The notes below the pieces were generated by a model. That model was not told the origin of the DNA and did not search any database. It saw only the letters and a program-made list of their open reading frames with translations. DNA of 44,852 nucleotides from a phage: sequence record PZ239914.1. The stretch is one strand, 5' to 3'. Below, in pieces: positions 1 through 44,852 of this stretch. Positions within the stretch are counted from its first letter, which is position 1; each line of letters opens with the position of its first letter. The translations under genes and the position numbers were made by a program.

Positions 1-98
1 GTGTGCCGCCAGCGCACTCCAGGGCACTACGGCAACCGCATAAGCAACCTTTACCTGGTAGACGTTGCACGCGACCCGAACTTTTATGCGTAAATTGG

Positions 99-127
99 TT
101 GCATAATCATATTGGTTGCATTATATT
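99..127 (+). promoter_or_regulatory. candidate sigma70-type promoter (TTGCAT-17-TATATT) with two TTGGTTGCA motifs
   Basis: -35 TTGCAT at 99-104, 17-nt spacer, -10 TATATT at 122-127; ATTGGTTGCA copies at 94-103 and 111-120; precedes the ORF at 175. Confidence 0.45.
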
Positions 128-174
128 GAGGGTGTCCGGTTTGGACGCCCTTTTTAATACCTGGAGACGACACA

Positions 175-417
175 ATGAGATCATTATTTTTCGACTACGA
201 CGGCGACCTTCGATTTTGGGTGATACTCCTCCTCATGTTTTCCGTTTGTATTTGCGTACCTACCGCGGCTATTTACTACACGGAACGCTACGAATGCAAG
301 ACCGTATATGCCGAGCAAACGGGACGTAATACCCAATGGCGATACGGAGTCTGCTGGGTGGAGATGGACGGCAAATTTATTCCACGCAAAGAGATTCGCA
401 CTACGGAGATTAAATAA
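175..417 (+). CDS. hypothetical small membrane protein (80 aa)
   Basis: ATG ORF with GGAGA about 8 nt upstream; hydrophobic segment WVILLLMFSVCICVPTAAIYY. Confidence 0.5.
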   Translation: MRSLFFDYDGDLRFWVILLLMFSVCICVPTAAIYYTERYECKTVYAEQTGRNTQWRYGVCWVEMDGKFIPRKEIRTTEIK

Positions 418-876
418 ATGAAAATTTTACAAGAAGAGAAAAATTACTGGGCCGCGCAATGCCTCGAAGCCCGCGAACAGGTCGAACGTGTTAGCGCGCT
501 GGCAGACACCTACCTTGCGAGCTATGAAGGCGAGGAGAAGGCGCGCAAGGAATTAGAGGAGCGCTTCGATCTGCTGTATGAGTTGATGGGTATTATGCAG
601 CGCACCGGATACACCACCACCGTCGCGCTAAACCGCATCACTGCCGAAGGTCTGCGCGAGCATTGCAAACGTGCCGAGGAGTACGTGCGCCCCAAAGGTC
701 GCCAGTCTAAGATCGACCGGAAAGACCTGGTGCTTATGGCGTGGCGCGCAAACGGTAGCTACTACTCCGATTGCCGACCGCTTAGCGTCGAGGGCGCAAA
801 GCGCCTGCAACGCGTTCTAAACAGTGGTAAGAAAATTGCCCTGTACGCGATAGATCAAGATCATGCAGAAGAGTGA
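418..876 (+). CDS. hypothetical protein (152 aa)
   Basis: ATG immediately after the upstream stop with GGAG upstream; charged coiled-coil-like N-terminus; no recognised motif. Confidence 0.55.
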   Translation: MKILQEEKNYWAAQCLEAREQVERVSALADTYLASYEGEEKARKELEERFDLLYELMGIMQRTGYTTTVALNRITAEGLREHCKRAEEYVRPKGRQSKIDRKDLVLMAWRANGSYYSDCRPLSVEGAKRLQRVLNSGKKIALYAIDQDHAEE

Positions 877-1348
877 GCAGAAAGATAGCTGGCGCACACC
901 GCCAGCTTTATTTAAACCGCTGCGCCGTAAGTTCCGATTCCGTTACGATATGGCGGCAAGCGACGCCAATCATCTGCTACCGCGTTACTTCACGGCAGAG
1001 CACAGCGCGCTTGATGTGGACTGGGCAGAGTTGAAAGGGTGGAAATGGTGCAATCCGCCGTATTCCGATCCGCTGCCGTGGGTGGAATGCGCAGCGCACG
1101 GACGACGGACTGTCATGCTGCTGAATCAGGACACGTCGACGAAGTGGGCGAAGTTGGCCCGGAAGACTGCAAACCAGATAATTCTTCTGGACTGGCGGAT
1201 TAGATTCATTCACGCCGTCACCGGCGAAGTCGGTCCGAGCAATAACAAGTGCCAGCAATTGATAATCTTTGACGAAGCGCCGCCAACCGGCAGCGCAAAA
1301 ATTGAAATAATGAGCGAAGGAGAACTCCTTGAATATCTTAATCGTTGA
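863..1348 (+). CDS. DNA N6-adenine methyltransferase (phage Dam family)
   Basis: WRTPPALF, FRYDMAASD and the catalytic NPPY motif (WCNPPYSD) in the order typical of phage Dam-family MTases. Confidence 0.8.
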   Translation: MQKSEQKDSWRTPPALFKPLRRKFRFRYDMAASDANHLLPRYFTAEHSALDVDWAELKGWKWCNPPYSDPLPWVECAAHGRRTVMLLNQDTSTKWAKLARKTANQIILLDWRIRFIHAVTGEVGPSNNKCQQLIIFDEAPPTGSAKIEIMSEGELLEYLNR

Positions 1349-1373
1349 CCGCGACCCCGCGGTCGTAGACCAA

Positions 1374-1553
1374 ATGCAAAGAGACTACTGTATTGATCCG
1401 CGACGCAATCGTGTAGTGCGCGCGTCTCGCCCTGAATACATCCTGGGCCTTGACCTCACCGGTTGGCTTGTCATGACTCAGCGTTGCCATTTCGTGTGCA
1501 ACTCCTTTACTGCGCGAAGCGCCCGTTACACCCTTATTGAGAGTTTAAAATGA
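1374..1553 (+). CDS. hypothetical small protein (59 aa), doubtful
   Basis: ORF track 1329..1553 starts at TTG; first ATG at 1374; weak RBS; fills a 200-bp gap between the Dam and HAD genes. Confidence 0.25.
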   Translation: MQRDYCIDPRRNRVVRASRPEYILGLDLTGWLVMTQRCHFVCNSFTARSARYTLIESLK

Positions 1554-2020
1554 AATTACTGATTTGCGATTTGGATGGCGTTATTAACGGCTCAAGTGAT
1601 GCGCGCGCCGACCTGGTGCCGGGTATAAAAACCAAATCCACCTTTTGGGCAAAGTGGCACAAAGCGCACGTACGCGAAGACCTGAACATGGATATGCTGC
1701 CGCTGCTGCGTATGTATGAAGAGCAAGGCTTCAAGATTGCGTATCTGACAAACCGGCAGCGCGAATGTTGGGAAACCACCGCCGAGCAACTGGAAGTATT
1801 CCCGAACGGCCGGTTGTTCATGCGCCATATGCAGGACGACACCCCGCCGCCCGAGTTTAAGGCGTGCGCCGTGTTCAAAATGGTCTGCTATGCGGACGTG
1901 TCCGAACTGGTCATCATTGAAGACTGTCCGAAGAACATAGCGGCAATTCGTCGGGCGTGTAGCGATTTGGTCCCGAAAATTTACGCAATAAATGTTGCGA
2001 AATTTACTTGCAACCAATAG
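1550..2020 (+). CDS. HAD-superfamily hydrolase/phosphatase-like protein
   Basis: N-terminal LICDLDGVI matches HAD motif I (DxDG); GAGAG RBS upstream. Confidence 0.55.
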   Translation: MKLLICDLDGVINGSSDARADLVPGIKTKSTFWAKWHKAHVREDLNMDMLPLLRMYEEQGFKIAYLTNRQRECWETTAEQLEVFPNGRLFMRHMQDDTPPPEFKACAVFKMVCYADVSELVIIEDCPKNIAAIRRACSDLVPKIYAINVAKFTCNQ

Positions 2021-2037
2021 GTTGGTTGCACTATAGT
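2008..2037 (+). promoter_or_regulatory. candidate sigma70-type promoter (TTGCAA-18-TATAGT) overlapping an inverted TTGCAACCAA/TTGGTTGCA pair
   Basis: -35 TTGCAA 2008-2013, -10 TATAGT 2032-2037; inverted 9-mers at 2008-2017 and 2022-2030. Confidence 0.4.
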
Positions 2038-2082
2038 TAACGCGTCGGGGCAATACGGCCCCACGCTAAAAAGGACCACATA

Positions 2083-2637
2083 ATGAAAGCATACGAATAC
2101 TGCAAAAACGCCGCCACCACTATGGAACAGCGCGGGAAAGAAAACGGCTATGACAACGCGAAAGAAGAACGCAGCGCTAAACAAATCGCTGCCGTGTTTA
2201 ACGCGCTTACCGGTCGCGACCTTACCGAGCAGGAAGCCTGGACCTTCCTGATCTGCCTGAAGCTGGTACGCCAGCACCGCAAGCACCAGGAAGACAATAT
2301 TGTTGACCTGGTAGCATATGCCGCACTGCTGGGCGAGTCTCACATGACCGTGCATGACGAGATTCAGATCGATACAACGGCAGAACAGTTTGAAAGTCTC
2401 AAAGGCCTGTCCGTGCGTCTCGACGGTGAGATTAATGCGTATAACAGCGCAATTCGCGTTGCGGAGGACACGATAGCCTCGTTCGGCAAGACTGTTAAGG
2501 CCCGCGATTTTGGGTGTGTAGCCCAGGACGTCCAGCCTATGGTCGTGCTCACCGGTGAAGACGGATCGAAAATCTGCATGACGCAGGAAGATTTCCGCAA
2601 CATGGAAAAAACACTGGTGACTGGCGCACTTAAATAA
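2083..2637 (+). CDS. hypothetical protein (184 aa)
   Basis: ATG with AAAGGA RBS; preceded by a GC hairpin and AGGACCACA leader; no recognised catalytic motif. Confidence 0.6.
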   Translation: MKAYEYCKNAATTMEQRGKENGYDNAKEERSAKQIAAVFNALTGRDLTEQEAWTFLICLKLVRQHRKHQEDNIVDLVAYAALLGESHMTVHDEIQIDTTAEQFESLKGLSVRLDGEINAYNSAIRVAEDTIASFGKTVKARDFGCVAQDVQPMVVLTGEDGSKICMTQEDFRNMEKTLVTGALK

Positions 2638-2679
2638 TTCTAATCGCGGGCTTCGGCCCGCATCAATGAGGACCACACG

Positions 2680-3249
2680 ATGTACGGCGAATATGAAATA
2701 TCTGGTAAACAATTCCACCTGGCGGCAATGATAGCAAGCATCGAGTTTGACCAGTGGCGCTTAAAGTCCGACGCGTGCAAGCAAAGCCGTCTTGTTGGTG
2801 TGCTGGGCGAGATGTTTGCAGGCATGTATCTCGAAGGGCAAGCAGGAGGGCGCAGTTGTATACCGCAAGGCTTGCTTATGCGTACGGGCCTGTTTAGCGC
2901 CAATACCATTGACCGCGGCGATATCATCATGGTCGGCAAGCGCAAGGTAAAGTCCGGCCCCGACTTCCGCGAGCATGTGATCGATGCCGTATGGACCTAC
3001 GAAGTTAAGGCCACCAGCGGCATCCGTCGCGGACTGGTAGAGGCGCGTTGCGCTCGCGAGTATCTTGCCCGTCGAGTTGCAGGTGTTATCCTGGTAAGCG
3101 TAGCGTTCGGGCAGCATAACGCGCACGGCGTGATTGAGGATATCGCAGAGCCATACGTGATTGTTAATGACTGGCCCTTAGTGGAAGTGGATGGAAAGGA
3201 GTATTACGAAAGCCCGCTGGTGCGTCGCAAGATAGAAAACGGGGCATAA
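2680..3249 (+). CDS. hypothetical protein (189 aa)
   Basis: ATG with GAGGA RBS; preceded by the GCGGGC-UUCG-GCCCGC hairpin and AGGACCACA leader. Confidence 0.6.
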   Translation: MYGEYEISGKQFHLAAMIASIEFDQWRLKSDACKQSRLVGVLGEMFAGMYLEGQAGGRSCIPQGLLMRTGLFSANTIDRGDIIMVGKRKVKSGPDFREHVIDAVWTYEVKATSGIRRGLVEARCAREYLARRVAGVILVSVAFGQHNAHGVIEDIAEPYVIVNDWPLVEVDGKEYYESPLVRRKIENGA

Positions 3250-3266
3250 AGCCCCGTTGTTTTTAC
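3238..3266. terminator. bidirectional intrinsic terminator at the convergent junction
   Basis: AACGGGGC-ataaa-GCCCCGTT stem-loop followed by a T-run on plus; lies between the plus gene ending at 3249 and the minus tail fiber ending at 3284. Confidence 0.6.
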
Positions 3267-3283
3267 TACTCAGGAAGTATTCC

Positions 3284-4900
3284 CTACTCCCCGGACTCAG
3301 GCATCTCAACTCGCATATCAATCCATCGCCCCGCCGGTATATCTACGGGGTCCATATCCGCCACGCCTTCCACGATGTTTCTTGCAAATTCCGGAACTCC
3401 TGTGTGTTCCCGGTGGAACGTTTTAACAATTATGTCCCCGGTATCCAGAACCTTAAAGTCCACCCACAACAACGGCAACCCGTTGTTGTTACTCGGAATT
3501 GTAAAACCACCATCAACCCCTCCCCAGGCCGGATCCGAGTTAAACCCTAACACTCCGGATACCTTATACACGCCCGTATCGATCCGCTCGCTCTTCACAC
3601 CTTCTGCCTCCTTGTTAAGCTCCGCGGTTCCGTCGCCACGCAACTTAACGATAGGAGACGCGGGCTTAAGGTTGCCGTTAGTGTCAATGGTGGTGTTGGC
3701 GACTGAGTAGAATTTTCCCGCAGGGCCGACAAGGGTGCCGTTGTTGTACATTACCCATATCCTTCCATATGTCGCATGGTCGACAGCCCCGAATACGAAC
3801 CCGGATGTATCGGGGTTTAAATCCGGACTTGCGAGCGCCCCCCATGAAAAATCAATGGTCCAGTTTGTTGTGGAGGCGCTAACCTGGCTATGTTTCGCCA
3901 CGGAGTCCGGGGCCAATGACACTACCGACTTATACCCGAAATCCGCCACGCCCACGTTAGTTCCGGCGGATAATCGTGTAGTGTATTTATTTTGGGTGCT
4001 CCCAACCTCGACTAGGTCGCCGGCCCCGACTCCAACGTTACGCGTTGCCGCTGAGCCAAGCCCCATATTCGTACGGGCTGCGGCCTTGTTGGCAACGTCT
4101 GCCAGGTTCTGCGACGTCTTCATGAATTGCGCAGGGTTGATCGAGTTTTTGAATCCTTCGGCTTCGTCGCGGTATCCCAACGCGGCATCACGGGCGGTTT
4201 GCGCGTCTGTCTTCGCCGCGTTGGATTCGTCGCGAATAACGCCGGTATCCGTCTTAATCTGGTTGGTCTGGTCCTTGATGGCCTGCGTATCAGATTTAAG
4301 CTGATCGGTTTGCGTCTTGATTGTATTGGTGGCGTCGTGGATCGCCTGCGTATCAGCCTTAATCTGGTTGGTGGCGTCGCGAATACCAGCCGTCTCGGTC
4401 TTGAAGCCTTCTGCCTCATTGCGAAATCCTTGCGCAGCTGCTTCCGATGCGGCGGCTTGCTGTTGCAGGTTGCGCATCTCAACAGGGTCGATCTGCTTCA
4501 TTAGCTGCGACAGATAGCCCCATGACATGCCCTGCATAACCAGCCCGTTAGGTAACGTCACTGTGACTTCTTCAGCGTCGCCGAAGATTGCACGCCAGTT
4601 GTTTTCATCCGCGATCATCAAGCGTAATGCCTTCTGTGCCTGGACGGTTACGCCCATCGTTGCCAGCGACATGGTATCGCGCTTAACGCCATCCCACGCG
4701 AGGCCGGTTGCCGTTGGGCCGTCGAACGGCAGAACCAGAGTAAGCGACGTGTCGCTTTCAATGGACGCGATTGCCACGGTGTAGGGGACTTGTCCTACAA
4801 CCAGCGTTAAGAAGTCGCCAGCGTTAAACGCGGTAAACGTCGTGCCAACCCCTACAACCGCCTTGCTGTTGTTCGTTACGGATAGAGTACCCGCTGCCAT
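3284..4900 (-). CDS. side tail fiber protein with coiled-coil repeat region
   Basis: 538 aa from the ATG at 4900 (GAGGA RBS); repeated D-x-T-N-x-I-K-x-D-T-Q-A-I units; Gly/Thr-rich C-terminal region; adjacent to the J homologue. Confidence 0.7.
   Translation of the reverse strand: MAAGTLSVTNNSKAVVGVGTTFTAFNAGDFLTLVVGQVPYTVAIASIESDTSLTLVLPFDGPTATGLAWDGVKRDTMSLATMGVTVQAQKALRLMIADENNWRAIFGDAEEVTVTLPNGLVMQGMSWGYLSQLMKQIDPVEMRNLQQQAAASEAAAQGFRNEAEGFKTETAGIRDATNQIKADTQAIHDATNTIKTQTDQLKSDTQAIKDQTNQIKTDTGVIRDESNAAKTDAQTARDAALGYRDEAEGFKNSINPAQFMKTSQNLADVANKAAARTNMGLGSAATRNVGVGAGDLVEVGSTQNKYTTRLSAGTNVGVADFGYKSVVSLAPDSVAKHSQVSASTTNWTIDFSWGALASPDLNPDTSGFVFGAVDHATYGRIWVMYNNGTLVGPAGKFYSVANTTIDTNGNLKPASPIVKLRGDGTAELNKEAEGVKSERIDTGVYKVSGVLGFNSDPAWGGVDGGFTIPSNNNGLPLLWVDFKVLDTGDIIVKTFHREHTGVPEFARNIVEGVADMDPVDIPAGRWIDMRVEMPESGE
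4150..4400 (-). repeat. in-frame degenerate tandem repeats inside the tail fiber gene
   Basis: Repeated ctgcgtatcag...ttaa..ctg.t.ggt DNA units encoding IRDATNQIKADTQAIHDATNTIKTQTDQLKSDTQAIKDQTNQIKTDTGVI; approximate boundaries. Confidence 0.5.
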
Positions 4901-4921
4901 AGCTAAATCCTCATAAATTGG

Positions 4922-4950
4922 TTGCATTCTTGATCGAGCGGTGTAATACT
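4922..4950 (+). promoter_or_regulatory. candidate sigma70-type promoter (TTGCAT-17-extended -10 TGtAATACT) for the lipoprotein gene
   Basis: ATTGGTTGCA at 4917-4926 overlaps the -35; an 80-bp divergent region separates the tail fiber start (4900) from the lipoprotein start (4981). Confidence 0.4.
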
Positions 4951-4980
4951 GAAACTCGACCAAATATAGGAGATGATACC

Positions 4981-5202
4981 ATGAAAACTTTAATTATGAT
5001 TTGTGCGGTTCTGTTGGCTGGTTGTGCTGTAGAACGCAACAACGGCGATTGCATTACGGTTGCCTACGGTAGCTGCATGTTGCGCTACGTCGACGGGAAG
5101 AAAGTGCCAGCCGGAGATGTGGATATGCGCTTCACTGGTCTGTCTGCCGATAGTGACGGCAACTTCTCGGGTACGGTATCAGTTAAATCGCGGGAGTGGT
5201 AA
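4981..5202 (+). CDS. small lipoprotein (73 aa), candidate superinfection-exclusion factor
   Basis: MKTLIMICAVLLAGC signal peptide with lipobox L-A-G-C; GGAGA RBS; own promoter; opposite strand to the flanking tail genes. Confidence 0.6.
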   Translation: MKTLIMICAVLLAGCAVERNNGDCITVAYGSCMLRYVDGKKVPAGDVDMRFTGLSADSDGNFSGTVSVKSREW

Positions 5203-5204
5203 TA

Positions 5205-6170
5205 ATGGGCGCTGGAGTACTTATCGACTACAACGACGGGCGACCGGTTATGGAGATAACCGCCGGGCTACGCGCGCCGTCATTCTGTACATCATTCTAT
5301 CAGCGCTGCCAGTCTGATAAGACGCTAACTATTAACACTCCGCTAACGCCGGGGTCGGATCTGGTCGTCGTGCTCACAAGTCCCGTTGAAGTGATGGAAG
5401 TCTTCGACCAGACACTGGTCTTGCCAGATCCGTTTTACATAACGTCAATACAGCGTAACGGGGATAGCGGAATAACCTTGCGCGGTGAGGACGCGTTTAA
5501 CGCATATAGCGGGCTTCCATCATGGGGCGGGGTGATTATGGAAGTGCTGCCGGTGGGGTCGCGCAATGCGGGCTTACTGGTGGCGAACTCGACTGACTTT
5601 ACCGCGATATCGAACGTATCCCGGCTTATGACCTGCCGATATGCGCAGCGCGTGTGGGTGAACGGAAGTATGCCATTACCGGTAAGCGGTGTCCCGTTCG
5701 CGCGCTGGGACGACGGAAACGTGTCTGTCGGCTTCGATGGCGGAAGTATTATCGTCCGTAATGCATCCTATGGCGGGATTGACGACGTAGGCGCGGCTGT
5801 TGAAATGGACTTGGTTATATTCAACAATACGCCGCCCACCCCTGGAAACGGCATCACCATGACAAACAACCAGGGGCAGGTCACGTTCTCTACCGTGAAT
5901 AAGCCGTTTGTTATCAATTCCGTTATTAATATCAGCACTGGTGGTAAGAATATCGGTAACAGCCTCGTACAGCTTTCATATACCGGCGCGCTTATTGAGA
6001 ACAACAGCGGATACAACCACGTGAGAATGAATGGGATACGCATGGCAGGCAACGTGGTTAGCGCGGCACGAAATCGCGTGATTGGTAACTACTCACGGCA
6101 GCAATTCCAGATGCCTAACCGCAACATAACCGTACCCACACCGTTACTCGTCATCCCTAACATGTATTAA
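5205..6170 (+). CDS. hypothetical protein (321 aa) co-transcribed with the lipoprotein
   Basis: ATG 3 nt after the lipoprotein stop; Gly/Asn/Thr-rich; no recognised motif. Confidence 0.5.
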   Translation: MGAGVLIDYNDGRPVMEITAGLRAPSFCTSFYQRCQSDKTLTINTPLTPGSDLVVVLTSPVEVMEVFDQTLVLPDPFYITSIQRNGDSGITLRGEDAFNAYSGLPSWGGVIMEVLPVGSRNAGLLVANSTDFTAISNVSRLMTCRYAQRVWVNGSMPLPVSGVPFARWDDGNVSVGFDGGSIIVRNASYGGIDDVGAAVEMDLVIFNNTPPTPGNGITMTNNQGQVTFSTVNKPFVINSVINISTGGKNIGNSLVQLSYTGALIENNSGYNHVRMNGIRMAGNVVSAARNRVIGNYSRQQFQMPNRNITVPTPLLVIPNMY

Positions 6171-6191
6171 AAAAGGGGCCATATGGCCCCT
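6168..6191 (-). terminator. intrinsic terminator after the J gene
   Basis: On the minus strand GGGGCC-atat-GGCCCC hairpin followed by U6. Confidence 0.6.
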
Positions 6192-6197
6192 TCGCAT

Positions 6198-9100
6198 TTA
6201 CCACGTCCCGACTTTCACCCTGCCCCCGCCAGGTAATGGCACGTTAACGCCCGTTGAGTCGATCGTAACGGACCCGCCGGAGAATCCGAAGTTACCCGTG
6301 GTCGCGAACAGGTTGCCGCGTACCGTTACGTTGTTGAACTCCGCCCCGCCATCCTTCGCGATACGCCAGCCGCTGCTACCCGGATTCCAGTTATTCGATT
6401 GCAGCGTGTCCGTGATCTGTGCGAAGTTGATTGACGCGTTCTTGATACGTGCCGTGTCGATGTACACCTGCCCGCCGTCGACGATAAACGCGGACGAAAG
6501 CGACCCATTCGACGGGTGCATGATGTAGAACTGGTCCGCCTTGAACGCGATGCGTGATTTAACCGCGCCACCTTCCGCCACGACCGAAAGCTGCATACCG
6601 GCATCGTAGTAAGTCCCGTTATACGTCACGCCAGCTTTAAGGCTATATGTAGCGCTACCGCCAACATGGTTAAACGAGGACGTCATCTTCTGCTCGATAG
6701 CTGCGGACTGCTGCCCGAACTGCGCCGCGACCTGGGTCTTATACTCCGCCAGTGCGCCCGCTACGTCTGCCGTTGCCGTTTGTACCTGCTGGATGGCAGC
6801 TTCCTGTTCCCCGAACTTAGCGGCAACAGTTTGTTGGTACTGGGCGAACGCTTGTTCGTGCGTGCTTTGCGCGGTCTGCAACATGTGGATTGACGCTTCC
6901 GCATCGTCAAGGCGCGTGCCGATCAACGTCTCAAGTTGCGCGACCGCCTTGTGGGCGTCCGTAGCCACGTTATACGCCACCGTGATTTCCGCATAAATCC
7001 CTTTATACTCGTCGCGGGCATTGAATAGCTGCTGGGCGTCGGTGAGCATAGACTCATAGATACCTTGCGGGATCGTGTCGATTGCTTCCTGGAAGTGTTT
7101 ACCATCCTCGGAAGTCAAGAACTCGTCGTCCAACCCCTTCATGTACTCGTCAACTTTGTCACTCACCTGGCCTTCAAACGGGGCGGACCAGTCCGACAGG
7201 TTGCCGATTTTATCTGCTACACGGGCGCGCAACTGCTGGTAGATCCCGAACTCCAGCGACGTTTGCGCATAGTCAGACCCCGGATATGGGACGTTGGTCA
7301 AGAACTTCCATTCCATTTCGCCCCGCTTGCGAACTTCAAGCTCGGTGTAAGAGATATCCGTCGCGGCGTTGTTGTGGTTCCACTTCCACAAAATTTGGTG
7401 GAGGCCCGAAATCGCGTTGGTGATGATAGGCGCGTTAAGCCCTCCGAGACGACCTTCCACCGGCGTGATGGCAGACGACACCCACGGGGATGAAATCTCG
7501 CCCATACCGATCGCGCGGACGCGGGCCTGGTAGTTACCAGAAAACACATTTGGGATGTGAGCGCCGTTCGAAGCCGTGCGGGGGATGTTTACCCAGTCGT
7601 TTCCCCACTGGATCGCCATATTCTGCAAGCTGGTACGTCGCCACTGGATTTCATAGACAACGGCATCCTTCACCGGCGGGAATACAATATCCACGTTGGT
7701 GATTAGCTGGCCTTGCGATGAAATCTGCGACGGGGTGATGGTCACGGACTCCGGCCCCTTCATTACTCCGTCAGGCACTTGCGTAAAGATGCCTGGGTCA
7801 AGGCGAGCGCCATTATCGACGGCATCATATTTGCTATCGTTGTACTCGATCCCGCGCACTGAAAAAGTGCTGGTAGAGTCGTCATATTCCAGGTCGGTGA
7901 TGCGGAACTTCTGCAACTGGATATCGTCACCATCAACGCAAAACGGCTGATCAGGAATCGGGTCTGCGTCCAGTGCGGTTTTTAGCGTAACCTTGTTGCC
8001 GTTGACGCTGGCGATCTCGCGAGTCTCCACATTACCGCTATCGGTGCGTACCAGGAATTTATCACCGGGGCGGAACGTGATTTCGCTGTCTGTGTTCAGC
8101 ACAGTCCGCGTGCCTGGATCTGACAACAGGCGACCGCCGCGGGTCTCGAAGCCGCCAGAAATGTTTGTATCGGCGATCGCGACTACGCTACCAGGAATAA
8201 AGAATAGTCCTTCCATGCCAACCTTAAAGCTAACTTGCTGGTCAAGCTGGTTGGAGATTAGCGCCCAGTGCCCGCGGCGTTGCGCTTCCGATTCACGAGT
8301 ACAGCCGATCGCCGTAATATCAAGGCGGTTGATTTTATGGCGGCGCACCAGTTCGACACGCTGGCCCGTTGCGATGGCGTCTTCGTAGTGGTTTTTCGGA
8401 TTGCCGTATGCTACCGCGAATGTGGAATAGCGAGTTTTCTGGCTGCCAGATGCGTAGTCGAATCGACCATCAATAACCGAGGCGTTGGTGATAGTGTGCG
8501 ATACCGCTGCGACCGGCTGGTCGCTTACGATATTCAACATCTGGTTGCCCCACCAGGTCATACCGGCAAAGATGGCGGCTAAGTCCTTAAGAACGGTCCA
8601 GGCGTCGGTCTGCGACTGGATGTACATATCATTCTTAAAGCGGATTTCTTGCCCGCCGTTGCCGTCACTGACCATTTGGTCGCAGCGCTGCGCAATCTGG
8701 TATAGCGCGTACCGATTCAGCATTTGCGGCTTGATCCTACGACCGAGGCCGAAGCGCTCAGTAATACAAATATCGTACCAGTGCCACGCAGGGTTATCCG
8801 TCCATGCGCGTTTGAACGTGCCATCCCAGTCGCCAGAATAGGTATGATTGATCGGGTCGTAGTTGTTCGGGACCAGCACTTTGCGGCCTTTGCACTTAAT
8901 GGATACGCGCGGGATGTTCTGGAACGCTTTGGCGTCGAACTCCACAAACAACAGCGCGGTTAGCGGGTAACGCAGACGGGCGTCGATAATCTCAGTGATT
9001 GATTGTACCCGGATATCATTAACCACTTTCGCCGATGTAGAATCTGCCGTTGTGCGGTGAACTTCCACGCGCCAGCCGGTGTTCACGTTCGGTGGTAATT

Positions 9101-9644
9101 CGATGCGGTGGTCGCGCTCATACAGTGACATTGTTTTACCAACGGCAGCGAAGTTGAACTCGCGCGGGTCGGCGTTATCGGTGTACACAACGATTTTATA
9201 GTCGATGCGTCCGCCCACCAGGTCTCCATTATCTTCGTTGGTGTACAAAGCTGGAATGCCGATTCGAATGCGCACGGCGTCAAGACTGGTGTCATTAATC
9301 TGGCGCACCCACGGCGTGCCGTTTTCCAGTTTTACGCCTACGGACTGCTCGCTTTCTACCGCTGAAAATCCGTGGATCACGTCCTGGTGCTGTGTGCCCG
9401 GTCGGAACTCCACACGCGCGCCGGGGAAGTTTTCCGACAAGTCGGCGTTCTGGATCGGCGTGCCGTCCAGGTATACCCGCTGCCGCAATTCGCTGGCGCT
9501 GGTAATACTTTCGAATTCCCCTTCACCCAGTGCAAGCAAGATGCGTATTTTAGCCAGGGAGTGCAGGCTGTCCGGCGTTTCCTGCGGGGTGTGCTGTTTT
9601 CCGCCGCCGCCTTTATGCCCTGTGACGTCGTAGATAATCGTCAT
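6198..9644 (-). CDS. tail tip / host specificity protein (lambda J-like)
   Basis: 1148 aa; Gly-rich N-terminus (HKGGGGKQHTPQE) and the YSGDWDGTFK block (as recalled from lambda J); position after an I-like gene. Confidence 0.9.
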   Translation of the reverse strand: MTIIYDVTGHKGGGGKQHTPQETPDSLHSLAKIRILLALGEGEFESITSASELRQRVYLDGTPIQNADLSENFPGARVEFRPGTQHQDVIHGFSAVESEQSVGVKLENGTPWVRQINDTSLDAVRIRIGIPALYTNEDNGDLVGGRIDYKIVVYTDNADPREFNFAAVGKTMSLYERDHRIELPPNVNTGWRVEVHRTTADSTSAKVVNDIRVQSITEIIDARLRYPLTALLFVEFDAKAFQNIPRVSIKCKGRKVLVPNNYDPINHTYSGDWDGTFKRAWTDNPAWHWYDICITERFGLGRRIKPQMLNRYALYQIAQRCDQMVSDGNGGQEIRFKNDMYIQSQTDAWTVLKDLAAIFAGMTWWGNQMLNIVSDQPVAAVSHTITNASVIDGRFDYASGSQKTRYSTFAVAYGNPKNHYEDAIATGQRVELVRRHKINRLDITAIGCTRESEAQRRGHWALISNQLDQQVSFKVGMEGLFFIPGSVVAIADTNISGGFETRGGRLLSDPGTRTVLNTDSEITFRPGDKFLVRTDSGNVETREIASVNGNKVTLKTALDADPIPDQPFCVDGDDIQLQKFRITDLEYDDSTSTFSVRGIEYNDSKYDAVDNGARLDPGIFTQVPDGVMKGPESVTITPSQISSQGQLITNVDIVFPPVKDAVVYEIQWRRTSLQNMAIQWGNDWVNIPRTASNGAHIPNVFSGNYQARVRAIGMGEISSPWVSSAITPVEGRLGGLNAPIITNAISGLHQILWKWNHNNAATDISYTELEVRKRGEMEWKFLTNVPYPGSDYAQTSLEFGIYQQLRARVADKIGNLSDWSAPFEGQVSDKVDEYMKGLDDEFLTSEDGKHFQEAIDTIPQGIYESMLTDAQQLFNARDEYKGIYAEITVAYNVATDAHKAVAQLETLIGTRLDDAEASIHMLQTAQSTHEQAFAQYQQTVAAKFGEQEAAIQQVQTATADVAGALAEYKTQVAAQFGQQSAAIEQKMTSSFNHVGGSATYSLKAGVTYNGTYYDAGMQLSVVAEGGAVKSRIAFKADQFYIMHPSNGSLSSAFIVDGGQVYIDTARIKNASINFAQITDTLQSNNWNPGSSGWRIAKDGGAEFNNVTVRGNLFATTGNFGFSGGSVTIDSTGVNVPLPGGGRVKVGTW

Positions 9645-10258
9645 TCGTTCAAATCCTCGGTTACGATTCCGGCTGAAATAATAGCGCCGCCGATCTCACG
9701 CTCGCCCCATAATACACCAAGTGCCGTACCTTGCGCGGTGGTGTTTACTGGTCCGCCGAACGCGTACGACGCCTTATTATCCACGTCCTGCCTTGTCTGC
9801 AATCCTTTCGGTTGCGGTGACAGCAATTGCATAGCACCGCCCAGCGCAAGCGACATACCAAACGAAAACGTCGCCATACCGATAGCGGCAGCGGTTGCCG
9901 CCGAAGCCCCGAAAGCGGCAGTCGCAAGCCCGCCGGTATAGAACGACGCCACCACGATTGCTACACCCGCCAGCAATTGGCCCAGTCCGCTTTTTGCACC
10001 AGTCATAACCGGCGCGATGGTCACTACGCGGTCGCCGTGGAACTCGCCCAACTCGTCGTAGCCGGTCATAGTGTGATTGCCCTTGCGCACTTTGAACATC
10101 ATGTTGTCCAGGTGGGCCGACATTAAAAAGTCCTGTAGGCCTGGTAACTTCACACACAGGCCGGTGATACCCTCGCCCGGCGTGAAGCAGTCCAGCTTAT
10201 GCACTTTGCCGAAACGACGTCCTAAGACGCCGTATAGTTTAAAGGTGGTCATTGCCAT
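9641..10258 (-). CDS. tail assembly protein (lambda I-like)
   Basis: 205 aa with Gly/Ala-rich hydrophobic C-terminus; synteny between the K-like and J-like genes. Confidence 0.75.
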   Translation of the reverse strand: MAMTTFKLYGVLGRRFGKVHKLDCFTPGEGITGLCVKLPGLQDFLMSAHLDNMMFKVRKGNHTMTGYDELGEFHGDRVVTIAPVMTGAKSGLGQLLAGVAIVVASFYTGGLATAAFGASAATAAAIGMATFSFGMSLALGGAMQLLSPQPKGLQTRQDVDNKASYAFGGPVNTTAQGTALGVLWGEREIGGAIISAGIVTEDLNE

Positions 10259-10989
10259 TCTGTGATATCCCCCGGTAGGTCTTTATGACGTACCCATTTA
10301 ACCACATTGTCCCGGAAAAATCCTGCCCGGAAGGGGATGACGCTCGACAGGCTGCCGTATATATGGTGTAGTAGCTGGTTGCCCGGAAGGTAGATTCCGG
10401 CGTGGTTAGGCACTGGCGCGCTAATCTGCATGATGACCATCGCCCCTGGCGTATTCTCCGCACACTCCCGGAAGCCCGCTCCATACCAATTGTCCATATA
10501 CAGGTTTTCGCCTGCCTCCCACCAATTGTACGGTACGCGGAAGTCTGGCAGGTTTACGCCCTGCTTTTTATGCCATGCCATGACGAGGCCGTAACAGTCC
10601 GTAACCCCGAGAACAAATCGGCGTCCTACCAGCGGCGGGTCTTCCGGGTCGATCTCGATAAAGTCGCCATACTCATTGGTAATTGTCCAGACGACGCCGC
10701 TGCCGTTGCATCCGTTAACGTCGCCCAATGACGGGGTTAGCTCGCGCTGACCTGGGTGCGAGTGGACTACGCGCACGACGTCGCCCATATCCTCGGCATC
10801 CATCCAGGCCATATCGCTAATTGTAAACGCGTCTTTGCGCGAGCGCACGCCGGTCGGGTCTTCGAATACGTTCAGGCACGGGACAAAAACTTGTTTGCGG
10901 CCCACCATGACAACCAGGCCGCAGGCTTCTTCCGGCAGACATGCCGCAACATGTGCGGCGATATCGCGTTTAACCTTCTTCGTTAGCAT
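10249..10989 (-). CDS. tail assembly protein with JAMM/MPN and NlpC/P60 motifs (lambda K-like)
   Basis: JAMM motif HSHPGQRELTPSLGD after E-x-x-CG; Cys/His pattern DCYGLV consistent with NlpC/P60. Confidence 0.85.
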   Translation of the reverse strand: MLTKKVKRDIAAHVAACLPEEACGLVVMVGRKQVFVPCLNVFEDPTGVRSRKDAFTISDMAWMDAEDMGDVVRVVHSHPGQRELTPSLGDVNGCNGSGVVWTITNEYGDFIEIDPEDPPLVGRRFVLGVTDCYGLVMAWHKKQGVNLPDFRVPYNWWEAGENLYMDNWYGAGFRECAENTPGAMVIMQISAPVPNHAGIYLPGNQLLHHIYGSLSSVIPFRAGFFRDNVVKWVRHKDLPGDITEWQ

Positions 10990-10991
10990 GA

Positions 10992-11780
10992 CTACCCCTT
11001 AATTAATTTGGACCCTGGAAAACCGCCGAAGTCCAGCACCGCCGCTTTTGGATCCGCAAGACCTTGTCCAAAACGAAGATAGCAGTCCGACAAGCATCCG
11101 CCGCATCGGTCCATATTCATCGAGATGACTTCGTTTCCGCGCTCGTCGTAGTATTTGATGCCCGGCTTCGCAAGGTTCCATGTGCAACCGTCCCCGCTGG
11201 CGTACTTCCCATTTAACGCCCATTCGCACATGTTCATGATCTGGCGGCGTGGAACTACTTGCCCCTCCATATCCGCGGGTGAGGATAATGCGAAGGTGAT
11301 TTGCTTGCCCGGATTGCGCCCGACCTGTGAGTCGATGTAATACTCCTGGACACGTTTTTGCGTCGGGTCCGGGTCCGATCCGTTATCCAGGAACTTAGCG
11401 AACGTGTCAATGATCTCAACCTTCGCGCCAAGTAGCTGGTCGTGATTCAGCGACAGCCTGGTGATTATGCCGCCAATATCAACGATGGTCAGCTGCGGTT
11501 CTGCTGCCGTTGATGTGGAGAAGTTGAGGCCGGACAAATCGAAGGGCCAAAATTCGAACTCCTGCCCGCCGAAGAAGATGGATTTAGGTTTTAGCTTGTC
11601 CTCGTCACCACCCGCCGCGGCAATATCCCCGGCAGTGTGCGGAATAAAGCAGTAGTGAAAATAGTGATGACCCGCGCCGATCGCGCCGTCGCCGGGTTCC
11701 ACGTCCTGCGCGTCAATGTGAATCAGGCGAACGCGGCCAGATGGGTCAAAGCGCGTCGCCTCACGATATAGTTTATTCAT
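10992..11780 (-). CDS. minor tail protein (lambda L-like) with C-terminal cysteine cluster
   Basis: 262 aa; C-terminal Cys cluster (C-x-n-C-x-n-CGGCLSDC) consistent with the Fe-S site described for lambda gpL; synteny. Confidence 0.75.
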   Translation of the reverse strand: MNKLYREATRFDPSGRVRLIHIDAQDVEPGDGAIGAGHHYFHYCFIPHTAGDIAAAGGDEDKLKPKSIFFGGQEFEFWPFDLSGLNFSTSTAAEPQLTIVDIGGIITRLSLNHDQLLGAKVEIIDTFAKFLDNGSDPDPTQKRVQEYYIDSQVGRNPGKQITFALSSPADMEGQVVPRRQIMNMCEWALNGKYASGDGCTWNLAKPGIKYYDERGNEVISMNMDRCGGCLSDCYLRFGQGLADPKAAVLDFGGFPGSKLIKG

Positions 11781-12376
11781 CTTACGAATCCAATAGCAGT
11801 CTTAAGGGTGGCGGATACCGTTGCCGTGTAGTGCCCGTTGTCCGTGTACGACAAGCTCGAACGCTCGACCACGAATAAACCTGTTTCGCCATCCGGCGCG
11901 GTGACGACAAACGGTTTGACGAAGTGCCCGCGAAGGAAGTTGTAAACCAGTTTAGGGTTGCACCACTTGTCAGTAGTCAGTCCGATGAATTGCACGGGGA
12001 ACTGTTTCGTTTCGGCGTTCGGGCCGTCCGCGATGTTCTGACCGTAACCGTTACCAAACTGCAATTCCTCGGACCGGAAAGCCAACTGCACGTCTCCGCC
12101 GCCTTGCAATTGCATGTGCCAGTAATAGGGCCATTCGTTTGATCGCGGGTCGTGCGCTTCGATTAGCTCATAAGCTGCACCGGATTTTGTCGGCCCGGCC
12201 CAGTTATCCGCCAGGGTGATGACGGTGTTAGAGTTGAATGCCGCAATTTTTCCGGTGTAGTCGTTGCCGTCGATGCGGGTAAATACGCGGACCTTCCCGA
12301 TCTCGCTCAAGAACGCGGTTCCCACGCCTGTGATGGTCTTACTTCCCTTAGTTAGTGTGATTGTACCTTGCGCCAT
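11777..12376 (-). CDS. minor tail protein (lambda M-like position)
   Basis: Start reassigned to the ATG at 12376 (MAQGTITLTK); position between the tape measure and L genes. Confidence 0.6.
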   Translation of the reverse strand: MAQGTITLTKGSKTITGVGTAFLSEIGKVRVFTRIDGNDYTGKIAAFNSNTVITLADNWAGPTKSGAAYELIEAHDPRSNEWPYYWHMQLQGGGDVQLAFRSEELQFGNGYGQNIADGPNAETKQFPVQFIGLTTDKWCNPKLVYNFLRGHFVKPFVVTAPDGETGLFVVERSSLSYTDNGHYTATVSATLKTAIGFVR

Positions 12377-12403
12377 AAAAAAGCCCCCACGTTGTAGTGA
12401 GGG
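12377..12403 (-). terminator. hairpin plus U6 immediately upstream of the M start codon (possible attenuator)
   Basis: Minus strand GCCCUCAC-uacaac-GUGGGGGC followed by UUUUUU then ATG; contains the only purine-rich candidate RBS. Confidence 0.35.
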
Positions 12404-12411
12404 CCATTTTA

Positions 12412-15054
12412 TCATCGTTTGTAAAGTACACCACCCGGTTTCGTCGCCTTCACGATCTCGGCCTTGACCGACTCGGTGATTTGCTTTCCGAACGCCTGCG
12501 CGGTGCGCGGGTCTGGACCGCTAACACTGGTATCCGTCTTACCGGTCCCCATGTTAACGTTGGTCGTTACAATCATCCCCCCGCCTACACCGGCAGCGGC
12601 AACGCCCAGTTTCCCGTCTGGCCCGCGCTTCAGTGGCATGATGGCTTCGGGTCCGGCCTCACCCATCAATCCTGCGCCCTTAGCGAACGCCTGGACGCCA
12701 TAACTGAAAAAGGTGGGCTGGCTTACCACTTGCCCCGAATAGGCCGCGAGGTTGCCCCCTGCGTACGCTCCGCCGTCCGCATTCTTAGTGAGGCCGGAAA
12801 AGATAGCGCCGAACAATCCGTTTTTGCCGCCGTCGCCACCGAAAGCGCTAACGATGGATTTGAACGCCTGCGAGGTAGCCAGCTTTATTAATTCGCTCAG
12901 AATGGACTTAACCATATCTTTTGCGTTCAGCTTGCCTGTCTCGAAAAACTCGTTCATCGTGTCCTGCATAGCGCCGAACGTGAATTTTGTGAGTGACGTC
13001 ATCTGCGTATAGCCGTTACCCATTTCATCAACGCTATCCTTAAGCCCGCGGCTGAAGCCATCCCATAGCGAGGCGTTAGCACCGGTCTGTGCTTCCTGCA
13101 CTTCGCGCAGCTTAGACACCGCCAGGTCAATATCGGTATCGCTAGCGCCCACCCGCTTAAGGCGGTCAATCAGCTGCAATTCTTCGCGCAGGTTAGCCGC
13201 TTCGCGAGTGGAAAGCGCATAGCCCGCAGCGGTGGCTTTTAGCTCGGCGTTCTGGTTCTTAACGAAGGCGTCGATCTGCGCGTGCGCCTTGACCTGCTTC
13301 TCTTTCGCGTCCAGCAATTTGGCTTCTTCGACGATCTGCTCGCGTACTTCCTTCACGCGTCCGAATTCGACCATCTGCTGCTTTTCTGCTGCCGTTAGTG
13401 CTCTTTCTTTGCTTGCTGCGATTAACTGCTCATTATCCGCGATCAGCTTGTTTAGGGCCGCCTGCGCGCGTTGCGTGCGGGTCTGCGTCGATGCGTTGGC
13501 TTCGATCTGCTTTCCAGACTCACGAAGCTGGGCTAATTCGCTTCGCGCGACTTCCAGCATTTTCAGCCCGGCATCGACTCGAACAGCGGCGGCCTTCTTC
13601 GGGGCGGGGTCTTTGTAACGCTCGTTTACCTGCTTCACCGCCTCGGCAAGCTCTTTCTCGTCAATCACGCCGCGCTTATTAAGCAAATTGAGGCGGGCGA
13701 TCTCGTCGGCTCGCCTCTTCGCGTTGGTTGCGTACTCCTTCTCGAACGCGGCGCGGTCGCGGGCGGTGCGGTTGGCCTCTTCGTTCGCCTTTGCTGCTTC
13801 GTCCGCGGCACTTGCGTTGTCTCGCTCGGCACGGTTACGCAGGGTGAGCGACGCCACTACTTTTTCCTGGGCTACCAGTTCGCTGTAAAGCATGTTAATA
13901 CGCGCTTTCTGCGCTTCGGTCATCACCCCACCGGCAGCGTTTACCGCTTTCATCTCGGCATAGTAAGCCGTGGTCAGTCGCTGCAATGATTCACGCGCTT
14001 TCATCTCTGACTCATTCGAGGACTGCGCGCGTCCAACATCCAGGATGGCATCCCACATAGATTTAGCTGCCGATGTAACGACGTTCATCGACCGCTCAAG
14101 CGTACCCATGTTGGACTTAATATCGTTGGTCATAGTGGTGAACGACGCCGCGGCGGTTTTGTTAGCCAATGCAACCGCGTCTGTCTCGCGACCCATATCC
14201 ACAAGCGACTGCACCTGCTGGATCTGCGCTTCGTTTACGACGTGATACTTATCCGCCAATGCTCGCAAGCCGCCTACCGGGTCGGTTGACAGCTTCGCCA
14301 CCGCCGCGACCACATCCTCGACCGGCTGGCTGGACACCTTCGCAAAGTCATTCACCACTTTCGCCAGCGTGCCGAAGTCCGCACCCGCTTTCACACCAGC
14401 CGCCGCCAGCGCCTGGATTGTGTCACGCGTCTTGCGGAACGACCCACCCATGCGCTCGGCGTTCTCGGATAGCACCAGGATCTGGTTTGCCGTCAGGCCG
14501 GAAATGTTACCGGAAAGTGCCAGCGTCTTGTTAAGCGCGGCGACCTGGTTCTCTGCGCGGGACGTAATTGCCACGCCCACGCCTAACGTTGCCGTTACGG
14601 CGGCAAGGCCGATCCCTACTGGGCCGAGGAAGCCAGCAACATAACGCAGCGTGTTACCCAGTCCGCCGAATGCCCCAGTTAGCTGCGGTAACTGCTGAAG
14701 CATGACGCGGTGGACCGGCATCCCCATCTCAAGCGTAACTGCGATATCCTGTAACTGGAATGCGGCGTTACGCGAGGCAAAGCCCAGGTTTTTGGTCGAC
14801 ATGCCTAACCGGTTTGCAAGTCGCTCCTGTTTCGTCATACCGTCGGCGGCGCGCTGCGATTCGTTCGCCAGCTTCTCCATTCCGCCCGCGGCGTCACTCG
14901 TCACCTTTTTGGATTTGCCGAGTGTGTCGTTTAATTTCTTAACCTTGTTTTCTGTGTTCTCGGATTTCTGTGCGAATGAATCAAGCACAGTATTCGCCGT
15001 TCTGATTTGTGCAACATCCGCCTTTAGCGTGATGCCTGCTGCTTGATCTGCCAT
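12412..15054 (-). CDS. tail tape measure protein
   Basis: 880 aa, Ala/Gln/Lys-rich helical; Gly-rich hydrophobic segments; position between G-T and M. Confidence 0.85.
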   Translation of the reverse strand: MADQAAGITLKADVAQIRTANTVLDSFAQKSENTENKVKKLNDTLGKSKKVTSDAAGGMEKLANESQRAADGMTKQERLANRLGMSTKNLGFASRNAAFQLQDIAVTLEMGMPVHRVMLQQLPQLTGAFGGLGNTLRYVAGFLGPVGIGLAAVTATLGVGVAITSRAENQVAALNKTLALSGNISGLTANQILVLSENAERMGGSFRKTRDTIQALAAAGVKAGADFGTLAKVVNDFAKVSSQPVEDVVAAVAKLSTDPVGGLRALADKYHVVNEAQIQQVQSLVDMGRETDAVALANKTAAASFTTMTNDIKSNMGTLERSMNVVTSAAKSMWDAILDVGRAQSSNESEMKARESLQRLTTAYYAEMKAVNAAGGVMTEAQKARINMLYSELVAQEKVVASLTLRNRAERDNASAADEAAKANEEANRTARDRAAFEKEYATNAKRRADEIARLNLLNKRGVIDEKELAEAVKQVNERYKDPAPKKAAAVRVDAGLKMLEVARSELAQLRESGKQIEANASTQTRTQRAQAALNKLIADNEQLIAASKERALTAAEKQQMVEFGRVKEVREQIVEEAKLLDAKEKQVKAHAQIDAFVKNQNAELKATAAGYALSTREAANLREELQLIDRLKRVGASDTDIDLAVSKLREVQEAQTGANASLWDGFSRGLKDSVDEMGNGYTQMTSLTKFTFGAMQDTMNEFFETGKLNAKDMVKSILSELIKLATSQAFKSIVSAFGGDGGKNGLFGAIFSGLTKNADGGAYAGGNLAAYSGQVVSQPTFFSYGVQAFAKGAGLMGEAGPEAIMPLKRGPDGKLGVAAAGVGGGMIVTTNVNMGTGKTDTSVSGPDPRTAQAFGKQITESVKAEIVKATKPGGVLYKR

Positions 15055-15117
15055 TATGCAGTCCCCTTTTTTATGCAGTTGCCGGTTGACATTGTATCAG
15101 CGAATTTAAAACAAACC

Positions 15118-15291
15118 TTATGCAGTCTCAGACGAGGGGGGCCGTTGACCCCCGTCTAGTCTGAAAGACTGGGCTTTGTCCCGCTTGTCCCGATCGGCTG
15201 AAAACCGCGGCAGCACTGGCGGGGACGTGGTGCTGTCCCGCTTTGTCCCGCTCCTTGTTTGTCCCGCTTTCTGTCCCGCTCAGTTTATGCA
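15118..15291. repeat. iteron-rich noncoding repeat element, copy A
   Basis: About 174 bp, roughly 85% identical to 32339-32512; starts TTATGCAGTCTCAGACGAGGGGGGCC with nested hairpins, then six direct TGTCCCGCT-type units, ends AGTTTATGCA. Confidence 0.8.
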
Positions 15292-15439
15292 CGAAATACG
15301 AATAGGTATGCACATTTGTGGGGTGGGACAAAACGGGACGTCCCGCTTGTCCCGCTTTTAGATTATGCAATGGTAGTGATTAGATATGCGGTTTTGCAGG
15401 GGCGGGACAAAACGGGACGCCCCGATCAGTCCCGCTTCA
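15292..15439. repeat. additional direct and inverted GTCCCGC/GGGAC iterons extending copy A
   Basis: GGGACAAAACGGGAC at 15325-15339 and 15405-15419 (inverted) plus direct GTCCCGC units at 15340, 15349 and 15430. Confidence 0.7.
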
Positions 15440-15763
15440 TTATGCTGGGTTCTGCTGCGCCATCTCATCAAGCGCGATTCGTTCCATTAGCTTGATATCT
15501 TTAAACGCTCGCTGCTCGTTTTCTACACCGTGCATCTTAAATAACCACTCCAGCACGCCGTAGTCGATGCCGTATGCGCCACCAAATCCTGTGCGCCATT
15601 GCGTGGAGCAATCTGTGAAGACTGCGACTACCTTCGCGTTGTCGGGCCATAGCGCAACAGGCGGACAAACATCTTCGGGGGCCGCGCCCCATAAACTTGC
15701 GGCTAAATCTTCGGAGGGTGGCGGCGGGCCATAAAAGCGTCGCGCCGCCTCAATTAGTTTTTT
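15440..15763 (-). CDS. tail assembly chaperone T-like extension, expressed by -1 frameshift as a G-T fusion
   Basis: 105 sense codons open in the -1 frame from the slip site to the TAA at 15440-15442; no ATG-initiated ORF of 60 aa or more; -1 frame closed by TGA just upstream. Confidence 0.65.
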   Translation of the reverse strand, partial: KKLIEAARRFYGPPPPSEDLAASLWGAAPEDVCPPVALWPDNAKVVAVFTDCSTQWRTGFGGAYGIDYGVLEWLFKMHGVENEQRAFKDIKLMERIALDEMAQQNPA

Positions 15764-16116
15764 TCACGCAACCCCATCAGTTCGAGATAGTACGACGTGT
15801 GGAACACACCGAACGCGCGTGGATAGTTGACCACCAGGCGGCGGACGTTCTCCGCGTTAAATTCGTCCGGCAGATTCCAGCCTTCTGCGACGTGCATGAT
15901 GGCCTCGACCATAACGTTAAAGCCGTCCGGGTCATTGTCGTCATATTCCGATAGCTTTCGTTCAGTTTCCTGCATGGTTTGCGAAAATTCGTCGATCGGG
16001 CGGTGGCGGACGGTAAACGTCATCTTGCCCGGCTCGTTCTCACCAGGGCGCGGAATCTCAATCGGCAGCTTAAAGGTTGGCTTAGGGTCAAGTGTGAAGA
16101 GTGGTGCTTTAGCCAT
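15754..16116 (-). CDS. tail assembly chaperone (lambda G-like)
   Basis: 120 aa from the ATG at 16116 (GGAGA RBS); between the major tail gene and the tape measure; ends in the slippery site. Confidence 0.7.
   Translation of the reverse strand: MAKAPLFTLDPKPTFKLPIEIPRPGENEPGKMTFTVRHRPIDEFSQTMQETERKLSEYDDNDPDGFNVMVEAIMHVAEGWNLPDEFNAENVRRLVVNYPRAFGVFHTSYYLELMGLREKN
15757..15763 (-). other. programmed -1 ribosomal frameshift heptamer A_AAA_AAC
   Basis: Minus-strand GAA AAA AAC TAA at the end of the G-like ORF; textbook X_XXY_YYZ site two codons before the stop. Confidence 0.65.
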
Positions 16117-16131
16117 TGTAGTATTCTCCAA

Positions 16132-16156
16132 TAAAAAAGGGGCCGTGCTGGCCCCA
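16132..16156 (-). terminator. intrinsic terminator/attenuator after the major tail protein gene
   Basis: Minus strand GGGGCC-agcac-GGCCCC followed by U6, directly upstream of the G RBS. Confidence 0.55.
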
Positions 16157-16185
16157 TATTATCACTCGCTATTTAAGCGACCAAA

Positions 16186-16911
16186 TCAAGACAACGCCTC
16201 GACCAGATCCTTACGGTAGATAACCATATCAGACTGCATGGTCAGAGTGGACTGCACCGTTTCCACGTTGTTTACTTCAGCGGAAGGAATCTTCTGGAAA
16301 GATACCTTTGCCGGGTAAATACGGATCTCACCTTTGCCGCTTGCTGCCGCTGGGTTAGTGAACTTAATCACAGTGGTTTTCTGTGTGTCGTCCAGGTCTT
16401 CCAGGATTGGGCGGATCGGGTCTTCTTCGTCGTGGGTGAAAGTGTAAGTCTGTACCAACGGGTTTTTCGTGGTGTTCAGACTGATTGCGGTGTTCACCTG
16501 CAACGGCTGGAAGGTAGTCGTCTGCTGGTCGCCACCAGACACGGCAACGTTAGTAATGAAAGGGAAGTCGATAAAGCTCGACACCTTCACCACTTCGCCC
16601 GGAGTGCCTACGCTGAAAGCGCCGGTCGGGTATTTTGTGACGTCTTCGGTGTCGAAGCGCGCCAGCGTAACGTCGTTGGTGTCCACTTTACCCACGATGA
16701 ATGCGCGGTTAAGCGCTCGGACCCACGGGGTTTTAGTGAACATAACCACGTCGCCAACAACCAGGCCATGCGAAGCCGCACAGGTAATTACGCAACCTTG
16801 CGTAAGGTCGGAGATCGACGCGGCGGCGTTGGTAGCTGCCGTAACAGCGATGCCGCTGCCCAGTACGGACCCAATCTGGACGCTGGACCCGTTAGGAAGT
16901 TGATAACCCAT
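16186..16911 (-). CDS. major tail protein (by position)
   Basis: 241 aa, CAGGAG RBS; upstream of G/G-T and followed by a terminator, as expected for a highly expressed tail tube gene. Confidence 0.6.
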   Translation of the reverse strand: MGYQLPNGSSVQIGSVLGSGIAVTAATNAAASISDLTQGCVITCAASHGLVVGDVVMFTKTPWVRALNRAFIVGKVDTNDVTLARFDTEDVTKYPTGAFSVGTPGEVVKVSSFIDFPFITNVAVSGGDQQTTTFQPLQVNTAISLNTTKNPLVQTYTFTHDEEDPIRPILEDLDDTQKTTVIKFTNPAAASGKGEIRIYPAKVSFQKIPSAEVNNVETVQSTLTMQSDMVIYRKDLVEALS

Positions 16912-16972
16912 AATGAACGCTCCTGTTTAGATATACGGTTTAATGATACAGCACGCGCAGAATTGCGCCAAA

Positions 16973-17395
16973 TCAGGCACAACAGGAATAGGGCACTGTA
17001 ACCACGATGCGGGCGCGGTCAACATCCTCAATCACTGAACTGGTGTATGGCGCGTCCTGAAGCTGGAATGCAGCTCCGGTAAGCCTTACGGCCTGCCACT
17101 TGTCTGACGTCGCAATGGCGTCCGCCAGTTCGCTCGCATACTGTGTGCCCGTGCCCGCAGGAAATACCACAGCAACCTGATAGACACCTGCATAGATCCG
17201 GCCCTTCTGCTGGAATCCCACAAACTGGGTCGGGGCCGGAAGCAGATATGGTTCCAGGTAAACACCGCTGCCGTTTGCGTGGTCGCCGCTCACGTTCTCC
17301 CAGTTAACCTTTATCGGGCGCTGGTTAGTGCTCAGGCTAACCGATAGCTCTTCGACAACGCTGTTAAGCGCCTTGCGGATTAGAGTATTGCTCAT
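16973..17395 (-). CDS. tail terminator-like protein (lambda U position)
   Basis: 140 aa; synteny only. Confidence 0.45.
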   Translation of the reverse strand: MSNTLIRKALNSVVEELSVSLSTNQRPIKVNWENVSGDHANGSGVYLEPYLLPAPTQFVGFQQKGRIYAGVYQVAVVFPAGTGTQYASELADAIATSDKWQAVRLTGAAFQLQDAPYTSSVIEDVDRARIVVTVPYSCCA

Positions 17396-17988
17396 TATTT
17401 CACCTTAGAATTGATTTCTGCCGCTACGACGCGAACAATCCCAGCGGGCGCTTGTTTACTCCAGCCATACTCCAGCCGCTGCGCGTACGGCACATTGTTC
17501 GTAAACCAGATCGACCCGTATTCACCGGAATCGTAATGCGCCAGCACTTCACGCCCTGCGGCTAGTGTTGCCGTTCCAGCCTTGTCCACTCGGTCAATAG
17601 CGCCGACAGCCGGGCGGTCGAACGTCACCTGCCAGTTCCCCCGGAAGCGCCCACCGGTGTAATTCTTCGCAGCCCAGCCACGCTGGCGGAACGTGACGTT
17701 GCCGTTTTTAGTTTTAAATGAGATGAGCACACTGGCGTGCTTCTTCTGCCCGCGCTTCAGTTTGCCGCCATTCTTGCGGCGCTGTGCGGCGTTCACCTTG
17801 TTCGCGTGCTGGCGGGCCATCGCATAAGCCTTGTTAATCTTCCACCGGCGAGGGTCGCCCACCGGGGAGACCTCGATCAGGCGTCCGAGTATTTGCATCC
17901 CGTACGCCCGCACCGCCTTGTCGTTGTTCTCCTTCGTCTTATCCACCCACGTAGCAATAGTGGCGGCGAATGAGTAGACTTCAGCCAC
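17395..17988 (-). CDS. tail completion protein (lambda Z position)
   Basis: 197 aa; synteny only. Confidence 0.45.
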   Translation of the reverse strand: MAEVYSFAATIATWVDKTKENNDKAVRAYGMQILGRLIEVSPVGDPRRWKINKAYAMARQHANKVNAAQRRKNGGKLKRGQKKHASVLISFKTKNGNVTFRQRGWAAKNYTGGRFRGNWQVTFDRPAVGAIDRVDKAGTATLAAGREVLAHYDSGEYGSIWFTNNVPYAQRLEYGWSKQAPAGIVRVVAAEINSKVK

Positions 17989-17989
17989 G

Positions 17990-18343
17990 TTAGCCCCTTA
18001 GCTGTAGTTGAAACAGCATGGTCGTGCCTGCCGGTTGCAGTGGGTTAGGATTGACGACCCGGTAGTCAGCACCGTTCAGGTTAACCAGGTCGCCCACCCG
18101 CAATTGCTCAACCGCCCGACATAAAAACTTCACATCACCGGCAACGATACGCGTTCCGTCGATCTCGCTCGGCTTGTACTCCTCGCGAAGACCGATGACG
18201 TCAAACGAGGTCGGCGGGACGACCACTTCTTCACCGTCTACGCGGTCAACAGACCCAGGACGCGTCACCGTAACGGTCATGCCAAATTTTTTAATCAGCG
18301 GATTCACTTTCCGCTTTAATCCTGCGTAATTAAAGCCCGCCAT
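17990..18343 (-). CDS. head-tail joining protein (lambda FII-like size and position)
   Basis: 117 aa; synteny. Confidence 0.45.
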   Translation of the reverse strand: MAGFNYAGLKRKVNPLIKKFGMTVTVTRPGSVDRVDGEEVVVPPTSFDVIGLREEYKPSEIDGTRIVAGDVKFLCRAVEQLRVGDLVNLNGADYRVVNPNPLQPAGTTMLFQLQLRG

Positions 18344-18446
18344 CTTCTTCGCGCTCCTGTGCCGGTGGTTCGGGTTCTGGCTCCGGTTGTTCTGGTTGCC
18401 GTTTAGTGTTGGCGGCGATAATCGCCGCGAGTAATGCAGGATTCAT
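18330..18446 (-). CDS. possible small Pro/Glu-rich protein (about 38 aa)
   Basis: ATG at 18446 with AGGGGG upstream; MNPALLAAIIAANTKRQPEQPEPEPEPPAQEREEDGGL; stop overlaps the next ATG; below the ORF-track size cutoff. Confidence 0.25.
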   Translation of the reverse strand: MNPALLAAIIAANTKRQPEQPEPEPEPPAQEREEDGGL

Positions 18447-18447
18447 A

Positions 18448-18948
18448 TTACCCCCTGAATACGTCGAAATTGCCTGCGGCGTTGCCGCCGGAATCAACCC
18501 AGTGCCCTAACAAGCCATCCCACCACGGGAACGATACCCCGCTACCAATCGACGCTGGGTCGTATTCCATCGTGATCGGGCCAACCGTTTCGCGGATAGT
18601 CTCTTTACCATCGCCGACCGGAGAAATATCGATCTCGTCCGCCACCAACAACGCCAGCCGGTAAACAGCTTGCTCAACGGCAACGGGGATTGATGCAAAG
18701 TCTACGATTTGCCCGACGGGCACTACCGCCACGACTTCGGTTAGCGTGTCGCGCACCGGCTTCCCGTCCGATGGGTAGTTGATGCGGGGCCATGCGTCTA
18801 TGCCTGTCTGGTCCGCCTGTTCGCCGATCCAGTTGATGCCGTTAAGGAAGTCATTAACGATGGTAAGGTGTCGCGTTGCATCGCCCAGCGTAATTTCTAC
18901 GCCTCGCGCGGCGGCATAATCGACAAAGGTTTGCGGGTCGCCATACAT
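18448..18948 (-). CDS. head-tail connector/adaptor protein (by position)
   Basis: 166 aa from the ATG at 18948 (AGGAG RBS); first gene after the capsid terminator. Confidence 0.45.
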   Translation of the reverse strand: MYGDPQTFVDYAAARGVEITLGDATRHLTIVNDFLNGINWIGEQADQTGIDAWPRINYPSDGKPVRDTLTEVVAVVPVGQIVDFASIPVAVEQAVYRLALLVADEIDISPVGDGKETIRETVGPITMEYDPASIGSGVSFPWWDGLLGHWVDSGGNAAGNFDVFRG

Positions 18949-18962
18949 TGTATTAACTCCTA

Positions 18963-18988
18963 TAAAAAAGGCGGGCATAAGCCCGCCC
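18963..18988 (-). terminator. intrinsic terminator/attenuator after the major capsid gene
   Basis: Minus strand GGCGGGC-uuau-GCCCGCC followed by U6. Confidence 0.6.
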
Positions 18989-19006
18989 ATTTGGGATGTG
19001 CGCCCT

Positions 19007-20107
19007 TTAAGACGCGGTGGTCGCAGTCAGCGTAACCAGTACGCCAGCGGTTTCCTTGATGTGACGGGTAGGCACTGCCTGTGCGGCCTGGGTCTTACGA
19101 CGGCCTTTAGTATCGCCATCACCCACAGCGCCAACGTCCTGCACGGTTGCCGGTGCGTTGTCTACCTGGCCCTGGTCCAGTTCCCAGTTAGCGGAAGTGG
19201 TGATATCGTCCAGCTTGAACGAGCGGACGCCTTCGATCGGGGTACGCGCGGACGCCTTCAGACGGTAGCCTTTAACAGCCACGTTGAAGTCGAACTCGCC
19301 CTGCCACCAGCGCTCGATGTTCTCGTTACCGCCTTTCTCCTGCGCCAGCATATCGAGGCCGTTGGTGGTAACTGCAACCGCGCCAGGGACCAGACCCAGC
19401 ATGTTACCCGCCCCCATAGCATCGGCAGCGGCATCGGAGATAATGAAGCGACGGCCCAGGCCATCACCCATTACCTGGAGATCGCCAATTGCGAATACCT
19501 GTTCAGCGGAAGGGAGTGCCTGGTACGCAATGAAGTTTGCCCAGGTAACGCCGTCCATAAACCACGACTTAATCAAAGACGCCTGATCGCCGAACTTAGA
19601 AGCCGCCAGCGGGAAGTCTGCCAGGGTCGGGAAGGTACGACCGCCAACGCCGTCAACGCGCGCCGGTTGGGTGTATTTTGCCGCTGCGTTGCTTTCGATC
19701 GCCGCTTTACTTGCGCCGATACCCGCTTTTAGGTAATGCAGCATAATCGCTTGCGTGGCCTGTGCCGCAATCTCAGCCGCAACGCTGTTAACGTTGGTTT
19801 CGATCTTAGCCATCATAGCCTTAGTGATTGCCACCGGACCCACTTTCGCGGACAGGTTAACCGAGTTGGTCAGCATACGCGCCAGCACTTTAGCGGTTGC
19901 CGGAGTACCAACAGGGGCATATGCGTTACGGTCGGTAACAAGGTTGGCGATCAAGCCTACGGACATTTTTTCTACAACATCCTTCAGCACTTCACCAGTA
20001 CCGAGAACAACAGCGCCATTGGCGGCGGCGTTGAAAACGTTCAGGTTGTCGGGGATCATTTGCGTAACCGCGGTAACGAGTTTACGCTGGAACACTGTTA
20101 AAGACAT
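19007..20107 (-). CDS. major capsid protein
   Basis: 366 aa directly downstream of the scaffold gene and followed by a strong terminator. Confidence 0.7.
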   Translation of the reverse strand: MSLTVFQRKLVTAVTQMIPDNLNVFNAAANGAVVLGTGEVLKDVVEKMSVGLIANLVTDRNAYAPVGTPATAKVLARMLTNSVNLSAKVGPVAITKAMMAKIETNVNSVAAEIAAQATQAIMLHYLKAGIGASKAAIESNAAAKYTQPARVDGVGGRTFPTLADFPLAASKFGDQASLIKSWFMDGVTWANFIAYQALPSAEQVFAIGDLQVMGDGLGRRFIISDAAADAMGAGNMLGLVPGAVAVTTNGLDMLAQEKGGNENIERWWQGEFDFNVAVKGYRLKASARTPIEGVRSFKLDDITTSANWELDQGQVDNAPATVQDVGAVGDGDTKGRRKTQAAQAVPTRHIKETAGVLVTLTATTAS

Positions 20108-20204
20108 ATCGAAATCCTTTGAGTTGTGAGCATTCGCCCAGTGACGTTAATGTTACCTTAGATTTACGCGCTCGCAAAATTGCCCGCTTTCGCGGGCAAT
20201 CCGC

Positions 20205-20909
20205 TTACTCGTCGTCGCCCATCTTAGCGATGATTTCACCTGCCTGTTTCGTAAGGTCAGTGATACCGAAGCTGTGGCCCATAGTGATTTTCGACTTCAC
20301 ATCTTCGACAACCTGCGTCGGTTTGCTAGGCGCGCCACCGGCAGGCGTACCAGCCAGGACGGATGCAAAATCGGCGTTATTACGGAACTCTTTTTCAAGC
20401 TCTTCCATAGTCAGCGCGGACGGTTTGCCATCCTGCAAGACACGCACTTTCAAGCTGCCGTCTTCGCCGTCTTCCAGCGTCAGGCGGTCCATTACGTGGC
20501 GTTGCATGATGCCCGCATTCTTACCGAACAGCTTCGACGCCAGGTCTTTGGCAGCGCTGCCGATGGTGAGATCGTGGATCTGCTTGCGGTAGGCTTCGAT
20601 TTTCCCCGATGTGTCTGCTTCGTGTTTCGCAAACTTATCTTTCCAGGACTTATCGATCGCTTCGAGGTCGCCATTCTTGCGCGCGGCGGCTTCCTCTTTC
20701 TCTTTCGCAAGGCGCTCGGCTTCGGCGCGGCGTTCAGCTTCTGCTTTCTTCTCGCTCACCAGCTTCGCGTTATTGTCTTTCAGACCCTTAATTTCCGCCT
20801 GTACTTCTTCTGCGGTCATGAACGTGGATTTATACCCATCACCATCGGCAACAAATAAAGCCTTCATGCCTTCTGACAACGCGTCATATTCTGCTTTAGT
20901 AAGTTTCAT
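20205..20909 (-). CDS. scaffolding protein
   Basis: 234 aa from the ATG at 20909 (GGGGGA RBS); highly charged helical repeats (KKAEAERRAEAERLAKEKEEAAARK); upstream of the capsid gene. Confidence 0.65.
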   Translation of the reverse strand: MKLTKAEYDALSEGMKALFVADGDGYKSTFMTAEEVQAEIKGLKDNNAKLVSEKKAEAERRAEAERLAKEKEEAAARKNGDLEAIDKSWKDKFAKHEADTSGKIEAYRKQIHDLTIGSAAKDLASKLFGKNAGIMQRHVMDRLTLEDGEDGSLKVRVLQDGKPSALTMEELEKEFRNNADFASVLAGTPAGGAPSKPTQVVEDVKSKITMGHSFGITDLTKQAGEIIAKMGDDE

Positions 20910-20998
20910 GCTATCCCCCTGGGATTGTGGCAAAGCGGGCCACCCGCTTGACTTCACGCCTTAATATTATCAGCGATAAAAATAATCGCAAAATTCGC

Positions 20999-21028
20999 TT
21001 GCATTGCGGATGTTGGTTGCAGTATATT
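20999..21028 (+). promoter_or_regulatory. candidate sigma70-type promoter (TTGCAT-18-TATATT) with two TTGGTTGCA motifs
   Basis: AT-rich upstream tract at 20961-20998; motifs at 21012-21020 and 21026-21034; drives the plus genes at 21064-22182. Confidence 0.45.
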
Positions 21029-21063
21029 GGTTGCACACCAACAGAGATATGAAGGAAAACAAA

Positions 21064-21378
21064 ATGACTAACATGACCGTAGCAACTCCAGTAGACGCCG
21101 CAATGGCCCGTTTCAATAAAGCTACCGTAGCGAATACCTTTACCTTTCACGCAATGCGTAACGCGGAAGCGCTGAATCTGTGCCAGAGCATGAATGCTTC
21201 TGAAGCGGCAAAAGCGGCGGTCAACTCCGCGACATTCGATAATCCGGCTTGCGGCCTGGTTCCGGCATCTTTCATAAACGCCCTGGTCGAAGCCTTTAAC
21301 GATTTCATGTGCGTCGATGCCGTTGAAGCTGTATGTGCCCGCTTAACTTCCACCGGTGGCAACATCAAATTCAATTAA
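21064..21378 (+). CDS. hypothetical protein (104 aa), embedded island gene 1
   Basis: ATG with GAAGGA RBS; Ala-rich; opposite strand to the surrounding structural genes. Confidence 0.55.
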   Translation: MTNMTVATPVDAAMARFNKATVANTFTFHAMRNAEALNLCQSMNASEAAKAAVNSATFDNPACGLVPASFINALVEAFNDFMCVDAVEAVCARLTSTGGNIKFN

Positions 21379-21417
21379 ACCAATCGGGGCGAAAGCCCCT
21401 AAAATGAGGACATAAAA

Positions 21418-22182
21418 ATGAGACTGACGAAAGACATTAAAAATCAGATTCTGGCTAACATCCTGCGCGACCATGAAATCGCTGTCGAAGCCAAATCCAT
21501 CATGATGGACTCTCGCGACCTTGCGTACGCCATTACGCTGGACTGTATGCCGGAAGGCATTCGCACGTTCGCAGCGCTCCGCGAGCATATCAAGGCAATC
21601 CGCGATGACCAGTCGCTGATGTACGGCGTCAGCGTCTACACCAACAAGGCGACGTATAGCTATAACACAGACCGCCCGAAAGGTATCGGCAGCGTTTACG
21701 ACGCCTCTTTCGAAATAAACGCAGGCGGCAATGTTCGCACCTTGTCATTGAGCGGCGATGGGCGACAAAACCGCGTACGTCGCGGATACTGGGACATCAA
21801 ATACATGAACAAGCTCGCGCCTGACCTCGGCGATATTGTACCCGGATACGAAGAAGAGATGCTCGCGTCAGTGTGTGAATTGGACGAGGACGGGAAAGCG
21901 CTGCCGATATATCTTCCGCGCGGTCGAGTAGACTACCCTGCGGACCATGATTTCTGTAAGCGCCTGGACCGTAACGACAAGGCCCGCCGCGAGTTGCGAG
22001 CTAAGTATGACGCGTTCAAACTAACCGTTACCGGCGTGCTGGATATGCACAATACCGATAAGAAGCTGATCAAGGCGTGGCCTGAAGTGGAACAGTTCAT
22101 TCCGCACCCTGACAAGCCGAAGTCCACGGCGGTGGCGCCGGACGTGAAGACGTTAAACGAGATTTGCGGTATTCCGCGCTAA
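21418..22182 (+). CDS. hypothetical protein (254 aa), embedded island gene 2
   Basis: ATG with GAGGA RBS; followed by a terminator hairpin; no recognised motif. Confidence 0.6.
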   Translation: MRLTKDIKNQILANILRDHEIAVEAKSIMMDSRDLAYAITLDCMPEGIRTFAALREHIKAIRDDQSLMYGVSVYTNKATYSYNTDRPKGIGSVYDASFEINAGGNVRTLSLSGDGRQNRVRRGYWDIKYMNKLAPDLGDIVPGYEEEMLASVCELDEDGKALPIYLPRGRVDYPADHDFCKRLDRNDKARRELRAKYDAFKLTVTGVLDMHNTDKKLIKAWPEVEQFIPHPDKPKSTAVAPDVKTLNEICGIPR

Positions 22183-22184
22183 CG

Positions 22185-22212
22185 AAAAGGGGGCCATTAC
22201 GGCCCCCGAATT
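22185..22212. terminator. bidirectional terminator between the island and the spanin genes
   Basis: GGGGGCC-attac-GGCCCCC hairpin flanked by A-rich and T-rich tracts. Confidence 0.55.
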
Positions 22213-22427
22213 ATTTGCTGCAACTCCAGGACCTGCGCCCTCAGCTTCGCCCCGCATTCCATATTTTTCACGTCAATCATCAAATCCTCGTCGGGGTCTG
22301 CGGACGGGTTATCGAACTTGCACGGCGGTCGCAGTGCCGACTCCGTTAGCGGCATCAACGGCACGTTGCTTGATCCGCACGCGCTCAGCATCAAAACTAC
22401 AATCAGGACGGTTAGGACGCGTAACAT
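22197..22427 (-). CDS. o-spanin (Rz1-like outer membrane lipoprotein)
   Basis: Signal peptide with lipobox L-S-A-C; Pro-rich mature part; overlaps the 3' end of the i-spanin ORF in another frame. Confidence 0.65.
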   Translation of the reverse strand: MLRVLTVLIVVLMLSACGSSNVPLMPLTESALRPPCKFDNPSADPDEDLMIDVKNMECGAKLRAQVLELQQIIRGP

Positions 22428-22638
22428 ATTTTACAACCTCTTTCGTGATAGTCCTGTATTCCACGTCGCGTGCCTGTTCGGCCTGCACAGACCCCTCGAC
22501 GACCTTAGTTTGCTGCCGTTGGGCTTTCGCTTGCGCTTCTTGCGCCGCTCTCGCCTCAACGCCTGCGCGGTAGGAATCACCCTGCCAGAATCCAACCGCC
22601 AGACCTATAACCAGTCCGATCGCCGCGTATTTAATCAC
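22309..22638 (-). CDS. i-spanin (Rz-like)
   Basis: Probable GTG start at 22638 with AGGGGG RBS; N-terminal TM helix KYAAIGLVIGLAVGFW then a charged helical periplasmic domain. Confidence 0.6.
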   Translation of the reverse strand: MIKYAAIGLVIGLAVGFWQGDSYRAGVEARAAQEAQAKAQRQQTKVVEGSVQAEQARDVEYRTITKEVVKYVTRPNRPDCSFDAERVRIKQRAVDAANGVGTATAVQVR

Positions 22639-23734
22639 GCCATAGCCCCCTGTTTTTAAGCTGCGCAATAGTCATTAGTTCGCCCGTATCGGTGAACATC
22701 TTCGGCACTTTCACGCCTCGCATAATCTGGTCTGCGCGCTGCACCCCATATAATTCCTCCAGAATATGGCGCGGCTGGCGCTGCACCCAGGAGAAGAAAT
22801 CAGTCTGCGCGTCGACCTGCTCACTCAGCAATCGGCCCGCGTCAGCCTTCAGTGCCGGACGCTTACCACTGGGCCAATCTTCCATACCTTTGACTTTCCA
22901 CGTCTCCGTCGAACGGCAGCAATAATGCAGCTTGCCCGGACCAGCGCCATATTGTGACCCCGCCACCACTTTTCCGCCGCGCTTCCCTTTTGTATCGGGA
23001 GTAACATCAACCGGATAAAACAGGCGATCGCGTAGCTGGCACATGGGAGAAGTATGCGTGTCCAATGTAGCCAACCATTGGCGACCTTCGAGAATATCGT
23101 CATTAGCTTTTACCATTAATTCGCGGGCGGTTGCCGCATAGTGGTTGACCGCGGACTTAACAACGCTTGAGATTGCTTGCGCACTACGACCGCCTAGCGC
23201 GCGCCTCACGTCCGCAATAATTTCCATAGTCGGCTTGCCCTGAATGAATCCAGCGCGCACCTGATTCCCGATCTGCGTCCGGGTCCACTCCGAAAGTGAA
23301 TCGGGCCACTGCATCATGGTGTTACCCTGGAACGGGTTTTTCATTGCAGTCGCTGCAATCTGCGCGCCGGTCACAACGCCCACTACTTCGACCGCGGGCA
23401 CGGCGACCGCGGGCTGGATCGCCGCCGTTAATGTGTCGGCGAGATAATCAGCCTCGGTGTCGGCGAACTCCTGGAGGCTTTCAGCCAGCACCTTAAACTC
23501 GGTGCGCAGTTCCGTTTTGACGGTCTTGTCGAGTTGCGTTAAAAGTGTGGTAAGTGCCTTGTTGCTCATGGACTTTTTACCATCAAGTAACTCGGTCAAC
23601 TTACCCAGTAAAGCGGGCCGGAACTTCTCCCACATAGCCAGCACCATTCGCGCCTGGTCATTGCTCAGGCGCTGGGTGAAGATGTGACGGCGAATCATTC
23701 GATCCGCCAAATATTGATTAATTGTCTTCGCCAT
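22631..23734 (-). CDS. head morphogenesis / minor capsid protein (Mu F, SPP1 gp7-like position)
   Basis: 367 aa directly downstream of the portal gene. Confidence 0.6.
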   Translation of the reverse strand: MAKTINQYLADRMIRRHIFTQRLSNDQARMVLAMWEKFRPALLGKLTELLDGKKSMSNKALTTLLTQLDKTVKTELRTEFKVLAESLQEFADTEADYLADTLTAAIQPAVAVPAVEVVGVVTGAQIAATAMKNPFQGNTMMQWPDSLSEWTRTQIGNQVRAGFIQGKPTMEIIADVRRALGGRSAQAISSVVKSAVNHYAATARELMVKANDDILEGRQWLATLDTHTSPMCQLRDRLFYPVDVTPDTKGKRGGKVVAGSQYGAGPGKLHYCCRSTETWKVKGMEDWPSGKRPALKADAGRLLSEQVDAQTDFFSWVQRQPRHILEELYGVQRADQIMRGVKVPKMFTDTGELMTIAQLKNRGLWRD

Positions 23735-25238
23735 TGTCCGCTACCTTGTCCGGGTCTTCTTCGGTAGATTCTACCGCATCAGGGGACATTTGAGGCAATG
23801 GATTCTGATTTCGCAATTCGTCTTCCACCTGCTCGACGGTTTGCGAGTCGTCGATGACGCCCTGCGCCATCATCCACTTGATGAAGTCAGCCAGGCGGAC
23901 CGTGCCGGTCTGCACCCCCGACATCATCGCGGTCATAAGCTGCGCATCAACCGTGATTTCGGTGTAGAACTTGTTCAGCGTTACGCGCTGGTCGGCGGTG
24001 TCGCCCGTGAATAGCTGGACGATTTGCAGCGCACGGTTGAAAGCCTTCTCAACGTTACCGGCAATAAGCGACAGAATACTGTTATCAGTCTGCGCATCGT
24101 AGGCCGCCTCGGTTGCCGTCTTAGGTGCGGTCCCCTTCTCGACCAGGGCCGCGCCCAGTTTAGCCATTTGCAATTCGCGACGCTCACACAGTGCAACCGA
24201 CAAGTTGCGCTCCTCCGCCTGGATCAGTTTGGCGTCCATGTTCTGGCCCAGGATAACGCCCTTAGTCGCTCCGAGCGCGATGCCGCCTTTCAGGTTTTTG
24301 TCCGCCCATGATTGAGTCAAGCCAGTTGCCACCAGGGTAGGTTGGCCCACGATGTGCGCAATCTCGGCGACGTCCGCTTCGGCGTTGTAGTGCTTAATGT
24401 TGATGGATGCGATATCAGCCAGCGGGGCGGCGTCAGGCGTCGCGTTGTTATCCACCGCCCCACACCAGCAAAACGGAAGTTGAGTCAGTGCATTACCGGA
24501 GGCATCCACCAGCGGAACAAGGTCGGTGCGGGTGAATCCACGCGGCAAGTCCATTTGCACCTCGGACGTGTCGGCGTTGTAGTACCAGCGGCGGGCGTGT
24601 GCTGCACCGTTAATCATGCGAAGCTCGGTCCAGATTGTTACTTCGTGGTTTGCGAAGTCGTCCGGGTCTTCGGTGCTGATTTCATCCGTCTCCTTCAGCA
24701 CAATTAGCGTATCGACGCCGTGGGTCTGCCGCCAGTTGATGATCTGTTCTGCCGTATACAGGCGGATAAGCGGGCGGTGTGACGCCATCTCGGCGGCTGT
24801 CTGCGGAACTACGTTACCCAGTTCATCAAAATGCGCCTGGCGATCGTAGTCCACCATAAAGCCCGCACGGCCTGATTGCAGCACTTCCGACATAGCACCG
24901 CGAAGGAGTTGCGGCAGCGGCATGCCGCTGCCGTCTACGTCGTCAATCAGGTCAGCCATCGCCCCGGAAAGGTCAAGGCTTACCGGTTTAGCAAAGGCAA
25001 CGCCTAACAGTGCGTTAAGTGTGCGGGCGGTGGCGTTCAGGAATACAGCGCGTTGCTTGTACGCCTTATACCGCGCCCGTGCTTTCGGGTCAGTATTGTC
25101 GCCACTGGCAGGATGCGGCAGGTACAAGGGGCCGCACGCCTTAACGGCGCGCTCCCCTGCTACACAGTCACGGATCATTTTCCACTCTGGCGCGATTCGC
25201 GCATAGAGTGGGTGCTGGTTGTCAACGTTAACGGTCAT
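23718..25238 (-). CDS. portal protein
   Basis: 506 aa directly downstream of the large terminase; acidic C-terminus. Confidence 0.8.
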   Translation of the reverse strand: MTVNVDNQHPLYARIAPEWKMIRDCVAGERAVKACGPLYLPHPASGDNTDPKARARYKAYKQRAVFLNATARTLNALLGVAFAKPVSLDLSGAMADLIDDVDGSGMPLPQLLRGAMSEVLQSGRAGFMVDYDRQAHFDELGNVVPQTAAEMASHRPLIRLYTAEQIINWRQTHGVDTLIVLKETDEISTEDPDDFANHEVTIWTELRMINGAAHARRWYYNADTSEVQMDLPRGFTRTDLVPLVDASGNALTQLPFCWCGAVDNNATPDAAPLADIASINIKHYNAEADVAEIAHIVGQPTLVATGLTQSWADKNLKGGIALGATKGVILGQNMDAKLIQAEERNLSVALCERRELQMAKLGAALVEKGTAPKTATEAAYDAQTDNSILSLIAGNVEKAFNRALQIVQLFTGDTADQRVTLNKFYTEITVDAQLMTAMMSGVQTGTVRLADFIKWMMAQGVIDDSQTVEQVEDELRNQNPLPQMSPDAVESTEEDPDKVADNGEDN

Positions 25239-25248
25239 GGTCGTTTCC

Positions 25249-26634
25249 TTAGTAGAAGTCTACAGTTGGAACAACGGCGATTGGGCGAATCACTGGGAAC
25301 AGGTGCGCAATTGGATAGCCCGCGGCATCGTTCATGTGGTCCACACCGGCGGTTTTATCCGGCTCGCCTTTCTTCAGGTCGTAAACCTGCTGTTCCAGAC
25401 ATTTCGCTAGTGTAGGGCATTTATCCAGGTTGACAAAATACTGGCGCACACCCTTCGAGTTGCACATCATCGTATTCATCGCGATCAATCGGTCTTTCAC
25501 AGGAGGGTTAACGCTGTCGTACTCCACCTCGAAGCCCGCGTCTTCCAGTTGCGCGATATCGGACGACGACGCGTTGACCGTCTTGCGGGATTTGCCACTG
25601 CTATCCGGGTAAACGACGACCCTACCGGCGGCACAATGTTCCGGGTAGCGCTCTTCGATCGCCTCAATCATAGCCGGGGTGTCAAACAGGTCCACAAATT
25701 CATCCACCGCGTGAATCTCGTCTCGGAACTCCTTGTTCTCGGTTACTCGCTGCCGTCTGACGTACACAACCGCCGCCATCTTCGTGACGTTAAAGTCCAT
25801 ACCGATAATCAGCGTGTCTTCCGGCTGCACTTCTTCGGTGCTGGCGTTCTCCTCACGGTTGAACATCTTGTATACTGCGCCCGACGTAAGGTTAACAAAC
25901 ATGCCGTTAAGGTACGCATCAATCAGGTTAGCCGGGTACTGGCTGCGCAGCGTGTCGATGAAGTCTGCCGGTAGGTGGTGGTTGTCGGTGGTCTTCGCCC
26001 GGATCAAACGTTTTTGGCTATCCTTCTCCACTTCGAAAATTTGGTACATCGCCCGGAAGCCTTCAGGCGTGGACACGATGACGAACTGGCGTACAAAGCC
26101 CGCACGCAGACGACCGAGCAATTTGTGATATGCCGCCATTGCGACGTCTTGTTTCGTGGTATCGAACTCGTCGGCGACAATCCACGCGGCGTTGACCCCG
26201 ATTAGGCGGGTATAGTTCTCCATTGATTCACAGATAACGCGGGTCCATTTGCCTTTCACAAGCACGTTATAGATCTTGTCCTGCTTATTGAACTTCCACC
26301 GGAAGCCCGCCTCGTCAAACGCCTTTTCCAATTCCGGATACATGATTTTAACCAGGAGTGGGATGGTCGGCTCGGTCACGATGCCGTCATGGCCCGGGTT
26401 CAGGGTTAAAAGCTGGATGACCTTACGCGCTGCGACCCACGACTTTCCACCACCGAAGCCGGAACACAGGCCGAGGATTTTAGTCTTTGTGTCGCGCAGT
26501 AGTTCGACCTGGTGCGGTAGGCAATCAGGCTGGTAAAGACGCACCGCCTGCGCAACGCGTGTCGGGCGTGGTGGTCGGTTGCGCTTTGCGATCGCGCGTT
26601 CCAGTGCGCGGTGTTCTGCCGCATAGTTACGCAT
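25249..26634 (-). CDS. terminase large subunit
   Basis: P-loop LGLCSGFGGGKSWVAARK, acidic Walker-B-like ADEFD, C-terminal nuclease-like region. Confidence 0.9.
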   Translation of the reverse strand: MRNYAAEHRALERAIAKRNRPPRPTRVAQAVRLYQPDCLPHQVELLRDTKTKILGLCSGFGGGKSWVAARKVIQLLTLNPGHDGIVTEPTIPLLVKIMYPELEKAFDEAGFRWKFNKQDKIYNVLVKGKWTRVICESMENYTRLIGVNAAWIVADEFDTTKQDVAMAAYHKLLGRLRAGFVRQFVIVSTPEGFRAMYQIFEVEKDSQKRLIRAKTTDNHHLPADFIDTLRSQYPANLIDAYLNGMFVNLTSGAVYKMFNREENASTEEVQPEDTLIIGMDFNVTKMAAVVYVRRQRVTENKEFRDEIHAVDEFVDLFDTPAMIEAIEERYPEHCAAGRVVVYPDSSGKSRKTVNASSSDIAQLEDAGFEVEYDSVNPPVKDRLIAMNTMMCNSKGVRQYFVNLDKCPTLAKCLEQQVYDLKKGEPDKTAGVDHMNDAAGYPIAHLFPVIRPIAVVPTVDFY

Positions 26635-27185
26635 TATTCGCCCTGGCCTTTGCCGGTAGGTTCCACAACGACGTCGCCGTTATCATCTTCGTCGTCATCC
26701 AGCGGCACATCGTCCCGGACGCCGTGGTTGGCTTTAAGCAGGAACGTAGCGAAGCCTGCCGCGATGGTCACGCCGCCAGCTTCCATCAGGAAAGTTTTCT
26801 GCAACTCCATAGCGTCCGCCATCGCCTCGGCGAACTCCTCATGCGCACGCGCCCAGCGATACAGGCAAGCTACGCCCACGCCGATTTCCGCGGCAAATCG
26901 ACCGAAGGTTGGCATTTTGTTGCGGGGGATTACTTGCGCAGCGCCTTTATCGGAGTAGTTTACCTGCCAGGCGTCGGCATCGGCAAAATAGCGGCGAAGC
27001 TGGTCGCAGTAAACGGATCGGTAGTCAGTAGGGCGTCCACATTTGCCGCCTTTACGGCGCTTTCCGTACTCGATTTCAGGTCCGAGATTGGTATGCTCGG
27101 TTTGCTCGCCTGGTTTACGGCGCGGGGTAACTGCCACTCGTCCGTCCAGTTTAGCGCGACGGCCCTTAACTTTGATTTCTGCCAT
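26634..27185 (-). CDS. terminase small subunit (alternative start at 27206)
   Basis: HTH-like PTFGRFAAEIGVGVACLYRWARA; acidic C-terminal tail; stop overlaps the TerL start. Confidence 0.6.
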   Translation of the reverse strand: MAEIKVKGRRAKLDGRVAVTPRRKPGEQTEHTNLGPEIEYGKRRKGGKCGRPTDYRSVYCDQLRRYFADADAWQVNYSDKGAAQVIPRNKMPTFGRFAAEIGVGVACLYRWARAHEEFAEAMADAMELQKTFLMEAGGVTIAAGFATFLLKANHGVRDDVPLDDDEDDNGDVVVEPTGKGQGE

Positions 27186-27248
27186 GATATAAGCCCTTTT
27201 GTGCATATGCGCCGACCATCGGCAACATAAGAGACGGCCCTGCCATCT

Positions 27249-27263
27249 AAGGGGATTATAACA
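27249..27263 (-). promoter_or_regulatory. candidate extended -10 promoter (TGtTATAAT) upstream of the terminase genes
   Basis: Minus strand TGTTATAAT immediately downstream of the terminator at 27268-27292. Confidence 0.35.
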
Positions 27264-27267
27264 GGCA

Positions 27268-27292
27268 CAAAAAAGCCCACCAAATCGGCGGG
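27268..27292 (-). terminator. intrinsic terminator upstream of the packaging genes
   Basis: Minus strand GCCCGCC-gauuu-GGUGGGC followed by U6. Confidence 0.5.
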
Positions 27293-27301
27293 CTAGGAGG
27301 G

Positions 27302-27514
27302 TTAAACGTGGCGACCGTAGTATCGGGTTAACATGCTTTCTACTTCGCTTATAGCGCCTTCTGTGTAGCGTATTTGCGATAGTATCTCGATCCGCTCGCT
27401 GATAGACATGCCTATTGCCGCTGCCGTTCGTTCGAATCGGCGCAAGCCTTCGAGTTGTTTGCGTAATTCCTTCAGGCGGTCCGCCTGCGTGCTCATGAAT
27501 ACTTGTCTAATCAT
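27302..27514 (-). CDS. hypothetical protein (70 aa)
   Basis: ORF-track ORF; stop overlaps the upstream gene. Confidence 0.4.
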   Translation of the reverse strand: MIRQVFMSTQADRLKELRKQLEGLRRFERTAAAIGMSISERIEILSQIRYTEGAISEVESMLTRYYGRHV

Positions 27515-28653
27515 CTCAGCATTTCCGGGCTAATGGTTAAGCGCGCTACTTCGCCGTAGTTGGCGCTATAGGTGATTACGTTGGCACTACGACCTGACAT
27601 CCAACCGCCTCGGCTGGCATATGCGTCTTTTGCGGCGAGCGTCCGGTGTTGTTCAACAATCATGTTGCGGGATTCTACAATCTTCTGGTGGTGCAAGTGG
27701 CCTACATGCGCGTAGCTATACTCGCTGGATCCGAACGCTTGTCTGAATTTTGAAATCATGACGGTTTCAATAGCGTCAAAACGTGCCTTATGCCCGTGGT
27801 GGAAGAATAGCGTGGTCTTGCCGTGTTGCACCATTTTGTATACGTCCGGGGACGTATCCACATCGACACGCGGCTCGTTCTCGTACAGGGTATTGAACAT
27901 TTCAGCCAGCCAAATCATGCCAGACTCGTCATGATTCCCCTGGACTATTAGCAGTTTGACTTTGTGGTGTTTTTGCAGCGCCAGTTCCACCACGTTGCGC
28001 ACCATGCGAATCATGTAGCGGACCAGTTTCTGGTAGCGGGTATCCGCGTCCAGTACGTGCCCGCTGGCAGGAGTGACGGCATCGAGGCTATCAAAGTGCG
28101 CCATATCACCGAGGATATTGATTACGGCAGTGCCTGCGTCTGGTGCGCGTGCGAAGGCTTCGACAAACCAGCGATAGAACAGGTCTTCGGCAATCGCCAT
28201 ATCCCAATCCTCGCCAGTCTCCTCACCCCATGCCAGCATGCCCAGGTGGAAGTCGGACACGGTGTACAGGTTGAGTAGGTCAAGTGCCTGGATCGGGACT
28301 GGTGGGGCGCTTACTGGTGCTGCCGGTTTGATTTCGCTGTTCATACCCTCGACAACGGCGCTCATTGCTTCAAGCTGGCGCTCCTTGTCCTGCTCAGTGA
28401 TAACCCACGACATGACCTCTTCGCCATTTCCGCGCACCAGGGCGGATACGCGTTTAACACCGAAGCCATCGGCAACGCGCTTACGAATTACGGCATCATT
28501 ACCGTGACCAATACCTTTCTTCGACAGGCGGGCTTTGCGCATGTAGACATTTCGAAGAGCAATTCCGTACTTCTTCGCAATATCTTTCGCGGTAGTGCCG
28601 GATTGCAACTCGGCGATCAATTGCTCGTCGGTGATTTTAGTTTGCGGGTGCAT
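27511..28653 (-). CDS. HTH domain fused to calcineurin-like metallophosphoesterase
   Basis: Phosphoesterase motifs in order: DFHLG, GDMAHFD, GNHDE, HHGH, GHLHH; N-terminal HTH-like TAKDIAKKYGIALRNVYMRKARL. Confidence 0.7.
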   Translation of the reverse strand: MHPQTKITDEQLIAELQSGTTAKDIAKKYGIALRNVYMRKARLSKKGIGHGNDAVIRKRVADGFGVKRVSALVRGNGEEVMSWVITEQDKERQLEAMSAVVEGMNSEIKPAAPVSAPPVPIQALDLLNLYTVSDFHLGMLAWGEETGEDWDMAIAEDLFYRWFVEAFARAPDAGTAVINILGDMAHFDSLDAVTPASGHVLDADTRYQKLVRYMIRMVRNVVELALQKHHKVKLLIVQGNHDESGMIWLAEMFNTLYENEPRVDVDTSPDVYKMVQHGKTTLFFHHGHKARFDAIETVMISKFRQAFGSSEYSYAHVGHLHHQKIVESRNMIVEQHRTLAAKDAYASRGGWMSGRSANVITYSANYGEVARLTISPEMLR

Positions 28654-28670
28654 ATTAATTCACTTCCAGA

Positions 28671-28796
28671 TTATGGGACCGAGGACAATATACCACGGTC
28701 CCTATTGCGGCGGGTTATAGCAATTCGCAAATAACCATACCGATAAATGCTGCGGTGGACCAGATTGCCAATACCCAAATATCATTACGTGCCATA
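28671..28796 (-). CDS. possible small membrane protein (41 aa)
   Basis: ATG at 28796 with GAGGAG 9 nt upstream; MARNDIWVLAIWSTAAFIGYGYL hydrophobic helix then a basic tail; below the ORF-track cutoff. Confidence 0.3.
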
Positions 28797-28859
28797 GTGT
28801 AATACTCCTCTCGTTGATTGGTCGCAGTATGGCGTCTATGTTGGTTGCAAGTCAAGCAA

Positions 28860-28896
28860 TAAAAAGCCCGGAATTAACCGGGCTTGTTGTTTTATT
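28860..28896. terminator. bidirectional terminator after the Ig-like gene
   Basis: AAGCCCGG-aattaa-CCGGGCTT flanked by A5 and a T-rich run. Confidence 0.55.
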
Positions 28897-29314
28897 CTTC
28901 GGCTCCCGTTACGGTGAAGATGGCGGAAGCCAGCACCCCGCTACCGTCGGAGGCCACCCAAAAAATGTGGGCGCTTCCCGCCTGTGCTGCTGTGATTTCG
29001 CCGGTAGTCTGGTCGATTGTCGCACAGTTCGGGTTCGACGACACCCACTTCCCTGCCTTGTTAGTTGCGTCGGATGGCTGTACCTCAACCGAAGCGGTGG
29101 CCTTCGCACCAACTGCGGCGGATTCCGGTGTGATTGTTACGGTGGCACTTGTCACCGGCTTACTTTCCGGCGCGGGCGGCGGGCTGGGCAACTTCGCGTC
29201 GAATACCCCCGCATGGCTTATCGTACCCGCTACAATAGCGCGTGCGCCTGGGTCTTCGGTTTTAGCCAGCGCGGCGAGCGCGTCCGCATTATGATCAAGA
29301 ATACTTTTCAACAT
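28892..29314 (-). CDS. bacterial Ig-like (Big_2-type) domain protein
   Basis: 140 aa from the ATG at 29314 (GAGGGGG RBS); Ig-like pattern GATIDQTTGEITAAQAGSAHIFWVASDGSGVLASAIFTVT. Confidence 0.55.
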   Translation of the reverse strand: MLKSILDHNADALAALAKTEDPGARAIVAGTISHAGVFDAKLPSPPPAPESKPVTSATVTITPESAAVGAKATASVEVQPSDATNKAGKWVSSNPNCATIDQTTGEITAAQAGSAHIFWVASDGSGVLASAIFTVTGAEE

Positions 29315-29330
29315 ATCGTGCCCCCTCGTA

Positions 29331-29822
29331 TTACGCCGCGTTACGCCCGATTCGCTCGGCAACGTCCCACTGCTTACCATCAAATAACGCCTGTCTGCCG
29401 ATTGCACGGCGCACCAGACCCTTAAGCACTTCCCCTCCTTGCTTGCGGAACAGCGGCAGCGTAGCCCGTACCTTCGCCCAGTCACCCAGGCGGATCGCAT
29501 CGTCAAAATCACCCGCGACGTCGTCCGGCATGATCGGACCTGGACCAGCATTGATAACCAGGTCCACCAGCGCGTCGAATTGCGCCTGATTGATGCTCGG
29601 GTGTGCGTACTTGTTCACCCAGTTTTCGGCATACGCCACATCGCGCTTGAGTAGCTCCAGCGCTTCCGCGCGGGTAATGCTTCGAGGCGGATTAGTTCCA
29701 GTATGACCATAGCCCCAGGTATACAGGCCGCGGGCCTGCTCTTTCTTGGTCGCGAAATACGGCACTGGGCTGAAAGCCTCCCATGCTGCCGTAAATCTTA
29801 GACCGTTGTCACTGAATCGCAT
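29331..29822 (-). CDS. endolysin (phage lysozyme, GH24, P22 gp19-like)
   Basis: N-terminal FSDNGLRFTAAWEAF...GLYTWGYGHTG matches the E...GxxTxGxGHTG lysozyme signature. Confidence 0.8.
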   Translation of the reverse strand: MRFSDNGLRFTAAWEAFSPVPYFATKKEQARGLYTWGYGHTGTNPPRSITRAEALELLKRDVAYAENWVNKYAHPSINQAQFDALVDLVINAGPGPIMPDDVAGDFDDAIRLGDWAKVRATLPLFRKQGGEVLKGLVRRAIGRQALFDGKQWDVAERIGRNAA

Positions 29823-30054
29823 GTTTTACCCCATTCAAAACAGCATTACGCAGTGTGCGCAATGCAAACAGCCATATTAACGCGGTCCAGGTGGTATCAG
29901 ATACGTCTCCGGTTTGCAACAATCCGATAAAACAGACCATTGCCGTTAACAGATACAGCACCCGACCGAAAAAGCCATCCCGGACTGACGGCGCATACAC
30001 GTTAAACAGGGACGAAGCCCCGATGATAACAAACAACAGGACGGAGATAATCAT
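29809..30054 (-). CDS. holin/antiholin-like membrane protein (81 aa)
   Basis: Two to three predicted TM segments; immediately upstream of the endolysin. Confidence 0.5.
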   Translation of the reverse strand: MIISVLLFVIIGASSLFNVYAPSVRDGFFGRVLYLLTAMVCFIGLLQTGDVSDTTWTALIWLFALRTLRNAVLNGVKHAIQ

Positions 30055-30341
30055 TTTGCACCCCCCGGAAGTCGGAACGACGCAATAGTCTCCCTGATCC
30101 GGTCGGCGATTGGCATCCAGAAGATCGCGGTTACGAAGCCTAAACCGGCGACAGTGCGCTCACCCGACAAACCAGCCCACTCAGCGATAGCCGGTGCGCC
30201 AAATATGGCACACAGGAAGCCAACTACAACATACAAAACGAAGTTTAGCGGCCCCTTCGTAGCCTCACCATGAATGCGTGCGCCTACGAAGCCACCCGCC
30301 AGACATGCCAGGGCGAATAGCCACTCGTTTAGCTTATCCAT
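30051..30341 (-). CDS. putative holin (96 aa)
   Basis: Three hydrophobic segments and a charged C-terminus; first gene of the lysis cassette. Confidence 0.5.
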   Translation of the reverse strand: MDKLNEWLFALACLAGGFVGARIHGEATKGPLNFVLYVVVGFLCAIFGAPAIAEWAGLSGERTVAGLGFVTAIFWMPIADRIRETIASFRLPGGAK

Positions 30342-30393
30342 AAAAAAGTCCCAGTAAGTTTTATCTCACTGGGACTATATCACGCTTGCATAT

Positions 30394-30720
30394 TTAATCG
30401 AAAATTGACCACTTGCCGACGCCTTTCCACTCCCACCCTTCAGATCGGACGGCCTCGAACATTCGCCCGCCGATCATATCGCGATACCATAGCCACCACA
30501 TACGCAACATGGTCGGGTGCTCCGTGATGCCACGGCGCTTGTATATCTGAAACGTCATGCGGGTAATGCTGGCGGCTTCCACCGCGGGCCAAATCAGGAA
30601 TACCCATACCAACAGCGCCAGCACCGTAAGCAGGCACAGTCCCCAGATCAAACCAAACCAATAAATCACATCGTGTAGCATCGAATTGCCCATTCCGGTT
30701 TGCCAATATGGCGCGCCCAT
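30394..30720 (-). CDS. hypothetical membrane protein (start uncertain)
   Basis: Trp-rich TM segments VIYWFGLIWGLCLLTVLALLVWVFLIW; weak RBS at all candidate starts. Confidence 0.4.
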   Translation of the reverse strand: MGAPYWQTGMGNSMLHDVIYWFGLIWGLCLLTVLALLVWVFLIWPAVEAASITRMTFQIYKRRGITEHPTMLRMWWLWYRDMIGGRMFEAVRSEGWEWKGVGKWSIFD

Positions 30721-30802
30721 GCTCGCGCCACGAAGTAATTGCGAAACACCCGACCGCCGATCTCAAAGCGGTTGTGCATCAGCATATCACGGATCGTCGC
30801 AC

Positions 30803-31363
30803 TCATTTCAGAATCACCGAGCGCGGGTCGATGGCGTTCATGCTGCCGTCTGGTTCGACACGGATAAACCCGACGCCGTAGCTCTTCGCGTCGTCGTTAG
30901 CCTGGCGAACAGCATACTGCTTGTCAATCAGGTCGCGCATGGCGGCATTCATGCGCGCGTTAACCTGACTGGCATCGTATTTGGTATATGGGTGCTCCGT
31001 ACGGGTAATATCTTTCGCCACGACGCCAGGGCGCTTGAACTGCTTAAGCAAATAGTTCCGACCTACGCGAGTGAAGTTAATTAAGCCTTCGGGCGGTACG
31101 ACGCGCTGTGTATTGCGGCTTTGCAGTATAACGCTGACAGTACTAACGCGCTGGGCTACGAACAGTTCGCCGTCGTTGCTATCACGCAGCACATCCCCGA
31201 CCCGCACGTCGTGATGCACAACCTGCAAATGTTTATGTAGGCCGGATTTCTTGTACCAGAATACGCGGTCGCTCGGCTCATGGTACATGCGCACATAGTT
31301 CGGCAGCACTTCGATCGGGGTAAGGAATCGCCCATTATGCTTATTGCGGAATATCATTTTCAT
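30803..31363 (-). CDS. hypothetical protein (186 aa)
   Basis: ORF-track ORF; start overlaps the stop of a 54-aa ORF (ATGA). Confidence 0.55.
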   Translation of the reverse strand: MKMIFRNKHNGRFLTPIEVLPNYVRMYHEPSDRVFWYKKSGLHKHLQVVHHDVRVGDVLRDSNDGELFVAQRVSTVSVILQSRNTQRVVPPEGLINFTRVGRNYLLKQFKRPGVVAKDITRTEHPYTKYDASQVNARMNAAMRDLIDKQYAVRQANDDAKSYGVGFIRVEPDGSMNAIDPRSVILK

Positions 31364-31524
31364 TCTGTCAATCTCCTGTAGTTACGAACTAATGTGAGGC
31401 GCGAGATAGTGCGGCGAGTACCACACTTAGGGTGTGAAATAGTCACGTTGCCGTTTGCTTCTTCTGTCACGAAGTAAGTCAGTCGCGTGGCCTTACTCCG
31501 CCAGCGTTCAGGTTGCTTGTTCAT
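31360..31524 (-). CDS. possible small protein (54 aa)
   Basis: ATG at 31524; MNKQPERWRSKATRLTYFVTEEANGNVTISHPKCGTRRTISRLTLVRNYRRLTE; below the ORF-track cutoff. Confidence 0.3.
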   Translation of the reverse strand: MNKQPERWRSKATRLTYFVTEEANGNVTISHPKCGTRRTISRLTLVRNYRRLTE

Positions 31525-31790
31525 TTTGCCAGTCTCCAGTGTTTGCCTACCCGCTCAATGGCGGGCTTTCGGCGTAATGTAATACGGATCCCCATTGGTT
31601 GCAAGGAAGTCCGCACCCTGAAATCGTGTTGTGCTGCGAACTGGTGCAAGTAGCGAGTCTGCGTCAACGGCTTCACGTCATCGCGATAGCACCAGAACAC
31701 TGATTCGCCCGCATTCGCATTCCTAGCCCATATTCGTATGCAATGCAGTGGAATATGCCACGAAAGCTGTTTCGCTCGTCTACGGCCCAT
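31521..31790 (-). CDS. hypothetical basic protein (89 aa)
   Basis: AAGGGG RBS; contains a TTGGTTGCA copy at 31594-31603. Confidence 0.35.
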   Translation of the reverse strand: MGRRRAKQLSWHIPLHCIRIWARNANAGESVFWCYRDDVKPLTQTRYLHQFAAQHDFRVRTSLQPMGIRITLRRKPAIERVGKHWRLAK

Positions 31791-31799
31791 TTTGGCCCC

Positions 31800-32126
31800 T
31801 TATTTCGCAAGCTGGGCGAATAGTTCGCGCTGGGCTTTAATCCGGGCGACGTTAGTCACTGCCGTCTCGCCGATCCCGAAGCGATACGCCAGGCGCTCAC
31901 GGGCAAATGCCAGCGCGTAGTCCTGGATAGCGTTCGCCAACGGCTGGATCTCTTCCATAGTGTCTAAGCGGTCCTCCAGCATACAGGCGATGGCCTGCTG
32001 CGTGACGCGAACAACGGACCACGCTGCCGATAGTCTTTCGATCGCTTCCGCTCCCTCACTGGCGAACTCCGCCGCTTCTTGCGCCGCCGCCATAGCCATT
32101 GCGTAATTCCAGATAATCGCTTTCAT
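31800..32126 (-). CDS. hypothetical protein (108 aa)
   Basis: GGAGG RBS; preceded by the candidate promoter at 32155-32183. Confidence 0.5.
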   Translation of the reverse strand: MKAIIWNYAMAMAAAQEAAEFASEGAEAIERLSAAWSVVRVTQQAIACMLEDRLDTMEEIQPLANAIQDYALAFARERLAYRFGIGETAVTNVARIKAQRELFAQLAK

Positions 32127-32154
32127 TGTTCAGTCCTCCGGTTGGTGTGCAACC

Positions 32155-32183
32155 AAAATATCAGGGTGCCAGGCTGAATGCAA
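32155..32183 (-). promoter_or_regulatory. candidate sigma70-type promoter (TTGCAT-17-TATTTT) with two TTGGTTGCA motifs
   Basis: Minus-strand motifs at 32148-32156 and 32179-32188. Confidence 0.4.
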
Positions 32184-32338
32184 CCAATATTAATCACGCG
32201 CATGAAAAAGTTGATCGCTATCTGCTGCAACTGCAAACTGCATTTTCTGCCCACCATTCAGCAACTCGCATTGGTTGCCTAGTTCATCCGCGACCGCACT
32301 TCGCATCATGCTGCCGTGTATTTTGCAATCCCCGGATT

Positions 32339-32512
32339 TTATGCAGTCTCAGACGAGGGGGGCCATTGACCCCCGTCTAGTCTGAAAGACTGGTAGTTGT
32401 CCCGCTTGTCCCGCTCCCCTCCAGGCCGCGTCCTCCGGGGCGGGACGGGGGTGCTGTCCCGTTTTGTCCCGCCTCTTGTTTGTCCCGCTTTTTGTCCCGC
32501 TTAGTTTATGCA
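32339..32512. repeat. iteron-rich noncoding repeat element, copy B
   Basis: Same 5' hairpin module and six TGTCCCGCT-type iterons as copy A, with a divergent central spacer; between the primase end and the 31800-32126 gene. Confidence 0.8.
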
Positions 32513-32586
32513 ATAAAACTGCATAACTATTCACTATATTCACACTACACGGCAACCAATACGACCAGATAAAAACACTCAAAATG

Positions 32587-32669
32587 GCAACCAATGCGCG
32601 CAAAATTTAATCTTTTAGCGATATGGGAATTCCCATATCGGCAACCAATACGCGCAAAATTTAATCTTT
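32587..32669. repeat. 30-bp direct repeats flanking a 20-bp perfect palindrome at the primase 3' end
   Basis: GGCAACCAAT(G/A)CGCGCAAAATTTAATCTTT at 32587-32616 and 32640-32669; palindrome GATATGGGAATTCCCATATC at 32620-32639; second repeat contains the primase stop codon. Confidence 0.7.
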
Positions 32670-34925
32670 CAGGTCGTCATCGGTCGCAGAAAGCGTGATG
32701 GGTATATTCGTTTTTATGACGATATTAGACGACCCATAGATGGCCCCGGTGTGCGGGTCTGTATAAAAACCTAACACTCCGCGCTCCACCATATCGTCAA
32801 TGGCCTTCGTCGATGTGCCACCTTTCGCTAGTCCAGCCTGGCGGACGATTGCCGATTTACTGAATCCGGTATGATCCGGGTTATCTTCCATCAGTTTTTC
32901 CAGTGCCGCATAAAGCACTTTCTCTTTTTCGTTGCGCGGGCCTGCGGCGTTCTCATCCTTAACTGCGGCTTTTCCAGCGGACTTCGCCTGCTCAATGGCG
33001 AACGGTGCCAGGGCGACCGGTACGAGGTAAAGAGTCTCGTCGCGTGGCGTGGATGCAATCGGCTTGACGTCCCAGCCGGCAACCACATCGCCGAAGTCCG
33101 GCCCGGTGCTGGTGGACTGGTGTGCCTCGAACGCTTCGGACTTGCGGAGATCCACCTTAACCTTGCACTTGAGTAGTACGAAGCCGCGCGGCGCTTGCTT
33201 GATGCCGTTACGCGCCTTTTCGTGATACAGGTTCAATTGGCCGGGCTGATTGTCGTCCGGTTGCTCCAGGAAGAACGCAGAATCAACAGCACCATGCAGC
33301 GCGCCGGACCCGCGGGGGGTTCTGCTGCCGTTTGCGCCCTTCGCCGGGTGATGGATGACGCCCGCGCTGCCGCCTGTATTTTCCGCAATGGCCTTCAGCG
33401 CTTTGACCACTTCGCCCATATCGCTGGCGTTGTTCTCGTCGAACGGTTTAGCATCGGCGGACCGCAACGCTACAGTCTGGTTGAGTGAGTCGAACGCCAC
33501 CAGGCCAACCGGTTCGCCGTTAGCGGTGCGGTTGATGAAGCTGATAACTTCACGCAATCCTGACTTGCTGGTGATATCCCAGCCGCGTGATTGCAGATCG
33601 ATAATGTGCAGCTTGTCCAGGTCGTGCTCGTATTTAATCTGCAATGCTTCCTTACGCTGGTTGGAGGCTTCGCCGCCTTCCGCGTCGAAATAGAAGTTAT
33701 GGCACTGGACGACCTTCGCACCGCCAAACGGGATACCGGCAGATACGGACGCCATCTGGCCCAGCACATAGAACGATTTACCGATGTTCGACTCACCGGC
33801 AAGATACCAGGTCGATTTGAAGTTGACCAGGCCTTCTATGATCGGGTCGTGCTTACTGAACAGTGCGACCGGTTCGTTGTCCAGGTCGGCATCGGTACAT
33901 ACGCCGTACTCGTCGCCATCTCCGACCGCATCGACGATATGCTCATAGCACGATTCCACCTCCTCGTCGTCCAGTCCAGGGAGGATGGCGGCGATTTGCT
34001 TACGTGACATGTTGTGCGGTTCGACGTTCAGGTGGTCCGGGATCCCTATAAGACGTAGCGCCAGGTGCTGGTGTCTGTTCAGTTCCGAGCAACACTCGTT
34101 GCCGGTGTGCATACACTTGAAACGGATCTCGCCATCCTTAACCATGATAGCCGTCGACCCTTCGCCGCTGTGCAGGTGTTCGTTAGGGCACGGCACTTCA
34201 TAGCCCCGACCGGACGACAGTGGCTCGAATCCTGCCTGGAAGCACCAATCCAGAATGCCGTCAGCCACACCATCATCGCCCTGGGTTAGTTCGCGGCGTA
34301 CTTCCTCTTTTTCCATTCCCAGCTTATCAGCCAGGCGAAGCAGACGACGGACACGGGCGCGCTTTCCGTAATGGCATTTAATAACAGACTGCTGGTGTGG
34401 CAGGTACATTAGGCGGTTAGTGTCTTTCGTGCAATCGTCGAAGTCCACATCTGACAGGCCCAGTTGGTGTAATAGTGCATACTGGACGCGGCCCAGGTCT
34501 TCAGCCGGTACAGGCTTGTCAGTGAGCACCAGGAAACGAGCGCAACGCGTGCCGCCTTTCAGCGGGTGGCGGTCGCCGGTAGTGGTGTGAAATACATGTT
34601 CCAGTCCCGCGTCGATGAAAGCCTTACGGCAGCGGCGCAGGGTGCGGGTGTCGGTGCGGTCAATATCGAAGAACAGGATCGAGCGGTCCACAGCACTGGT
34701 CTTGCGGCGTAAGCCGTCACTGGTATACGCCACGATGCCATCGGCCTTACGCTTGCGTCGCGCATACTCGGCTTTATCTTCCGTTTTGTTGATATGCACC
34801 GAGGAGATTTCTTTCGCATCATTGATAAATTCGAAAAACTCTTCGGTAGTCATCTGGAAGTTTTCCGCCCGGGCTTTTTCGCCTTTTTTAGCGGGTCGTG
34901 TTACAGCGAATTTAATTAAGCTCAT
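32661..34925 (-). CDS. DNA primase / P-loop helicase fusion protein
   Basis: 754 aa; Walker A GESNIGKS; Cys/His-rich zinc-binding-like segment CPNEHLHSGEGSTAIMVKDGEIRFKCMHTGNECC. Confidence 0.75.
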   Translation of the reverse strand: MSLIKFAVTRPAKKGEKARAENFQMTTEEFFEFINDAKEISSVHINKTEDKAEYARRKRKADGIVAYTSDGLRRKTSAVDRSILFFDIDRTDTRTLRRCRKAFIDAGLEHVFHTTTGDRHPLKGGTRCARFLVLTDKPVPAEDLGRVQYALLHQLGLSDVDFDDCTKDTNRLMYLPHQQSVIKCHYGKRARVRRLLRLADKLGMEKEEVRRELTQGDDGVADGILDWCFQAGFEPLSSGRGYEVPCPNEHLHSGEGSTAIMVKDGEIRFKCMHTGNECCSELNRHQHLALRLIGIPDHLNVEPHNMSRKQIAAILPGLDDEEVESCYEHIVDAVGDGDEYGVCTDADLDNEPVALFSKHDPIIEGLVNFKSTWYLAGESNIGKSFYVLGQMASVSAGIPFGGAKVVQCHNFYFDAEGGEASNQRKEALQIKYEHDLDKLHIIDLQSRGWDITSKSGLREVISFINRTANGEPVGLVAFDSLNQTVALRSADAKPFDENNASDMGEVVKALKAIAENTGGSAGVIHHPAKGANGSRTPRGSGALHGAVDSAFFLEQPDDNQPGQLNLYHEKARNGIKQAPRGFVLLKCKVKVDLRKSEAFEAHQSTSTGPDFGDVVAGWDVKPIASTPRDETLYLVPVALAPFAIEQAKSAGKAAVKDENAAGPRNEKEKVLYAALEKLMEDNPDHTGFSKSAIVRQAGLAKGGTSTKAIDDMVERGVLGFYTDPHTGAIYGSSNIVIKTNIPITLSATDDDLKD

Positions 34926-34935
34926 TGCCGTGGCC

Positions 34936-35265
34936 TTACTTAGAAGTTTTATTATTGCGTACCCAGGAGCGCACTGTGCTCTGATTAATTCCGGTCAACT
35001 CGGCGATCATTGCCCAGGACTTTCCCTCATTGCGCAAACGGATAACCTGCTTTTTGTATTCTTCCATTTCTTCATTGTGTTTTTGCAGCTTGCTCGCTGC
35101 CGTACCGTTGAGCAATTCCAGCCTGGCGCGTAATTCTTTTTCGGCACTGCGCAGACGTTCGATTTCAAATAACACCGCCCCCACGGCATCTGTATAAGCC
35201 CATGACCGGCTTGTCTCACTGCAAACAGTCTTCGTTAACATTTCGATTGCGTCGTTTACATTCAT
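34936..35265 (-). CDS. HTH DNA-binding protein (109 aa)
   Basis: C-terminal HTH-like KSWAMIAELTGINQSTVRSWV; coiled-coil N-terminus; GAGGG RBS; first gene of the leftward arm. Confidence 0.55.
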   Translation of the reverse strand: MNVNDAIEMLTKTVCSETSRSWAYTDAVGAVLFEIERLRSAEKELRARLELLNGTAASKLQKHNEEMEEYKKQVIRLRNEGKSWAMIAELTGINQSTVRSWVRNNKTSK

Positions 35266-35296
35266 TGCTCTGCCCTCAGTTGGTTAATGACCAACG

Positions 35297-35325
35297 AAAC
35301 TACACCCAAAACTGCACGGTGTCAA
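35297..35325 (-). promoter_or_regulatory. candidate leftward promoter (TTGACA-17-TAGTTT)
   Basis: Minus-strand perfect -35 TTGACA with a weak -10; about 25 nt upstream of the HTH gene RBS. Confidence 0.3.
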
Positions 35326-35441
35326 ATCCTTTGGATATTGAAACGGGCGCGCACGCGTGTAATAATAATTCCCGTCTCATTGTCTCTTATTGGTTAGCGC
35401 CGTCGCATTTTGCCTCGGCGCTTTTTTTTTAAAATTAGTTG

Positions 35442-35471
35442 TTGACACCCATCCTGCAACCAATCTATCAT
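35442..35471 (+). promoter_or_regulatory. candidate strong rightward promoter (TTGACA-18-TATCAT) with upstream T/A tract
   Basis: Perfect -35 TTGACA at 35442-35447, -10 TATCAT at 35466-35471, T9A4 tract at 35422-35434; TGCAACCAAT motif in the spacer. Confidence 0.5.
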
Positions 35472-35667
35472 TCACTCCGTCGACAGGATGCAGGACGCAA
35501 ACTGGAGAGGGGCAACGCAGGGGCCGGATCGAAGTGTCAGGATTCCCAACCGTGATTATATAACCCGGTCCACTACCCGAACGGGAGAACGCGCAACCGG
35601 GCAATATGTTAAGGCCACCGACGAAGTTAACTGCCGACACCTAAACTTAACCAATCGGAGATATACC

Positions 35668-36183
35668 ATGTTTGAGCAAATCGTAAACCTGATCACTCGC
35701 GGCGTAGTAGCACTGGAAACCATCGCTAAACATTATGAAACCGTTGGCGCTGCCGTTGGTAAGCAGGAAGACAAGAAGCCGTCTAAGGCCAAAAAAGAAG
35801 TTGTCGAAGATGACGACAATGACGCCGAAGACGAAAAACCGGCTAAATCTAAAAAAGCCCCGGCGAAAGGCAAGGCCAAAAAAGAAGTCGTAGAAGATGA
35901 CGACGATGATGCCGAAGACGAAAAACCGGCTAAATCTAAAAAAGCCCCGGCGAAAGGCAAAGGTAAGAAAGATGCCGATCCGCTGGCGGAGATGCGCGAC
36001 GAAATCAAACAATATGCCGCTATTATTGCCGGTGGCGATGACGACGACGCGAACGACGAATTCGACGACCTGCTGGAATCGTTCGAGATCAAATCAATCG
36101 CCAAGCTGGAAGATGACGACGTCGAAGACTTCCACACAGAGTTGAAAGAGATCGTCGAAACCTATTTCGAACTGGAAGATTAA
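35668..36183 (+). CDS. highly acidic tandem-repeat protein (171 aa), candidate DNA mimic
   Basis: ATG with GGAGA RBS; two 29-aa repeats KKEVVEDDD(N/D)DAEDEKPAKSKKAPAKGK; Asp/Glu-rich C-terminus; first gene after the strong promoter. Confidence 0.6.
   Translation: MFEQIVNLITRGVVALETIAKHYETVGAAVGKQEDKKPSKAKKEVVEDDDNDAEDEKPAKSKKAPAKGKAKKEVVEDDDDDAEDEKPAKSKKAPAKGKGKKDADPLAEMRDEIKQYAAIIAGGDDDDANDEFDDLLESFEIKSIAKLEDDDVEDFHTELKEIVETYFELED
35791..35964 (+). repeat. 2 x 87-bp in-frame tandem direct repeat
   Basis: 35791-35877 and 35878-35964 are near-identical. Confidence 0.8.
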
Positions 36184-36191
36184 TGTATTCC

Positions 36192-36218
36192 GGCCCGCTA
36201 ATCTGCGGGCCTCTTTTT
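36192..36218 (+). terminator. intrinsic terminator after the acidic protein gene
   Basis: GGCCCGC-taatct-GCGGGCC followed by a T-run. Confidence 0.55.
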
Positions 36219-36231
36219 AGAGGACGAGACA

Positions 36232-36483
36232 ATGGCACGCTTCACGCTAATCGAGGCGGTGGACTCCCGCGACCAACGCCCGTATTATTGGCTATTCGAA
36301 CGCATCGGCAATTTTCAGTCACGCGTTGCCGTAATAGACAAACGCCGCAACACCCCCGCGCAAATTAAGCGCACCACCTTTACTAATCCCGACTTTTATA
36401 TTTGGGCGGATTCCAATCTGGAATATGTTCGCTTCGCAGTTGCATCCGAAGCAAGAACAATCGACCGCTGGGAGACAAAATAA
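36232..36483 (+). CDS. hypothetical protein (83 aa)
   Basis: ATG with GGACGAGACA upstream; no recognised motif. Confidence 0.5.
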   Translation: MARFTLIEAVDSRDQRPYYWLFERIGNFQSRVAVIDKRRNTPAQIKRTTFTNPDFYIWADSNLEYVRFAVASEARTIDRWETK

Positions 36484-36671
36484 TGACTGTATTCTTTGTT
36501 TTATTTCGTTGCCGTATCACAGGCGACGAGCTTCCAGAAATAATTAGGCATGAGAACTGGCTTTGCTGTTGGGGGAAAGCCTGCGACCTGGCTTTTACAA
36601 TGAACGAAGACGCGAAGCGGGCCAATGTTGAACACGATTATTACATTGCTCAATTTTCAAGGGTGGAATAA
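36483..36671 (+). CDS. hypothetical Cys-containing small protein (62 aa)
   Basis: ATG overlapping the upstream stop (TAATG); GGGAG RBS. Confidence 0.4.
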   Translation: MTVFFVLFRCRITGDELPEIIRHENWLCCWGKACDLAFTMNEDAKRANVEHDYYIAQFSRVE

Positions 36672-38101
36672 TGGCGATTAAACCGAAGCGCAAAACACAA
36701 TCCGGTAGTAATACGGAACATTCATTACTCGGGCCATCCGGTGCTAAAAAATGGATGGGTTGCCCCGCCGCCCTGGTGGTAGAACAGGGCATCCCGAACG
36801 AATCCGGGCAAGCGGCGATTAACGGTACGAGTATGCACACCGTATCTGAAGTCGTGCTCAACCGCATCATTGCCGGTGAGAAGCTGATAACCGCGAAGAC
36901 GTACAAAGGGTGCTACGTCGAGAACGAAGGTAAGGGACCGGTAAAGGCACACCCAAAAGCGCCGAAAGGCGGCGTACTGGTCAACGACGATATGGTGAAA
37001 CAGTGCGACGCATACATCGACCACTGGCGACCGCTCCTCGAAGTGGCGGAGTTTGTTCAGCTTGAGATGCGCGCCGATCTCACCCGCGTCCTACACTCGG
37101 GCTTCGAGATCGACGGCAACCGGATTAAGACGTTCGGTACTGCAGATATGGTCATGGTCATGAAGAAGACCGACGGCACGTACATGCTGATTGTTGGCGA
37201 CCTGAAGACGGGGCGGCACAAGGTCGAGGCGAAAGAAAACAAACAGCTTATGTTGTATGCGCTGGGCCTGCTGCGCAAGCTGAAAACCATGTACGACATT
37301 ACAACCGTGCGCCTGGTTATCTTCCAACCGTATTGCGGCGGGGCGTCGGAGTGGGATATTTCGGTAGAAGCCCTGGAGATATTCGCGAAGTTTGCGTCCA
37401 AGCGTGCTATCGCCTCCCTGGAAGCGTACGCCCGCGGCAAAAAGGGACTCACCCGTGCCGACTTCCGACCGAGCGTTGATGCGTGTCAGTGGTGCAGATT
37501 TGCGGATCAGTGTAGCGCCCGCGCTAAGGCTGCAATCGACACGATGACCCCACCAACGGCAACAGACGAAGACCTGGGCGACGACGTGAGTATTGCGACA
37601 GAGGAAGAATGCGCCAATCACGACCGCAATATGGCCCGCGAAGCCCGCAAAGCGGCACGACGTGCGAAGCGTGGTAAAAAAGAAGCGGCCCCCGGCGCTA
37701 TGACCGCCGCGGAACTGCGCAAGGCTTATGAGGGTCTAGACGCAATGCGCCAGCACATCAAGGCTATCGAGTACGCGGTATTCAAGGCGGTTATGGCGGG
37801 CGATGGCGAATCGCTGGGCCTCAAGATGGTTGCCGGAAAGGAAGGAATCCGCAAGTGGGCGGACGAAAGCGAAGTGATTGAAATCTTCACGAAGGCCCGG
37901 ATCAAGCGCGATGTGATGTACAAAGAAACATTGCTCAGTCCTACGGATGCCGAGAAGGTACTGAAGGACGAGAAGCCGAAAGTATGGGCGAAGCTGTGTG
38001 ATAAAATCACGCGCGCACCGGCTAAACCGGTATTAGCACCAATCGACGACCCACGCCCTGCGTGGTCTGAAGCTACTGACGAGGACTTAAGCAATGAATA
38101 A
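36671..38101 (+). CDS. PD-(D/E)XK nuclease with Cas4-like cysteine cluster (DUF2800-like exonuclease)
   Basis: GTADMVMV...IVGDLKTG nuclease motif; CQWCRFADQCS Cys cluster; charged C-terminal extension; adjacent to an SSB-like gene. Confidence 0.7.
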   Translation: MAIKPKRKTQSGSNTEHSLLGPSGAKKWMGCPAALVVEQGIPNESGQAAINGTSMHTVSEVVLNRIIAGEKLITAKTYKGCYVENEGKGPVKAHPKAPKGGVLVNDDMVKQCDAYIDHWRPLLEVAEFVQLEMRADLTRVLHSGFEIDGNRIKTFGTADMVMVMKKTDGTYMLIVGDLKTGRHKVEAKENKQLMLYALGLLRKLKTMYDITTVRLVIFQPYCGGASEWDISVEALEIFAKFASKRAIASLEAYARGKKGLTRADFRPSVDACQWCRFADQCSARAKAAIDTMTPPTATDEDLGDDVSIATEEECANHDRNMAREARKAARRAKRGKKEAAPGAMTAAELRKAYEGLDAMRQHIKAIEYAVFKAVMAGDGESLGLKMVAGKEGIRKWADESEVIEIFTKARIKRDVMYKETLLSPTDAEKVLKDEKPKVWAKLCDKITRAPAKPVLAPIDDPRPAWSEATDEDLSNE

Positions 38102-38336
38102 AGTATTTGCAATCTTATTGATGTTTGTTATCGGCGCGCTGGGCTTTATCCTGAATTGTGTGCAAGGCGTGTTAATGGTGGCCTGGATGATTCGCCATCC
38201 AACCCGCTGGCTGGATGACGGCTATAGTGAAGCTGCCGTCGGTTGGTTGGAGAAGAACATCGACCGCCCGCCGTTAAGCTGGATCGAGAACGCTACCAAC
38301 TACGTGACCAGAAATCTTTTTAACGAAAATGCTTGA
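38094..38336 (+). CDS. hypothetical membrane protein (80 aa)
   Basis: Hydrophobic N-terminus AILLMFVIGALGFILNCVQGVLMVAWMI. Confidence 0.45.
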   Translation: MNKVFAILLMFVIGALGFILNCVQGVLMVAWMIRHPTRWLDDGYSEAAVGWLEKNIDRPPLSWIENATNYVTRNLFNENA

Positions 38337-38426
38337 CCGCTCAGGCGCAACCAAGTAAATTGGCAACCAAGCCGAACGGGGTGGCTTCCAATAACCCCGA
38401 TACATGTGAAAATGAGGAATTGGAAA

Positions 38427-39212
38427 ATGGCTAAAGTCAACCTGAAAAATGTGCGCGTATGCTTCCTGAAAATCTGGGAACGTGATACCCCTAAACAGGA
38501 TGGGCAAAAACCGGCATACCGTGCCGTGATTCTTCTTGATAAAGAAGATCCGCAGGTGGACAAAGTGGAAGCGGCAGCGCGCGCAGTGCTTACCGATAAG
38601 CTGAAATCCGAGAAGAATGCCGATAAGTGGATGGACCGCCACTACGCCCAGGATTCGAAGGAATGCGCAGTCCGCGACGGCGACGAGCGCGACGAAGTGA
38701 CCGAAGAATTCGAAGGCATGTTGTATATCAACGCCAAATCGTTCAAACAGCCTATCATTCAAACGTCACTCGGCGAGAAGCAGACTGAACAAGGTCTGAC
38801 CGTAGAAGGTGACGAGATCGAAGGCCAGGAGATCTACTCAGGTTGTTATTGCAACGTGTCCCTTGATATTTGGGCGTGGAACAACACCAACGGCAAGGGA
38901 CTCGGTGCTGGCTTGCTGGGTTTACGCTTCCGTGATGACGGTGAAGCCTTCGGCGGTGGCGGGTCTTCTTGCTCCGATGAAGACCTGGACAACGACGACG
39001 AAGACGAAGCACCGCGCAAGGCTAAGAAGTCAAAACGTCGTGATGACGATGATGAAGATGACAAGCCGCGCAAGTCCGAGAAATCCAAGCGCCGCGATGA
39101 CGACGACGATGAGGAAGATGAAAAACCTCGCAAACGCCGCAAGTCCCGCGATGACGAAGATGAGGACGAAGACGACGAAGACGAAGCACCACGTAAACGT
39201 CGCCGCCGTTAA
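38427..39212 (+). CDS. phage ssDNA-binding protein-like (DUF2815-like) with alternating acidic/basic C-terminal repeats
   Basis: Start at the ATG with GAGGA RBS; family call from recalled N-terminal similarity and position next to the nuclease; C-terminal DDDEDEAPRKAKKSKRR-type repeats. Confidence 0.55.
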   Translation: MAKVNLKNVRVCFLKIWERDTPKQDGQKPAYRAVILLDKEDPQVDKVEAAARAVLTDKLKSEKNADKWMDRHYAQDSKECAVRDGDERDEVTEEFEGMLYINAKSFKQPIIQTSLGEKQTEQGLTVEGDEIEGQEIYSGCYCNVSLDIWAWNNTNGKGLGAGLLGLRFRDDGEAFGGGGSSCSDEDLDNDDEDEAPRKAKKSKRRDDDDEDDKPRKSEKSKRRDDDDDEEDEKPRKRRKSRDDEDEDEDDEDEAPRKRRRR

Positions 39213-39230
39213 GGGCAAAGCCCACTATTC

Positions 39231-39255
39231 AAGCCCGCTTAATGCGGGCTTTTTA
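39231..39255 (+). terminator. intrinsic terminator after the SSB-like gene
   Basis: AAGCCCGC-ttaat-GCGGGCTT followed by a T-run. Confidence 0.55.
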
Positions 39256-39270
39256 ATAGGACAACGAAAA

Positions 39271-39441
39271 ATGCGTATTAAAGCCAGCGAAGTAAAAGTC
39301 GGAATGCAAGTATGGTCCAAGCTACTGGGTGAATATTTTACCGTTGCAGAGATTCGCAACAATGGCGAAGAGATTGCCCTGTCTGACGGCATCTTCTCCA
39401 TGATCGGCAGCGCTGACGCCGTAGTGAGGATAAAGCAATGA
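39271..39441 (+). CDS. hypothetical small protein (56 aa)
   Basis: ATG with AGGA upstream; stop overlaps the polymerase start (ATGA). Confidence 0.4.
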   Translation: MRIKASEVKVGMQVWSKLLGEYFTVAEIRNNGEEIALSDGIFSMIGSADAVVRIKQ

Positions 39442-41729
39442 AAGACTTCGAACGCCTGTTTCTCGACACAGAGACATTTAGCGATGTGGACCTGAAGAAA
39501 GTAGGCGCTTACGCCTACGCGGAGCACCCATCGACCGAGATTATGATTTGCACCTACGCCATCGACGAGGGCCGCGTGCAGACATGGGATTGCACCGAGT
39601 CCCCCACAATGCCGCGTGAACTGCGCAAGGCGCTCCGCCGGGTATCCCGCCAGAAAGCAAAAATCGTGATGGCTAACGGCCTCCTGTTTGACCGCCTGGT
39701 TATTCGCGAGAAGTGGGGTATTGACCTGCCGGTAAGCCAGATCGAAGACACCATGATTATGGCCTTTCGCCACGCGCTGCCCGGAAGCCTCGATATGCAG
39801 TGCCTGGTGCTGGGCGTTGACGCGGAGCACGCGAAGGATAAGACTGGCAAGGCGCTGATCAAACGGTTCTGTAAGCCTACCCCTAAGACCTACAAAATCC
39901 GCCGCTACACTCGCGAGACTCACCCAGAAGAGTGGGCCAAATTTCTGCGCTATGCCGCGCTGGATATTATCGCGATGCGTGAAGTCTACTGGCGCATACC
40001 GGACTGGGGTAATACCCCGAAAGAAGATGAAATCCTGCTCATCGACCAGTTGATTAACGACCGCGGCTTCTACGTAGACGTTGACCTGGCGAACGCCGCG
40101 ATCCGGGCGGTGCAGGCGCATAAGGAAGAACTGAAAGAAGAAGCCTGGGAGCGATTTGGCGGTAAGCTGACCGGCAATGACTTCCTGCCAATCCTGCGTG
40201 ATATCGCCCCGGCGTTCACGATCCACAACGCGCAGAAATCCACGCTTAACGACCTTCTTGAAGACCCTGACTTCCCCGACGAAGGCAAAGCGCTTATCGA
40301 AATGCGCCTCGGAGCGTCATCAACGGCATCGTCTAAGTACAATCCGCTCGTTAACGGCCTATCCGCCGATGGACGCCGCCGTGGGTGTATTCAGTATGGT
40401 GGCGCAAAGCGCACGCTGCGCTGGGCCGGTAAAGGCTTCCAGCCGCAAAACCTGGCACGTGGCGAGTACAGCGACGACCACGAAGGGAAGATTAAACGCC
40501 GCGAGGGTGAAAGCGACGTCTCGTTTTGGGTCCGGTCGCACATGCTCACCAACGGCATCAACTCCCTGTTACGCGGGACCGCACACTGGGCGTACGATAT
40601 ATCGAAGCTGACCGCCTCGACCGTTCGCGGGTGCATTATTCCGGCGAAGGGCAAGAAGTTTGTCGTAGCGGACTACGCCAACGTGGAAGGGCGTGGACTT
40701 GCCTGGATCGCTGGCGAGAAAACAGCGTTAATGGTCTTTAAGGCCGGTCGCGATATCTATTGCGAGACTGCCGGTAAGATGTTCGGCCTGGACCCGGACT
40801 ACATTAAAGCCAACCGCAAGGACTTACGCCAGATCGGTAAGGCGTGCGAATTGGGACTGGGCTATGGTGGCGGCGTGGCAGCGTTCTTGCAGTTCGCTAA
40901 AAACCTGGGCCTCGACCTTTACACTATGGCGGACGTGATGAAAGGCACGTTCCCGGATCACATTTGGGCGGCGGCGAAACGTGGTTATGAGTACGCCCGC
41001 ATTAACGAAGCGAAGCGCCCGCCGAAGCTTGGTAAGAAAGACGAGCGCCCAACCTACATACTGCCTAAAAACGTTTGGCTGACGTGCGACGCGATCAAAC
41101 GCATGTGGCGTGAGGCTCACCCGAAGACGGTCGCCTTTTGGGCCGAGCTTGAGGACGCGGTGTTGTGTGCAATCCGCAATCCGGGCAAAGCATACTGGGC
41201 TGGCGCTAACGTTCGCCCGGACGGCAGGAAAGCGCTTAAGATTGTGCGCACGAAGGCGAAGCACGACCCAACCTTCGACGAGGAGCGCGACGACCCGAAC
41301 GCCGCGGGGTGGTGGTTGAAAATTGAGTTGCCGTCGGGGCGCATCATGAGCTACCCCGGCATCGCGTTGTCTGTCACGACCGAGATCGACGAAGACACCG
41401 GCAAGAAGCGCACCAGCACCCGCATTAAATATCAGGGCGAGAATCAGACGACGCGCCAGTGGGGCTTCCAGTATACCTACGGCGGCAAACTGACGGAGAA
41501 CATCGTACAGGCGTTGTGCCGCGATATTCTCGCATGGTCCATGCCTGGCGTTGAGGCCGCGGGGTATGAAATCGTCCTGTCGGTGCACGATGAATTGATC
41601 ACCGAAGTGCCGGATACTGACGACTACACGACCGAGGAGCTATGCGCGCTGATGTGCGACCTGCCTGTTTGGGCGAAAGGGTTCCCACTCGCCGCAGAAG
41701 GCGACATTATGTACAGGTACAGGAAGTAA
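39438..41729 (+). CDS. family A DNA polymerase with N-terminal 3'-5' exonuclease domain
   Basis: Exo I-like LFLDTETFS; motif A-like VADYANVEGRG; motif B-like RQIGKACELGLGYGGG; motif C-like SVHDEL. Confidence 0.9.
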   Translation: MKDFERLFLDTETFSDVDLKKVGAYAYAEHPSTEIMICTYAIDEGRVQTWDCTESPTMPRELRKALRRVSRQKAKIVMANGLLFDRLVIREKWGIDLPVSQIEDTMIMAFRHALPGSLDMQCLVLGVDAEHAKDKTGKALIKRFCKPTPKTYKIRRYTRETHPEEWAKFLRYAALDIIAMREVYWRIPDWGNTPKEDEILLIDQLINDRGFYVDVDLANAAIRAVQAHKEELKEEAWERFGGKLTGNDFLPILRDIAPAFTIHNAQKSTLNDLLEDPDFPDEGKALIEMRLGASSTASSKYNPLVNGLSADGRRRGCIQYGGAKRTLRWAGKGFQPQNLARGEYSDDHEGKIKRREGESDVSFWVRSHMLTNGINSLLRGTAHWAYDISKLTASTVRGCIIPAKGKKFVVADYANVEGRGLAWIAGEKTALMVFKAGRDIYCETAGKMFGLDPDYIKANRKDLRQIGKACELGLGYGGGVAAFLQFAKNLGLDLYTMADVMKGTFPDHIWAAAKRGYEYARINEAKRPPKLGKKDERPTYILPKNVWLTCDAIKRMWREAHPKTVAFWAELEDAVLCAIRNPGKAYWAGANVRPDGRKALKIVRTKAKHDPTFDEERDDPNAAGWWLKIELPSGRIMSYPGIALSVTTEIDEDTGKKRTSTRIKYQGENQTTRQWGFQYTYGGKLTENIVQALCRDILAWSMPGVEAAGYEIVLSVHDELITEVPDTDDYTTEELCALMCDLPVWAKGFPLAAEGDIMYRYRK

Positions 41730-41733
41730 GATT

Positions 41734-42012
41734 ATGACACCAGAAGGCAAGGTGCAGCGTCACCTGATGAAACGGGTGAAAGAGGTCGGCGGATTCTGCC
41801 GAAAACTGGCATGGGAGGGGCGCGCGGGTGCGCCCGACCTGATTATTATCATCAACGGCAAAATAGTGTTCGTCGAAGTGAAGCGCCACGGAGGAAAACC
41901 GAAGCCGCACCAGGTACGTGAACATGAGCGAATGGTCCGCCGCGGTGCTGACGTTCGCGTCATCGACAACATAGCCGACTGCGATTTATTGGTTGCTGAA
42001 TTGGTCGCGTAG
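41734..42012 (+). CDS. VRR-NUC domain nuclease
   Basis: 92 aa; GAPDLIIIINGKIVFVEVKRHGGKPKPHQ pattern typical of VRR-NUC. Confidence 0.75.
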   Translation: MTPEGKVQRHLMKRVKEVGGFCRKLAWEGRAGAPDLIIIINGKIVFVEVKRHGGKPKPHQVREHERMVRRGADVRVIDNIADCDLLVAELVA

Positions 42013-42052
42013 CGGTATAGTGTGCAGGTTGGCACTATCGAGGATTTTAGAA

Positions 42053-42226
42053 ATGATTGAAGAAAAACGTTGTAGTAATTGCGGCTGCGTCAAGCCGCTG
42101 TCCCAGTTCCACAAATACACCGGTAAGACTGCGCGAAGTCCAGACGGTCATCGGGCCGAGTGCAAGTCGTGCCGCAATAAGAAAGAGCGCGAACGGCAGC
42201 GCCGCTATCGCGCAGAACAAGAATAA
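42053..42226 (+). CDS. zinc-ribbon protein (57 aa)
   Basis: CSNCGC...CKSC Cys pairs with a basic C-terminus; GAGGA RBS. Confidence 0.5.
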   Translation: MIEEKRCSNCGCVKPLSQFHKYTGKTARSPDGHRAECKSCRNKKERERQRRYRAEQE

Positions 42227-42233
42227 TCAATAC

Positions 42234-42256
42234 GGCGGGCCTGTCCCGCCATTTTT
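42234..42256 (+). terminator. intrinsic terminator
   Basis: GGCGGG-cctgt-CCCGCC followed by ATTTTT. Confidence 0.5.
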
Positions 42257-42264
42257 AGCGAGAC

Positions 42265-42489
42265 ATGACGATGAAAGAACATTACCGACTCACCAAGCTG
42301 GGAGAATGCAAACCAGGCGATCGCGTATGGTTTATCGCGGGCATGAACTACCCGCTGCCGTTGACGGTGTGCTGGCAGAAGTTTAATAGCTTCCGGGCTA
42401 CCGGTGTCCACATCGGACACGCCACCAACTACGACGCCACAAAGAGGAACTGGGATAGTGAAACCGAAGTCTGGAAAAAGGCGGAATAA
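42265..42489 (+). CDS. hypothetical protein (74 aa)
   Basis: ORF-track ORF; alternative ATG at 42271. Confidence 0.45.
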   Translation: MTMKEHYRLTKLGECKPGDRVWFIAGMNYPLPLTVCWQKFNSFRATGVHIGHATNYDATKRNWDSETEVWKKAE

Positions 42490-42493
42490 AGAA

Positions 42494-43918
42494 ATGGCAC
42501 GATTCCGACGCCGCGAATATCAGAAGTTGATTACCGCGTTCATCCTCAAGCATAAGCGATGTAATATCTGGGCGACAATGGGTTCCGGTAAAACCGGCGC
42601 GACAATGTGGGCGCTGAATAAAATGTTCCAGACGGGCATCCTATCCCACCAGGCGGACCGCGTACTGGTGCTGGCCCCGCTGCGCGTTGCATCCGGCACC
42701 TGGCCCCCGGAGCAAGAAAAATGGCGGTTCTCCTCCTTGCTGGTAGTAGACGGCACCGGGCCAGAGAAAGACCGCATAGCCGCGCTGGAGAGCGACGCTA
42801 ACGTGGTTTGTGTTAACTATGATGTGGTTGAGTGGCTGGTTGACTATTACGGCGATGCGTGGCCATTTACGGTCGTTGTTGCCGATGAATCCACTAAGCT
42901 GAAAGGCTACCGAAGCAAGCAAGGCAGTAAGCGCGCACGCGCACTGGCCGCGATTGCACATAAACACGTCAAGCGCTGGATTAACCTGACCGGCACACCC
43001 GCGCCAAATGGCTTGAAAGACTTATGGGGTCAGACGTGGTTTGTCGACGGCGGCGAACGCCTCGGCAGTAGCTATAAGGCATTTACCGATCGCTGGTTCA
43101 TTAGCAAGCCTGTTAAGCCTGGCAGCTTCTCTATGCAGCACGCCCCGCTAAAGAACTCCGAGAAAGAGATACAACAACGTCTGTCTGACGTGTCCCTAAC
43201 CGTTGACGCGGCTGAATACTTCGGATGTGACAAGCCAATCTATACGCCGGTTGTTGTGGACCTGCCGAAGAAAGCCCGCAAGATTTACGACCAGTTTGAA
43301 AGTGAGCTATTTGCCGAACTGGAAAGCGGAACAGTGGAGGCGGCGAACGCCGCGGCGAAGACAATTAAGTGCCTTCAGCTAGCTTCCGGCGCTGTGTATA
43401 AGGTAGACGAAGACGGGGAACGGACAGACGAGTGGGTGAAGATTCACGACGCTAAGCTGGACGCGCTGGAAAGTATCGTGGAGGAGTTGAACGGTGCACC
43501 GTTGCTCGTTGCGTACCAATACAAACATGACCTGGCTCGTCTTAAGAAGAAATTTCCACACGGCGTTGCGTTGGGTAAAGGTAAGCAGGGCAATAAGGAT
43601 ATAGAAGCGTGGAACAGAGGCGAGATCCCCATCATGTTTGCACACCCGGCATCGGCAGGCCACGGCCTTAACTTGCAGGACGGAGGACATCACCTGGCAA
43701 TCTTCTCCGATACCTGGAACTTTGAGCACTTTTCGCAGATCGTTGAACGTATCGGGCCGGTTCGCCAGATGCAAGCAGGACACCCCCGTCCGGTATTCGT
43801 CTACATTATCCAGGCGCGCGGGACTTTGGACGAATTGGTTGCCGAGCGCCGCGACAGTAAGCGAGATATCCAGGACGACTTGATGGAATACATGAAAGCT
43901 AAAAAGGCGCGCAAATGA
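42494..43918 (+). CDS. SNF2-family helicase/ATPase
   Basis: Walker A GSGKTG; DExx box VVADEST; C-terminal helicase-like region; start reassigned to the ATG at 42494. Confidence 0.85.
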   Translation: MARFRRREYQKLITAFILKHKRCNIWATMGSGKTGATMWALNKMFQTGILSHQADRVLVLAPLRVASGTWPPEQEKWRFSSLLVVDGTGPEKDRIAALESDANVVCVNYDVVEWLVDYYGDAWPFTVVVADESTKLKGYRSKQGSKRARALAAIAHKHVKRWINLTGTPAPNGLKDLWGQTWFVDGGERLGSSYKAFTDRWFISKPVKPGSFSMQHAPLKNSEKEIQQRLSDVSLTVDAAEYFGCDKPIYTPVVVDLPKKARKIYDQFESELFAELESGTVEAANAAAKTIKCLQLASGAVYKVDEDGERTDEWVKIHDAKLDALESIVEELNGAPLLVAYQYKHDLARLKKKFPHGVALGKGKQGNKDIEAWNRGEIPIMFAHPASAGHGLNLQDGGHHLAIFSDTWNFEHFSQIVERIGPVRQMQAGHPRPVFVYIIQARGTLDELVAERRDSKRDIQDDLMEYMKAKKARK

Positions 43919-44625
43919 CTATTGCTAAAATGACAATCTGGTCACTGTTTGACGGCAGCGGCTTGATGATTGAGCGTGCTGCCGAGATGGGGCATAAGTG
44001 TTACTGCTTCAACTACTCCGAAGCCGATCATGGGTCTTACCTTGACTACCGTATTTATGGTCGCGGAATCCGTTATCGCAATGAGTTTATCGATCTGGAC
44101 TTTGTGGACCGCGCGATGAATGGAGATTTCGGTACGCCAGATATCATCTATGCGTTCCCGCCGTGTACGGATCTGGCGGTGAGCGGTGCGCCAGCTTTCC
44201 CGCGCAAGCGTGCAAAAGACCCAGCCTTTCAGCTTAAGGCGGTGCGCACCGCGAAGATCGCCGCTTACCTGGGTGACTTCTTCGAAGTGCCATATATGAT
44301 TGAGAATCCGCGCAGTGTGCTTTCCACCCAGTGGCGCAAGCCGGATCACTCGTTCGACCCGTGGGAGTATGGGGGCTATCTGCCGGTGGATGACGTACAC
44401 CCGCTCTTCCCGGAATACATCAACGCCCGCGATTCATATCCGAAGCTGACCTGCTTATGGACCGGCAACGGCTTCCGTATGCCAGAGAAGAGACCTGTTT
44501 TCGTTGAAAAAGGGTACTCGAAGCAGTATAGTCGCCTCGGAGGCAAATCAGCCCGCACAAAATTAATCCGGTCGCTCACTCCGCGCGGCTTCGCGATAGC
44601 GGTTAACGAGGAAAATTTAAGATGA
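43915..44625 (+). CDS. putative DNA methyltransferase with C5-cytosine-MTase-like motif order
   Basis: LFDGSGL (motif I-like), FPPCTDLAVSG (PC motif IV-like), MIENPRSV (motif VI-like); motifs are divergent. Confidence 0.45.
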   Translation: MTIAKMTIWSLFDGSGLMIERAAEMGHKCYCFNYSEADHGSYLDYRIYGRGIRYRNEFIDLDFVDRAMNGDFGTPDIIYAFPPCTDLAVSGAPAFPRKRAKDPAFQLKAVRTAKIAAYLGDFFEVPYMIENPRSVLSTQWRKPDHSFDPWEYGGYLPVDDVHPLFPEYINARDSYPKLTCLWTGNGFRMPEKRPVFVEKGYSKQYSRLGGKSARTKLIRSLTPRGFAIAVNEENLR

Positions 44626-44852
44626 ATACGACATTCGAAGCCATCGACTTTTCGGTCGCAATGACTAACCAGCTATTCACCTACGACAGCAAAACCGGAG
44701 TCATCCGTCTGAAGTCCACTGGCCGCAAGATTGGCAACATCAACACTGCCGATGGCGGAACACGTATCGAATGCAACGGCAAGACGCTATCGGGCGCACG
44801 CGTGGCGTGGATTATTGCGACGGGCAATACAATCCCTCCGGGATTCGCCGTT
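44622..44852 (+). CDS. HNH endonuclease-like protein, 5' partial (runs off the window)
   Basis: N-terminal pattern LFTYDSKTGVIRLKSTGRKIGNI...GARVAWIIATG typical of phage HNH homing endonucleases; GAGGA RBS. Confidence 0.5.
   Translation, partial: MNTTFEAIDFSVAMTNQLFTYDSKTGVIRLKSTGRKIGNINTADGGTRIECNGKTLSGARVAWIIATGNTIPPGFAV

Follow-up and report, generated by a model that had tools for sequence, protein, structure and literature searches.

The window analysed here, a 44,852-nucleotide stretch of sequence record PZ239914.1, belongs to a Dhillonvirus-like E. coli phage. At the locus of interest (Table 1), an SSB gene is flanked by genes for a DUF2800 nuclease and a DNA_pol_A protein (39438-41729; Pfam search), and the window carries the order duf2800 - gp2.5 - polA that is usual for the family. 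Modules of this kind have been described, typically without a separate ssb gene, and PF10991 has been treated as the Gp2.5 annealing-protein family (PMC8093625). The product of the gene is an SSB of the Enc34/T7 gp2.5 type, an already annotated protein of a known family, and carries a long C-terminal tail of alternating acidic and basic blocks.

Table 1. Features of the SSB locus, with positions counted from the first nucleotide of the window.
Feature	Position	Strand	Basis or remark
DUF2800 PD-(D/E)XK nuclease gene, upstream of the SSB gene	36671..38101	+	Pfam PF10926, 223.6 bits
Sigma-70-like promoter of the SSB gene	38333..38361	+	TTGACC, 17-nt spacer, TAAATT; consensus scan
Shine-Dalgarno GAGGA	38414..38418	+	Read from the sequence; 8 nt before ATG 38427
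SSB gene	38427..39212	+	261 aa plus stop codon; PF10991 and PHROG 112 matches
OB-fold core, residues 1-176 (Enc34/T7 gp2.5 type)	38427..38954	+	PF10991, AlphaFold2, Foldseek
Gly/Ser hinge at residues 177-182 (GGGSSC), where the disordered tail starts	38955..38972	+	pLDDT < 50
Proximal acidic-Leu motif SDEDLDNDDEDE, residues 183-194	38973..39008	+	Corresponds to the family-wide DEFDDL motif
Alternating basic/acidic blocks, residues 195-253: three basic (each with an xPRK start) and three acidic runs	39009..39185	+	Degenerate 54-nt period
Basic C-terminal end APRKRRRR, residues 254-261	39186..39209	+	Replaces the canonical acidic-hydrophobic tip
Spurious +1-frame open stretch over the tail and the intergenic region	38809..39270	+	Codon positions of variable sites
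Terminator-like GC-rich hairpin with U run	39231..39254	+	Directly 3' of the SSB stop codon

The original prediction of an SSB-like protein is borne out by profile, sequence and fold comparisons. A profile search for the core matched residues 3-193 to PF10991 (Enc34_ssDNA-bd, DUF2815) at 108.9 bits (cutoff 26; E 3e-31), and PHROG 112, annotated as SSB and annealing protein, was matched at E 4.5e-51. Solved Enc34 and DUF2815 structures match the protein by sequence. AlphaFold2 gave a pLDDT of at least 94 for each 10-residue block of residues 1-170, and Foldseek aligned the resulting model to 4klk, 5odl, 5odj, 4jg2 and 1je5 with probability 1.00 and target TM-scores of 0.52-0.76, matches that include the Enc34 SSB and T7 gp2.5 (1je5, E 2e-6; 11-12% identity). 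The bacterial-type OB domain PF00436 had no match in the protein at E up to 0.01, and E. coli SSB structures appeared only at Foldseek E > 1. NCBIfam has no model for either the SSB or the DUF2800 nuclease. A characterised protein of the same family and fold is the ORF6 SSB of the Enterobacter/Hafnia phage Enc34 (PDB 5ODJ, 5ODK, 5ODL; PF10991, formerly DUF2815), at ~22% identity in structural alignment. Trp149, Asn153 and Lys104 of the window SSB align to three of the four Enc34 DNA-contact residues (Trp150, Asn154 and Arg112), and among these are the Trp that stacks on ssDNA and the Asn that stabilises the kink; the fourth, Lys46, corresponds to Ala30. Strand annealing is predicted from the PHROG 112 annotation and the classification in PMC8093625, and preferential ssDNA binding is putative, with indirect backing from a relative, the SECphi4 SSB, that triggers Retron-Eco8 as T7 gp2.5 does.

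ATG 38427 is the best start for the gene, given the GAGGA upstream and the same 786-nt span annotated in the RefSeq SECphi18 homologue. Downstream of the stop codon (39210-39212), the RNA fold of 39210-39262 reached -24.6 kcal/mol (z -5.3 vs shuffles); a simple terminator scan did not list the hairpin within it. The SSB of Dhillonviruses has been met before in work on anti-phage defence: the SECphi4 protein, expressed alone, activates Retron-Eco8, like T7 gp2.5, and the escape mutations given in the part of that source available to us (T56P, F106V, N152H and one -10 change) lie in the core or the promoter (bioRxiv 10.1101/2022.08.27.505566). The same part of the source places one SECphi18 escape mutation 66 nt upstream of the SSB ATG; in a gap-free intergenic alignment it falls on the final T of the -10 hexamer (window position 38361), and N152H adjoins window Asn153. 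Escape mutations were also found in the SSB gene of SECphi18, whose DNA is 96% identical to that of the window gene and which has the same tail architecture. Stokar-Avihail et al. show only residues 1-186 of the SECphi4/SECphi18 SSB and set the rest aside as flexible (bioRxiv 10.1101/2022.08.27.505566). Deletion of the T7 tail had no effect on Retron-Eco8 activation. We rejected the tail as a determinant of defence sensing on these two grounds, the placement of the accessible escape mutations and the T7 deletion.

Residues 177-261, an 85-residue tail, are predicted to be disordered: from about residue 181 onwards AlphaFold2 returned pLDDT values of 50-60 and nearly all coil. The alternating acidic and basic blocks that had been described for the C-terminus are present there, with 38 D/E and 27 K/R in the last 78 residues (184-261) and four acidic/basic alternations. 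Read as blocks from residue 184, the tail runs DEDLDNDDEDE / APRKAKKSKRR / DDDDEDD / KPRKSEKSKRR, followed by DDDDDEEDE and, up to residue 261, KPRKRRKSR / DDEDEDEDDEDE / APRKRRRR. The tail has a net charge of -11 and is 83% charged, and its charges are strongly segregated, with a kappa of 0.50 against 0.11 +/- 0.05 in 500 shuffles (z 8.5; 0/500 reach the observed value). The proximal motif aligns to TSDAYDEDED of Enc34 and, in the family alignment, to a consensus FDDL that follows DGEAFGG. The window SSB ends in PRKRRRR and has no acidic-hydrophobic SSB-Ct tip; it thus departs from the typical short acidic tail with such a tip, a trait that lies outside the Pfam definition of PF10991.

The tail had also been described as encoded by repetitive DNA, which holds in that a degenerate 54-nt (18-aa) period can be traced, with units starting at 39039, 39093 and 39147; the repetition is weak, however, as adjacent units are 72% identical and Tandem Repeats Finder reported only 6- and 9-nt codon-level runs in the tail DNA. 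Core and tail are one gene, read under purifying selection in the SSB frame. Counts of variable sites at codon positions 1/2/3 are 13/3/50 in the tail and 14/8/89 in the core, and the same tail sites counted in the +1 frame give 3/50/13. Indels among 11 complete relatives are all in frame, and the PRKRRRR end is kept in all of them; SSB genes of cultured phages span 723-792 nt, and among the full-length matches listed all but one are multiples of three. A single frame spans core and tail in more than 100 distinct homologues, one cluster of 537 members among them, which speaks against the tail being a separate, frame-shifted gene or a sequencing error in the repeat. That artefact reading draws on three database sequences whose tail is in the +1 frame, namely those of P0005 (phage vB_EcoS-22664B1), P0008 and phage Ioannina, and on the record of phage ZCEC12, which annotates the +1-frame ORF as a hypothetical protein. 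In Ioannina, however, a 2-nt insertion sits in the run of Gly codons at the hinge, and the original frame downstream of it is intact to the same TAA stop. Together with the homologues and the codon-position test, this leaves an artefact with an almost negligible probability, and the few records with a frameshift have the appearance of errors or of very recent events.

The overlapping ORF at 38809-39441, proposed to be spurious, is so only in part: over the tail and the intergenic region it is an artefact of codon composition, but 39271-39441, its final 171 nt, form a genuine 56-aa gene (phrog_10102, E 1.7e-42) that is annotated separately in RefSeq SECphi18. A conserved fusion or programmed frameshift that would join the tail in the +1 frame to this gene was rejected, as in P0005, P0008 and Ioannina a stop codon ends the +1 frame either ahead of the gene or shortly after its start; the codon-position test, which favours the SSB frame, likewise contradicts it.

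Judged by the sequences compared, the alternating-charge tail is a minority variant that recurs across the PF10991 family. Among the nearest cluster representatives (the best 150 of ~2,369 representative clusters), 136 of 144 are short-tailed, 93 of those 136 end in acidic plus hydrophobic residues, and repeat tails make up ~5%; the typical family tail has ~26 residues and an acidic-hydrophobic end. The SSB tails listed for 74 IMG/VR loci are short and acidic. The locus search used a 12-sequence alignment, more than 573 IMG/VR loci encode a relative, and a scan of GTDB genomes for prophages with repeat-tailed relatives returned five loci. Within the genus, length is polymorphic, with 218-261 aa and two to four basic blocks in the protein and metagenome sets; the variants with two basic blocks have 224 and 218 aa. 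The window and the 11 complete Dhillonvirus loci all share PRKRRRR without change, the residues before it being nearly invariant as well, and relatives with as little as ~45% identity still have PR[KR]RRR-type ends. Of the codon differences from the window, summed over pairwise counts, 34% are non-synonymous in the tail and 10% in the core.

In distant family members repeat tails reach up to ~11 units. At 27-39% identity the repeats sit between a DEFDDL-type motif and a canonical end such as DDDVA, DDDDVV, DDDLPF or DDEIPF; the lineage of the window has lost the acidic-hydrophobic tip. ExPR(K/R) junctions are conserved from close to distant relatives. A conserved 18-residue unit was rejected: the 54-nt period of the window recurs at three distant loci (arrays of 3.5 to 6.6 copies), but over 98 repeat tails the units are spaced 12 to 22 residues apart (median 16). 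When C-terminal lengths were compared in homologues, short plain tails (n=160) had a median length of 26 and a median net charge of -7, repeat tails (n=95) a median length of 77 and a median net charge of -10, and net charge changed by -0.08 per residue of tail length, in a comparison that ignores kinship and pools two samples, one of them biased towards tail-like words. A query with the tail alone against a set of 5.8 billion proteins gave no passing match, presumably owing to composition filtering; the equivalent Pfam scan gave nothing meaningful, and the PHROGs scan a weak match (E 0.012) to the tail region of phrog_15004, which is also annotated as SSB. The literature searched contained no description of this tail type and no experiment on any such tail. 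The tail had been called unusual, which stands with respect to characterised phage SSB tails but not with respect to its own relatives, since it is genus-wide and recurs in distant family members.

Comparison with better known SSBs brings out what sets the tail apart. T7 gp2.5 shares with the window SSB the T7-type OB fold and an acidic tail, which is regulatory in gp2.5, but the T7 tail is 26 residues long, purely acidic and ends in Phe, whereas the window SSB lacks a C-terminal aromatic or hydrophobic residue. The C-terminal Phe of gp2.5 is essential. E. coli SSB has an unrelated core, as reflected in the lack of a PF00436 match, but its layout of core, long disordered linker and acidic-hydrophobic tip is that of the distant repeat-tailed homologues, some of which end in DDEIPF or DDDLPF against DDDIPF in E. 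coli; the window SSB has no such tip. The E. coli linker is rich in Gly, Gln and Pro and nearly uncharged, against 83% charged residues in the window tail, and it has been implicated in cooperativity and phase separation. In T4 gp32 a short basic Lys/Arg-Ser/Thr motif provides SSB-SSB cooperativity and an acidic domain provides partner contacts and autoinhibition. The window tail combines both kinds of element, but the analogy is functional only, as gp32 belongs to a different fold family (no sequence or fold match) and carries the two, unrepeated, at opposite ends of the protein. The tails of Enc34 and the window are similar in build: both are unstructured and net-acidic and open with an acidic-aromatic/aliphatic motif (TSDAYDED vs CSDEDLDND). 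The Enc34 tail, however, has ~29 residues, 16 of them D/E, ends in WDEDEV and lacks basic blocks in the aligned residues, whereas that of the window is 85 residues long, with four blocks holding its 27 K/R, and ends in RRRR. Deletion of the Enc34 tail left ssDNA binding unchanged and allowed dsDNA to be bound with similar affinity, and in the crystal the tail lies on the beta-sheet of a neighbouring molecule, contacts that suggested higher-order assembly on ssDNA (PMC5686142).

The neighbouring DUF2800 nuclease ends in ...SEATDEDLSNE (38066-38098), repeating the proximal motif of the SSB; within one phage the nuclease C-terminus and the SSB tail are alike, and the former covaries with the proximal motif in a comparison uncorrected for phylogeny. 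In T7, gp2.5 and the gp4 helicase use their acidic tails to bind identical sites on the polymerase, and a nuclease/SSB tail mimicry in the window phage would resemble this arrangement. A link between tail type and polymerase type was rejected, as repeat tails adjoin PolA but also a 620-640-aa protein without a Pfam match, and short tails likewise adjoin a ~600-aa protein without a Pfam match.

The gene encodes the replication and recombination SSB of the phage, and on balance we lean towards the view that its repeats form an expanded, charge-compensated linker. The tail consists, in order, of a Gly/Ser hinge, the conserved acidic-Leu/Phe motif of the family, ~3.5 units of ~18 residues in which xPR(K/R) and basic residues come after a run of Asp/Glu, and an invariant Arg-rich end. 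The proximal motif may serve as a docking site for a partner or a neighbouring SSB, and slippage or recombination would add or remove units in frame. An acidic run is gained together with a basic one, so that tails three times as long keep a net negative charge close to that of ordinary short SSB tails, and this net charge may serve DNA-mimic autoinhibition and ssDNA selectivity, as in gp2.5 and Enc34. We regard the identity of the protein, the disorder of its tail, the frame, the purifying selection, the distribution of tail types and the balance of charge as shown; that the repeats act as a linker, that the proximal motif docks and that the tail is autoinhibitory are what we infer from these patterns. 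As the SSB tip is lost and the nuclease that shares the proximal motif is also tipless, partner contact would have to pass through the proximal motif, the charged blocks or both. The invariant Arg end and the conserved ExPR(K/R) junctions are not explained by a pure spacer and suggest a specific ligand; conversely, the two-block variants and the three frameshifted records suggest that the phage may do without a given number of repeats and perhaps without the distal tail altogether.

It is possible, though we hold it doubtful, that the blocks act instead, along the lines first proposed, through multivalent electrostatics, with the basic blocks and the Arg end binding the acidic blocks of neighbours or the DNA backbone and so giving cooperative coating or condensates, which would be salt-sensitive and would concentrate replication proteins. 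Blocky polyampholytes favour self-association, the linker of E. coli SSB drives both cooperativity and phase separation, and the blockiness of the window tail (kappa 0.50, z 8.5) is kept despite rapid change; the expansion of arrays in several distant lineages and the tail contacts between neighbours in the Enc34 crystal point the same way. Yet a net charge of -11 would make the tail self-repelling overall, two- to four-block variants coexist among otherwise similar phages, and giving E. coli SSB a highly charged linker in place of its own reportedly lowered cooperativity. A more ambitious reading, to which we give tentative weight at best and only with its three parts taken together, is that of a distinct specialised SSB tail type: the ExPR(K/R) units and the Arg end would form a multivalent electrostatic module for a specific ligand, whether DNA, the tails of adjacent SSBs or a component of the replisome; this module would have replaced the supposedly universal acidic-hydrophobic tip in the Dhillonvirus lineage; and the proximal acidic-Leu/Phe motif would be the real docking peptide, with SSB and DUF2800 nuclease competing for one site.

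At the other extreme, the expansion might be largely neutral, a low-complexity product of slippage in GA-rich codon runs in which only composition and frame are selected and nothing specific is done by the basic blocks. The length polymorphism of the genus, the faster protein evolution of the tail and the absence of a fixed unit length across the family would all fit such an origin. We nonetheless consider it unlikely, because the Arg end is invariant and the ExPRK junctions are retained, variation in the tail favours third positions no less than it does in the core, acidic and basic residues alternate instead of mixing while net charge keeps to a narrow range, and the DNA units are old and diverged, unlike recent slippage products. 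A role in recombination, in which the basic blocks would screen DNA charge and promote annealing and the SSB would form a two-component recombinase with the adjacent DUF2800 exonuclease, seems to us very improbable. It would agree with the PHROG 112 annotation, with the nuclease tail that mimics the SSB tail and with the assignment of PF10991 to Gp2.5 annealing proteins whose modules typically lack a separate ssb (PMC8093625), but members of the same module mostly lack basic blocks, as the 74 IMG/VR loci and the 136 of 144 representatives with short tails illustrate, and annealing in this subfamily is itself putative.

The Arg end and the interleaving of basic with acidic blocks are found in the SSB of an entire phage genus and of its metagenomic relatives. 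Were these blocks functional, they would constitute a natural series, from two to more than ten units and with or without the canonical tip, which could show how charge patterning affects ssDNA selectivity, cooperativity and hand-off to partners. Some deposited records need correcting, as they contain the +1-frame ORF or frameshifted fusion ORFs. Dhillonviruses, including SECphi18 and the BASEL phages, are used in work on anti-phage defence, and their SSB is a known defence trigger. The mimicry between nuclease and SSB tails, if real, would provide a testable handle on how the common DUF2800-SSB-polymerase module holds together.

The SSB gene lies in a region with up to 97% DNA identity to Dhillonvirus (HK578-like) siphophages of E. 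coli, with ZCEC12 and PTXU06 as top matches and SECphi18 at 96%; 161 phage records matched, 153 of them over at least 80% of the gene. The ORF and its charged tail are present as described in the original prediction, and the ATG at 38427, with a GAGGA 8 nt before it, is also the start in RefSeq SECphi18. Assignment as an SSB-like protein was borne out by Pfam PF10991 (Enc34_ssDNA-bd, formerly DUF2815; residues 3-193, 108.9 bits, cutoff 26), by PHROG 112 (E 4.5e-51), and by sequence matches that include solved DUF2815 and Enc34 structures. With 54 homologues as input, AlphaFold2 gave a model with pLDDT of at least 94 in each 10-residue block of residues 1-170, which Foldseek matched to the Enc34 SSB, two DUF2815 structures and T7 gp2.5. 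Of the four residues with which Enc34 contacts DNA, three have a counterpart (Trp149, Asn153 and Lys104), whereas the position of Enc34 Lys46 is taken by Ala30. From about residue 181 the model is coil with pLDDT 50-60, except for one four-residue helix. The protein is an SSB of the Enc34/gp2.5 type, and its tail is disordered.

It is also an already known protein, whose homologues are deposited as 'hypothetical protein', 'DUF2815 family protein' or 'Gp2.5-like ssDNA binding protein and ssDNA annealing protein'; what is new is the tail, a variant form of the SSB C-terminal tails already on record. A literature search for SSB tails of this alternating acidic/basic type found no study, and the paper in which the SSB of SECphi4 and SECphi18 was recognised as a trigger of defence leaves the tail out as flexible (Stokar-Avihail et al., bioRxiv 10.1101/2022.08.27.505566).

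Features of the SSB region and of the compared loci (window coordinates unless a locus is named)
Feature	Coordinates	Strand	Remarks
DUF2800 nuclease	36671-38101		upstream of SSB; C-terminal motif at 38066-38098
80-aa ORF	38094-38336		phrog_11211 (E 2e-51); 8-nt overlap with nuclease gene end
Sigma-70-like promoter of SSB gene	38333-38361
SSB gene	38427-39212	+	261 aa
Overlapping ORF	38809-39441
Terminator-like hairpin and U run	39231-39254		directly 3' of SSB stop; -24.6 kcal/mol, z -5.3
56-aa gene	39271-39441	+	phrog_10102; separately annotated in RefSeq SECphi18; no Pfam match
593-640-aa protein gene	L016:6854-8767
593-640-aa protein gene	L018:7026-8888
593-640-aa protein gene	L021:4059-5864
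593-640-aa protein gene	L022:4096-5877
593-640-aa protein gene	L024:4391-6313

Four times in the last 78 residues an acidic run gives way to a basic block starting xPRK; the stretch has 38 D/E and 27 K/R (net charge -11, 83% charged). Charge segregation, measured as kappa, comes to 0.50; 500 shuffles gave 0.11 +/- 0.05 and never attained that value. The DNA encoding the tail, predicted to be repetitive, is so only weakly: a degenerate 54-nt period is present, with 72% identity between adjacent units, and Tandem Repeats Finder reported 6- and 9-nt codon runs only. A 34-nt stretch of acidic-run codons (39149-39182; query positions 723-756) is 97% identical to hypothetical genes of the Erwinia jumbo phages pEa_SNUABM_16 and _28, probably a low-complexity coincidence. 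Plain, short tails (n=160) have a median length of 26 and a median net charge of -7 (IQR -10 to -6), and repeat tails (n=95) a median length of 77 and a median net charge of -10 (IQR -14 to -7), with a slope of -0.08 charge per residue; acidic runs are added with matching basic runs, so that the net charge remains close to the value for ordinary tails.

Could the tail instead be a separate, frame-shifted gene or a product of sequencing error? In a comparison of the window with 11 IMG/VR Dhillonvirus loci, all complete, codon positions 1/2/3 held 14/8/89 of the variable sites in the core and 13/3/50 of those in the tail, so that across the tail the SSB frame is under purifying selection; the same tail sites read 3/50/13 in the +1 frame, which is therefore not coding. 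Among close relatives the protein is 218-261 aa long and carries two to four basic blocks (the gene is 723-792 nt in cultured phages), the terminal PRKRRRR is invariant, and all indels are in frame, including a 36-aa (two-unit) deletion. On the other side, three database sequences carry the tail in the +1 frame: P0005 (phage vB_EcoS-22664B1), P0008 and phage Ioannina. In the Ioannina record (OQ589852; compared over L025:810-1150), 2 nt are inserted in the Gly-codon run at 38952-38966, which yields an annotated 284-aa fusion ORF, and the original frame is intact 3' of the insertion up to the same TAA stop; we read this frameshift as either very recent or an error of sequencing. The three records are either sequencing errors or a sign that the distal tail is dispensable. 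Codon positions and in-frame indels thus favour the SSB frame. Non-synonymous changes make up 34% of pairwise codon differences from the window in the tail (63/185) and 10% in the core (33/324), so the tail evolves faster than the core yet is still constrained. It is a repeat-built, roughly charge-balanced part of a single gene, and is under selection.

The overlapping ORF, held to be spurious, is so over the tail and intergenic region, where it stays open because GAN/AAR/CGN codons seldom give stops in that frame; it then crosses the terminator hairpin, and its 3' end is a genuine 56-aa gene. The spurious ORF is annotated in ZCEC12. The 56-aa gene sits between the SSB and polymerase genes, and a published Table S2 lists it as an escape locus, with an E21 frameshift and mutations in the intergenic region upstream (Stokar-Avihail et al., bioRxiv 10.1101/2022.08.27.505566). 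A SECphi18 Retron-Eco8 escape mutation that the same source places 66 nt upstream of the SSB ATG maps to the final T of the window's -10 hexamer. The strong hairpin, which a consensus terminator scan did not list, would part SSB transcription from the polymerase gene. The 80-aa ORF has a hydrophobic N-terminus and bears, in RefSeq SECphi18 and phage Ioannina, the implausible name 'mature oligodendrocyte transmembrane protein'.

Searching 1.84 billion cluster representatives with the core alone gave 2,369 relatives at E up to 1e-3. Tails were compared in 144 of the best representatives, all with a complete core: their median length is 27 residues, 8 (about 5-6%) alternate in charge and are 45 residues or longer, and 93 of 136 short tails have an acidic and hydrophobic end. 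A full-length search, biased towards tail-like words, added some 90 repeat tails, at identities down to 27% and with up to about 11 units. The repeat tail is common within one lineage and recurs across the family. Basic-ended repeat tails belong to nearer relatives, whose median score against the window core is 166 bits, and those with canonical ends (DDDVA, DDDDVV, DDDLPF, DDEIPF) to distant ones (median 56 bits); intermediate ends (...RNRDED, ...NYEDDEE, ...SRDDD) occur in nearer relatives, from which we infer a progressive decay of the canonical tip in the window's lineage. Distant arrays are tandem at the DNA level (54-nt period, 3.5-6.6 copies), which points to separate expansions in different lineages. 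The distant repeat-tailed genes, one in a Labrenzia prophage, sit in the same module, DUF2800, SSB, then PolA or a 620-640-aa protein without a Pfam match, the latter loci also carrying an SNF2 helicase and a Prim-Pol primase. In many distant relatives a 593-640-aa protein without a Pfam match follows the SSB at PolA's place, with an SNF2-type helicase gene next; it may be a divergent polymerase.

The C-terminus of the upstream nuclease resembles the SSB tail. In the window the nuclease ends ...SEATDEDLSNE, and the SSB tail starts CSDEDLDND. Nuclease ends likewise resemble the proximal motif (the acidic-Leu/Phe stretch opening the SSB tail) of the same phage in ten diverse loci (terminal VDEFDDLD vs PDEFDDLDDD; terminal VTDDDLSD vs VSDDDLDDDD), where same-phage pairs scored 218 in sum against 169 +/- 13 permuted (p 2e-4, by a statistic that ignores kinship). 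Short-tailed relatives supplied a second sample, 74 IMG/VR loci with 60 unique nuclease-SSB pairs, the comparison as a whole drawing on loci L015-L024 and L026-L105; the upstream ORF was homologous to verified DUF2800 proteins in 73 of the 74. An acidic-Phe motif is present in 43/60 nuclease ends, and 33/60 nucleases end in Leu plus a hydrophobic residue, as in the SSB tip (for example, terminal TADEFADVSESVEDLV vs SEDEFDDIAEGATADDLV). The ends of the two proteins co-vary: wherever a nuclease ends -LA (five cases), so does its partner SSB, and similarity over the last five residues gave p 0.006 across the 60 pairs, again ignoring kinship. In the window, the hydrophobic tip is absent from SSB and nuclease alike.

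With motif and tip marked out by this likeness, the repeats, placed between the two, occupy a linker position. We read them as an expanded linker that would keep the tail net negative, as autoinhibition and selectivity for ssDNA require; the tail-less Enc34 SSB has a dsDNA affinity similar to its ssDNA affinity (PMC5686142). The invariant Arg end and conserved ExPR(K/R) junctions are beyond what a plain linker explains, and so multivalent interaction through the charged blocks stays alive as a reading of these sequences. The proximal motif would be the docking element. In T7, the acidic tails of gp2.5 and gp4 dock on one polymerase site. The likeness of nuclease and SSB tails suggests that here, too, the two may dock on, and compete for, one site.
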